Source: Vitrella brassicaformis CCMP3155 (lineage: Eukaryota; Protista; Chromerida). From it: a stretch of DNA of 64,000 nt. The notes below the pieces were generated by a model, which saw only the letters and a list, made by a program, of their open reading frames with translations, had not been told where the DNA came from and made no database searches. Location of the stretch: assembly GCA_001179505.1 (NCBI GenBank), contig CDMY01000738.1, positions 220,790-284,789 on the forward strand. Direction: 5' to 3'. This document shows positions 1-64,000 of this stretch, piece by piece; position 1 is the first letter of the stretch; every line of letters begins with the position of its first letter. The position numbers were made by a program, and so were the translations under genes.

Positions 1-989
1 ACTGTGCACTGCACGTGTGTGCGCAAATACATGCAAAGCCGACCTGCCGATCGTGACGCCGGGCATGACGCACACGCGGCCGCCGACCCACACATTGTCC
101 TCAATGGTGATGGGCTGACCATACCTGAACAGGGACATCAAACAAACAGCAAAGAACTCTGTGCAGGATGGGGTTGGCGGGCTGGGCTGCTCACTCACTC
201 ACTCGAGCTTGTCTTTGCGTTGCTGTGGGTCAAGAGGGTGGCCTGCATTCGTGGAATGCAGACAGACACACCATGGCAACACACCAGTAAGTCATCCATT
301 TCTGTCGCCCCTCTGCGTATCGATGGATGGATGGATGGATGCACCCACCTCACCCCACCCCACCCCACCCCACCTCACCTGCTGTGTAGATGTGCACGCC
401 CGGACCGAACTTGACAAACGAGCCGATCTTCACGGGCGCCACGTCAAGAATGACCGTGTCGTAGTTCATATACACATCTGACATAAAAACATACATGGAC
501 AGCACAGTGGCAGGCAGCGAGGGAGGAATCATTCTCTCAGCCTACATACCCCTGCCAAGCTCCGTGTTGAAGCCATAGTCCACCCGGAGCGGCGGCTCGA
601 TGAAGCTCCCCTCACCGACAGCCCCGAACAGCATCCGCAGGAGGGGCATGTTGGCCGCGGCGCTCACGTCAGCCGCTCGGCGGTTGTTGTAGGCCTCACA
701 GATGATCTGCAAAGCAAGCAGCGTGGTTGATAGATCCGCATGGGGCGATTGTGTGCCTGCCTGCCGTCACTCACCTTGGCTTCTCTGAGGCCTGAATTGA
801 GCAGCTCGTCCACTCTGTACAGCTCCCCCGACACCTGAAATGACCACACCACAGTAGAACGAAGCAAAGCCAGCAGCTGCAGGCAGAGATGCCATCGGTG
901 AGATCTTCTTCGTCTACCATCTTTCGAAACTCTTCGTTTTCGAAGCGTCGCCTCCGCGAAGCACCATCCTTCTCACGTATGAGATCCAT
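1..989 (-). CDS. maa: Maltose/galactoside O-acetyltransferase (left-handed beta-helix family), multi-exon, 3' end outside window
   Basis: Spliced minus-strand exons read MDLIREK...EEFRKM|VSGELYRVDELLNSGLREAK|IICEAYNN...LFGAVGEGSFIEPPLRVDYGFNTELG|DVYMNYDTVILDVAPVKIGSFVKFGPGVHIYTA|HPLDPQQRKDKLE|WVGGRVCVMPGVTIGR. These match the Mac N-terminal domain and hexapeptide motifs (IEPPFxxDYG, ILDxxPVxIG, GPxVxIYTxxHP, WIGGxxxxxPGVTIG). Start ATG at 989. Confidence 0.9.
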
Positions 990-1108
990 CTTGTGGGTTG
1001 CAGGGTTGAGGTTACAGGGTTTGCAACCCTGCCGATGCAGCGCACACCACACACAATAACCAAACCAAACACCAGGTTTTTTTGGCTTTCGCTCGAAGCT
1101 TAGACACG

Positions 1109-1832
1109 ATGAGTGAGGCGGAAGCAGAGCGGGAGGGAGAAGCGGAAGGAGGAGCTCATCGCAGCGGTCCCTCCAGTGGTGCTCGCTCCTATAGGGCTCA
1201 TCCGTACCAAGGACCATACAACAGAGGCTCGGCTGACTCGGCGGGGCCAGCAGAGCAACCGGCGGAGGGCCAGGGCGATGCGGCAGCAAACAACACCACC
1301 AGCACCCACCTCAACATCAGGATCAACATGCAGCTTCTCGTAGGGGTCGACACCTGGGTGAGCGGAACGGAAAGATACGTGACTGCAATTCGGGTGACCG
1401 GAATGATACGTGTGTGTGTGTGTGCACAGGTATCAGGGACGCCCACACTGCATTTCAACATACGGTGAGCAGACACCGGCACACGCGGAGGGCAGGGCAG
1501 GGCAGGCCAGGCCAGGCCCCCCTATGGTGCGACCGGTCAATGCACTGCAGGCGGACCACTGCGCTGTGTCGCATGTTCGGCATCTACCTGGGCCGGCTGA
1601 GCGTGCCTCCCGAGCTGGAGCCCGGCCTGCACTACATGTGCGAATTCAACTACTTCGCCACCGACGGGCGGACACACACATTCACTAGCGAGACTAGCGT
1701 GACTGGCGGGGAGGTGGGCATGGCTGACGGTGACACGATCTACGCCAGACCGACGCCCGGCTCGGCACTGGTAAGCCACACGAGATGGATGGATGGATGG
1801 ATGGAAGCGGGTGTCCGTGTGTGTGGACATTC

Positions 1833-1869
<37 letters not shown>

Positions 1870-2525
1870 TGTGTGTGGTATAGGATATGTGGCTGCGTGA
1901 GAGAGAGAGGGACGAAGGTGACGTGCCGCAAGGGGGCATGCCGCAACCGGCAGACGGTCAGCATCACCTCACCACCACACACAGCAGAATGAAGGACTCA
2001 TCAAAATGACCGGTCCCCCTTTCTTGCCCGCATTGGTTGGTTGCAGAGTCTGCCTCTCTGTCAGTGTTGATCAAGACCAGCAGGCTCTTCGCCTACGGCT
2101 GCGAGGCCACCACTGACGCCGACGGCAAGCTAGAGACCACCGCGGGATCGTCATCCTCTCCGGTGGAGAGGACCGCGGCTGCAGCAGCGAGCGCGTCGTC
2201 CCTGGCCGAGCGGACGGACCAGGACACGTGCTCGATATGCCTCGACACATTCGCCACAGGACAGGTGTGTGCCTCGTTTGATTGGGTCAGACAGACAGAC
2301 AGACAGACACAACGACAGATGCTCTCATGAAGTCTCATCTCATTCATTGAGTCTCTGCAGGTGGTACGGCGGATTTTGAAGTGTGGTCACCAGTGGCATG
2401 CCGAGTGCGTCGACCCGCACTTTGCCCTCAAGGCGCACTGCCCGGTGTGCCGGCTAGACCTGAGGGAGGCCGCTGTCGAACAGCAGAATCAGGCGGGGGG
2501 CAAAGGGGGCGATGCGCAGCATTGA
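1109..2525 (+). CDS. RING-H2 E3 ligase with an N-terminal SUMO/ubiquitin-like domain, multi-exon
   Basis: ATG at 1109. Spliced C-terminus CSICLDTFATGQ|VVRRILKCGHQWHAECVDPHFALKAHCPVCRLDL gives a C3H2C3 RING-H2, with TGA at 2523-2525. The exon near 1520-1770 (RRTTALCRMFGIYLGRLSVPPE...FNYFATDG...GEVGMADGDTIYARP) resembles a SUMO-like fold. Confidence 0.85.
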
Positions 2526-2586
2526 CTGACCGACAGGCAGGGGCAGAAACCTTCCGCATGAGCATGATCCAATAAGCGGAAGTTTC

Positions 2587-5500
2587 TCAGTGAATGCGTG
2601 TAAGAAGCTCATGAGCAAGGCCTTCCTTCGCCATCCACACACGAGCCAGTGGATGGAGATGGGGGACAGACACAGCACATAAGCTGGCCAATTGGTCAGA
2701 AAAGACTGTATGAGGGCCGGCGAATTCAGGTCTTTGCTCATTGTCACTGTTGCCAGTGTTGAATGCATTGGCGGGCAGCAAAAGAGTCATCAGGCAGGCA
2801 GATAGACACAGGCGATGCACGAACGCCGTCAAAACGATCAGAGCCTTCCTTTGCACTGTTGTTCGGCCATGGACGGTGCCGTCCAGACACCAGGCAGGCA
2901 GGCAGTCAGGCAGGCAAGAGCCACACAGGCAGGCAGACACACAGGCACCCCTGCAAAAGGCCGACAAACGGCAGGAAGGGAAAAGCGGTCATCACTCAGT
3001 TCACTGATCTGCTCATTAGCTGAACTGCCAAACATCTCCCTATATATGCATCCCTCCCTCCCTATATTCCACTCACAAGTAGCCATGCCTGCCTGCCTGC
3101 CTGCCTCCTTCATTTGGGGAGCAGCATCTCGCGCAGGAAGGTCCTCTGTGCATTCTTGTCGTTGGCCTTGGGCATCCGGACGCCCCGGCGCCCCGCTTCC
3201 ACCCTGTACTCGCTGCAGAGCGCCGCCACCGACTCGGCCGGGAGGCTGTTGACGAAGGCCAGGCGGTCGTCGGTCTTGAGAGTGAAGGTGGCGACCTTGA
3301 CGTTGCTCTTGATGCTCATCTCGCACTCCTCGTCATGGCCGTCTGTGTTGGTCGTCAGGGACAGCTGCACGGCGTAGTAGCTGACCTTGCTGAGGGTGGC
3401 CAGCTTAATGGGCGGCGGGATCACCGTTTTGTACTCGTTGCTGGGTGCCGTGTCGTCAGCAGCAGAGCTGACGGAGCACTCGGCCGGCTGCAGGGTCACC
3501 CGCTTAAGCAGCTTGTCGCCACGGACCAGCTGAGGGTGCTGCGATTCGTCGGATGCGTCAGTGTCGTCATCATAGGGGCCGTAGATGGACACCTCAAACT
3601 CCTCCCCCTTCTTCGGCTTGGGCCCGCAGAACCACAAGCACTCAATGCAGTTGCGCGACAGGAACGCCTTGGCCGACAGCAGATCCACTCGCGGCGCCCT
3701 CGACCCGAACTCGGGCTTGGCTGCTGCTGCTGCTGCTGCCTTTGCCTTGGCTCCCACTGTCATCTTGACCCTCTTTTTGTCGCGAGACTCCGCCTCATCC
3801 AGGTTGACGGGGCTGCCCGCCGCAATGCCGCCGCCACCAGCGGCCCCCCCTTTGGCACCACCGAACAAGAAGGGCGATGGAGGGCGGCCGCGGAAGTAAT
3901 CGAAGGTCGACGGGCGGGAGGGCCGGGGGAAGCCGGTGAAGCCGGCAGGCTGTGCGAATCCGCTGAAGACGAAGGGAGATGGAGAGGGGGAGCCGCCCAC
4001 GGGGACACCAGCAGCAGCTGCTGCTGCAGCGGCAGCGTGAGCCGTCTGCTTGGGCCTGACGTGGGGCTGTCGAGAGGCCGTGCTTGGTGCAGCAGCTGCT
4101 GCTGGGCCCTTGGCGAACGGCGGACGGAGCTGCCCTGGGATGTGGGGGGTGCGGTGGCCGAAGTGGGGTGATGGTGTTGCGGAGGGGTGGGCGACCAGGC
4201 CTGAATGGGCTGGTGGGGGAGGGCGTGGCGAGCCGACGGCCTTGCAGGGGTGGTACTGAATGATGCATGCGACATACATACACACACACACACACCACAC
4301 GCACAGATGCGGATCAGTGGATCAACGCATGCAGGTGGCTGGCTGCAGCGATGCGGTGCTTACTCTTGTCTTCTCGTGGAAGGCCTGTCTGCATGCCGCG
4401 TACGACTCGTTGACCTGAACACACAGACACACGCACAGACAGACAGACAGACAGACACGAAATAGAGAGTTTTTTCTATCAACAGCTCTTTGTCTACCCA
4501 CCCTCCGGCCGACCTACCCGAGTGATTGCCTGTGTTGCTTCCTGCTTCTCACTCGCTGGCGCCTCCTCGAAGTTGATCTTGTCGGGATGGACCATCAGCT
4601 GCAGCTTCCTGTGGTTCGCCTTCACCTGACACACACAATCACACACACAACAGACAAATATGCAGTCATGGGGGACCCCGTTGTGTGCCCCCGTCTCCCC
4701 AGTTAGTCTCACCATTTCGTCCGTCGCGAACCGTGCGTCAAGGCCGAGCACCCAAAAGTGGTATTGCTCGCCACGGGGCAGCCGGTTGACCCACCGGACG
4801 ACCGCCATCTGATCACGATGCTTCCGCGCGCGCTCGTGACGCTCCTTCTCAGCTTGGTGCTGGCACACACACCCAGAGAGAGATCCATGTGTGTTGTGTG
4901 TTGGATTGTACGGCATTGCGTGTGTGGTGTGGGGCCCCACCTACCTTTCGTCGCTTCTCTGCCTCAGGGTCTTCGCCGAGTGCCTTCTGCCTGCTCATGT
5001 CGTATTCGTCCTTGGCGGATGTGAGCAGCATGAACGCCTCACGCACAGGGGGAACCCGCAGGTGCTCCTCAAAAAGGCCCTTCAACGTCGTGTGACAAAA
5101 CACCACCTGAACCACATCCATCCATCCATCCATTTGTGCGGGCGGCCCTGCCCACCCACCTGTTCCTCTGGTGTGTCTTCGGCCAGCCCCAGGAGGCTCT
5201 GCACCGATACCGCATCGCTGCTGAGCGAGTGAATGCGCATAAGGTTCTCAAACACGGTGTCGTTGAGGGCCAGGAGGGTCTCCACCGATGCGTCGAGGAG
5301 CCCAGTGGCGCGGTCGCGCTCCTCATCGTCGGTGTGGTCCTGGATGGCCGACCGCACGAGCGATGCCTGGGCCGTGACAAAGCTGCGCAGCTCCTTGACA
5401 GTGCGGTCCACGGGGAAAGCCACGCGACTCCCTGACCAAACGAACAAGCGAACGAACGAACAACACGTCATTCCATCACTTAACGCATTGCATTCCGTGT

Positions 5501-7861
5501 GTGGGATGTGTGTGTGGCTGCACACTCACCTAGGCCAAGGTATGCGATAGCGTTCTCATCCCTCTCCCTCAGGATGGCACCAACGGTCTCGCCCGCATCG
5601 ATGGCGGGCTTCCCAGCTGCACCGGCTCCCAAAGCCGCAGCAGCCGCAGCAGAAGCAGCAGCGGCGGCGGCGGCGGCGGCGGCACATGCCTCCTCTCCCT
5701 GGGCGGCCTCCTCAGGCACTGGGCTTGCCACTGGACCTTCATCTGGAGGGTGGACGTGGAGGCCGCTGGGTGACATGCCCATCCCCTCCTGCTGCTGCCT
5801 GGGCTCCTCGTCCGAGCCGTGCTCGGGGGGCGCCTCTGGTGTCTGCTCGTCTTCCTGACGAGGCTCCGTCACAGCTTTCGTGTGGTCCTTCTCGGCCTCT
5901 GCCGCCTGCTGGGGGGCCTCATATAGCGGCTCTGGCGATGCCTGCTCGCCAGAGTGGTCTCCCTCTTGTGGCTCCTGCTGCCGCACTGTCGGCTGCGTCT
6001 CCTGAGGCTCCTCGGCCGGGAGGTGCTTCGCTCTGTCGGGCGAAGGAGCGCCTCTCTGGTCAGCTGGAGGGATGGGTGGCGGCGGGCCAGGGGAAGTCGC
6101 CGCAGCAGCTGGGTCAGACGCCGCTGGCTGCGGGATGTGTGGCGGTCGGGGAGGAGGTGGGGGTGGGGGCGAGGGCATGTCGCCCCCGTAGCCGTCGTAC
6201 CTCTGCTGGTGAGCCATCTCATCCAGATGCCGCTGGAGGCTGGGGTCGGCCGACCGGAGCCCTCCCATCCCTCCCGGGCTTCCGTCCCCACGTGCCACCT
6301 TCCTGGCCTTCCCGGCAGGCGAACGCCGGCCTCTGCCTCGCCCACCCACCTCCTCGCCCGATGAAGGTGACGCTCCCTCTTCGCCCCCGGACGAAGCATC
6401 GCCTTTCTTGCGCTTGCGGATGGGGGATGGGGTGGCCTTGGCGGCACTGCGAGGGACGCGGTCAGATGGGGTGCGGCCGCGTCGGCGTCTCGCGTGGCCC
6501 CGCTGGCGCTTGGCCTCGGCTCGTGTGAGGGGTTTGGAGGGCCCCGGGCCCTCCTCCTCCGTGATCTCGCCGTCCTCGCACTCGTCCAAGTCGTCATCGA
6601 GGTTGATCTGGTCGATCTGTTGAGGACCCTGCTTGCGGGGGAGCCGCTGCCGCTGCTTGGCACGGCCACGGCCAGGGCGGGAAGGGCCTGACGGCTGGCT
6701 CGGGGACGGCACCCCACCATCTGCACACACACAGGGAAACAAACGCATGGATCAACAGTCAGTCCGCCCACACACCGACCGTGTTGTACTCGTTCGTCTT
6801 CGGCACTCACCTCTTCTGGGTCTCGGTCTGCTGCCGCAGGAGGGTCTTCTGCCCCAATCCTCCTCTCCCTGCTCGTTTTCCTCTCCTTGCTCGTCCTCCT
6901 CCTCGTTCTCATCCTCATCGTCATCACACACAATCGGCTCCCCCGCGCGGCTGCCCTTCCCCTGCAGCATGCTGCTGGTGCTCCCGCCGTCGCCCTCATG
7001 CACTCGCTGCCTCTTGACGTTGACGTTGGCTGCGGCCGCCGCCGCCCGGCCGGGCCGCCGGGCCTCATCGCTGCTGCTGTCGACCACCTGAGCCGCGACG
7101 GAGTCTCGGGCCCGTTTGGAGGAGAGAGGGGGGAGGGGAGGGGGAGGGTACTGGTCGAGCTGCTTGACGAAGCTGCTGAGGACCTTCTGGTGATCGAATT
7201 TGACGGGAGCGTCAGGTCGGTGGTGGAGGGTGAGGAGGAAGTTGGCCTTGTCCCACCAGCAGCACTCCGCCTGGCTGAGCGTGAACAGACGACGGACGAG
7301 CTCGTCGCGCATGGTGGCTGCACGGGCCTCCGAGAGCAACGACCTGACATGACAGAGGGGGGGAATAGACACACACAAGGAACAGTCAGGGCAGGGTCGA
7401 TGGATGCGATGCATGCAGCCAATCACACGTACTCAGAGATCTTGGTCTGAACTTCTGCAAACGCGGCCTCTGGACGAATCTGCAAACACGCACAGCACAC
7501 ACAAGGATGTATCAGTGAGATGGATGCACCCATCCATGCGGTATGATATGTGATGCATGGCCACTCTATCTACCTCTCTCTCCCGCAGCTGCATGTGTAT
7601 CTCGACCACATCTTTCCTTCTCTGCGCGTCATCCTCTGCAGCACCCTCCTCCTCCTCCTCCTCCTCCTCCTGTCCCCGGCCTCTCTCCTTGGACTCAATC
7701 AACGGCACCAGCCGCCCAAACAGGTTGCGCATGCCCCGCTGAGTCAACAGCCATCTCTCCAGATCCGCCAGCCTTGTCCTACTCGCCAGGAAGTCGTTCT
7801 TGGACATCGGGGCGGCATTCGCTGCAGCGCTCGCGGGCTCGGCGCTGTCTTCGGCCTCCAT
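2587..7861 (-). CDS. Large low-complexity protein with an internal DnaJ (J) domain, multi-exon
   Basis: J-domain exons at about 4350-4800: HFWVLGLDARFATDEMV|KANHRKLQLMVHPDKINFEE...ATQAITR|VNESYAACRQ, with the HPD motif intact. These are flanked by long Pro/Ala/Glu-rich exons (5480-6720, 6781-7350, 3110-4260). Probable ATG at 7861 and stop at 2587. Some junctions were not checked base by base. Confidence 0.7.
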
Positions 7862-8209
7862 GAAGGCCTCACTCGAGGAAGCCAGGTTGTCCGGTGCTCC
7901 CGAGACGCTGAAGGCCCCGTTGCTTATAGCGACTTCGAGCAAAGCAGAATCCCTCTACCTCACTGCGGCCTGCGTGCCACGAGCGGTGCGTGAAGCTTTT
8001 CCCTTTTCCCTTTTCAACTGCGAGCTCCCCATCGTTTGCGAGCTTAGCTCTGATGAAGATCTGGGAGCAGCACCAGCACGGCTAGGCCAGCAGCCTCTGG
8101 ATTCAGCCGTTCATCTTTGTATCTCGAACAAGGAAGCTCATTCTTCTTCGACTCAGCTTTGAGCTTTGGTGATGATGAGTGGCTCAATTGGAGGGATCTC
8201 ATCGCAAGC

Positions 8210-11200
8210 ATGAAGATTATGCATTCCTCTCCCGCCATAGCCCTAGTCCTCGCCCTCTCTCTCACCTCTGTTCGCGCCTTCGCGCCGCAACCCACGCAAA
8301 TACCTCGGCTGCTGTCGCGCAACCATGCCTCACGGGTCCGCCAGGCCAGCCAGGGGCCTCTTAGGGCGCCAGCTGGTGTGCGGCTGATGGCGCTGGATGA
8401 GGCGACGGGCGGTGGTGGGTCGATTGACCCACAGACCATTGCCCTGATTGCGTCCCCCCTCGTGGCTGCGGCGTTTGCCTTCGCTTTTGCCTTCACCAAT
8501 GAGAAGCAGAAACTCGCGGATGCAGGTGGGCTGTTCTGGGCAGGGTGGGCAGCGAAATGGAGGGCACCTGTCTGTGTGAGTTGAGTAGGTGTGGAGGTAA
8601 AGGATTTCGTCCCGTCGGTGTCGTTGACGGAGAACGGCAAGATCCAAAGCAAGCTGAGGAGCGTGCGGCTGCCAAGCGGCTTCGAGGCGCTGCTGATCTC
8701 CGACCCCAACGTGCCCAACCCCACTGCATGCCTGGCCCTCAAGGCCGGACAGTGGGAGGAACCGGCCTACGCGAGCGGACTCGCGCACCTCTGCGAACAC
8801 ATGCTCTGGGGAGGAGATATCATGGTCAGGGAGGGGGGGGCGGGCAGCACACAGACTCACATATGCCCATACGAAGCGGTGTGTGTCTGCGTGTCTGTCT
8901 GGTTGCTTCTGTGCGATCTTCCGTCAGTCAAAGGCGGCGTGGACGGAGGCGCTGACGCGGCCGCGGACGACGTCGTATGGGATGGTGATGAGCGACGTGC
9001 GGCCGGGCCCCGGCAACAAGGACAAGATCACACAGCCGCTGCAGACACTGGCGCAGCAGTTCTACGACACGTTCTTTGTTGACGAAGTCGTTATCAAAGA
9101 GGTGAGTGGTGCCACTGCTTCCGTGTGTGTGGGCGGCGGAATGGATGGATGGATGGATGGCGCTGGTGTGTGTGTGTGTGTGTGCAGATGAAGGTGCTCG
9201 ACAGCGAGTTCAAGTTCTTCAAGTCCAACGACGCCAACAGGATTGGCAATCTCTTCAGGGACAAAACCGCCAACCCCAAGCACCCTTTCGCCAGGTACAC
9301 TCACTCACACATACATCTGGCGACGAAAGGCAGGCCACATCTGTGTCTGTCTGCCTTCTGGTTGACCAGGTTTGGTATCGGCAACGCGCGGACTCTCTCA
9401 TCGTCCGGCAAGAACCCCACAGACGAGCTGCAGGGCTTCTACGACGAGTGGTACAGCGCCAACCTGATGCGCCTTGTCGTCGCCAGCAGGGAAGACCTCA
9501 GCACCATGCAGGACTGGGTCATCCGCTACTTCAGCGAGATCCCCAACCGCAACGCGCCAGAATCGCTGTCATATGACGACATGTCGCCATTTGACCCCAC
9601 TAAGACAGGTGCGCCACACACACGACGAGAGTTCTGATGTATTGTGCTCTTCCACTCACCCAGGCAATCTGTTCCGTGTGGTGCCCGTGGCCAAGAACAA
9701 GCGCACCATCCAGTTCTACATCCCCTTCGAGGCCCCGCGCGGCAGCGAATACGCCGAGTCCAAGCCATGGCGGTTCCTGGAGGCCATCATGAACGTCGAT
9801 GACCCTTCCGTGAGCAAGTACATCGAGGAGCGCCGCAGCGAGGGGATCCTCCTGCGGTCGCCCTTTGGCTTCTTCGGCATCACGCTCACCCTCACGCCTC
9901 AGGCGGAGAGGGACCCCAAGGCCGTCGAAGAAGTGCTTGGGTGAGTGTTGTGTTTGTGCGTGCAGATGCAGGGTGTGCGTGTCCGTGGGTCATGCGTGTG
10001 TGTGTTGATTTGTGTGTGCAGGTCGATCTATCGTCGGCTGTCTAATTTCCGGCCGGGGCAGAAGAGCCCTGATACGGGTGGGTCGGTGGGTCGGTGGTGT
10101 GGGCGAACACAAAAGCACTTGTATGTGTCCTGTCCGCCCCTGCAATCTATCTCTGTTTTGTGTGGTGGTTGGCCTATCATCTGCAGATTTTGAGAGGGAG
10201 ATTGACCAGCTGTTCGGTCAGTTCCGCACGCCGCAGCCCATCTTTGACGACTTTGATATGGCGCCACTCGACAGGCCCTACACACTCGTCCGACGGGTAG
10301 GGAGGGACACCAACACAGGCCAGTGCACCGCACCCAACACAGACAGGCTTCCCTTCCACGATCCTCTTCCCTGTGTCCGGGTTATCCCACGAGCAGATTG
10401 CGCAGGACTTCCTGGATGTGTCAGCCGAGGAGGCCATCACCGACTCCCAGACAGTCAGGTGGGACCGCGCCATCCTCTCCAGGTTCGTCGAGCGGTACAT
10501 GACGCCGCAAAACAGCCAAATATTCGTCGCCATGCCCACATACGAAGCACAGGTCGGACACATAAGAGGGAGCAACACATCCACACTCATACGGCTGCTG
10601 GTTTCCCCAATTCAGGCGCTGTCGAAGACCGCGAAAAGGGATGGCTGGCAGGAGGACGACATATTCGGCTCCTTCTACAAGCAGGAGCCCCTTCCGAAGT
10701 CAATCATCCAGGCTTTCAATCAGGGCGTCACGGAGACGTCCATGCCAGCGCCTGCGGCCACGCCAGACACCACACAAGAGCCTGCAAAAGCCCCCGCTAC
10801 CCCTGCCGCCAAGGCGCCGTCAGCAACACCTGCAGCTGCGAAGGAGGAGGTAATGGTCTGACTACAGCACACGAGCAGAGCGACACATTGCAGCTGTGCA
10901 TTGCCCGTGTGGGGCATGTCATGTGTGTCAGGCCGTCAAGGGCCCGGGTGTGTACAAGGTGGTAGACCAGGCGGGCATCAGGGGCTACCTCGGCTGGGGT
11001 GTCAGCGAGGAGGGCGAAGAAAGCGACCGTGTGGAGGGCCGCGTCATGCTCCAGCTCAGCGAGCCCCTCCCCCTCTCCCCCACAGACACCGCCAGGCAGT
11101 CTCTGCCCTTCCCCGGCGATGCAGACCGGTCCGCCCCGCTCCCATCCATCGCATCACACCTCGTCTCGGCCGTGCTAGAAGACCTTCTCTCGCAAGATGA

Positions 11201-12856
11201 TTCGCTCGACCGGCTGTCGATACAGCCTAAGGGCACAGCAGGGGTGGCTGGGGAGGGGCTGGAGGTGTCTTTCTCGGGACCGGGGGGCGTGGCGGATGTC
11301 GCCAGCCTGCTGGAGGGCGTCAGGGAGGTGCTTGCTAAGGGTGATAGAGACAAGATGGAGAGGGCTTTCGAGCGGGCGAAGGGGCGGTTGTTGGATGAGG
11401 TGCGGGAGTTGTGTGCGCGGCGTCCGCAGTACCTGTCGGACATTCAGCGGCGGTCGGCTGTGAGGGAGGTGCTATCGCCTCAGGCAGCGATACCCGAAGA
11501 GATGCTGCCCATTCTGGTGAGGAAACATACATACCCGAGAAGACTCGTGGATCCGTTCTGTCTGTTTGTCCATGTGTGTCGTGTGTGTGTGTGTGTTTTC
11601 CAGGAGGGTGACAGGGTATCTTTCGGGTGGTTCACGTCGCTCCTCCCCCGCTGGACCAGCCTCTCGTCCGCAGCGATCCTCCTACACATCAACGATCCAC
11701 GGCCAACAGTCAGGACGCGCCTCATCGACTCGCTCTCGCGTGCAGCCAAGGTGCTGGAGCCATCAGTTGCGCCAGCTGCAGCTCCTGTCAGCGCGCCTCT
11801 AGACTACCTGAGGGCGCCGCTGGGCGAGGATGGACTTGCCTATGAGAGGGAGTGCCGGTCTGTTGGCGATGAGAACGCCATGGCTGAGGTGGTCTTCCAA
11901 ATCATACCTGAGGACCTTTGGAGCCAAAAAGAGGTGAGAATGGACAGACAGACAGACAGACAGACAGAGGGAGGGTGGGAGGGGATCATGGTGAGTGTTT
12001 GTGCAGTGGGTGGGGCAGAAGGGCGAGAGCCCCTGCAGCGTGCCGGTCAACGTGGAGGCTGTTCTTCGTGTGGTCCGCTACACCATGGTCGACTCACTGC
12101 GCAGAGTCATCAGGGAACAGATGCAATACGGGTAAACCAAGCCACCCACCCCACCGACCCATCGATCCCTCTCTTGTGTCAACATGCAGGTACGTCGTCT
12201 CATCATGGCTGGAGCCGCTGGGCGCCTCCTACCTTCTCCGGCTGACCGTCGTCTCGTCGACAGCCCCACCCTCTACCCTCACAGCGGCTATCGAGCAGTG
12301 GCTGTCGACATACGAGGCCAGCGACCTCACTGACGAGGCCATCCGGTCGGCAGTGGCCGAGTGCATGAGCAACAGGGACATGCTGGGCGACCGGGAGGGG
12401 CCGTCAAGGACGGCAGCCGACGCGCTGTGGAGGGACGTCGTCTACCAGCCCGATCGAGATGAGAGGTCCGCAACAGCACACAAACCAGCCCGTGTGTGGG
12501 TGTGTACGTGTCTCTCTGTCTGTGTGTGCAGGTGGTGTGACGTCGGCTCAGAGGTGGTGTCATCGCGGCGGGCCAGCCTAGAGTCGCTGTTGAGCGATCC
12601 CGCCAGGAGGCGGGCGCTCGTCAGCCAACCGCGAGTGGCGGAGTTCGTTCAGACATTCCTCTCGCGAAAGGCACCGTTCAGGCGGAAAGTCACCCTGCAG
12701 GTCAGCAGAACGCAGCACGATGTGAGCAGTGTGGACCACCTGGTCTCCCTCCGTGTCGTCTGTGCAGGTGTCGAATCCGAATGTGCCGCCACAGCAGCAG
12801 CAGCAGCAGCAGCAGGAGGAGGAATTGCAGAAAGAGGAAGCGCCGCTGCCCGTTGA
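8210..12856 (+). CDS. M16A insulinase/pitrilysin-like zinc metallopeptidase with signal peptide, transit-like leader and a hydrophobic segment
   Basis: Inverted zinc motif GLAHLCEHML at about 8780, with the downstream KEMKVLDSEF supplying the third ligand Glu. It also has IDE-like HPFARFGIGN and FYDEWYSANLMRLVV. The N-terminus MKIMHSSPAIALVLALSLTSVRA-FAP is followed by an Arg-rich segment and IALIASPLVAAAFAFAFAF. Confidence 0.88.
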
Positions 12857-12979
12857 GACACCAAGATGACGGCCGAAACCAACACACCTTCCTGCAGGTG
12901 TTTGTGAGAGGGGAGGGAGAGGTTTGTGAATGCAGTGAGCCATTTACGTTGATCGGACAGACAGACAGACAGACAGACA

Positions 12980-13155
12980 GGCCTGAGAGAGTGCGTGGTT
13001 TTCATGCCATCCATCCATTTTTCGGGCGCTGTTCCTTCCTTCCGTCATTGATAAGAGCTGGGTGTGGTGGGCGTTCCCTCCTTCCTCGTCTTGTGTCTCG
13101 TTCATGAATTTTTCTCTGAAGGAATGCGTTCTGCATCCATCGATCCACTGACTTG
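12980..13155. repeat. Short dispersed repeat, with partial copies at 14823-14860 and about 18330-18420
   Basis: ggcctgagag(ag)tgcgt.gtt.tcatgcca...tttttcgggc occurs at 12980 and 14823. ttgataa(g)agctgggtg...ttcatgaattt..ctctgaa occurs at about 13047-13100 and 18332-18390. Confidence 0.65.
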
Positions 13156-13392
13156 TGGATGATGAATGAATGAATGAATGAGGCCGCCACGCTGCGAGCT
13201 GAGTGCACGACGAATCTCATCTCTGGCTGCTAGTCGTCAACATTCAACTCAACCACTCAACTCAGGCAGGCACCCTAACTACAGTCCGCGAGACAGGCAC
13301 ACCACACACATCCCCATCCCAACGTCACGAGGTGCTACAACCACCACACTTCTCGGCGATCGACATGGGCGGCATAACCAGGCAAGTGTCGC

Positions 13393-14766
13393 TCATGGCA
13401 GTAGGCCGACCGCCTCATTTTCCAGTCCAAGTGACCTCAAGAGCTGCCGCACGGCGGCCACCGTAACAGGGAACCGCTCACCGACCGTCGCCCCATCCGC
13501 CACCACCGCCTCGCTCGTCCTGACCACGATTTGCCCTTCATAGAGAGACACTGACGCCACGACAGAGCCGCCACCCAGTAGCAGCCCCACAATTCGCATT
13601 GGTACGTGAAGACCTGGTGGTTCCCTCCACAATTCCACTTGCAAATCGATGACGAACATGTCAGATTTGCCGCTGAGGTCATTCTGCAGCAGGGCACGAT
13701 AGCCAGCATGACGCAACCCCACTGTCACATCGAGGACGACATTACCGCGGCCCCGATAACCGAGCCGCTGCAGCAAAGTGTCGAGGGCAAACTCGCTGAA
13801 GGAGCGGTAGATATGGTGGTTCGACGAGAAGTCACAGCTGACGGGTGGGTCAGTGTCTCGACAGGTGCGACGAATGAATGGATTCAAGTGCCACAGCTCG
13901 TCTCGCCCGATGACGCGGAACCGCCTCTCTCCGAGACGATACCACTGCACCGCCCGCCTCCTGTGGTGGAGCACCCATGCCATTTGCAATCCAAATGCGA
14001 CGGCAAAAAGAAGAATGAGCCCGCCAGCCAAGATGCTAAGCACCAAGGCAGCGAGCCAGCACAATATGGTCCGGTCCGAGAGCCGGCCACTGCGGACGGC
14101 ATGGTAGCAATCCAACGTGCTTGACAAGAGAAGCCAAGCGCACCCCACCAGATAGAAAAAGTAAACGGCTGCAGTCAGGAGTTGCACCAGCGGACGGGTC
14201 GGCAAGGCCGCGACAAAGGTCCCCGCTCTGCCGGCCTCGGTGAGGTGAGCGCCGCCGTCCTCGGTGAGGTGAGCGTCGCCGCCGTAGACATGGCCAAATA
14301 TCTTGTTAACGGCCATAGCAGCGGGCAGCCGATGGAAGCTGGCCTTGTCGGGAAGGTGAGCCGCCACTCTCTCAGCCGAGAGTACGAGGGGCAGTGGGCG
14401 ACCCACACCACAGGCACTCGCCACCCTGATAAATGCGGCCATCATCCGCCACTCAGCCGCCCGCTCGATGACGTACGCACAGCGAGCGAGATACCCGAAT
14501 CGCGAGAGGGATGGTGGGAGTGGAGGGGCTGCGGCATCGACGCCGCGGTCCCTCTCCACATCAATGAGGCCAGTGGGCTGCTGCTGGGCGAGGGAGCTGC
14601 TGATGCGATGAAGTAGAAACTCCTCATGGATCAGTTGAGTGCCGTAAGCCTTGCCGACCACCTGGAGCCGCACGGCATCGTCAACGGGCAGAAGGGGGAT
14701 GACCACACGGGCAAAGACGTCAGCAGGGAGCCCTTGATCACCGTCAGCAATGCCAGCGACCGGCAA
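13393..14766 (-). CDS. Lineage-specific F-box-like family protein, one long exon with a three-helix hydrophobic insert; true start not resolved
   Basis: 457-codon open frame. It begins with F-box-like LPADVFARVVIPLLPVDDAVRLQVVGK and contains LPLVLSAERVAAHLPDKASFHRLPAAMA and ERFPVTVAAVRQLL, which I recall from an expanded Vitrella family (recall, not a search). There is no in-frame ATG at the 5' end, so a short upstream exon is likely. Confidence 0.65.
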   Translation of the reverse strand: MPVAGIADGDQGLPADVFARVVIPLLPVDDAVRLQVVGKAYGTQLIHEEFLLHRISSSLAQQQPTGLIDVERDRGVDAAAPPLPPSLSRFGYLARCAYVIERAAEWRMMAAFIRVASACGVGRPLPLVLSAERVAAHLPDKASFHRLPAAMAVNKIFGHVYGGDAHLTEDGGAHLTEAGRAGTFVAALPTRPLVQLLTAAVYFFYLVGCAWLLLSSTLDCYHAVRSGRLSDRTILCWLAALVLSILAGGLILLFAVAFGLQMAWVLHHRRRAVQWYRLGERRFRVIGRDELWHLNPFIRRTCRDTDPPVSCDFSSNHHIYRSFSEFALDTLLQRLGYRGRGNVVLDVTVGLRHAGYRALLQNDLSGKSDMFVIDLQVELWREPPGLHVPMRIVGLLLGGGSVVASVSLYEGQIVVRTSEAVVADGATVGERFPVTVAAVRQLLRSLGLENEAVGLLP

Positions 14767-14955
14767 GGCTGAACCTGGTAATCATCATCATGATCACAGG
14801 AGGCTGACAGCATGCAGCTGACGGCCTGAGAGTGCGTTGTTGTCATGCCATTTTTCGGGCACCGTTGCAGCTGCAGCTTCATCGTCATGGTTTTTTCGGG
14901 AATCCTTTCTCCGTCAAACCTTTTCTCCGCTAGATGAAGCTCGCCCTTTGGCTCC

Positions 14956-16221
14956 ATGGATGGCCTCCCCCCAACATCGTCCACTACGCTGCAACGGTGC
15001 ATCCTCGCCTGCGAGCGCGAGCGGCACGGTCGTTTGGTGCGCCACGTCCTCCGACGACGGCCAGATCTGCGTCCGGCCAGATCTTCTCCAACAACGCAGC
15101 GGAGGGAGGAGCTTGTTTCGTTTGACGTCCAAGTCTTTGGCAAAGAACGCTCGAAACACCTGACTTGGACGTCCTCTCGTTGCCGCCAAGCCTCTCGTTT
15201 CCCTCCTGATGCTCCCCTCCGTGAGGTCATCATCAGGTGCGACCGAGCGAGCCTATGGTCCATCGTGCAGCTCTTCCTCACAATCACCGACCATGGAAGC
15301 CTGGGCGAGGCTCTGAGGGACAGGCTGCAAGTGTTTGAGGACAACCGGGGAGCCTCACTGCCCATGCCGCAAATCGGTACGCGTGTTGACTTGCCCACCC
15401 TACACACATGCCTACGCCATTTGCCGCCCAATGCAGTGCGATTGGCGCCCAGCAGGAGTGGCGGCAGGATGTCCGGCGCACTCCAAGAGCTCAGCGAAGT
15501 AAGTGGGTGCCCGACACACACAAAACGCACAAATGCCTGATGTGTGTGCATTGCGTGCGTAGGTACATGAAGAAGATGGGTATGCAGCTCAAGGAGAATC
15601 TGAAGGAGCTGCAGGAGGCCATAAGTGCTGGACTGAAGGAGGACCTTAAAGAGGTCTGCTGGGAGGGAGGCACGGCGTGATGCACAAATAAACGCGGCAC
15701 AGCTCCTCCGGTGTGTGTGTGTGTGTCTTGGTGCACTGCAGGTGAGCCAGGGCATGAAGCGGATCAACGAGGCCATCAGAAAGCGATTGAAGAGGAAGCA
15801 CGAGAACGGCAGAGATACCAACGACAACCACCAGAAGGTTCCCCCACAGCCATCTCGGTACACACCATTCATCTGGACACAGCATGCTGAACAGCATAGA
15901 TGGTGTGTGTGTGTATGCGTGTGTGTATGCGTGTGTGTTGCATCTCTCTTATGTGTCCGACAGCAGCGACTCGCCTCCTACCAGCAACACCCGCCGAAGA
16001 TTTGCTGCCGCCTGCCAGACGATACAACAACAACAACAACAACAACAACAGCAGCAGCAGCACTACAGGCTGCCGTCAGTGAGCACCAGCGGAACACAGT
16101 GTGACCAAGAGCATCAAAGGGGCAAGAATGGCCCTGAGCCTACCACTCCTTCCGTGCCTGCCAGCACACGAGCACAGCACCGAGGTACGGATGTCTCCGC
16201 ACATGTCGTGTGTGTGTACGG

Positions 16222-16253
<32 letters not shown>

Positions 16254-17808
16254 TGTCCAAGGTTCTGTGTCCTCAGCGATGGCGGCATTTGATGAGCTGG
16301 ATGCCGTGTTTGACATCTTGGATGACGAGGTGGTCACCTTCCTCCTTGGCGAAGGCGGCCCTAATGGCTCGCTCTACGCTCTCTTCGAGTTTATACTCAC
16401 TAGTCCTCTGTACGAGGTGAGGCGTCTGGATCCATCCCACTTCGACTGTTCGTCGGTTAGCTCCTCGCTGTGTGTGTGACAGGCATCTGTTGCTGTATGG
16501 TGTGGGCGTGACAAGATCATGCTGCGGAGGCTCGGGGAGCTGTTTGGCTCCGCAGCGCTTCACACTGGCATCATTGAAGCTGGCTTGACCGCCACGCGAA
16601 TATTGTCCTGCCTCCGCCGTTGGATGCAGAGCTATGTCGATTATGCTGTCGCCCTGGGGTACCTGAGGAGCCCTATCGACACACAAGTAAGGATCGCGAG
16701 TAGATGTCTGTATCGCGAGTGCATGTGTACCCATGCTTTTCAGATACGCACCAATGTGCTTGATGCGCTGCGATTTCTATGGGGCGATGGCGAAGCACAA
16801 TTCAGGTGTGCGGTCCGCGAGTTCGTTCAGGGTTTCGTCAGCAACCTACCGGATTGGTTCTTCGTCAAGGCGGACGGAAGTGCTGCCCAGCAGCACTTCA
16901 TGCGGTGTGTGCCATCATTGCCCCAGGGATTGCAGCAAGTATGAGTTCACGCACCAGGAATCATGTGAGACCCCCTCCTGCCGTACCCACCCCTGCTGTA
17001 CTTCATGCAGATTCTGGTCCAGAAGGCTTTCGCCGTCTTCATTGAGATAACCCGGGACAAGAGGCCTCTTATGCACACTTTTCCCTTCTCATTGAAGACC
17101 AGCTCGCCTCATCAACGAGGAAGGCCCGAGAGACGCAGGCAAAGCTTGAGGATCAGAATCATCATATTGAGGACCTCTGCAGTGCGATTGCCAGTCGGGA
17201 CCACAAGATCAAGCATCTCGCCTCATCAACGAGGAAGGCCCGAGAGACGCAGGCAAAGCTTGAGGGTCGGATAGAGGACCTCTGCGGTGCGATTGCCAGT
17301 CGGGACCACAAGATCAAGCATCTGGAGGAGAGCGTCAGCTACCACCGCCGGCTGCGAGTCAGAGGGCTGAAGTGCAAAGCAGTGGGATGCGCGGACGACC
17401 ATGCGCGGCACTTCTGCTGGAAATGCCATGACGAGGACTCCGACCACCGAGCAAGCAAGTGCCCCTACAGCGTCATTGTCTATCACCAGACAAGCCGAGA
17501 GTCGGCCGAGTCGATCAAGAACGATGGGATCGACATCAGCAAGTCTAGGCCGGGCTGGGCTGGGAAGGGGTTCTATGCGGCGAAATGCATTGAGGACACG
17601 GATGGCAAGGCGCAAGGGGGGAGAGGCTGGATAGTCAAGCTGGCTTTCCACCTTGGGCGCCCATTGGAAAAATGTCGATCACTCTCTGACACGGGAAAAG
17701 CAACGGAAATTGGGGTACAGCTCAGTGATTATTACACACACCAACACGATAGAGTATGTGGTATATGATCCGCGACGTGCGGAAGTGCTCGACGACTTTC
17801 CTCGATAG
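14956..17808 (+). CDS. Multi-exon gene ending in coiled coil + Cys/His zinc-finger-like module + PARP-like ADP-ribosyltransferase domain; at least two frame breaks (possible pseudogene or sequence errors)
   Basis: ART motifs YHQT (17481), GWAGKGFYAA, and, in the +1 frame, LGYSSV...IEYVVYDP ending at TAG 17806-17808. Upstream is CKAVGCADDHARHFCWKCHDEDSDHRASKC. The exon chain from about 15560 to 17040 joins in phase. Frame discontinuities occur at about 17046-17100 and 17635-17700, and the first junction near 15498 is unresolved. Confidence 0.7.
17103..17323 (+). repeat. In-frame tandem duplication, period 114 nt, encoding a coiled-coil repeat
   Basis: ctcgcctcatcaacgaggaaggcccgagagacgcaggcaaagcttgag starts at 17103 and again at 17217. 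gaggacctctgc(a/g)gtgcgattgccagtcgggaccacaagatcaagcatct also occurs twice. The second unit has a 9-nt deletion. Confidence 0.95.
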
Positions 17809-18835
17809 AGTGCATGTCGTACTGGGTCACATGTGGCTGTTCTTTGTGGCGTGCTGACTGGCTGGCTGTATGGCATATTACATAGTGGATGTGTGGTTTT
17901 GTGTGAGGTTTGTGTGCGACTGTGCCTATCTGCTGTGTCACACGTGTTCGTCTGGGTAAAATGCTGTGTTCGCTTTTTGAGTCTTCAGCAGTTTTTTACA
18001 TGTTCTTGTTGGATTAGTGTAATGGACGATGTGCAATGGACGATTCTGCCTTTATTTCCGTGTGCCGTATGAGGGCGTGCGTATCTGTGAATGGACGTTC
18101 ATATCGTGCTGCGATTGACAATGAATGAATCACTAGTATGAAACGATGGAAAGCTCCCCTCGGCCAATACCGTTTACGAAAGCAGGATGTCCCGTCCGGC
18201 TCTTGCCTACTCTCTCCATGAAGAGGCAAGAGAGAGAGAGAGACAATGGCGTGCTTCACAAACACGAAAATGAGAGTGGGTAGACATGTGCAGACAGACA
18301 GATGGAACAGAGAGTGCGCGCCTCATCATTCGTTGATAAAGCTGGGTGGGCGTCCCTTGTGTGTGTCTCTTTCATGAATTTTCCTCTGAATGCGTGCGTC
18401 CTCCATCCATCCATCCATTGACGAACGGAAGCACGAACCAACGGACGGACAGTGTGATAGATAACCCTTTCAATGACATTCAGTCATATCATCGTAATGG
18501 AACCTAGTGGCCCTTCAATTGACAAAAAGCCGACCGAGACAGTGGCGTGTTTCACAAACAGGAGGACAAGGCGTCCCATGTACCCGACGATGAAAAGGCG
18601 ATGCAACGCCTTTCTGCCCTCCCTCCCTGGCTGGCTGAGTGGCTGGCGTCCTTCCCGACACGAACACACAACCAAGACCATCTAACCGCACTCACGCACG
18701 CAACTGACCAAAGCGACTACGCCGATTGACAAAGAACCACTGGCCAGACAGACACCCAGCGAGCCTCAAGGCCACGGCCTCTTTTCAGCCGAGCTGTTGA
18801 GGCCGAACTGGGAGGGTCCGGCCATCCAAGCCTGT

Positions 18836-19610
18836 TCATTCGGTCAGGCAATCGTCAAGTGAGCCGAAGCAGCACTTCTTCTCTCCCGCCGGCACGAAGC
18901 CAGTCACGGCTCCACAGCACGCCTCGAGGCGTTGGCTGTCGTCGGGCTTCTTGCCACACTCGCACTCACGGTTGCACTCCTTCATGCACTTCTTGAAGCA
19001 CGCCTTCTCCAGGAAGAAAAACGGTGCTGACAGCAGACAGAAACCGCCGGCGCACGTCGGCGGAACCTCACAGACCTCGTCACACAGCTTAGTGCGGATG
19101 GCCTGAAGAAATCCAGACAGACAGACAGACCCAATGGATGTATTATCATCAGGGGGGGTCGGTCGGTCAGGCAAAAGACTCACGCTGACGATGCCGGTGT
19201 GGATGTGATCCGGACACTCGCAGTCTCCCGAAGTGTCCTCACACGGCGGGTTATCGTAGCACCTATCACACACAGGAGAGTGTTTGTGCGTGCGTGTGGA
19301 GGTTACTTACTGAGGGTGGCTCCTGTCGATGCAGTCCGTGTCGACGTCACAATGGTCACAGCTGTCCCAGGGAGCACACGTCTGTCGGTCCGTCCTGCAT
19401 GTGCCGAAGCACGCGAACTCGCCAGGCTTGCAGCAGTGGCAGCATGTCACAGGAGGCTTGTCATCGCACCCGGCTTGGCTTGCAGCCTACACACACACAC
19501 ACACACACACAGCAGACGACAAACAGCTTAACCATGCCTCCATCACTGGGTTCCTCTCAGCTCACCACCAAGAATGCAGCAGCGAAGAGAAGAGCAAGAG
19601 TGAACTTCAT
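18836..19610 (-). CDS. Small secreted cysteine-rich protein (4 exons, about 190 aa, about 29 Cys by hand count)
   Basis: Signal peptide MKFTLALLFAAAFLV|AASQAG. The phase-compatible exons continue CDDKPPVTCCHCCKPGEFACFGTC...DCIDRSHPQ|CYDNPPCEDTSGDCECPD...|AIRTKLCDEVCEVPPTC...KKCCFGSLDDCLTE*. Confidence 0.8.
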
Positions 19611-19856
19611 GGTGCTGCTGAGTCTGAATGCGGGCTCGTGAAGGCACTCTTTGTGACGCTTTCGTCGCGCTTGCCAAGCAGATCTCGATGCGGCGGTTGG
19701 CTTGGATGAACCCGAGATGCAATGACCTGAAGGATCCGAAGCAGCGAGACCGGGACAGAACGCCTCTCTCTAACGGATGCCGTTGCCGCCCTTCGTTGCC
19801 GGATCATGATTCTCTCTCCGCTGCGCGGATCGCCTCCCGGCTCGCGCCCAGAGGAC

Positions 19857-22800
19857 ATGACGCTTCCTGACTCATTCCAGGTGTCTGCCTCGGTTGCTGA
19901 GGCGCTTGCCCGCAAAGATGCAGTTGTCGCGCTGGAGTCGACCATCATCAGCCATGGCATGCCCTACCCAGACAACGTGACGACTGCACGGCAGGTGGAG
20001 GACGTCATTCGGCAGCACGGTGGGCGCTGATAGCTGAGAAAGGAGAGATCTTTGGTCTGCATTCATAAGCAGGGGCTTGTTTCAGGTGCCGTGCCTGCAA
20101 CCATCGGCATCATGAATGGCAAGATCTGCGTCGGTGAGCTAACCGAAAATGCTCGGCAAGCAAATCGACTGCAAGCGCTTGCAGCCGAATGGGCTGTGTG
20201 ATCTCGGTCTTGCCTGACAGGGATGAGTGCCGATGAGTTGGAGTCGTTCGGGCGACTCGGCCGCGAGTGCGTCAAGGTCTCACGGAGGGACATCGCCCAG
20301 GTCATCGCATCAGGTCGTCCTGGGGCGACCACAGTGGCGGCCACCATGTGGATCGCAGCCCAGTGCGGCATCCGCGTGTTCGTCACGGGAGGCATCGGTG
20401 TGCATTGCAACACACACGCTGCCAACAGGATTGCATTGCTTCCCACGTGTGTGTGCTGCTGTGATGCTTCTCAGGTGGGGTGCATCGAGGCGCGGAGGAG
20501 GTGCGAACAGAAAGAAGCACAGCATCACTGCCGAATACACCACTGACGGGTGTGTATGTGGCGGCGGTGGTCTGCAGACATGGGATGTATCGGCCGACCT
20601 GACAGAGCTGGGCCGCACGCCAGTCTGCGTCGTGTGCGCCGGGGCAAAGTCCATCCTAGACCTACCCAAGACGGTAGGCATGGCATGCAACACACGAAGA
20701 GGCCAGGCATGCCGATGCCGCCGTCTCTCTGCCACTCTGTGCCTGGATCTATCTGTGTGGGTCCGTTTGCCATCCATCCATTTTGTCAGTTGGAGTATCT
20801 CGAGACCCAGGTTCGCACATCACATGGCCGGCCGCAGCCACGCCACCGCAGCCGGTGATGGGTTCGTGTCGTGTGTGTAGGGCGTGTGTGTGGTGGGCTA
20901 CGGCACAAATGACTTCCCGGCATTCTTCTCGCCGAGGTCCGGCCTACCCGTGCCTCACAGATGCGGTGCGCAACAATCACAATCCACCGAGGAGGACACA
21001 GGCATTTACACGCACTCTTGTTCACTGCCCTTCCTGCAGACACAGCTGCAGAGGTTGCCCGGCTCCTCAAAGCTCACTTTGATCTGCAGCTGTCAAGTAT
21101 GTGGATGGCTCTCAGACACCAGGGCGATGTATGCCTCCCTGTGGTGTGTGTGGTGGTGCCAGGTGGGATCGTGGTCGGTGTGCCCATCCCTGAGAGCGAG
21201 GCAGCGCAGTTTGCCGATGTCGAGAAGGCCACACAACAGGCTGTGGAAGAGGCCAGGTGATCACAACCAAGCAAGCATTGGGACCATGGCTGAACGGTCG
21301 CCCTTCTCTGTGTGTGTGTGTGTGTGTGGCTTGCAGGAGTCAGTCCATTGTGGGCCGAGACGTCACGCCCTTCCTGCTGAGCAGGATCAACCAGCTCACA
21401 GGTACCTGCAGAGATACGGACCCAAAGCAACCATTAAGTCAGCCCCAGGCTTGCATGTGTGTGGGTGTGTGCAGGTGGAGCCTCCCTGGCGGCCAACATC
21501 GCCCTCATCAAGCACAACGCAGCTGTCGGTGCCCAGATCGCCACCCAACACGCACAAATGCGGCGGCAGGTGAGGAGCACCGATGCAGGCACTAACTGCG
21601 CACACAAGCGCATCTGTGTTGTTGGCGGCTTGGCAATGGACTTCATTGCACGGTGAGTGAGCTGAATGAGCCGGCCAGCATGACGATGGGATGTATGTTC
21701 GTGTCTCTTTAGGCCAGCGGACGTGAGGAGTCGCGGCGCGTCCCGCACGTCGATGCCCGGCACCCTTACGACTCATCCAGGAGGGGTCGCCAACACCATC
21801 GCCACGGCACTCCAGGCCGTGCAGTCGCGAATGCCGGCCCAGGTATGCAACACATGCATCACAAAGGCCATGGATGGATGTGCCACATGTGGCGGACTCT
21901 TCGTGCAGGAGTTTGAGGTGTCGCTGGTGTCGGCAGTGGGCAGCGACCTCATCGGCTCGTCCCTGCGGCAATCGGTGGGCGATGCGGGGTGCCTCGTGCG
22001 CATTGACGGCACGCGAAGTGCCACCTACACGGCTCTGCTTGACGGTGGTGGCGAGCTGGTGGGCGCTGTGGCCGACATGGCCATAGTCGAGAGGATGGCG
22101 CCTCACATGGTGGGTGTGGGATGAGGGGGTGCAGTGCAGGGATGTGTTTGTGTTTGTGTATATGTGTGTGTGTGGTGGTTCGGTTCAGCTGCCATGGGAT
22201 CTCATTCTTTCGAGCACGCTAGTCATCTGTGACGGGAACCTGGCTCAAGGCACGATCACATCCATCTGCCAGCGATGCGCCGAGGCGTCACCACCCATAC
22301 CAGGTACCAATCAACTCAACATACACACACATGATCCAGACCAGACCAGGCTCATGATCTGTCTGTTCATCCTTGACTGACGCACATGGAATGCAGTGTG
22401 GTTCGAGCCGGTGAGCATCCCCAAGTGCGTCCGAGGCCTCCCCTGCTTACCCCATTTCCACCTCATCAAACCCAACCATGACGAGCTGGCGGCCATCGTC
22501 ACTAACATGGGGCAGCGGCAGCCGCAGCAGGGAACCGAGACCGACATGGCGGAAAGGATGCTGCGAAGAACAGAGGTAGGGGGAAGAAACTAAGAGGAGG
22601 GAGTTATGGTCAATCCTGTGTTTCTGTATTTCTGTGTTTCCGTGTGTGTGTCAGGCTGCCGGTTCGCGTCCCGAGCGTCACGTGCTCGTCTCGTGTGGCG
22701 CCAGAGGTGCCGTCCTTGCAACGTCGACCGCACGCACGCCACTACGGCCCGGCTCTTGTCGGCAGAGAGGTCTGACATGGCGCGCCGACCTGCCAGATGC

Positions 22801-23659
22801 GGCAGGCAGCGGAATGAGGGACGGTCTGGGCGTGAGGATACAGAGCTGGGGTAAGTAGGCCGACCGACCGGCCCACGTGATCGGAAAAATGATATTTTGA
22901 TGCTCTGTGTGTGTGCGTGTGTGTGTTGGGGGGGGGGGGGGGGGGNNNNNNNNNNNNNNNNNNNNNNNNNNNNNNNNNNNNNNNNNNNNNNNNNNNNNNN
23001 NNNNNNNNNNNNNNNNNNNNNNNNNNNNNNNNNNNNNNNNNNNNNNNNNNNNNNNNNNNNNNNNNNNNNNNNNNNNNNNNNNNNNNNNNNNNNNNNNNNN
23101 NNNNNNNNNNNNNNNNNNNNNNNNNNNNNNNNNNNNNNNNNNNNNNNNNNNNNNNNNNNNNNNNNNNNNNNNNNNNNNNNNNNNNNNNNNNNNNNNNNNN
23201 NNNNNNNNNNNNNNNNNNNNNNNNNNNNNNNNNNNNNNNNNNNNNGGGGGGGCAGGGTCCTCTGATGGCCGTGTGGTGTTTTGGTCTTACGGTGTCGACG
23301 CCATTGACAATGGCGTCGTCAATGTCACTGGAGCAGGTCAGGCAAAGAGGCATCTTAGTGGGCTTGGCTCGGTGCTGCCCCCCCAGGGCCCATCTGTCTG
23401 TCTGAGACCCTCTCTGTGTTCAGGTGACTCCCTCCTTGCCCTCACCGCATATGGCCACTTCATCCAGGGCCTACCGGTCCAGCTGGCCGCCATTTTAGGT
23501 CTGGTGGCGGCCCACCTGTCGCTCTTCAGCGAGTCCCCCATCTCGCCGTTGGTCACACCCGAGCTGATGAGTCGGCTGGCTGACGCTGTCAGGGGGGATG
23601 AGGGGCTCAGCGGTTTGATGTGTGTGGGTGCATCAACACATGTGAATGCGAAACTGTGA
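19857..23659 (+). CDS. Bifunctional pseudouridine-5'-phosphate glycosidase (PsuG/IndA) + PfkB-family pseudouridine kinase, multi-exon, spans an N gap
   Basis: PsuG motifs [39 protein letters not shown]|[29 protein letters not shown]|[16 protein letters not shown] and NIALIKHNA. PfkB part [21 protein letters not shown] and NVTGAG|DS. An upstream in-frame ATG at 19806 is possible. Confidence 0.93.
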
Positions 23660-23809
23660 CGGACTCTGAAGTACTTATGTGGGGATGTAAGCTAACCGCC
23701 TGCAGAATGGAACGAGCATCCAATCATGTCGCTTTCGGCCAGGTCGCAATGACGGGCCATTCTCTCGCCGTCTCACTTTGAGGCCCCCAGAGACTCAGTC
23801 TCGAAAGCG

Positions 23810-25537
23810 ATGGCAGCAGTGTTTGCAGCCGCCGTGGCTGTTACGCTCTTCCTTGGAGTGGCGGAGGGCGGGAGCCTGCAAAGGAAGCAACGCCCAATGC
23901 GCCAAGGTATGTGTCCACACCGCACAGGGATCCCTTCTCTCTCCAATAGTCTCTCTCTGCCATGCCACTGGTGTCGAATTCGACGCACTCCTGCAGGCTT
24001 TTCGGCCCATCGAGATGACATAGTGAGCGCTCTCCCTGTTCTCTCTGGCCCCAGTAACGCCCCGCCGCCTCGACCTCAGCAAAATCAGGGAGAGTGGATT
24101 CCCATCGGAAAGCCGCCACAGCCCCCCGCTGCTCCCGGCCAAGACAAGAAGCCAGGGGAAACGGTCCCTGCACAGCCTGGTGCAGCCCTGCCAGCGTCGA
24201 CGTCGGCTCAGTCCCCGGCCGCTCCCAATGAGGCTACCACAGCCGCTCCCGAGGCTGCTCCTGAAGGCGAGAAGACTTCGGGCGGTCCGACTTCTGCTCC
24301 ACCTGCAGCCGCACAGCCTTCTGCTGCAGCTGCAGCTGAAGCGCCGCAGCCACAGCAGCCACCACAGCCACCCGCACCAGCCTCTAAGGAGGCCCCGGCA
24401 GCAAAAGCGGAGGAAGCAGCTGGTCCCCCCCAGCCCCAGCCGCTGCCTCCTGCTGTTGCAGCCCCACCAGCAGAGACACCTAAAGAGGCCTCTTCATCCA
24501 TCACCCCTGCCCCCGCTGTTTTAGGACAAGAGGGAGAATTGGGCGGCCCTCCTGCCGCTGCCGCGGCTCCAGCCCCACCCACACAACCTTCTGCCGCACC
24601 GGTGCAGCCTGCAGCAAAGAAGGAGGCACCAGCAGCCGACGCAGCGGCGAAGGCGGCAGAAACACCCCCTCTGCCACCTGCTGCGCCTGTCAGTGAGAAA
24701 AGGCTTCAGCCGACCGGAGAACACGCCCTGCATAAAGCCGCTGTCAGTGAAGGCGGTGCGAGGAGGGCTGCTCCGGTGATGGTGTCTCCGCTGGTGTCGC
24801 TTGACCCGGTGGATTTGGGCGAGAGGGACGCCGGGGGGCGAGTGGTGCGGTGGGACGACTTCTACGGGACGGACAGATACGAGAGCATCATTGCAGACTT
24901 CGCTGAAAGGGGAGAGGATGCGTTCCCACAGTGAGACAGAGAGAGAGAGAGGGACAAATGGGACGTGTGGATGGATGGATGGATGGACGGTGGATGCAGG
25001 TGTTGCGTGTGTCTGATGCGAGACACGGACCTGCAGCACCTGCCCCTTGCAGAGAGGAAGTGCATCAAGACGCCCCGCATGACGACACACGACTCCCAGA
25101 AGGAGGAGGCCCCGCTCATCGACGGAGCCGCACAGCCATTCAACGAGGGGGCCTGCGCCAGCCTCTGCACCGACCTCGGCGCACAACAGAGCCGCTTCTT
25201 CCCCTTTGACCACCATGCTCCTGCCGGTGTCTGCGAGGTGAGACACACACACACACACACACAACCAGACACCACGGACACACAAAGTTCCCTCTTGCAG
25301 AAGGTGGACCTCTGCTCACATACGGTCGGGAGGTCGGCCTTGAAGAACGGCATCAAGTGCCGGTCCGCGGAGGGGCCTGACTGCCCCATGTGTCATGTGG
25401 AGGGGTGGGAGTGTGTGGTGGCGAGTGGCGAGTGGCTGGAGAGCGTTCGTCACGCGCTAGATGGGGCGGAGGAGGGGGACTATGTTGCGGTGCACCGGTA
25501 TGTGGAGCCGGCGACCCTCTATGCTCTGCTGGACTGA
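23810..25537 (+). CDS. Secreted protein with a long Pro/Ala-rich (mucin-like) stalk and a C-terminal Cys-rich domain
   Basis: Signal peptide MAAVFAAAVAVTLFLGVAEG. A stalk of about 230 aa is rich in P/A/Q. The last two exons read CCVCLMRD...CIKTP...CASLC...GVCE|KVDLCSH...CRSAEGPDCPMCHVEGWECVV...LLD*. Confidence 0.75.
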
Positions 25538-25852
25538 CTGACTGACAACTGGTGGACGCGATGATTCAAAACGCTTCTTGACTTGGGGTGCGGTGCATGA
25601 CACAACAAACTTGCATACGATGGTTGTTCGTTCGTTCGTTGGTTCGCACGGCACGGCATGGAGGCGCAAAAACGTCAGCAGGTCGACCTAACAACTCGTC
25701 AAAGGTGGTGGATGCAAGCCCTACTCACCCAGCCCCTCCACACACCCACCGTCTGACCTACGTCTTCCAACGTTCACTGCCTACTGCCTGATCAATCAAC
25801 CAAAAGGTGTGACTACGCATGACTGAATACACGAGTGTGTCTTCGCCGTGGC

Positions 25853-25960
25853 TGCGTTGACGAATTGCTCGTGCTGCAGGGAATCGCGTTACCACCCCAC
25901 CCGCAGGGGTAGGTCGGGTGGTGCCACGTCTCCCGGCAGTACGAGCAATTCGTCAATGCA
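25853..25960 (+). other. Near-perfect 108-nt fold-back hairpin (candidate structured RNA or palindromic element)
   Basis: 25853-25882 pairs with 25931-25960 at 29 of 30 positions (two G-U pairs, one mismatch). There is an inner stem accaccc/gggtggt and a terminal accc/gggt stem. Confidence 0.8.
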
Positions 25961-26287
25961 CTCAGCAGCACATAACAAGGAGCACACACGCCTTCATGGC
26001 TCGATAGCGATGCATCCGTGTGTCCCACCATCACCCACCTGGCTCGTCGACTGACTGCAGAGGGGCTGGGCTGCTCTCTCTTTGCGAAAAAGGTGACCAC
26101 ACCCCCCACCCACCCACAATCCGCGAAAATCGCCACACTTACGTGTGCCACACACACATGGATACGCACACACATTCACACGTAAACACACACATACAAA
26201 GACCGACCAAGGAAACCTGTCCACCTGTCGCCTCCCTAGTCACCAAATGCCGCCAGCCACGTGTGTCTGTCTGTGATGAGAATTTGT

Positions 26288-27556
26288 TTAGAGTTTGCTG
26301 AGTACGACGTCGACGAAGGAATCCTCGCCCTCGCCCACCCAGGCCACCTTGGCGCCAGGCTCGATGATCATCGCATAGCTGACACACACAGAACATTCAC
26401 CACAAACCAAAAGGAGGGAGGGAGAGGTGCCATGGGATGAGATGAGGTGCACCTTTGTGTGTGGATTTGGTGTGGGGTGTGTGTGGTGGGGAGGGGTAGT
26501 TACGTTAGTTACCGGTTGGATCGCGAGCCGAGGTAGTTAGCCGAGGCGTCCAGCACCATACCGATGGCCTGAACGGGGTTTGAAAGAAACAAGGACACAC
26601 ACACACGCACATCATTCAGATGTGGCGGGTGTATGGGGTGGGTGAGTAGGTCGTCCTTCTGCTGCACCGCAAGGCACCTACCTTGGTGAAGTCTCCGTTG
26701 CCGTCGCTGATCATCAGCACACTGTCGGGCACATTGACGTCCTTCTTCCAGGCTGATTGATCCAAGCACACAACCAACCATCCACAGCACGGTGAGACAG
26801 ACAACACACACAGGAAAAGTGGAAGTATACGCGCGCGCGTGTGGGATGGATGCGATGCTTGTGGGTGGGGTGAGACGACGCACCTACCCTTCATGACGAA
26901 CGGGTCATTAACGGCGATGCACGCGATGGTCTTCACGCCCTTGGCGGCCAACTCAGACGCCTTGCTCACGAAGCCTGACCAGGCCACATGCCACACACAC
27001 ATGCACACGCAGAAATATGTGTCTGTCTGTCTGCCTGTGCGGCTGGTGTGTGGCGCGTACCGGGCAGGTGCTTCTCGCTGCATGTGGGGGTGAAGGCACC
27101 TGCACACAGGCGCACAAGACACTTGCCATCCACCCACCGGTGCACCACAGTGCATGCCTTTGTGCCCTGTCTCTGCCTGTCTGTCCTTGTCTTTGGCTCA
27201 CCCACCCGGGACGGCGAAGAGCACCCCCTTGTCGGTGAAGACGTCCTTGATGCTCTTGACCTCATCCCCAACCTTCACCTTCACATCAGGCAGCTGCTCA
27301 CATCACACCGACCACACACCCACATGCACCACATGCAGCACATGCAGGTCGTTTAGCGCCTGGATCTCCCTGCTGCCGTGTCCTTCCATCCCCCTTTTCG
27401 TCGCACCGTTGCTCCGGCAGCGATTTTGGCCATCGTGGTCGTGGCGAAGTGTCGGGGCGGCTCACACAGAGAGTGGCGAAAGAGGGACGGCCGGAAGGCT
27501 GTGGTGGCAGATCTGAAGGCTGACGACAGTGGCAAGCGCGAAAGGGGCAAGATCAT
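26288..27556 (-). CDS. Type II / Prx5-family peroxiredoxin with an N-terminal mitochondrial-type presequence, multi-exon
   Basis: Motifs VLFAVPG|AFTPTCSEKHLPG|F, IACIAVNDPFVMK|AW, ISDGNGDFTK, LGSRSNR|YAMII, and TAA at 26288-26290. The leader MILPLSRLPLSSAFRSATTAFRPSLFRHSLCEPPRHFATTT precedes a second Met at 27433. Confidence 0.93.
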
Positions 27557-27813
27557 GCGCCGGATGGCGAGCGTGTCCGTCAAGCTGGACGGAGCGATGT
27601 GCTCTAACTCCATCCGCATTTCTCCCTTCCCTCCCTTTGCTCTCTGTCTTCACGTCTTAATGGCTCGTTGCCTGCTGTCCTAGCGAGTGACTGTGAGGCG
27701 GAGAGAGTGTGATTTGAGATCTTCTTGGTTCTTCGCCTGCTGCCGTTCGCTGTCTGTTGACTGACCGTCCTGTCGGCTTGTTCGTTTCGTTCGTCGTTTG
27801 CTGGCCGGCCATA

Positions 27814-28426
27814 ATGTTGCCCAACTTCCAGAACCTGATGCAAAACATCGACACGTCGATGAACATGGGGTGCGATGCGCCAGACAGACAGACAGACCCC
27901 TGAGGCTCCGGTATCTCTGTCTGGTCTGTCTGGTTTGTCTGGTCTGTCTGTCTGTGTGAAGGTTGATCAACAATCTGAGAACCAACAACCTCATCCTTGA
28001 CGTGTTGATCTGCGCCCTCATCCCCGTGGTCCTGCAGCTGCTGCACTCGATGGACCCCATGGCCACCATCAAGCGCTGGCTGGAGCGGTGGTTCAGGGAA
28101 ACCTGGGACCGCAAGACGACCTACGTTCGCACCATTGCGTGAGCGTCGCGGAGGCAGGGAGGGAGGGTGGGAGGGTGGGAGAGGGACGGGAGAAGGTTGG
28201 TTGGACGGCGTGCTGTGTGTGGGGCGTATGCAGGGTGACGTTCAACGAGAACAGCAGCGTCTACGCGAATTGCAGCAACACGGGCGGCAAGATGACCACC
28301 CACCACCAGCGCAACAAGGGCCTGCAGGAGGCCATCCAGCTGTACCTTCAGCAAAAGGGGCTCAAGCTCACCACGGCAGAGGTGGCCCTGTCCACGCGCA
28401 AAAACCCCGGTAGCCTTTGCACCACA

Positions 28427-28461
<35 letters not shown>

Positions 28462-31295
28462 GGAGAGCATGGAGCCCTCTGATTGCTGCGGCCTTGGGTC
28501 TGCAGATGACGAGTACGATTCCGAGGATGAAGGCGATGACTTCAAAGGTAAAGATCCATTCGGATTTGACCTCTTTGACCCTCCTGCAAACCACCCCAAA
28601 TTCTCCCCAGCAATGGACGACGACTGGCGCGTCAAGAAGAACCAGCAGCCGGACAAGCGAGAGTTCGACGTCATCCGGCTCCCGGCCGACGGCAGGTGGG
28701 TGACGGTGGACTCCGAGAAGCGCCTCGAGTTCCGACACATGACCAAGGAGAAGGACCAGGGGGACGGTGGGGGCGAGGAGGATGACGGCCGCGACCGGGG
28801 CGGCGGCCGGAGGGCCTCCAACAAGGAGATGACCTTCGTCTATGAGCTCATGTGGTGAGTGGAGTGCCAGCCCGGCGAGAGAAATGGTGCGTGTTAGTTT
28901 GTCGAGCTGTGTGTTGTGTTGGTGGTGTGGTTGGCGTGTCAGCACCAAGGAGGCTGGCGACAAGATCATTGACGAGTTCATCAATGAGGCGTATGACTGG
29001 TACGAGGCGCGCCGGCTCAAAGAGGCGCAGCGGGACAAGTCGCGTTACTTCTTCTCAGTCATCAAGTACCCCACCATCGACGAACGGGTAAGCCAAACAC
29101 ACACACCCCAAGCACGTCGTGATACGCAGACACACGTGTCCGCCCCCTTCTCTGCTTCTCCTCTCGGCTCGGCTGCTGCAGAAGAACAGCACTGCCGGGC
29201 TGCCCACTTTCAAGAAGTACCTTTTGTCTGAGGCTAAGACCTTCGACAGCCTTTTCTTCGCCGAGAAGGAGGTGCTCCTCAAGCTGATCGATGACTTCAA
29301 CAACAAGACGGGGAAATTCCGCATCAAGGGTTTCCCTGACAAGCTCGGGCTGCTGGTGAGTGAGACTAGACTCAACCAGCAACAGCACCCCCTCCAACCC
29401 CTCTCTGTGTGTGTGTGTCAGCTGGACGGCCCCCCAGGGACCGGCAAGACCAGCGTGATCAAGGCGCTTGCCCAGTACACCCACCGGCACGTGGTCACCA
29501 TCTCCCTGGAGAAGATCAAGACCAACCAGCAGCTGATGGACCTCTTCTTCGACCTGGTCTTCCCAGTGCAGAACGACTGGCGTGAAAACCGTTTCAAGTT
29601 CCATGAGGTCAGTCAGTGAGGGGGCGGAGTGATGTGGGGACGGCAGATCAGCTGTTCGGTCTGGCTTTGCTGTGTGTCCGTGTCTGTCGTGTCTGTCGTG
29701 TGTGTGTAGGTGATCTTTGTGATGGAGGACATCGACTGCGCCTCGGAGGTTGTGTACGCCCGGAAAGGCGCAAAGAAGTACAAAAACGCCAAAAAGAGTG
29801 AGCTGATGGGATGGGTCGTGCGTGGATGGAAGGTGCACAGACAGACAGACAGACAGACAGGTGATGCAGTTGGCTCTGTGTTCATGCGCAAGATGTGTTT
29901 GTGTGTACGCAGCCATGCCGGCCCTTCCCACCGTCCCCGACGACCCCCTGGACACCGTCACACAACCGCAAGCCCACCACGAGATGGTGCGTCTGCTCAC
30001 AACACACACACAGAACCACCCACTCCATGCCCACCGCAACCCCCCGCTCTCTCTCTCTCTCTGTGTGTGTGTGTGTTTCTCCAGCTGCGTCAGATCTCGC
30101 TCAACAGCAAGGTGCCTTCGTCGTCATCGTCACCCTCACCATCACGCTCCCCACCGCGCCAGCCACCCTCACCATCACGCGGCGCGGGGGCGCTCGTCAC
30201 CGACATTCGGCTGACGGGAATGGACGGCAACCACGGCAGCGACGATGAGCTCACGCCCTCTGTGCTGCCGCCAACGGAGAGCTCGAGCGACAACAAGACA
30301 GAGTGGGAAGCGGCCTCCAAAGAGAAGGTGGGTTGGAATCACAGACAGCAGGGAGGGGCACACAGAGACGACGCTCACGGACGGGGTGGTTCTTGTGCTG
30401 TGGATGATGTGGTGCAGGACCATACGAGTGTCATCCGTGAGGTCTCGCAGCCACCTATGCCCTCCCCCACTCTCCCACCAGCACCAGCACCCACACCCAC
30501 ACCACTGGCACCGGCGGCAGATGCAGCTGCAGTTGCAGATGCTCCTGCTGCAGACAGAGAGGAGAGTGACGATGAAGACCACTCCGCGGGCCCGACGAAT
30601 GAGGCGAAAGAGGCGGCTCTGATGGGCAAGCTCCTAGGGCAGCTGATTGGCATCGGCGGCAAGAGCGACCCCAAGAAGGAGGGCAAGGAGGGCCCCTCTG
30701 GCGAGGGGATGGGGCTGGGGGCGCTGATTGGCGGTGTGGGGGTGGGCGGCGGCTTCGCCGACCCACTGGCAGACAAACTCAATCTCGCTGGTGGGTGAGG
30801 TGACTCCATGCCTTCACGCCGAAGACAACGAACGTCAAGATGGCCCTCCCTCTTTGTGTGTGTCTGTTGAATGGATGGAATGTGATGGTCGGCGGATCTG
30901 CAGGTCTGTTGAATGTGATGGACGGGGTGATTGACTCTCCCGGGCGCATCGTGGTGCTGACCACCAACCACCCCGAGAAGCTCGATCCCGCCCTCATCCG
31001 GCCGGGACGCATCAACAAAAGACTCCACCTGGGATACATCAAGGTAGATCCCCCCACCCCACACACACTCACACACACGCCCACCTCTCTCTGTGTCGGT
31101 GTGTGTCTGTGGCCTCAGGGCCCCGAGCTTTGCAGGATGGTCGAGCACTACCTCGAGTGCAAGCTGAGCGACGACGAGCGCACAAGGGCTCACGAGGTGG
31201 CGCTGCGGCACCATCTGACCCCGGCGCAAGTTGAGCAGGGGTGCGCCGAGGTCGAGACGCCCGCACAGCTCATCACGCTGCTCAGCCACCTCTGA
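27814..31295 (+). CDS. BCS1-like AAA+ ATPase, multi-exon
   Basis: Walker A LDGPPGTGKTSVIKALA, Walker B VIFVMEDIDC, and GLLNVMDG...IVVLTTNHPEKLDPALIRPGRIN. There is an N-terminal hydrophobic anchor (LILDVLICALIPVVLQLL) and a long low-complexity insert between Walker B and the second region of homology. Confidence 0.9.
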
Positions 31296-32543
31296 TTTGA
31301 TTGATTCGTGTGATCCGATCGTTGGGAGGGAGAGGGAGGGGGAGGGGGAGGATGGGGGCACCCCATCCAGTCCCTCCAGCCACATGTGGGTTGTGTTGTT
31401 TGCTGTCAATGCATAGTTGAGTGAGTCGTTCGTTCGTTCGGTCGGTCGGTTGGGTGAGTGAGTGAGTGAACTCAGTGAGGCCTTCCTGTGATGCAATGCG
31501 TTTTGCTGATATGAGTGATGTGCTCTGTGTGTGTGCCTGCACGTCTCATGGAGAGAGAGGCCGATGGTGGATGGATGGATGGATGGATGTGGGTGTGCTG
31601 GTCGGGTGCCAGCTACCCATGGCCGGCAGGACACCTCACCCGTCCTTAGGATCCTCCCCCCCGGTGCATCTTCCTGCCTGCCTGCCTGCCTGCCTGCCTG
31701 CTGGTCCCTTCCTCTCTGTCTTGCTTCCTTCCTATGGTAGTGTGTGTGGTGGGATGACTGTGCTCATACGTAATCCTACATAGGTCGCTTGCACGTCAGC
31801 AGTCAGTCAGTCAGTCCGTGTCAGCGTGTCCCTCCCTCCCGCAATTGCCAGGAAGCCAGGTTATTATCCAATGTCTGACGTATGTGATGCCTACCTACTC
31901 CAATGGAATGGACCGAATGCAGCATCGCTAGCGAGCGACTGAGTGCGTCTGTGTGCCGCAAATTGGCGGCCATTTCGTGTGGTGGCTGGCGGTGTGGTGT
32001 GTCTGTCTGGCTGGTCGGTCGGTGGATGCGCGGCGCCATGGAGCACAAGGAGGCGATGCATCAGCAGCTAGCTGGTGGTGCATCGCCTCCTTGTTCTCCA
32101 TGTCGACGAACGTTGATCGGCCGAGCAGCAGCTGCGTGTGTGTGGAGACCCCTCCTTTCACTACTACTTAAATGTCAGGTGAGTTGTCTGTCTGGTCGAA
32201 CTTTTGCAGGCGTCGAACCATCAGTTTCTGCTGTGTCGCTTCCTTGAGCAACTGACCTGCCCGTTGACTGACCACGCTTTCATTCTGGTGCAATCAATCA
32301 ATTGTGTCACACAGAAAAGACAGACCGCACCGCACTGGCACGTCAGGTCACAACTATACACATGAAGACACACCTCTCTCTCCTCCTTGCAAGCTATACA
32401 CAGCTGGCTGGCCAGCACCAGAGAAAGCCATGAATAGCTAATAGATACTAACACCACCCTCCCCATGTCACTCACTCACTTATCGACCACATATAATGCC
32501 AATGGCCCACCCCATCTGTCTGTCCCTTCTTTCGTGTGTCTGT

Positions 32544-33098
32544 CTAGCGGTCCATCTGCAGCTGGCGGGCCCAGGCGGCCCTTCTCCTCGTGTACTTGCT
32601 GACATAATGCCGACACAGCTCGTCCACACGGCCGCTGTCCAAACCTTCGCCACGCATCAGCTCCCGCAACTCAGCCAGCCGATCCCTGCGCACAGGCCAG
32701 ACCACACACACAAGGTCGATGGATAACGTAAGTGTGTCGGGTTTAGGTGTGTGGCGTCACACACTTACATGAACACGTCTTGGTGTGTCTGGCAGACGGC
32801 CAGGGTGCGGTCACACCTGCTCATCCAGCCCGCCCACCGCCATGCATCCGGCACGCACGACGCCATCAGGGCGTCCGTCGACCTGCACCACATCAAGCAG
32901 TGAAAGCTCCATGCATTTCTCTATGTCTGTGTGTGTGAACGTGTTGGACAGCTAGCTGACTTGACGAGCTCGAACGGAAAGGCCAGCTGTTTCTTGCCGA
33001 CGTCCAGCAGGATCCGCCAACCACCGTCGGCAGCACACTCAACCTCAACCGACATCCCTACACACGCACACAGACACACACACACAACAATCATTCTC

Positions 33099-33129
<31 letters not shown>

Positions 33130-36100
33130 TNNNNNNNNNNNNNNNNNNNNNNNNNNNNNNNNNNNNNNNNNNNNNNNNNNNNNNNNNNNNNNNNNNNNNN
33201 NNNNNNNNNNNNNNNNNNNNNNNNNNNNNNNNNNNNNNNNNNNNNNNNNNNNNNNNNNNNNNNNNNNNNNNNNNNNNNNNNNNNNNNNNNNNNNNNNNNN
33301 NNNNNNNNNNNNNNNNNNNNNNNNNNNNNNNNNNNNNNNNNNNNNNNNNNNNNNNNNNNNNNNNNNNNNNNNNNNNNNNNNNNNNNNNNNNNNNNNNNNN
33401 NNNNNNNNNNNNNNNNNNNNNNNNNNNNNNCCCCCCCCCTCCCCCTCCCTCCCTCCCTCCCCCCTCCCTCTCCCCCTTCTCTCTGACCGTCTCCCTACCG
33501 AGGTAAGTGGCCCTGGGAGGGTCAGCTTCGTCGGTTGTGTCCTTAATGGTGAGCCATTGGGGGTAGATGTGCTTGAGCAGTGAGGGTGCTGACGGCATCC
33601 CCACCGCCAGAAGGTCGTCCATATACCGATACAGACGGCCGGGGAGCGGCAGGGCGGACACCGGGTCGTCTGCAGCGGCTGGTGATGATGGGGGGCTGCT
33701 GATCACCTGACGGAGGGCGGAAGGAAGCCGTGTGTGCGAAGCCGGAGGGAGGGAGAGGGAGGCCATCCTCCTTCGGGAAGTGAAGAAGGCCCTCTCGTAG
33801 CTGTAGAGGTAGAGGTCAGCCATCTGCGGTCCCGCATTGGTGCCCATTGGAATGCCCGCGTGCTGCCGCATGGTCGCGCCACCGCCCAGAAGGTCGATAA
33901 CCGTGTCGCCGACCACCGTCTCTATCAGCTCGTCCACATCACCTCGCGTCATTCGGATGGCCGAAGCACATAATGCCTTTGTCGCTGCTGGCGCTTCTGG
34001 CGCTTCTGGGACTTCTGTGGCGCTGTCTTGCGATACCCAGCGTGTCTGCCGCTCGTCACCTGATAGACACATGAGGGCGGACAGATGGGGTGAATGGATG
34101 TGGGAGGGAGGCCTTGGGTGTGGTTGTGTGTGTGCACCGTACGGTGGATTTCCAGCAGGTGGTTGGGTCGCCAGACCATCTCGAGCAACGACGAGAGGCG
34201 CCGCTTCTGCACACAACCACACACCACACACACACACACATACATACATACTTGAGAGGGAGAGCAATCCAATGCGCGTCTGCGGGTGTGGTATGTGTCG
34301 TTTGAAGCACCAGGTCGTCGTGTGGTATCGATGTGAAGAGGGCTTCAATGTCGAATGTGGACACCGACCGCTGCATCGTCCCACCTTGCGGCAACACCTA
34401 CACACACACACACACACACGTGTTGGATGCGTAGGGAGATCATTGCGCGGCGAACGGACCTACCTGGTTGAGTCGATGCAGGTCGGCCGCCACCTCGTCC
34501 ACCGACCTGACGACCGTCAGAGGGATGGCCGGGCCATGTTGGATAGCGTCATGCAGCATCAGATCCCGCTTCACGTGCTTCAACACGTCACTCAGCAGAG
34601 AGCTGGCCTGGCTACCACACCCACACACACACACATTCATCCATATGAACTCTCTCCTTTCTCTGTCTGTCTGTGTGTCTAGTGCGCACGCACCGGTGTG
34701 GTCCTTGTGGAGCGGTTGTTGGTGATGAGTCTGACGCCGTGTGGCTGTTTGTGCATTTTGGGGATCCAATACACCGTCGCCGGCCTCTCCATCGCAGGCT
34801 CAGACAGCACATTAGACGGGAAGTGCCTCGCTGTCACTCGGTGTGTCTTCTCCTGACAAACAACCACCCACACAACACACTCGTGAATGATCCGCCCGAG
34901 AAGGGCAATTTACCCCTCCCACCGCACCCGTAGCTCGTTTGCCTCCTCTTCATCCAGGTGTGTGAACGGCCCCCCCAGGCACTCGCGCAGCAGCACCGAC
35001 CGATAGAGGGACTGGCAGACGACCACGAAGTTGGCGGCCGCCTTGTCCGCCGGCGCGAAGGTGAGGAACTGCGATGCTTGAAGGAGGGATGAGTACTCCT
35101 CCTCTGCAAAGAGCCACTGGAGCACCTGCTGCCGCGAGATAGGGCGCGGCAGATCCAGCTCCTGCCAAGAGGTGTCTGCACGACAGACACACATCCACAT
35201 AAAATGCCGAATATATGGCTTGAGGGGTCCAGCCTTGCCTTTCTAGTTTACCAGGCCCCTCAGGCTGATGGAAAGGCTTCCCTGGGCGAAATGGCGTGCC
35301 CTTTGATAGCGCCTCACGCACCTGCTCCATCGCGAACACGGACATGTCTGCCGTCCACACGTGACGCTCATGATGCGGCTGTGGCTGTGCTCCTGCCGAG
35401 GGTGGTTCGCTGATGCAGCGGTGTGTGTGGGGGTCGACGGGCACCGTGAACTGACGAAGGAGAGAGTCGGGAGGGACGTCACCTACACACACACACACAA
35501 CACACACACACACACGTGTGTCATTGATCCGTTGCCTTCCCGCTAGGCCGTTCCTTGAACCTCACCGTGGCCATGCTCTCTCGCCAGCCACCTTACACAC
35601 GCACACTGACCGTCCGCATGACCTTGACCTCCTTCACGGCCCAGCCATTTCTCCTCGTTCGCCGCCCTCCTCTCCGCAAACACCTCAGCCGACTGTGCGG
35701 CCACCCGCCGGAAGTTGGCGACGAGCATGCCGAGCGACCAGGGCACCTCTGGGAGCGTCTTGCTGATGGTTGGGGCGGCAATGGTGGGGCTGGGTGTGTC
35801 CTCTGTGTGCAGGAACCGTGCCGCGCGGCTGGTGTTGGGTGTTCGGGCGCGCTGCGTGTTCTGGGCCGACCGCAGGCTGAGAAGCGCCTTGCGGAACCTG
35901 TCAGGTTCAAATGCACGAGAACAGCAGGCCGGGCCGTGTGCTCTGTCTGTTTGACTGACTGACTACATCATATCATACGCACAGGGCATACCTGAGCTCC
36001 TTCTGGATGACCTGCAGATGAGCCCGCTCAAGCCTCGCCTCCTCAGCCTTGGCCGTGAAGCAACAGATCCATCCATCCATCCATCAATTGCAGTGAAGTC

Positions 36101-36458
36101 AACAGATCTTTGCACACCATCGTCTCACCATCTTGTAGGCCTCTCCAGTGAAGAAGAGAGGCTGCACGATACTCATACCGCTGTGACCTCTCCGGCTGCT
36201 GTGCGGATGCGATAACAGCCGCGAGGTCGGCGAGATCGCAAACGAATTCGATACCACGCGGCTCACAACGGCACGACGCTTGTAAAGGCCAGCTCTCCTG
36301 GCAAGCATGCAGGCGAGAGCGATCTCACCAGAGCTGAGCTCGCAGATGCCTAGGGTGCTACCTGAAACCGCTCCTGCTGGGAAACATCGCTGCCGGGAAA
36401 CAGCAAAATAGGCGCTCAGCCTCCATCGGGGCTCTAGAAGGCCTGCCGGCTGCGGCAT
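32544..36458 (-). CDS. Penelope-like-element (PLE) type reverse transcriptase, endonuclease-less, 13 exons / 12 introns, intact (789 aa from ATG 36308, 839 aa from ATG 36458)
   Basis: Exons on the minus strand: 36458/36308-36129, 36047-35992, 35897-35611, 35482-35252, 35175-34928, 34852-34694, 34607-34464, 34397-34311, 34206-34143, 34059-33499, 33057-32961, 32882-32769, 32685-32544. All introns are GT-AG, all phases are compatible, and there are no internal stops. PLE motifs appear in order: HVWTADMS...ALSKGTPFRP, PADKAAANFVVVC, YWIPKMHKQP..VRLI, TFDIEALFTSIPHDDL, QHAGIPMGTNAGPQMADLYL..YE, YRYMDD, IYPQWLTI, TYLG, then a thumb region and TAG. Confidence 0.9.
33131..33430. other. Assembly gap (300 N); others at 22946-23245, 37984-38283, 49752-50051 and 60155-60454
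   Basis: Runs of exactly 300 N are scaffold placeholders. Four of the five abut poly-G or poly-C runs. Confidence 0.99.
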
Positions 36459-36570
36459 CTTGCATGAAATGGCAGCACTGTAGCGCCGTACACACGCCCC
36501 TCCCTCCCTCCCCCTCCCCCTGTTTGCTGCCGCCGGTTTTCCCCGCCCCGGCGGCTCTCCTGCTGCTGAT

Positions 36571-37452
36571 ATGGCGTCAATTTTCGTCCTCCTCGTGGTG
36601 TGCGCCCTCAGTGCCCTTCTGCCCCTCCCGCCGCTGTGTGTCAACGCTCAGGCCCCAGGGCTCGACGCCAGATGGAAAGGGAAGTACGAGGTGGTTGACG
36701 AGCACGGCAGGTGCGGCTCGCCGAGCGGGACGGAGGCTGAGTTCACTGGGAGGGGCTTCGCCATCAACACCTGTCTGAGCGCCTGTGAAGCCAACCCTGA
36801 TTGCGGCGGCATCTAGTAGGCAGCAGGGGGGGGAGAGAGGGAGGTGGTATGAGGACCGAAAACGTGGTGGTTTGTTCTGTCGTGTCGGCTTCAGTTTTCC
36901 TGACGTTGAAGCCGATGGCGGTGGGTCAATAACGAGACAAAGCCTCCGCGAATTGCACTGTCTGTCTGTCTGTCTGCCGTGTGTGCTGCCCTCTTTCGTT
37001 CGATCGGTGCAGGTCCCCTCATTCAGAGCGAGTGCGGTTTGTACATGGACGAGCAGCCGGTGGTCATCGGCGACGTCATCTGCAAAAGCTACGACAAAAA
37101 GACAGGCCACTTCACCTGGGTCAGCTTCGGCGACTGCCGAAAGGACAAGGGCGTGCCGCCGTTGTGTAAGCCTGCCTGCCTGTCTGCCCTTCCCTTCCCC
37201 CACACACAACAATGACGGCTTTCTCTTTGTTTGACCTTGTGTGTTGCAGCGTCTGTGGAGCTTGACCTTGCTTCGCTCAAGATCAATACTGAGCCGACGT
37301 GTCAGCATACGTGTCGGGGGAACCCCGAGTGTGTGGGGATAGAGTACGACCCGCACAACCCCGTTTCGCAGTGTGAGGTCATCACCGACGGGCCCATCAC
37401 ACGTGCCTTCCTCGCGAGATGCTACAAGAAGGTCGACTTTCCTCCTTCATGA
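36571..37452 (+). CDS. Secreted protein with two tandem PAN/Apple-like domains (4 exons including a 26-nt micro-exon)
   Basis: Signal peptide MASIFVLLVVCALSALLPLPPLCVNA. Domain 1: GRCGSP...TCLSACEANPDCGGIY|FPDVEADG|GPLIQSECGLY...ICKSY. Domain 2: GDCRKD...TCQHTCRGNPECVGIEY...QCEV...RCYKK. The C-x3-C-x5-C-x-G-x2-Y spacing is typical of Apple domains. Confidence 0.78.
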
Positions 37453-38794
37453 CCCATTCATTGGTGTGGTGTGGTGGGGTGTGTTGGGGTGGGGGATGTG
37501 GGCATTTGTTTGCCACGAATGCGGCCAGGCTTTTGGTGAATCAAGACGTGATCCACGTGATCCATTAACAAACACAGCACTGACTGCACTGTGATTCATG
37601 TTGGTTGGAGAAAGAGAGAGTGGATGGATGGATGGATGGGTGGGCGGATGGATGGATGGTGTGCTCCCAAATGTCTATCTATTTCATGCCCGTCTGTCTA
37701 CAGGCTCTGGTGTGCGTGTCATGAAGGGACGGACGAGTGAAGGCGAGTAGGTTGGCATGGCTTGGCTGGCGTGATTGTGAAAAAAAGGTGTGAACATTCG
37801 TGTGGCAGGTTAGGTGTGACACAAGAGAGAGGCTGTTTTTTCTGCGACAGGTTGGTAGATAGATGCCGTCTCAAGCAGGGCGCGCTTGCGTTGCGTACAC
37901 ACGTGCGTAGGCGTATCTGCTGCGTCTTGTTTCACACCGGTTCCTCCATCTGGCTGCTTGTGCGTGTCCCCCCCCCCCCCCCCNNNNNNNNNNNNNNNNN
38001 NNNNNNNNNNNNNNNNNNNNNNNNNNNNNNNNNNNNNNNNNNNNNNNNNNNNNNNNNNNNNNNNNNNNNNNNNNNNNNNNNNNNNNNNNNNNNNNNNNNN
38101 NNNNNNNNNNNNNNNNNNNNNNNNNNNNNNNNNNNNNNNNNNNNNNNNNNNNNNNNNNNNNNNNNNNNNNNNNNNNNNNNNNNNNNNNNNNNNNNNNNNN
38201 NNNNNNNNNNNNNNNNNNNNNNNNNNNNNNNNNNNNNNNNNNNNNNNNNNNNNNNNNNNNNNNNNNNNNNNNNNNNNNNNNNNCCCCCCCCTCTCCCCTC
38301 CTGACCCCTATGGCTTCACGTAAGCTTTAGTACATCTACCGTAACTGTGAGAAAGAGTGTGCGGACCATATGCTGTGATGTCACCCTCAATGAGCTGTTG
38401 ATACGATTCGCACAGGCGTCCAACAGTTCTCCACTCCTGCATCACATTTCGGCCAACCGTCGGAGATACCCGAGTGCTGCGTCATGAGAGTCGCTGCACT
38501 TGGGGTAGGTACAGCGACCATGGGCGGCGGCGCACTCAGGGAAGCCACGACGCTCGGCCAAAATTGAGAAGCATCCATCCATCCATCCAGTGGGCAAAGA
38601 GAGAGAGAGGGCGGGGGGAGACACCAATCACACACACACCACCACACCACCACTCATACAAGATGGCCGGCCACGTGTGGTCGCCTCGCGCACACGGGCA
38701 TTGGCACAGGCACCAGAGGGCATCTCATCTGCCTAGACAAAATCACACACAAATATAGAGTGAGTTATCGACATAACACACCACCGACAGTCAG

Positions 38795-41700
38795 TCAGGC
38801 CCCCCCGCCCCATCTCACGACGAAAATCATGCTCCCCCTGTCGTCTTCCTCTCTCCTGCTGCTACTGCTACTACTACTGCTGCTTCTGACCGGCCCGCCG
38901 CTGCTGTAGTACACGAGCTTGCCGTCCGTCGCACTCATCAGCGGCGGCACGTATGAGCCCATCTCCAGTGCAATCCGATACAGCGGTTTCTGACGCACGG
39001 TCGTCCCCACATACCCATACCCATAACCCCCTTTCCTCCCTCTCTGCCTCGCTCCCGTCGTCTGCTTCTGCTTCTCCTTCTCCGGAGGACACACCGAGGC
39101 GAGCAGATCCTCCTTCTCACTCCCCCGTCCATCACTGCCCGGCCAGATCTCTGCCGTGAGCACCGACCCCTGCCGCGCCAAAATGACGAGCACTCCGTGC
39201 AGAGGGTTGCCGAGACAGTCCTCAAGGAAGGTGCGCGACGGATCTGCCGACCGCAGGATGATGCGCCCCGCGCTGTCGATGGTTGTGACCAGTGGGGAGG
39301 GGAGGGAGGGGGAGGGGCGGGAGGGTGGTGATGGCTGGGAGAGGGGAGGGGGTGGGGGTCGGGGTGGGGGAGAAGGGGTGGTGGTGGTGGTTATGGTGGT
39401 GGTGGTGGTGGCGCGGGTGTGTGTGGGGAGGTGCTCGTCAAGGTCGATGTACTGCAATCGAACGGGAAGCAAGCCGCTGTCATTCACGACACAACCTGAC
39501 ACAAACATAGGCAGAGAGAGAGAGAGAGAGATGATTCTCCCATACCTTCCACCACCCCTCTTTATGCCTCTCCTCTGTCTGCCTACCGGTGATGCATTTG
39601 GTCGGGAGGGTGTTCCGCACCCACGTGGGCATGCTGCCAGTGGCCGCCATGCGGTGCAGCTCAGCACGGCACTTGGACGCGGTGCACGCGAAGAATGACG
39701 GCAGGTAGTGCCCGCGGAGAGGCGCATAACCGGACAGCCAGCACGACTGCACCACACACACACACACATGGCGAATGCCATCCATCCATCCATCCATCCA
39801 TTGTGCTTTCTTGCCTTTAGTCTGAGCACTGGTGAGGGGACTTTGTCCCGCTCTTGGCACGAGAACACCAGGACCTCCTCGTACTTGGGCAGCGCCACCA
39901 GCAGGAAAGGCTTGTAGGCGTGGAAGCCCATCGACACGCCCCGGAAGCCGAGCGCAGTCGGGATGGCGTGACGATTCGCGAACGTCAGAGGGCCCAGCAA
40001 ACGGCCTGCACACACGTGAAGACGTGAACACGCGAAGGCGGCGTCGGCCGATGCTTCCTTCTGCCTGGCGCACCATGTGTGTCGAACACTCTAAGAGTCC
40101 CATCTTCGCAGCATGAGGCCATCAGGCCGTCTCGCGCTTCACCGAGCTGGTTGCCGGGGTGGATCTCCACCTTCTTGACAGTAATGCTCTCGTTCACGTT
40201 TATAGAGCGACCAACGCCACCGCCGATTGCGCCCGTTGGATCCGCAGACGCCGACGCAGAGGAGGAAAAAATACCCCTCGGGCTATGATTGACGACACAC
40301 ACCCACGGCCCCACATATTGCGACGAGTGCTGTGCTCCATCCATCCATCCATCCATGCATCCATCCATCCATCGTGGTCACTCACTCGGTGTAGCTGCAG
40401 TAGTTGGCGTAGAAGGCGAGCCACTCGGCGGCACTTGTTGCCGGGAGGGCGTTGCGCGGGACGATGGGAGGGGGACGGTCGTGTGTGACGTGCCGCACGA
40501 AGGCCCACTCCTGCAGAGAGGCCGAGTCGAGCGGCAGGTGGGTGGGCACGCGAAACACCAGCACCACCTGACACATGGATGGATGGATGGATGGGGAGAT
40601 CGACTGTGTGTTGGTGTCTTCTTACCGTGGCGATGGCAGCGATGAGCAGCCGGCCGTCGTAAGACATGTCCTCCACCTGAACGCGCCAGAGAAAGACACA
40701 CACATGGACCCACAATGATACATCTGTGTGGCGTCTCGGTGTGTCTTCGTTTCGTTTGTGTACGGACTTCTTCCTCTGCGAGATGGTCCAGCACCGGCGG
40801 CAGTGGGTGCACCAGCTGCCGCCAACTCCTGTCCCCACTGCCGCCCGAGTAAGCCTGCAGGCAACACAACACAACACACCACACCACGACACACACACAC
40901 AAGAAAGAATTCGGTCTCCACTTGCTTCTCTTCGTTGCTGCACCCGCGCCCACCCACCCCGCGGACCCTTTGGTAAACGTTGTTTGTGACCCAGAGGCCC
41001 GCTAGACACGCAGAGGGGCGCATCAATGAGGAGGGGCAGGGGTGGGAGACGTCGGCACTTGACGAGCTGCTGCTGCTGCTGGTAGCGGAAGCCGGCGGCG
41101 GCGCAGAGATGGAGGGGCTGCTCACGCTCCGCTGAAGACACACAAATGCACATAAACACAGAGATACCGACGCATGAGCATTGAGAAGAGAGTTTCTGTA
41201 TCGTCCCACCTGCTGGTGCTGGCGCTGGTGTGGCCTGGGTGGGCGCCCCGGTCTCCTGCCCGGCTGTGGCTCGTTCATGGCCCACACAGAGATCTTGCAC
41301 CCCTGATGGCCGAGAGCGACGTACTGGCCGTCGAGGGCAGACACCGATGTGACGTGGTTGTGCTGCAAACCGGCCCGGAGGAAGCCATGTTGCAGGGAGT
41401 ACCCTGTGCACACACAACAGACAGAGAGAGGCGGTAGATGGGTGGCACCATCGGCCGCCCCCAACACACACACACACACACACACACCTGTGTGTGAGAA
41501 CCGCCCCTGCCTGCACGCCTCGCGCATCTGATTGGTCGACAGACAGGCAGACAGACAGACAGACACACACACATAGAGATAGAAGATACTCATGCAGTCT
41601 CTCTGTCTCTCCCCGTCTCTCTGTCTGGGCACCTCACTGTCTGTGTGTACCTGTGCAGCTCTTCTCAGCAGCGCCCGACAGTCCACATGGCGGTCGTCAT

Positions 41701-42414
41701 CAGACTCATGATCTGTCTGAGCCGGGCCGTCATAATCATAATGCAGGTGGGCGATGGTCAGCCAGAAGTTGGCGTTGTCGAAGATGTTTAGACACCAATC
41801 CTGCAAAGCAGAACATGACAAACACACAGAGATGGGATGATGGGATAGGTCTGATAGGTGCAGCCCATCTTTGTATGTGTTGACCTTGCAGACGAGCTGC
41901 AGCCTGAGCAGCTGCGGCGGCCTGAGGTAGCTGAGCATGCCCACCATCATTTCACGCGGCAGAGGAAGCTCTGAACGCACCCACACAGAGGGAGGTAGGG
42001 AGGTGACAACAGACCGCTCTTGTTTGTGTGCTCACGGTCCTTGACTTGCTGCAGTCCGCCCGGCCCGTTGCCGTCATTGTCATTGTCATGGTCACCCTCT
42101 TCCGCCCTCTCCTCCTCTCCCCTCCTGCGATACCTCTCACGCCACCTCTCGTCAGCACCACCATAACCAATGCCACCAGCACCAGTTATTGGTGGTTGCA
42201 CTCCTGTCATCTCCGTATCCATCTCTGTTAATACTTCAGCGCCTTCTCTGCATTCATCGGGCCCGTCGCTGCCGCCCTCGCCCTCTCGCGTCCCTCTCCG
42301 TGTCGTCGACGCGCGTCGCACTGTCGACGAAGGAAGACAGTTACGAAGAGCGGCAAGAAAGGAGCTGCCGCTCGATGGAGCTGCTGAGTCGAAGCTGCCG
42401 TACGGCGACGCCAT
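38795..42414 (-). CDS. F-box protein with WD40-like repeats, multi-exon
   Basis: F-box LPLPREMMVGMLSYLRPPQLLRLQLVCK|DWCLNIFDNANFW. WD-like ends include VALGHQGCKISVWAM, MASCCEDGTLRVFD and VTTIDSAGRIILR. The first exon from ATG 42414 joins in phase and the stop is at 38795. Confidence 0.72.
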
Positions 42415-42595
42415 TGGCAGTGTGTCCGGTCAGTCAACGGTGAACCATCGAAATCTCACCGTGACCAAGGAAGGCGACGAATTGGGAGAGCTCGGAGGAA
42501 AGCGCGCGTTGAGCATTCCCGGATCTCGTGGCTCCGCGTGGGTAGCTTGGCGTCTAGCTGGTCGCTGTAGCAATCTGTCGTCGAGTGCTGCTGCA

Positions 42596-44941
42596 ATGAC
42601 TGATCTCGTCGAGCCGTCAATCAGTGTCAGTTTCGCCAGCGACGGCGAAGAGCCGCTGGTTGTGAAAGAGACTCCCCTACATCAGTACAAGTACTTCCAG
42701 AAGGTCAGACACACAGCACCAGACGCAGCAGATCAGAAATGCACATCGGCCCGCTTCGTCTGTGTGTTCGTGCAGGTGTTGGACGGTGAGTTCCAAGAGG
42801 GCCAGCAGCGTCAAGTGTGCATCAAGGAGGTAGTCAATCGAGCCATCGGTGTGGTGGTGCTGCAGCACGGGGCCGACATCATAGATTCGCTGACCAAGGA
42901 CAACCTGCTGGACGCGATGATCGCCCTCGACTACCTGCAGTTCGACACCGACAAGATCTTCACACCGGGCAGCAACCAAAGCCTGCTCTGGGGCATCCAC
43001 CGACGGGTACATGGCGGATCTTTATCTTTATACATACATACTCAATGGACGTGATCCAACCTGTCAGGTGGTGCTGGAGCGCTGGCTTGCCGACAAGCAG
43101 CTGGCCGAAAGCCTCTTGGACAGCTTCTCCCCCTACGCCTTCATCGCCCGCTTCATCCACCAGCACCCGGACATTCGCACGGCCCTCATGCCGGCACTGC
43201 GCAAGAAGCCCGACGTCATCAGTGCCCAGTGGCGTCGGTGTGTGAGAGGGGAGGACGAGACGAATGACGCCGTCAAGGCGGCCATCAGCCTGGTGGACAG
43301 TCTGGTGGACGGGCTGTCGTTTGGCCGCATCGATATGAGCTGTCAGGAGGTTGGCCGGTTCATCACAGCTGCGACGGGCAGCACGTCGCTCGCTGCAGCG
43401 CACGGTGAGGGGAGAGGCGAGAGGCATGCTGTCAGCACTCACAGGAATGCACTCTTGATCTGCAGGTTCGGTATTCGAGAGGGACATTTTCACTCGGTCC
43501 GCCACCGACAGCGCCTACCCCTTCGCCAACAGCCAGCGGAGGTCGGCCAGATGCGGCGGTATCGACTTCGACGTGGCCGCCCTTCCCCACCCCTTCACCA
43601 TTCAGCCATGCGGCGACTCGCATCCCAACGCCATGCGCGACGGCAATGGGAAAATTGCAGACGTCGGCGGCTGGCACATCGCCTTCAAAAGCGTCGACGA
43701 GGGCGCGAAGGGGGAGTCGTTTGTGAGGTGCTTCGCTGCTGACGGCTCTCTGGAGATCGCCAGTGGTGGTGACAGCGATGGCACAGTCCGGCTGTACGGA
43801 GACCTCGAGATGATAGGGAGGATCCACATGGGGGACGACGGCCCGTCTGTGCGGCGCTTCGTTCTGCAGATGCTGGGAGATGGGATTGAGACGAAAGCCA
43901 CCCCACGCAACATCTCGCGCGAGTCGCTGGTGCAGCAGGGGGTGGGAGAGGCGCGGCTCAAGGACGTCAAGATGACCATGACGGTGCGACACTTCCCGAT
44001 GCGCGCTCTCGCCCTGCACTACCTCCGGCTGTGTGTCAAGGCGGGGCGATGGGATGACGTCACACACATGGCCAGGTGAACAACGAGGGAGCACAAACGC
44101 ATTAACGCACAGACACACTGGTGGTGCATTGCTCGATTGGTGTTCGCCTTTGCAGGTCGATCCATCGCGAGGTCGCTCTTCACATGCTGGTGTTCCTGGT
44201 CAGGGCGCGCGACCACCGCCTCCGACTCATGCTGTCCTGGGCGGCGGCGGTCGGCGATCTGCCTGAGAAGCGCTGTGATCGCATTGTATCGAGGCTGACG
44301 ACCGATTTCATTGAGAAGAATCCTGCTGAAGCGGCCGCCGTCCTTCCCATCATACCCTCCCTCCCATCAGCAGTGCAGAGGGCCTTCAAGGATGCTCTCA
44401 AGGGAGCGGTTGCCGCACAAGATGACGAATGCTTCCACCAGCTGTACGATGCTCTCGTCAAGGTTAGCCGATCCTATTCCGTTGTCTGATTGTCTCTGTG
44501 TCCTCTCAGCCTCTCACCCTCTCTGTCTGTGTGCTTGGATGTGTCTTTGGCACACAGGAGGCGGCCGCTCGGCAGAAGGCTCATGAAGCCGAGCGGCTAC
44601 AGCTGCGTGAGGAGAGAGATCAGGTGCGTCAAGTACCAGCCACACCGGTTCCTTTCTCTGTGCCCCGTTTCTCTATGTGTGTACTCGCCTTGGCTGTGCA
44701 GGAGGCGGCCTGTCGGCAGCGTTTCGAGGCCGAGAACGAGCAGCTGCGACAGGCGATAGATCAGGTGCATACCCATAATTGCTACGATTGAAGCAAACGT
44801 CTTTGTGTCTGTCGTCTGTCTGTCACTCAGTTGCGTCGCGGAACGAAGCGGCCACGAGAGGAGATGGAGGGCCACCACCACCAGCACCACCAGCAGCAGC
44901 AGCAAGAAGAGCGCGAGGCGGACCACGACATGAAGTCGTAA
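42596..44941 (+). CDS. BTB/POZ-like domain protein with a C-terminal coiled coil (lineage-specific family), multi-exon
   Basis: N-terminal BTB-like YKYFQK|VLDGEFQEGQQRQVCIKEV...LTKDNLLDAMIALDYLQ. Long coding exons span 43066-44462 and short coiled-coil exons end at TAA 44939-44941. Confidence 0.7.
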
Positions 44942-45932
44942 TGGGTGGTAGTCCTGCGGCTGTGTGCTCGATTGTCTCGTTACGGTGACAGAGAGAGGTT
45001 TTGATGGCGCGTGCATGCCCTCTCTGTTGCTCCCTCCCATGTCATGGGTGGAGTGGCCTGGGTGGTGGGTACACATGCTCTGCTGCCTGCCTGCCTGTGT
45101 ACAGCTGCCCGCCCGCCCGCCCGCCTGCCTGTCTGCCCCGCTCCCTCCCCCTCGTGTCTGTCGATAGTTTAGTCGCCACAGCTGTGCCCATCCCCTCTTT
45201 TTCTGTCGTGATACGCACACCGCACATATGGGTGATCGGAGGGTAGGTCACCGCATGATGTTTTGCCTTTTGTCTCTGGACCACTCCGTCTGTCTGACAC
45301 TCACTCGCCCACACGCGGTGTCTGGTTTTGATGACTGACTGACTGACTTACTGACTCCAGTGTGCGCCTGAGTGAATCAATGAATCAATGAATGAATGGA
45401 ATACACTGACTGAATGCACACATGTGGCCTCACGGGTAGCACCTCCCTCCCTCCCTCCCACACCCTCCCTCACTCAGCTCTCGCGAGTCAAGATATCCAT
45501 CCACACGTGCCTCAATTGCAAGCGACTGTTGCACTGCAACCCGGCGTGCCTCTCTGCCTGCTTCACATCTGCACACCTGCCTCTTGTGAGAGCCGCAGAT
45601 CCGCATCTCTCCGTTTACAAGCTCGCATCCGTCCCTTCGTGAAACCGCTCTACTCTCTGCCTCTCTCTCCAGAGTCACTGGAAAGATGGAAGGCAGGGCA
45701 GGGAGCTATGCACCGACTTCGGCAACATCACTGTGCTCTATTTTCAACTTGCTGCCTCTCGGCGGCTGACTGACTGACCGACTGAATAGCCAGAGAACCA
45801 AAGAGAGCGTGGGATCGCCCTTTGCTTCGTTTTCGTTATATCTTTCCCTCCCTCCCGACCGCCGTGCCTTCGTATCCGCCCCTTTATCCGTCGCCCAATC
45901 TCATCCGTGTGGCCGCCAACGTTGCCGCTTCG

Positions 45933-48020
45933 ATGTCCACAGGGCCTCTAGGCCCGCCCACCGCCTTCCCGTCCCAATCGCCGCCTGGACAGGCCATCCC
46001 GACCAGCCATGGAGTGTCGATGCAGCACCAAAACATGCAGCAGGGGGTGGGAGGAGGGGTGCCGACCGCTGGTTCTGTCGGTGCTGTGGGTGCGGCGGTG
46101 GCTGGCGGTGCGCCACACAAGCAGGGCAAGGCGGCCATCGCTCATGGGCCGTGTTACATGAAGCTGCTGGTCGACAACTTCGTGGCGGGATCTATCATCG
46201 GCCAGAGAGGTGAGGGACGGAGGGAGGGAGGGAGAAAGCACAGGAGGTGGCCGAACACACACACTTGAGAGTGACTGACGTCTGTGTGTGTTTGCCGACC
46301 GATAGGTTCAGTGATAGCGATGATGGAGCGTGACTGTGGTGTGATCATGAAGCTGAGTCCGACCAACGTCTACTTCCCCGGCACACAGGACCGCATCGTC
46401 GTCATGGGCGGGAGGATGGACGCACTACACCGGGCACTCAGAGAAATACTCGTACGCTGCCTACACACATGCACACTTCCGCGCATCAGCACAGACGCAC
46501 CTCTCTCTCTCTCTCTCTCTGTCTGCGCGCGTGTGTGTGTGCGTGTGTGTGTGTGTGTGTGTATCCAGAAGAAGGTGCAGGAGAGCGCGGCCATCAACGG
46601 CCCAGCCTTGCCACACGAAGGCCGCGGCCCCCGGCCCATTCTGTGTCAGATGGTCGTGCCCGAGACCACCATCAGTGCCGTCATTGGCAGGGGAGGAGAG
46701 AAGCTCAAGGCGCTGCAGGCCAGGACGCAGGCCAAAGTACACGTGGCCAACAAGGGGTCAGTCGATCGGCGGGGAGAGAGAAAAAGATGGAGAGAAAAAT
46801 CACGTGTGTGCGTGTTGTGCTGTCAGTCCTGCGTTGGGCGGGCCGAGTGCCGTTGCCCTCTCCGAGCGCATCATATCGGTCAACGGGCCGCAGGACGCCG
46901 TGTACGAGGCCATCGCACACATCGCAGAGAGCATACAGGTCAGTGTCGCATCACACCACACCACACCATGTAAACACACAGACACGACAGTGCCGTGTGG
47001 CGCTGTGACCTGACGGGTGCAGGGTGACCCGAGTCTGAAGGAGTACCTTGATGTGAACTATGAGGGGCTGGCCGGCGCCAGAGGGCCATACGGAGATGAC
47101 TCGAGGCCAACATCTCTCCCGCACAACATATCATACGGTGGGTACACCACACACACACAGACAGCCACACACACAGACGACCACAGCCACACAGAAGTGT
47201 GTGTGTGGTCGTCTGTGTGGCTTGGCCGTTCTGCAGAGATATATCAGCAGTCGTGTGAGATTGACATGAAGATCCCCGACCTCCTTGTCGGTGCCGTCAT
47301 CGGCAAAGGCGGATCCTCGCTGCAGGACATCACAAACGTAGGCATTACTTTTCTTCTAATGTGGTTTTGTCCATGTCTGTCTGTCTATTCCGTTGGTGTG
47401 GGTGCGTTCACTGGTCAGACAAGCGGCGCCAAGATACAGATAAGCCAGAAGGGCGACTACTATGAGGGCACGCGGGACAGGAAGGTCACTCTGCAAGGTG
47501 AGGCAACGGACACACCGATCGACACACCCGCACACTGCAAGGATGGTATGGTGGTGCAGGCTCTGTGACGTCCGTGCACACGGCCCACGTGTTGCTGCTG
47601 CAGCGCATCACCGAGGCCGAGTCCGCCAACCTCCGGTCGCCCCACTCGTCTGTCGACCCCTCTCTCGTCCCACCCAACACCGACGTCCCATCGCAGACCA
47701 CTACCGTGCGGCTGCCCACCTACCCCCAAACCCCTCCCCCACCAGCCATATCCGCGCCACAGCAGGCCCCCAGCAGCGAAAGTGCAAGCGTCCTGCCGTC
47801 CGCACAGCCGCAGGGCGGCTTCTCCTTCGCTCAATACGCTCGTGCGCGGCCGTTCCCCGCCTACAATGCCACGAATGCCTTCTACCCGGCGCACATCGGT
47901 TGGGATGCCTACACAATGGGGCAGCTGGGGCCGGCTGGGCAGACGACGCAGATGCAGCAGCAACGACAACAAGGCCAGCAGCAGCAGAGCCAGCAGCAGC
48001 AGGGGCTAGGGAGGTACTGA
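45933..48020 (+). CDS. Three-KH-domain RNA-binding protein (Nova/BTR1-like), multi-exon
   Basis: KH1 MKLLVDNFVAGSIIGQR|GSVI...YFPGTQDRIV. KH2 MVVPETTISAVIGRGGEKLKALQARTQAKVHV. KH3 MKIPDLLVGAVIGKGGSSLQDITN|TSGAKIQISQKG...TRDRKVTLQG. A Gln-rich tail follows. Confidence 0.9.
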
Positions 48021-51000
48021 GTAAAAGTGGCCAACAAGGGAGTTTTTTCGGGTTGTGTTCCTGTCTGTGGTGTGTGGTGTGGTGTGGTGTGATGTGTTCG
48101 GAAGACCGAAACGGCAACCAGTCAAGGAAGGATGGGCGGTTGGGATCTCAGGATTTGTCGCGTGTTCGCTCTGTTTGTTTCACTCTCTTTCTCTCTCTGT
48201 CTATGTATTTGTATCCTCACTAACTGATCGGGTTTGATGCTTGCTGGTCGGTCGTTTTCCGGGCCGTGCTCTTTGTCCCGCACAGGCCCATCCATTCCAC
48301 ATGCATTTATTCATTCATTCATTCGTGTCGCGTGTTGTGTGGCATCTTCCTTCCCCTTTCTGTCTGACCCATTTGCTGGCATTTTCCCCCACGCCAGGCA
48401 GGATGTGTGAGCAGGAAGGGAAAAGCGCGTGCAGAAGAGACGGACGGAAGAATGCTGGCTGACATACAGACAGGCAGGCAGGCGGGCAGAAAACAATGAT
48501 TGATGATGGCTGGCCTGCCTGCTGCCCCTGCTGCTGCTGCTGCTGCTGCTAAGATACTCACTCACTCACTCACTCGCTGAAGCTGGAGACTCGCTTGCTG
48601 CCTGTCTTGCTGGTGTGTTTGATGACCGGGGGAGGGGCTGTGGTGTTGCTACGCTACCTACACACATGGATACTTCCCCCCTCCCATCTATCTGTCTGTC
48701 TGTGTACATACATACCTACCAATCAGTGTCTTTCTCTACTTACCCTCGGCCGGACCACTCACTAAGCTATACATACATACGTGTGCCTGCTTCCGTTTCG
48801 GTCGGTCGGTCGGTCAGTGTGGTGTGGTGCGTGGGGGCTCGCTCGTCATGGATGCGTCGTCAACAATGGATGGAAGGAAAGGTGTGTCTTGTCTGTCTGT
48901 TGTCGCTTTTTCGCCAATGCAGCAAGGACCATCAGCCAGCCAGCCAGCCAGCCAGCTGCCCAGCCACGCACGCACACACAGCAATACTGAAGTGCCCGTC
49001 CGCTGCCTGCCATCCATCCGTATGGGGCGCCCCTTCATCGATCGATCCATCCATCCATCCCCTGTTTCTCTGTGTGTGTGGCTGACTGTTTATTGATTGA
49101 TCAATCATGACGGTCGGTGTTTTTCCTTTCCGCTCGTCCGTCCGTCTGTTCAGCCAGCCAGCCAGCCAAACAACGAACGCCTTTTTGTGGTTTTGCGTGC
49201 GTGAGTACGTGCGTGCGTCTTGCTTGTATGATGGACGGACAAAGCGGATGCCGTTGACACATACACAGAGAAAGGGAGGGATAGAGAGGCGAGCGGATGG
49301 ATCGCAGCGGGCAGGGGAGGAAGAGGCAAGAGAGCCGGCAGTGGCCGAGCGCGCGTCTTTTAGTGTCTGTCTGTCTGTCTGGATGTCTGAGAGCATCAAG
49401 TCCAGGGGCTGTATGGTTTCTGTAGGGTCCCTCCGTTTTCGTTTCGTGTGTTGTCGTGTGGTGGTCGCCTCGCTATAGAGAGAAAGAAAGAAAGCCCCGC
49501 CCGGTGTGACGCATGGTCCATCCGTCTGTCTGTTCGTCTGTCTATCGGTCTCCCCGTCTGTCTGTCTACAAACGTGTGCATGGGACTGCCCCGCCTTGCT
49601 TGCCTTCCTGCTCTGTATACTCGACCTCAGTGCATTCTCCACTCACTAACTCTGTCTGTCCGTCTGTCTGTCTGTCTGTTGTGTCTCCATTGATTGGCAT
49701 TGGCAAGAGTAGCGTGTGCCCAGCCAACCAGCTATATAGGAGGGAGGGGGGNNNNNNNNNNNNNNNNNNNNNNNNNNNNNNNNNNNNNNNNNNNNNNNNN
49801 NNNNNNNNNNNNNNNNNNNNNNNNNNNNNNNNNNNNNNNNNNNNNNNNNNNNNNNNNNNNNNNNNNNNNNNNNNNNNNNNNNNNNNNNNNNNNNNNNNNN
49901 NNNNNNNNNNNNNNNNNNNNNNNNNNNNNNNNNNNNNNNNNNNNNNNNNNNNNNNNNNNNNNNNNNNNNNNNNNNNNNNNNNNNNNNNNNNNNNNNNNNN
50001 NNNNNNNNNNNNNNNNNNNNNNNNNNNNNNNNNNNNNNNNNNNNNNNNNNNGGCGGTTGGGGGAATGGTGCATCATAACAATAGAAGCTTAATTGTCGTG
50101 TGAAGCGTCGCCTCTCATTCATTCGTGTCTATCTGTTGAGTGAGCTTTGTAAGTAAGACAAAGAGTGGGTGGTGTGTTTTCGCCAGGCAGCCAGCCTTCC
50201 AGCCAGCCAGCCAGCCAGCCAGCTAGATGGAGGCATTAGATGGATGGATGGATTTAGTCGCCCTCTCGGTCGCTCGCCCGACAAAAAGATAACGGATGGA
50301 TCAATGGATGGATGGATGGACGGATGGATGAGTCCTCGATGAGTGGCTGAATGGATGGCCCTTTATACAGCAGGGATGCATTGGATTGTCACTTGCGTGC
50401 TCTCACTTTCTCTCCCGTCCGTCCGTCCGTCCGTCCGTCGTATGTGCGTACGTACTTGCATACGCTGATTGCATACGTTCTGTAGCCGGTAGGGTTTTGT
50501 GACCGCAGGCGGCCAGGCCGTGCGCGGTGTGGGTGTGGCGCGGTGCGGTGTGTTTCACCCCCTCCCTCCCCCGACGGGACAACACTCGGACACTGTGTGT
50601 GGGGGCGGGCATCCGATTTTCCTTGTCTGTGCACAAAACATAAACATAACCATAAGCATAAGCATAAGCATAACGATAACCATGTCTATCACCAGACATT
50701 CCTGAGTAGCAAAGATAGCTATTTTTGTGTACGGGCCGAGAGACAGACCACTTTCTGTATGTGTGTATGTGTTTAAGCGGAGGGGTCCTCGAGTGCGTGC
50801 TATTTGTGTTTGTGCATGCACTAAGCAATGGCTACTCTCGAGATCTTGTGTGTATGTGTGTGTACGTGTGTGTCCTTCCAGCTAGATAAATCGATAGCCG
50901 TCCGTGTGTGGTGTGGTGTGGTGTGTGCAGGCGGCTCGCTTACTCTCTCTCTCTCTCCTTCCCACGAATGGTCCCATTAAGGCTGACAGTAGTTCTCCAC

Positions 51001-51484
51001 CATACCTGCCTATGCATCCAATGGATGGCATCTGATTCCCTCCCGTCTGATTGCGTACACGCGTGACGGTGGCCTAGCTAGCTGACTCCTGGATCAATGA
51101 CACACATGACACCCACGGCATGCCATGGCCCTCCCCTGCCTCTTTTGGCGCATTTTTGTCTTCGTGTGCGTGTGTCATCCGATGTCTGTAGGAAAGGGGC
51201 TGTGTGGTGTGTTGCGATGCGTCCACGTCCATGTGTGTGAATGAATGCGATGCGCTTTTTGGCTGCTTGGCTTGCATGTGTGTGCGGGAACCAACGGACG
51301 GACGGATGGGTGCCGATGTTTGTTGTGTTGTGTGTGTGGGAGGAAGGAAGTGTCCGTCCGTCCGTCCGTCCGTGCGGCCCGGTGTGTGTGTGCGTGTGTA
51401 GATGGTGCGTGTCCATGTGTACCAACAGTACCAATTAGAGCCTCAATTTAGACATTGTAAGTCGCCGCTCATCCGCAGAGTCAT

Positions 51485-53878
51485 TCACTCCATGAGCTCC
51501 TTTCCCCCTGTCTCCCCTTCAAGCGCTCGGGCACACAGCTTTTGCGTCGATTTTGAGCCCCCTGTGAGCCAGGCCTTGCGGCTCGTAGTCAGGGGCGATG
51601 CAGGCGTCACCCTCCATCTTGCCCTCATCAGGAAGTGGCACCAGTGTAAAGCCGCTCTTGCCGAGCCTGTCCGCTGGAGCGTTGCAGATGTAGAAGGTGC
51701 ATGTGTCTCCGCCACTGCCCAGCTTGATGCACAGCCCACCGAACTTGGCAGCGAAAAGGGAGACATTCTCAGTGACGTCGACCCACCGGCCAGATTTGCT
51801 CCGCGAGTAGACGTGCTGGCAAACACCTGAATGCAGAGAGGGTCCCGCAGCTGATTGTGCACGACGGTCGCCCTGTTTCAGTGCGGCCTACTTGCTTCGG
51901 TTGCTTCGGCTGCGAGGCCCCTGAAGTGGACGAGCCTGGATGAGTTAGCTGAGACGGATAGCGTGGCCAGGGTGGCCAAACGGATGAACAACACTCGGAA
52001 CATTGCAGCGAATATGGGGGATGCAGTGAATCCGTGGAGACTGGGGGCCTTGAATTCCTTGCCTTTTGACACTGGTTGCACGACGATCCTTGCGGTTCGT
52101 CCATCAGTGTTCAATCTCGACTCTCCTCACAAATGAGTGCGCAGACCTAGCCTGCCGACTTTCTGCCCGACGATACGCCCTGCCCGCCCCTTCGCGAGGA
52201 GCTACTACCCTTCCTTCCCCCTCCACATGGTCGAGACGGCTCGGCGTAGCTGTGCATATAGGGAATCAGCCATGAAGGCAGCCGTGGCTTCGCACATTCT
52301 CGTATCGGGGGGATCATTGGATCCGCTGGCTGCAACTCCACCAGACCAGCGCCAGGGGCATACGCATCGACAGAGGACGAAGATCGCACCTGAGACACAC
52401 ACACCCAGGGTAGCGCACATTGGCTCCTCGGTGCTTGTTGATGAGAGAGGATAATGCTCGCTGCACCAGGATGCTGTCTCTTTTCTTTGTGGCTGTCTTG
52501 TCTCTGGTCTCATCTACACTGACATAGCCGAAGGCTGCCTCAGAGGTCGCAGGGACGGCAACAGACAATGGTGCAGACGTTCCAACTCCACGAAAAGGGG
52601 GCGGGCGGACGAAAGCCGAAGAAGGGACACCGGGCCCGGCCGCATGTGCACTCGAGACCGTCCTTCCGCTCTCTGTCAGCCGCTGCCCGCGACTGAGTCT
52701 GGTCGACGAGGGAAGAGACGAGTGCGTCAGCTGCGCTAAAAGGAGATCCCAGCTCGTGTCGGGGGCTGCGAACGGGGCACTCGGAAATGACTCTCGCCTC
52801 AGCATCCGCGAAACATGCCCCGCCGTGGACGGCCTGCCACCGGCGGGCAGACGAGCAGATGCCGTCCCTCTGTGTGTCCTATCGTCCGTTGACAGATGTG
52901 GTGGCGGGAGTGCCCTGGTGACCGTGTAGCGGAATGCTGGCCTGGGTGTCGGGGAGGGAGGGGGTGAGGGGGAGGGGGACGCTGTATTGGATGAAGGGAC
53001 GATGGGAAGGTACTTGGATAGACTCTGGCGGACGTCTTGAAACAGGGGCACCCACTCCTGACAAGAGGCAGAGAGGCAATCAGTGGTTCGGGTAGTCGTG
53101 TCTCCCACCTCATCGACGAGCAAAGGCACTGGCCCCTCTGCTCTCCCTCTGTCGAGCTCGGCTGTATGGCTGTCCTTTTCTCGCGAATAATGTGTTGGGG
53201 CAGATGCAGGAGGAGAGCCCAATCCCGTCTCTGCATACGAGTTCAGCATTACATAGAGAGTCTCACATCAACGACCGGCATGAATGGTCATTCATCGCAC
53301 GAACCTTTTCCACTGAGAAGCATCTTGTAGAAGGGACTGGTGTCCGCTACAACACCCTCATCACCCGCATAATCGTCAAGGTACCTCACTGCAGCACCAC
53401 CCCCACCAAGTTGAGCCAGACATCTCGTTTTAAGCATCACAATGTCTCCCTCAAGCGCCTTCACGCCAGCCTCAATCTCCCCCTCCTTCCCTGCCCTCCG
53501 CTTGACGCATCCCGGCACCTGCTGTGCATCACATTCGTCCATCCACCGCTTCGCCAGCTTCTGCAGATGGCCGTGCGCCTGCGTGGCGTCCACGAGAGCC
53601 AGTTCACTCAGGCCCAGACAGAGGAAGGCCTCACACCTGAGCAGCCACAGCTCCATCAGGAACGCTTCTTCGTTCGCGAGCTCCTGGCCGTCTGCGGCTG
53701 CTGATGAGTGCTGCTGAATCAGCAGGGTAGAGACCACATTTGCCGTGACGGCGGGGTCGCTCTGCAGAGTCTGTCGGGCACTCTCCAGCAGAGGACCGCG
53801 TGACAAGGGGACACCACTGCCGTCATGACTGGTACCCGACCCATCTGAATGCGTCTGTGCGTCCACAGCATCCGCCAT
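51485..53878 (-). CDS. Hypothetical protein with an N-terminal TPR-like helical region and a Ser/Pro-rich body; 3' exons poorly resolved
   Basis: ATG at 53878. The helical segment LWLLRCEAFLCLGLSELALVDATQA resembles a TPR. Long microsatellite-free open frames occur at 53288-53878, 52540-53249 and 51485-51830. Confidence 0.5.
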
Positions 53879-53991
53879 TTGATTATTGAAGACTGCGAGA
53901 TCGAGTCTCCTGGCAGACGGGGGGGCTTGGTGGGGGTTACCGTCTCCGAGTCCGCTTGGAGCGAAAAACGAGTTCGTCGACGGTGATCACG

Positions 53992-56900
53992 ATGGATAGT
54001 AACGACGAGTCACAGGCCCCGGCAGCACAAGAAGCCACAAGCAACGATGCGGACCACATCAGATTCTCCCCAGATGTTGAGGCAGCTGACGACGCAAAGG
54101 ACAACGAGCATTCTGAAGCACCTGCCCTCAAGGCGGATGCGAGACGGGTAACCGTCAAGATCACCGAGCCGGAGGAGAGACAGAAAAGAGATGACAACAT
54201 CAAGAGCCCGGGGGGAGAGGTGAGAAGACACGCCATCGTGCGGCATGCGTCAGACCCCAATACCTTCGTGGTGTCCCATCCACGCCTGGCGAACATCATC
54301 TCTCACGCTACAGACAGTCCGACAGCTCAGTTCGAGGCCTGGGTGCTTCATTTCTTCCTGCCCACGAACTGGGTGGCGACGACGTGCAACGTGGCGTTGT
54401 TCCATCTGTTGACATTCGGGTTTATTTTTCTGGTCATGAACATCCCTCTGGGCCACACTGACGGCCATGGCATCGAGGAGCACTGGGGATTCATCATCTA
54501 CAGCATGATCTGGTGCGTCAGCGCCTGCCTGCATGGAATTGGATGGGGTGTCAATTTTGTCTGTCTGCCTGTCTGTCTGTCTGTCTGTCTGTGGGCAGGG
54601 CGTATTTCGCCGGAGCCTTTCCCCTGCAATTTCTCCCGGTTGGCCGAGGAAACACAGCCACCAGCATCATGCATACTCGTGTTGTGCCTTTCTCAGCGCG
54701 CGCTTGGCTTTCGCATCTTCGAGCCAATGTGGTTTTTGCTGATGCCCATTCTGGTCGGCATCGCCATGACTGTGGCCGTGTGGGTCAACCAAGGCCCGTT
54801 CCCTTACTCGCCGTCGGTGATTGGTACGAATTGATATCGCATGCTCAAAGCGGACACAGGAGGCGCATGTATTGCTCTCGGTAAATGACTTGGCGCCTAT
54901 TCAGGTTTGCCGTGTTACGTGGTGACGTGTTTCATTGTGGTGCTGAATGTGCCGGTGTCGTGGCGCGAGCAGGACGAGGCGTACCGCGACCAAATTGTCT
55001 ATGCTATACTGTACCTTTCCCTCCCCCCATGTACGTGAGACATGCGCAAAGACCCGCCATATTGCGGAAAAGGCTTCGTGTTCTCCCCCGGTGTCCGTGT
55101 CTTAGGTCTGTGCATATTTCTCACGCTCCTGTGCTGGCTCTTTTTCACATCTCCTGACTGGGCCAAGGTACCCATGCAGAAGGAGAAAGCGCCAGGCGCA
55201 CATGATCACATTGCGTGTGCCTTCAGGTTCTTATCGGGGCTATGATGCCGCTGGTCAGGAAGAACCTGAAGCCGCATGATCACATTGCGTGTGCCTTCAG
55301 GTCAGCGACTTTTACCTCATCGTGGGTCACAACTTCTTCCATCATCTGAACGGCTCATGGATGCCGCCATTTCTTGCCGTACGTAGCGAAGAAAGAGTAG
55401 ACAAAAACGTGCACATGTTGTGTCTCTTGCCTTGCAGCTAATCCCTTTCATGTGCACACTGACTGAGGTACAGCAAGGTGTTCATACATACCGTCAGTAC
55501 TTCATCTGTGACCATTTACCTGTGTGCAGTGCATCATCTTCCGCTCCCATGTGGTCATGTACGTGCTGCTGATCATCGTCTGCTCTTCCATCCTCTTCGA
55601 GATCCTCCTGCCCACACTGGAGATGGACAAGATGCTCTGGGCCTCGTTTCGGGTCATTTTCTCCGAGCTGGAGCGAATGCAGCTCAAGGGCAGAGGTTCC
55701 AAAGAGGACGAATCGGCCATCACCAAGCGCCTCAAACAAGACCTCAAAGAGGAGAAAAGAGCGTACAAGAAGCGATTCAGCAACTTCAGTATCAGCCGCA
55801 GACGCAGAGGTGCATAACGCGCGGCGCGATCCACCCTTACTGGGGTTGCTTGTTTTGTTTCGGTTCAGAAGGAGAGGATGGCTTGCCGGAGACCACACCG
55901 ACCTCTCCGTATAGCCCCGCGCCCGGCCTGTTCATCGACGGGCTGATCCCCAGCCAGAAGGCGATCTCCCCCGAGGTCGCCGCCCTGTCTCTCCACCTCT
56001 CCGACAAAACGCCAACACAAATCATGAGCAATCCGGAGAGCCCTGTCAGCGCCATGGCGGAGGCCCCGAGATACTCTCAGACGGAGCCTGACCTCAAGGA
56101 TGTGATGGGCAAAGTAGCTGACACGCTGCCCAAGAGGGCTGCATGGCGAGCCTTTTTCAAGAAGAAGAAAAAGGAGGACGACGGCCCGAAACACAAGAAG
56201 ATGGACCGCGCCCATGGATTTCTGGGCAGAGGCTTCCTGCTGACGCCCGTGAGCCACCTGGACGAGAACGAGATGGTGGAGGAGCTGATGCAGGATGCCA
56301 GTGACAGGTTCTCTGAGCGCTCCACGAACGTGGAGCGCCTCAACGTGCTGCATCTATCGGAGAGCCCCCAGCTCAAATCAGCACTCAAGGTCAGATCGCC
56401 AGTGGCGGAGAAAGAGAAAGAGACGAAGGCCGAGACCGCCGCACAGGAGCCGTCAGCTGCCATGGCTCAGGCGGCTGCCGCCACCGAGAAGGAGAAGGCT
56501 AAAGAAGAGCTGCACCAATCGACCAGGACGGTGGGTTCGACGGTCGGCCGCCGCGCCACGTATGTCTCGTCCCACCGCCGGAGCAGCCGACAGGTGGCCG
56601 TGCCCTCCAACGCCCTCGACATCATCTCGGCCGCCAGCCTCATCTCGCAGCGCAACGTCGAAAAGCAGACCCTCGAAGCGACAGATTTTCTCGACTTGAA
56701 CCTCCAGGAAGACGACAGCGAGAACGAAGAGCTCCTCGAGAGTGAGGCGGTGACGCCGGCGAAGGAGTTGCGGTTCGCTGCTGGGGCGAGTGAGCGGGCG
56801 CGGCGAGGCAGCCGGCTGAGTCTCATGCTGGCCACCGCGGGGAGGTCGTTGCGCAACTCTGTCCGGAATGCACCGGTGTTCGGCAAGCGCAAGAGAGTGG

Positions 56901-57290
56901 TGCAGGACGTGTACGAGGGATTCATCAGGTGAGCCCTCATGTCTCTGTCTGTGCTGTGCTGTGCCGAATCCACACACGCGTATGGCTGTATGTGCCCGTC
57001 GGTCAGGATGAAGCGCAAGGCGGTCCGTCCGGAGGACGAGATTCAGAACAGGACGATCCTGCAGCTGTGTCTCGTGCCGGAGATGATCACGCACCTTGTC
57101 AACATGCTCGCCACGTCATTCCGGGTTTCTACAGCCAACGCGTATTCGCATTCTGTTGCACACGTGTGTCCGATCATCGATCGGTTAGTGCGTGAATCAC
57201 ATGATGATGCTGATCGCCATGCGGTATTCCGTCAACTACGACCACTTTGACACCATCGTCGTCAGCGACTACATCCTTCACAAGGCACGC

Positions 57291-57329
<39 letters not shown>

Positions 57330-57850
57330 CGACAAGGCATGTTCCTTGCTCTTGCTCTCCCGTCAGGATTTGCTTACGATATCCTGCAAGTTCGTGCTGG
57401 TGACGTTGGCGTACTGGTCTTGCTGATTGCCGGCAGGAGATGGGGCAACAGACCCGTCCAGCTCATTGCACGCGTCAGTGACGTGATCTCAGACAGACAG
57501 ACAGACAGACAGACGGACAGACAGACAGACACAAACGCGGAGACACGTGTGTCTGTGTTTGTTTCTGTGTCTGCCTACAGGACAATTCGGGCCGTCTGCA
57601 CATCTACTTTCACATGATGGCCTTCTCGATCATTTTCATGACCTTTTTGTTGATTCCACATAACCACGTGAGTGAACCAATGCACCAATCTGGCTCTGTC
57701 TGTCTGTCTAGGTCTGTCTGTGTGTGTGTGTGTGCGTGTGTGCTGTAGATGGTGGTGCACCAGATGGAGATCGGTCTGTCCAAGGTTGCCAAGAAAGTCA
57801 AGAAGAGCTTCCTCTCCGGGCTGGTCAAAACTCAAGAAAACACCTACTAG
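53992..57850 (+). CDS. Multipass membrane protein of unknown family with a large internal acidic/Ser-rich cytosolic region
   Basis: Multiple hydrophobic exons (VALFHLLTFGFIFLVMNI, WFLLMPILVGIAMTVAVW, CYVVTCFIVVL, LCIFLTLLCWLFF, VVMYVLLIIVCSSILF, MMAFSIIFMTFLLI) flank a hydrophilic exon of about 350 aa (55870-56928). The stop is TAG at 57848-57850. Confidence 0.7.
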
Positions 57851-58520
57851 AGCGTGTCACTTCGCTGCATACACACACATATACAGGCAGCTGAAGGACA
57901 ACTGAGGGATGTGTGTCTTTAAAGGAAAAGGTCAATTTTGCTTGATTGGGGTCTGTGTGTGTTGGTTCTTTGCTTTAGCGCATAAGACATTGACGTAAGT
58001 GTGGGTGGTACGTATGGGAACAAAGGGGATCGGTTCATCATACACACCACCAGAAAGTCCGCACGAGAAGCGTTCACGCATCATGCATCCCAATTGATGC
58101 ATGTAAAAATCAGGAGTAGAGGCCAGCTGTGTCTGCATGCCTGGGGGAAAGTCGGGTGGAGTGTCATGCACAAACAGTCATCACCAAAACGGCGCTCCGC
58201 CGCAATCACGGGGAAACGCACAGAACCAGCCAGCGAGAAGCATCCATATCCAACGGGGGATGCAGTGCAATTGATAAATGAATAATGAATGCGCACAGAG
58301 CCAGCTGTACGTATGTCTGTGAGGGGAGGGATCGAGGGGCGGAGGGAAGAAGGGAAGAAGGGAAGGAGGGGTCAGGGTGGCTAGCGATTAAGTCTGTACA
58401 CACATTTGAGCACACCAGCTGACGTCACCACCACTACCCCACTCTCCTCAACTAACATACACATGGACACACTGTTACTTAGCTGTGTGTGTGCCGGTCA
58501 TGCACCGATACCTCAGCTGT

Positions 58521-59715
58521 CTATCGGTCAAAGACCATGGCTGAGATGACGGGCCCGAGAACCACACGCACCAGCCGAGTCATCTCAGCCACCAGATGGC
58601 GATCCATGCTACGAGGGGATGGCTAGCGTCTGTCAGTACGAGATGACGCATAAGACAGCTGAATCGTATGGTGCTCGTGCATCCCTCGACTGGTGTGTGC
58701 GGCGACTGTATCAGCATCCTGTCCAGCCGGCTGTGGTCGACACGCCTGAGCCGTGAAGACACATACATAGCACACGCTCTTGTGTCATGACGATTGATGC
58801 TTAAACAGAGTGATGCCGCCTCATCTGTCGAGTACACGGCGAATACTGTTGGTGGTCGCGTGAGTCGTCTTATTGAAGTGGCCGAAGAGGGTCCTCTTGA
58901 TGAACGACGACACAGACGCGAAGTCGGCGGCAGCCCGCAGCCTCCAGCCCTCGGCGTGGGAATATTCGATGCGGCTGCGGACAGGTGGGTCGTGCTGCTG
59001 TCGGTGCCGCTGGTAGTAGTGGCCAGCACGCGGGTCGATCTCGATCTCGAAGCCGTCCTCGTCCCTGATGGCCCGCAGTGTCTTCCCGTGGTCGAACAGC
59101 TGAAAGGTCACGCCGTTGGTGCCGAAGTCGATGTGGCGGCCGACCATCATCCGATGAGCCAACACACGCGGGGTGGCCAGATACACCTGCAGACACACAA
59201 CACATGAACACATTCACACACCGATTCGTAGACATTTTCTCTTCTCCCTCCATCTCTCCCAGTTGGCTTGCCGTCTTGTTTAGAAACTTGTGCAGATCGG
59301 TTGCAGTGAGCCTCACAGGCAGCTGACAGTAGCCACACTGCGCCGCCAGCGCAATCGCCTCCCTCATCTCCTCCCAGCCGCCCGCCTCCGTCACGCACAC
59401 CGCCGCCAGCAGGTCAGCCACACCCATCTGCTGATCGTCGAACACCAGCAGCTGCACTGCCTGCCCGTTGACCACCGGTCGCAGCCCCGCCTCTGTGCTG
59501 AGCGAATGATTGAGCCGCTGCCGCAGCTGAGCCGCTCTGAAGAGCTCTCTCAGCCATCTGCAAACTGCCCTCAGCCGCAGTATGTCAGTGAGGCTGAGCA
59601 AAAAGTAGGTGCGCCGACCGACGAAGATGTGCGTGAAGGGATGCTGATGTGTGTGCTGCATGGACGGCCCCTCGGCGTGAGCATAAGAAGGCGGAGATCT
59701 GCTCCTCGCCTCCAA
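58521..59715 (-). pseudogene. Disrupted member of a second lineage-specific F-box-like family
   Basis: The frame LLSLTDILRLRAVCRWLR...FDDQQMGVADLLAAVC...NKT|VYLATPRVLA...QSPHTPVEGC is recognisable. Intron 2 has an AT donor (58824), a stop follows VAWIAIWWLR, and the terminal MTRLVRVVLGPVISAMVFDR* lies in another frame. An LTR sits 35 nt upstream. Confidence 0.7.
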
Positions 59716-59749
59716 TCCGTTTCCTGTAAACGCAGCAGCGGTTTAGAAC

Positions 59750-60052
59750 TGTTGGAGTTGTTGTGTGGATAGCAGAGTCCCACAGATCACGAGCGTTGAT
59801 AAAAGAGCGGCAGAGAGGTCCAACATAAACAAGCAGGCAGGCAAACACGAAGGCGAACACGAAAAGGCACGTGGCCTTGGCGAACTGGGCTATCGGCGAC
59901 CCACGATGACATGCAGGCTGGCTGGGCTTATCGGCGACCCACTTACATGAAGGCAGAGGCAGGAAACAGGCAGCAAAGTCAGTGAACGCTCAAGTGTGCC
60001 AAAACAGTAGGTAGAGCGTTATGACTCGTAAAACACATGGCAAATCCCAACA
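59750..60052 (-). repeat. LTR copy C (TGTTG...CAACA) of a Copia-type element, with polypurine tract at 60053-60061
   Basis: Near-identical to 60829-61133 and 62389-62682. It has TG...CA termini with a 5-bp inverted repeat and is preceded on the minus strand by GAGGAGGGG. Confidence 0.88.
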
Positions 60053-60828
60053 CCCCTCCTCACGTCTTGCAGGCTACTGCGAGACGTGGACCACACAGAA
60101 GCTAATTACTTGTACGCAGTATGTAAATGTATGCAGGTAAACCGACGCCAAAAGNNNNNNNNNNNNNNNNNNNNNNNNNNNNNNNNNNNNNNNNNNNNNN
60201 NNNNNNNNNNNNNNNNNNNNNNNNNNNNNNNNNNNNNNNNNNNNNNNNNNNNNNNNNNNNNNNNNNNNNNNNNNNNNNNNNNNNNNNNNNNNNNNNNNNN
60301 NNNNNNNNNNNNNNNNNNNNNNNNNNNNNNNNNNNNNNNNNNNNNNNNNNNNNNNNNNNNNNNNNNNNNNNNNNNNNNNNNNNNNNNNNNNNNNNNNNNN
60401 NNNNNNNNNNNNNNNNNNNNNNNNNNNNNNNNNNNNNNNNNNNNNNNNNNNNNNAGTTCATTGTGCGGACCATTCCGATGTTTGCATAACGTCAACGTCG
60501 GCCGGGGGGAAGTGGAGCAATATCATTGTCGACTCGTCTTGATTCTGCTGCAGACCCGCCATTTGAGACAGACCCGTCGGCACCGTGCGGTGCGGGTGGC
60601 CAGGAGACATCATCGCCGTCGGCGTGTCCCTGAGACCTGCATGATGGGCAGGAAGCGCGTGACACCGTGCAGCCTCAGTCGAGCGGCTTTTCTTCTGTTC
60701 TGTCATCGTGTGTATAGGCTGCGACAGGGTGTGCAATGCAGTTTTGTCGCGCAATGCGTCAGATGCCTGTGTTCCCTTCTGTCTGTGTTTGCTGTGCCCG
60801 TCTGAAAGTGTGCGACGTACGTCATATA

Positions 60829-62682
60829 CGTTTAAGTAGTTGTGTGGAGAGCAGAGTCCCACAGATCACGAGCGTTGATAAAAGAGCGGCACAGAGGTCC
60901 AACATCCACAAGCAGGCAGGCAAACACGAAGGCGAACACGAAAAGGCACGTGGTCTTGGCGAACTGGGCTATCGGCGACCCACGATGACATGCAGGCTGG
61001 CTGGGCTTATCGGCGACCCACTTACATGAGGGCAGAGGCAGGAAGACAGGCAGCAAAGTCAGTCAACGCTCAAGTGTGGCAAAACAGTAGGTAGAGCGCT
61101 ATGACTCGTAAAACACATGCCAAAATCCCAACACCCCTCCTCACGTCTTGCAGGCTACTGCGAGACGTGGACCACACAGAAGCTAATTACTTGTACGCAG
61201 TATGTAAATGTATGCAGGTAAACCGACGCCAAAAGCAGTTCCATGCATTGCATTCTTTCCTGCAACGCACTCCCCTCCTCAAACACATCCTCTTCTCACA
61301 TAATCCAGGGCGTTCGATCGTCCGACAGCAAGTTCACTTCAGTCAGTGGCGGCGGTGGTGGTGGTGCTGCCGCGGATGCCGACTGGGGGGCTGTGTTGCT
61401 GGCTCGATGAGGTGGTGTCCAGTTGATGGCTTCCAGATCACCACTCAGACACTTCTCATGGCGCATAAAACAGTAGCGCCAACCGCCGTTGTGGTCCTTC
61501 TTGCAGAAGTCGCAATTGACCATGCCGATACGGGTGCGATGCTTCTGCTGCTCGGGTGTGAATGCGATGGGTGGAGAGCGGCTGGCAAATGACTGTGACG
61601 GCGTGGTGAGACCGGGGTAGCGGAAGAGCGACGAGCGGGCTGTGCTTGTTGTCATGCTAAAAATATCCCTGGCTTCGCTGTACGATGGCGTGGCGACAGT
61701 AGGTGGCTTGTGCGACTCGCCCCAGAACCGCAGATCCCTCTTGATGTCGTTCAGTGGGGAGTTCTTGCGCATCGCCTCTTCCTTCAGCAGCATCAGGCTC
61801 GACTCGGGCGGGATTGAGGCAAGCAGGTAGCCGCGCTGCACACGCGCATCCATAGCTGTCCCTGTGACGTGTGCGTAGGTGTTGACGAGGCCCTCAAAGC
61901 GCAGCAGCTCTGTCTTGGCCTGGTAGCTGAACCACTTGAAGCTCCGCAGCTCATCCAGCAGTCGATCACTAATAGCGGATCCATCACCGAGGAAGCACTT
62001 GCGCAGATAGAACCACGCATACGATCCGTTGCCTCTCTTGTTGACGGGGACGTTGGCGAGGTAGGCAGCGGCTTCACCCTGGCAGACCGACACGAGAAGA
62101 CGCCACAGGGCCTTCACCTTCTTCCAGTCGTCCTCAGTAAGGGTGGAGCCATCCTCTGTTGGTTTCTTGATGGCGTCTGCTGCAGGTTCTGTCTCGGGCA
62201 GGAGGTTTGCGTAGTCTTCTGAGAGCAGGCTGCTCACACGAAGCTGCCAGCGGTAGTAGTCGAGCTCATCTCCATCGAGGACGGGCACAGAGAGCTTGAC
62301 GTCATCGAGAGTGACCTCGCAGAGGCGTTGAGTAGCGGCGAGAAGCTGACTCTCGGTCATCGCTGTAGTGCAGTTCTTGCTGCGCCCATGTTGAAGTTGT
62401 TGTGTGGAGAGCAGAGTCCCACAGATCACGAGCGTTGATAAAAGAGCGGCACAGAGGTCCAACATCCACAAACAGGCAGGCAAACACGAAGGCGAAACGT
62501 GGCCTTGGCGAACTGGGCTATCGGCGACCCACGATGACATGCAGGCTGGCTGCGCTTATCGGCGACCCACTTACATGAGGGCAGAGGCAAGAAGACAGGC
62601 AGCAAAGTCAGTCAACGCTCAAGTGTGGCAAAACAGTAGGTAGAGCGGTATGACTCGTAAAACACATGCCAAAATCCCAACA
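60829..62682 (-). mobile_element. Gag-only (non-autonomous) Copia-type LTR retroelement: LTR - PBS - gag - PPT - LTR
   Basis: 5' LTR 62682-62389, followed immediately by TGGGCGCAGCAAG (PBS position). The gag ORF is followed by about 150 nt of 3' internal sequence, the PPT GAGGAGGGG (61142-61134) and the 3' LTR 61133-60829. Confidence 0.85.
61296..62360 (-). CDS. gag: Copia-type Gag protein (354 aa), truncated at the start of protease
   Basis: Gag-like patterns YYRWQLRVSSLL, ALWRLLVSVCQGEAAAYL...AWFYLRKCF and YLLASIPPE. It has a knuckle-like CDFCKKDHNGGWRYC and ends TPWIM*, where Copia protease W-I/L-x-D-S-G would begin. Confidence 0.8.
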   Translation of the reverse strand: MTESQLLAATQRLCEVTLDDVKLSVPVLDGDELDYYRWQLRVSSLLSEDYANLLPETEPAADAIKKPTEDGSTLTEDDWKKVKALWRLLVSVCQGEAAAYLANVPVNKRGNGSYAWFYLRKCFLGDGSAISDRLLDELRSFKWFSYQAKTELLRFEGLVNTYAHVTGTAMDARVQRGYLLASIPPESSLMLLKEEAMRKNSPLNDIKRDLRFWGESHKPPTVATPSYSEARDIFSMTTSTARSSLFRYPGLTTPSQSFASRSPPIAFTPEQQKHRTRIGMVNCDFCKKDHNGGWRYCFMRHEKCLSGDLEAINWTPPHRASNTAPQSASAAAPPPPPPLTEVNLLSDDRTPWIM

Positions 62683-64000
62683 ATATATACACACTCCGAG
62701 TCCAAAGGTGCATGCGCACACCTGCGCGCAGGTGCGCGCACAAAGACAATCATCATATACGCACACTCCAAGTCGACGCGTGCATGCGTCGGAGGTGGGC
62801 GTACACAGCAGCGGTTTCAGGCAGGACCCTAGGTGGCCTGACGGCCAAGTCCCCTGTCGGTCTGTCCAACATGAAACACGCACCCACATGCAACCCAGAC
62901 ACGCAACACGCAGCACGCAGAGGGCAGATGCAGCAAACAGGTGGATATGCAATGCGCTGCGAACGACGGCAACATACAAGCAGGCACACAACGTCGCACA
63001 CACGCCACCCCAGCAACCTGAAGGCGGCGTGCGTGCGTGCGTGGTGCACCATGACTCCATACGTACGTACCGCCCATTCCCACGTGGCCAGCTAGTGCAG
63101 ATCGACCAGTCGCACACAAACACGCCCCTATAACAACCACGCACGGAGTGCTGGGGGTGTATGAAATTCGAGCGCACCGCCGCCCCGGTCTCCACGGCGG
63201 AGAGGGGCGGCAGGCGGCCGACCCGTAGACACCCCCAGGGCAAACCCATACAGAGATATTCATTATATATTCACATTCCAAGTCTGAACGTGCATGCGCA
63301 GGTGTTCGCACACAGAGAGACAAGAGAGAGTGAAGAAAGTGTGAGGATGGATGGCGGAGAATGCTTTGAATGCCGGCGTAATCAATCTTATCTGAAAGCT
63401 CTGATTCCTTCATGTGACAGAGTGACTGTATAGTAGAGTCGACATCTGGAGCTAGAAACTTGTCTATTAAGCTTCTGATGACAGCTGCGATGCTCCTTCT
63501 TCTCTTGTGGATTTGCTTGTATATGGTTGCTTCTCAGTGTGCTCGATTGTTTTGCGTCTCAAGAGGGAGGATGCGGATTGCTGTGGGCTGGTGCATCCTC
63601 ATTCATTTCTCAGTTCACTTTCGTCTTCTGGCAAACGACTTATGGCAGAAAGACCGAGGGAGGAGAGGTAGTGAAGATAATGATACATGGAGCAGGGATG
63701 CTTTGAATGCCGGCATAATCAATCTTATCTGAAACGATTCCGTGACATCAACACATCGTTGATTTCTTAGTGGAGCTGAAGAATAGACACTGTTTTGTCA
63801 GTCTGCTTGATAATTCTCATGCAGCTGGAGGTTCGATGCATGGAGGCGGCATTTGTGTGAAGACTGCATGCACGTGTCGACTTGGAGTGTGTGTATATGA
63901 CCAATGTCTCTGTGCGCACACCTGCACATGCACGTGTCGACTTCAAGTGTGCGTATATGATGAATGTCTGTGTGCGCACACCTGCGCATGAACATTTGGA
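62683..64000. repeat. Repeat region: about 60-65-bp unit in direct (62683-62790, 63255-63320) and inverted (63865-64000) orientation, plus a 39-bp direct repeat
   Basis: The unit catatacgcacactccaagtcgacgcgtgcatgcg... matches the reverse complement of 63865-64000. atgctttgaatgccggc(g/a)taatcaatcttatctgaaa occurs at about 63362 and 63698. Confidence 0.8.

What the first reader, a model, noticed from the sequence alone, without database searches (positions are those of the whole stretch)
32544..36458. Intact, 12-intron, endonuclease-less Penelope-type reverse transcriptase that looks like a domesticated host gene
Seen: 13 exons splice with canonical GT-AG ends and matching phases into a stop-free 789-839 aa protein. 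All PLE RT motifs are present in order (PADK, YWxPKxHK, motif A FDIEALFTSIPH, motif B' GIPMGTN, motif C YMDD, motif E TYLG, thumb), and the stop follows directly after the thumb. There is no GIY-YIG domain and I see no pseudo-LTR or terminal repeat. The introns carry the same (GT)n/(CAGA)n/(GGAT)n style as neighbouring housekeeping genes, and the start lies 112 bp from a divergent host gene. Known: PLE RTs are the sister group of telomerase RT. Endonuclease-deficient PLEs (Athena, Coprina) occur at telomeres and some PLEs retain an intron or a few. Inference: twelve host-style introns in a gene-dense, non-telomeric context, with catalytic Asp residues preserved, point to a long-resident cellular RT under purifying selection rather than a mobile element. 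That would be an undescribed RT-based system in this lineage.
Basis: partly seen in the sequence, partly recalled or inferred. Interest (0 to 1): 0.95.

Follow-up and report, generated by a model that had tools for sequence, protein, structure and literature searches.

The report
Single-copy intron-rich Penelope-type RT gene
The alga Vitrella brassicaformis carries one expressed, 13-exon gene for a Penelope-type reverse transcriptase that has lost its endonuclease and all transposon hallmarks, so it looks like a retroelement enzyme turned into an ordinary nuclear gene, though no orthologue was found to prove it.

Summary
Spliced transcript contigs from two studies, plus a JGI transcript contig, confirm 13 exons and 12 GT-AG introns on the minus strand (36458-32544). 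The frame is open for 854 codons (804 or 760 from later ATGs). The N gap (33131-33430) lies wholly inside intron 10, because the mRNA joins 33499 directly to 33057.

The protein is a Penelope-like (PLE) RT. It aligns colinearly over about 500-600 aa (E to 5e-45, ~26% identity) with elements of the Naiad/Chlamys clade, whose GIY-YIG endonuclease is N-terminal. It shares their DKA motif, IPKMHK and the long A-to-B' insertion. Its AlphaFold model matches telomerase best.

No endonuclease remnant is detectable at either end. There are no pseudo-LTRs, hammerhead ribozymes, telomeric repeats or extra copies. GC3 (0.74) is close to host genes (0.77-0.89), unlike a multi-copy intronless RT family in the same genome (0.48). 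A genuine TERT exists elsewhere in the genome.

The claim of "domesticated, under purifying selection" is only partly supported. No orthologue was found (best relatives 20-29% identical), the branch is very long, and only 48% of family-conserved residues survive. The scan also noted the unrelated intronless RT family elsewhere in this genome.

The parts
36129..36458 (-). Exon 1. Candidate start codons are at 36458, 36308 and 36176. Residues 51-94 are Arg/Ser-rich and free of acidic residues, like an organellar presequence.
   Evidence: RNA contig X5 record 13 covers 36128-36315. The 5' end was not determined.
35992..36047 (-). Exon 2 (56 nt)
   Evidence: The length of the unlaid stretch in X5 record 13 fits. 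GT-AG boundaries confirmed.
35566..35897 (-). Exon 3. The RNA-supported donor is at 35566. The annotated model uses 35611 and so omits 15 aa that contain C-x-C-x8-H-x-H.
   Evidence: X5 record 12 is contiguous over 35562-35707.
35252..35482 (-). Exon 4. It holds the degenerate CxC position (THRCIS, 35409-35426) and the H..T.D / KGTPFR block (35286-35363) that aligns with the CxC and GxKF/Y region of Naiad/Chlamys elements.
34928..35175 (-). Exon 5, with the PADKA ('DKA') motif at 35015-35059
34694..34852 (-). Exon 6, with RT1/2 motif YWIPKMHK...GVRLITNN at 34715-34774
34464..34607 (-). Exon 7. An alternative acceptor at 34611 (+4 nt, shifts the frame) is seen in contig L020.
34311..34397 (-). 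Exon 8, with RT3(A) FDIEALFTSIPH and catalytic Asp516
   Evidence: Weak RVT_1 match.
34143..34206 (-). Exon 9, the start of the IFD-like insertion between motifs A and B'
   Evidence: The A-to-B' spacing is 100 aa.
33499..34059 (-). Exon 10. It contains the rest of the insertion, RT4(B') GIPMGTN (33794-33868), a lineage-specific low-complexity insert, RT5(C) YMDD (33599-33634), and RT7(E) TYLG, which spans the junction with exon 11.
33058..33498 (-). Intron 10. It contains the assembly gap 33131-33430, which is flanked by homopolymer C tracts.
   Evidence: The mRNA joins 33499 to 33057 directly. No DNA contig spans the gap.
32961..33057 (-). Exon 11, end of the palm and start of the thumb
32769..32882 (-). 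Exon 12, thumb
   Evidence: X1 record 1 and L020.
32544..32685 (-). Exon 13 coding part, with the stop codon at 32544-32546. It encodes the C-terminal helix, which ends colinearly with the homologues' C-termini.
31385..32543 (-). 3'UTR of at least 1159 nt, contiguous with exon 13 in the transcript contig
   Evidence: L020 positions 1403-2703 match 32685-31385.
32010..32129 (-). A 120-nt palindrome that forms a stable hairpin inside the 3'UTR
   Evidence: repeat I1. One search gives -67.2 kcal/mol and z = -6.4. It is unique in the genome.

Best explanation
This is a Penelope-like reverse transcriptase of the Naiad/Chlamys (N-terminal-endonuclease) clade. It has lost its GIY-YIG endonuclease and every structural hallmark of a mobile element. 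It now exists as a single-copy, 13-exon, transcribed and correctly spliced nuclear gene of Vitrella brassicaformis, that is, a host-ised (domesticated) RT gene.

Shown: the gene structure, splicing, single-copy status, family relationship, absence of EN, intact catalytic motifs, telomerase-like predicted fold, and near-host codon composition.

Inferred: the protein is still an active RNA-dependent DNA polymerase. Lacking a nuclease, it can only extend 3'-OH ends that already exist (chromosome or organellar DNA ends, breaks, or an RNA or protein primer), copying a bound RNA as endonuclease-deficient PLEs and telomerase do. Its cellular role and its template are unknown.
For: - Splicing: all 12 GT-AG introns are removed in RNA contigs from two studies and in a JGI transcript contig, while DNA runs keep them.
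- Open frame: 854 codons across 13 exons.
- Single copy: at protein level, profile level and DNA level, with only microsatellite matches elsewhere. The introns are therefore not an introner family and there is no retrocopy.
- Family: the 546-aa RT region hits proteins with RVT_1, HTH_animal and GIY-YIG at E to 5e-45. The GIY-YIG is N-terminal in all of them. BLASTP gives 8e-38 to Pygsuia P0219 and 5e-41 to P0120, colinear over about 600 aa. The DKA motif, IPKMHK and a 100-aa A-to-B' spacing are shared (features from PMC8557442).
- Fold: AlphaFold model with pLDDT 72 and pTM 0.76. The top PDB matches are TERTs at E 3e-9 to 1e-6.
- No EN: an HMM of the homologues' EN/linker region detects Pygsuia at 3e-13 but gives no score for the Vitrella N-terminus, while shuffled versions of that N-terminus do score.
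- No transposon features: no repeats, HHR or telomeric repeats.
- Composition: GC3 is 0.737 against intron GC 0.547. Host genes have GC3 0.77-0.89 and the multi-copy intronless RT family has 0.484.
- Catalytic residues: Asp516 and Asp697/698, together with the family-invariant residues, are retained.
Against: - No orthologue was found anywhere. The exhaustive HMMER search of 1.84 billion representatives found only the protein itself plus weak hits. All 80 metagenome loci are 20-29% identical. Purifying selection as a host gene is therefore not demonstrated.
- The terminal branch is very long, 4.9 substitutions per site.
- Only 58 of 120 columns conserved at 90% or more are retained, against 62-96% in the homologues. 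The losses are concentrated in the thumb.
- Pfam does not recognise the full protein as RVT_1.
- One transcript contig carries a frame-shifting acceptor.
- PLEs are known to retain introns on retrotransposition (PMC8557442), so introns alone do not exclude a mobile past.
- No RT activity, template or partner is known.
Confidence: 0.55

Rival explanations
1. It is an immobilised relic. An old EN-less PLE copy became trapped in the genome and is still transcribed and open by luck or weak constraint, but has no host function and is drifting towards pseudogenisation.
For: No orthologue was found. The branch is extremely long and 52% of family-conserved residues are lost, especially in the thumb. 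There is a low-complexity insert between B' and C. A frameshifted splice isoform exists. Pfam does not recognise the protein.
Against: A 2.56-kb frame split over 13 exons with 12 working splice sites and all catalytic residues intact is unlikely to survive the time needed to acquire 12 introns and to shift GC3 to 0.74 while the introns sit at 0.55. Decayed copies with stop codons are what the other RT family in this genome shows.
Confidence: 0.22
2. It is an RT-fold protein co-opted for a non-polymerase role, such as RNA binding or scaffolding as in Prp8. The catalytic motifs would be retained but not used.
For: The thumb and many conserved fingers residues have diverged. The N-terminal ~255 aa are novel and have no recognisable fold.
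Against: Motif A Asp, YMDD, B' Q..GIPMG and PK.HK are all intact. Such residues are usually lost in non-catalytic derivatives.
Confidence: 0.12
3. It is a still-autonomous, unusual EN-minus PLE that happens to be present at copy number one and carries its introns along, as PLEs can.
For: PLEs retain introns after retrotransposition. EN-minus lineages with an intron-separated N-terminal extension (PLE-X) arose inside Chlamys (PMC8557442). The long structured 3'UTR could serve as a recognition element.
Against: There is a single copy with no fragments anywhere. There are no pLTR, tail, HHR or telomeric repeats. It sits head to head, 112 bp from another ORF. Its GC3 is near host level. Twelve introns is far beyond anything reported for a PLE.
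Confidence: 0.06

Closest known systems
Naiad/Chlamys Penelope-like elements (N-terminal GIY-YIG clade; Craig et al. 2021, PMC8557442), including the EN-minus 'PLE-X' families of Selaginella and Chara
   Same: - The RT is colinear over about 500-600 aa, at 26% identity and E to 5e-45.
- It has the DKA form of the DKG motif and IPKMHK.
- It has the H..T.D/G..F block after the CxC position.
- It has an IFD-length insertion between RT3(A) and RT4(B').
- Its thumb ends at the same point, and there is no HHR.
- Like PLE-X, it lacks the EN and has a unique N-terminal extension split by introns.
   Different: - It is single copy and has 12 introns inside the ORF.
- It has no pLTRs, tandem insertions or microsatellite-target signature.
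- The first Cys of CxC is replaced (HxC).
- Its GC3 is near host level and its branch is very long.
- It occurs in an alveolate, a group in which this clade has not been reported in the papers I read.
Athena and Coprina (endonuclease-deficient, telomere-associated PLEs)
   Same: It is a PLE-type RT without an endonuclease. The inferred mode of action is extension of pre-existing 3'-OH ends.
   Different: It is not at a telomere, since there are no telomeric repeats in the 64-kb window and the gene is about 27 kb from the scaffold end. It has no reverse-complement telomeric repeats and no HHR. It is not multi-copy. All sequence relatives I retrieved belong to the N-terminal-EN clade. I had no Athena or Coprina reference sequences for a direct comparison.
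Telomerase reverse transcriptase (TERT)
   Same: It is a single-copy, intron-containing host gene for an RT of the PLE/TERT lineage. TERT is the best structural match (Foldseek E 3e-9), and both have an insertion in the fingers domain.
   Different: It has no Telomerase_RBD/TEN region (Pfam found nothing). Vitrella has its own TERT at contig C455. Its sequence homologues are PLEs, not TERTs.
RVT (rvt) genes, domesticated RT-related cellular genes of fungi, protists and bacteria
   Same: It is a single-copy cellular RT gene on a very long branch, with inserted loops.
   Different: It belongs to a different RT lineage. RVT genes have the 2a loop between motifs 2 and 3 and are not PLE-like. No similarity to them was retrieved.

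Membership tests
Penelope-like element RT (RT type) | RT core motifs 1-7 in order with catalytic Asp residues | tested here: met
   PK.HK, FDIEALFTSIPH, Q..GIPMGTN, YMDD and TYLG align with the homologues.
Penelope-like element RT (RT type) | PLE-specific N-terminal motifs (GxKF/Y block, DKG-type motif) upstream of the RT | tested here: met
   HVWTADM..KGTPFR aligns with H..TGDL..KGPKYR, and PADKA aligns with PADKA.
Penelope-like element RT (RT type) | Closest sequence relatives are PLEs carrying a GIY-YIG EN | tested here: met
Penelope-like element RT (RT type) | Position in a curated RT phylogeny as sister to TERT, within the PLEs | not tested
   No labelled reference set (Penelope, Neptune, Nematis, Athena, Coprina, TERT) was available as sequences. 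The only evidence is a structural best match to TERT and a tree of unlabelled homologues.
Penelope-like retrotransposon (mobile element) | GIY-YIG endonuclease, C- or N-terminal | tested here: not met
   The protein ends with the thumb. The EN/linker HMM gives no score for the N-terminal 262 aa, while shuffled versions of that stretch do score, and the same HMM finds Pygsuia at 3e-13. Pfam finds nothing.
Penelope-like retrotransposon (mobile element) | Pseudo-LTRs or tandem/inverted terminal repeats, and multiple copies | tested here: not met
   No repeats other than microsatellites. Single copy.
Naiad/Chlamys clade | CxC motif between EN and RT | tested here: inconclusive
   The homologous position reads H-R-C (THRCIS), so only the second Cys is kept. 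A separate C-x-C-x8-H-x-H lies about 35 aa upstream in the RNA-only segment and is not at the homologous position.
Naiad/Chlamys clade | DKG modified to DKA (Naiad) or DK-x (Chlamys) | tested here: met
   PADKA.
Naiad/Chlamys clade | IFD-like insertion between RT3(A) and RT4(B') | tested here: met
   The spacing is 100 aa, against about 93 in the Naiad-type consensus, and it aligns with the Pygsuia and P0120 insertions.
Naiad/Chlamys clade | Absence of canonical hammerhead ribozymes | tested here: met
   Rfam scan of 27000-42000 at E<=1 found no HHR. This is uninformative on its own.
Athena/Coprina EN-minus PLEs | Location at or near telomeres, with reverse-complement telomeric repeats and an adjacent HHR | tested here: not met
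   No (TTTAGGG)2 in the window, no HHR, and no telomeric sequence at the scaffold end. I assumed the Vitrella telomere repeat unit and did not verify it.
TERT | Telomerase RNA-binding domain (Telomerase_RBD) N-terminal to the RT | tested here: not met
   Pfam finds nothing in P0151. A separate locus, C455:20705-20965, carries Telomerase_RBD at 54.8 bits.
Domesticated host gene | Single copy, host-type introns, transcribed and spliced | tested here: met
Domesticated host gene | Syntenic orthologues in related species with dN/dS below 1 | not testable with these tools
   No orthologue was found in the protein or metagenome collections. The genomes of Chromera, colpodellids and dinoflagellates cannot be searched here.

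The most novel reading that the evidence does not exclude
This would be a second, independent 'telomerase-like' domestication of a PLE-lineage RT. The enzyme would be paired with a dedicated RNA and add templated DNA to free 3' ends. If translation starts at ATG 36308, the Arg/Ser-rich acid-free N-terminus could send it to the mitochondrion, where it could service the ends of the fragmented linear mitochondrial DNA of chromerids.
Probability: 0.08. Interest if true: 0.92.

Novelty: new variant of a known kind. Interest (0 to 1): 0.62.

Why it matters
The host RT genes named in the reviews I read are telomerase and the RVT genes. PLEs are the closest mobile relatives of telomerase, and how a PLE-like RT became a cellular gene is an open question. 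A PLE-type RT caught in the state of a single-copy, intron-rich, expressed gene in a free-living relative of the apicomplexan parasites would be a natural example of that transition. It would also extend the Naiad/Chlamys clade to alveolates. In the same genome, a multi-copy intronless RT family offers an internal control for what a mobile RT looks like there. The case is directly testable with an RT assay, RNA partner identification, localisation and orthologue searches.

Tried and rejected
- **Pfam** on single exons and on the full annotated protein gave only a weak RVT_1 match on exon 8 (E 0.023) and nothing on the whole protein.
- **A sequence search of the PDB** gave only chance hits.
- **My first splice model** extended exon 3 only to 35611 and exon 8 to 34248. 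The RNA contigs showed the donors are at 35566 and 34311.
- **The 'QCAC' idea.** I thought this motif in the RNA-only 15-aa segment was the clade's CxC motif. The alignment puts the homologous CxC about 35 aa downstream at THRCIS, so I dropped the idea.
- **A degenerate GIY-YIG across intron 1** (around FFTGEA...RLERAH) was rejected. The EN-region HMM gives no score there, while shuffled versions do score.
- **The claim 'no other PLE-like RT in the genome'** had to be narrowed.
- **An introner origin of the introns** is not supported, because only microsatellite matches occur elsewhere.
- **The look-up of encoding contigs** for the annotated protein found nothing.
- **Pfam on raw flanking ORFs** was uninformative.
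- **The Atlas feature search of the N-terminus** gave low-overlap DUF8422 leads only, with structure TM of 0.31 or less.
- **The HSP70 row for C708** in the GC3 baseline was mis-framed and I ignored it.
Full report
**Where and what.** The window is the last 64 kb of a 284,789-bp scaffold (C738:220790-284789) of a 72.7-Mb, 1064-contig assembly. The locus is annotated in Vitrella brassicaformis CCMP3155 as an uncharacterised 745-aa protein, CEM31947.1 / A0A0G4GNT7. The gene lies on the minus strand.

**Gene structure and the gap.** I derived a GT-AG, phase-consistent exon chain from the sequence. I then laid the contigs of four public runs on 32400-36600.
- Runs X2 and X7 give colinear contigs that include the introns.
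- Runs X5 and X1, from different studies, give contigs in which the introns are missing.
- Together, X5 records 12 and 13 and X1 records 1 and 3 cover exons 1-13.
- A JGI transcript contig (L020, 2716 nt) that encodes database protein P0001 shows exons 5-13 at 100% identity, plus a contiguous 3'UTR down to 31385.

These data corrected two of my donors: exon 3 ends at 35566 and exon 8 ends at 34311. The final model has 13 exons and 12 GT..AG introns. Eleven introns are 66-104 nt long. Intron 10 is 441 nt as assembled, including the 300 N. The CDS is 2565 nt, giving 854 aa and one terminal stop.

The contig arithmetic and the L020 alignment both join 33499 directly to 33057. The assembly gap at 33131-33430 is therefore purely intronic, and no exon is hidden in it. 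No DNA contig crosses the gap, which is flanked by long C runs.

- The annotated model starts at the third in-frame ATG (36176) and skips 15 RNA-supported codons (donor 35611 instead of 35566).
- RNA support reaches only to 36315, so the start codon (36458, 36308 or 36176) is open.
- L020 uses an acceptor 4 nt upstream of exon 7 (34611), which shifts the frame, whereas the X5 contig uses 34607.

**What the protein is.** Pfam barely recognises it, and a PDB sequence search finds nothing. An exhaustive HMMER search with the largest exon against 1.84 billion representatives found the protein itself and otherwise only weak hits to the B'-C region.

With residues 200-745 of the annotated protein, the word-indexed search returned 69 proteins at E down to 5e-45, about 26% identical over about 89% of the region. 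These proteins carry RVT_1, HTH_animal and GIY-YIG. In every homologue that has a GIY-YIG, it lies N-terminal to the RT. That is the permuted architecture of the Naiad/Chlamys clade described by Craig et al. 2021 (PMC8557442).

The Vitrella protein shares that clade's diagnostic features:
- the DKA form of the DKG motif (PADKA);
- IPKMHK;
- the block after the CxC position (HVWTADM...KGTPFR against H..TGDL...KGPKYR);
- an insertion between RT3(A) and RT4(B') of IFD length, with 100 aa between the motif A Asp and the motif B' Gln.

At the CxC position itself it reads H-R-C.

A tree of 37 sequences puts it on a very long terminal branch (4.9 substitutions per site). It sits next to two protist or environmental sequences, and one of those clusters contains a 1031-aa Pygsuia biforma protein with an N-terminal GIY-YIG. 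BLASTP to that protein and to P0120 is colinear over about 600 residues (8e-38 and 5e-41).

An AlphaFold model built on a 53-sequence alignment (pLDDT 72, pTM 0.76) matches telomerase catalytic subunits best (E 3e-9 to 1e-6). DRT2, group II intron RTs and retrons follow. This is what is expected for an RT of the PLE/TERT lineage. I could not build a tree with labelled reference PLE clades and TERT, so the clade assignment rests on the best hits and on diagnostic motifs.

I built an HMM from the EN/linker region of 13 homologues. The Vitrella N-terminal 262 aa get no score at all, while shuffled versions of that stretch do score. The same HMM finds the equally distant Pygsuia protein at 3e-13. 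The ESM Atlas model of the N-terminus has no structural neighbour above TM 0.31.

There are no direct or inverted terminal repeats beyond microsatellites. There is no hammerhead ribozyme or other Rfam family of note. There are no telomeric repeats in the window, and the scaffold end is not telomeric.

**Copy number and genomic setting.** Searches of the whole genome find only this locus, whether by protein, by profile or by DNA. The DNA matches elsewhere are 30-50-nt microsatellites inside introns. There is therefore no retrocopy, no dispersed fragment and no introner family.

Vitrella has a genuine TERT at C455 (Telomerase_RBD, 54.8 bits), so this gene does not replace telomerase.

It is an intronless 723-745-aa ORF with a WMDD motif C. 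It has copies at 95-100% identity (C654, C1049) and at about 60% (C766, C33, C249, C198, C368), some with stop codons. It has no significant BLASTP similarity to this gene. That family shows what a mobile or decaying RT looks like in this genome.

**Composition.** The gene's GC at codon positions 1, 2 and 3 is 0.65, 0.50 and 0.74. Its introns are at 0.55. Exons of host TERT, DNA polymerase B and HSP70 genes have GC3 of 0.77-0.89. The WMDD family has GC3 of 0.48. The RT gene is therefore close to host coding composition, which argues for long residence as a translated gene.

**What argues for caution.**
- No orthologue was found among about 15 billion proteins or in the JGI/ENA metagenome contigs, where all 80 loci are 20-29% identical, uninterrupted, TE-like ORFs. 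Purifying selection as a host gene cannot be measured.
- Only 58 of 120 columns that are at least 90% conserved among the homologues are retained (the homologues keep 62-96%). Many losses fall in the thumb.
- There is a low-complexity insert between motifs B' and C.
- PLEs are known to keep introns during retrotransposition (PMC8557442), although 12 introns in the ORF is far beyond reported cases.

**Conclusion.** The best reading (about 0.55) is a host-ised RT gene derived from a Naiad/Chlamys-type PLE, probably still a polymerase. Without a nuclease it would have to act on pre-existing 3' ends with an RNA template. The main rival (about 0.22) is an expressed relic without host function.

I found no paper describing a domesticated PLE RT or any PLE in Vitrella. 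The reviews I read name TERT and RVT as the host RT genes.

Noticed in passing
G000 C654:14581-16749, C1049:1149-3317, C766:20716-22848, C33:94947-96901, C249:92861-95007, C198, C368 (loci L016, L018, L101-L106): A second RT family in the same genome. It is an intronless 723-745-aa ORF with CPC, DKS, QGSQLSPGLAN and WMDD motifs. Two copies are 95-100% identical, others are about 60% identical, and some carry stop codons. Its GC3 is only 0.48. It looks like a mobile or decaying retroelement family and has no significant BLASTP similarity to the gene studied here.
   Followed up: partly
window 32010-32129 (minus strand, inside the RT mRNA 3'UTR): A 120-nt near-perfect palindrome folds into a hairpin of -67 kcal/mol (z = -6.4, 0 of 200 shuffles as stable). 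It gives weak miRNA-precursor-like Rfam hits on both strands and is unique in the genome. It could be a regulatory or RT-recognition element.
   Followed up: partly
window 36174-36308 (exon 1, residues 51-94 of the 854-aa model): If translation starts at ATG 36308, the N-terminus has 9 Arg/Lys, 10 Ser/Thr and no acidic residue in 44 aa, which looks like a mitochondrial presequence. The RNA contig ends at 36315, 7 nt upstream of that ATG. No targeting predictor was available.
   Followed up: partly
window 35567-35611 (minus strand): Fifteen codons are present in the RNA contig but spliced out in the annotated model. They encode C-x-C-x8-H-x-H, a possible small metal-binding motif in the unique N-terminal extension. 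The EN-minus PLE-X families are reported to have a CxCX1-8C motif in their own N-terminal extension.
   Followed up: no
window 34608-34611: Tandem acceptors lie 4 nt apart (TAG|CCAG|). The JGI transcript contig uses the upstream one, which gives a frameshift and an early stop. The Logan RNA contig uses the in-frame one.
   Followed up: yes
window 36571-36813 (plus strand): A divergent ORF starts 112 bp from ATG 36458. It begins with a signal-peptide-like hydrophobic stretch followed by a Cys-containing segment. It has no Pfam match, and I did not verify that it is an expressed gene.
   Followed up: no
G000 C455:20705-20965 (L019): This is the Vitrella TERT locus (Telomerase_RBD, 54.8 bits). 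Its exon has GC3 of 0.79.
   Followed up: partly
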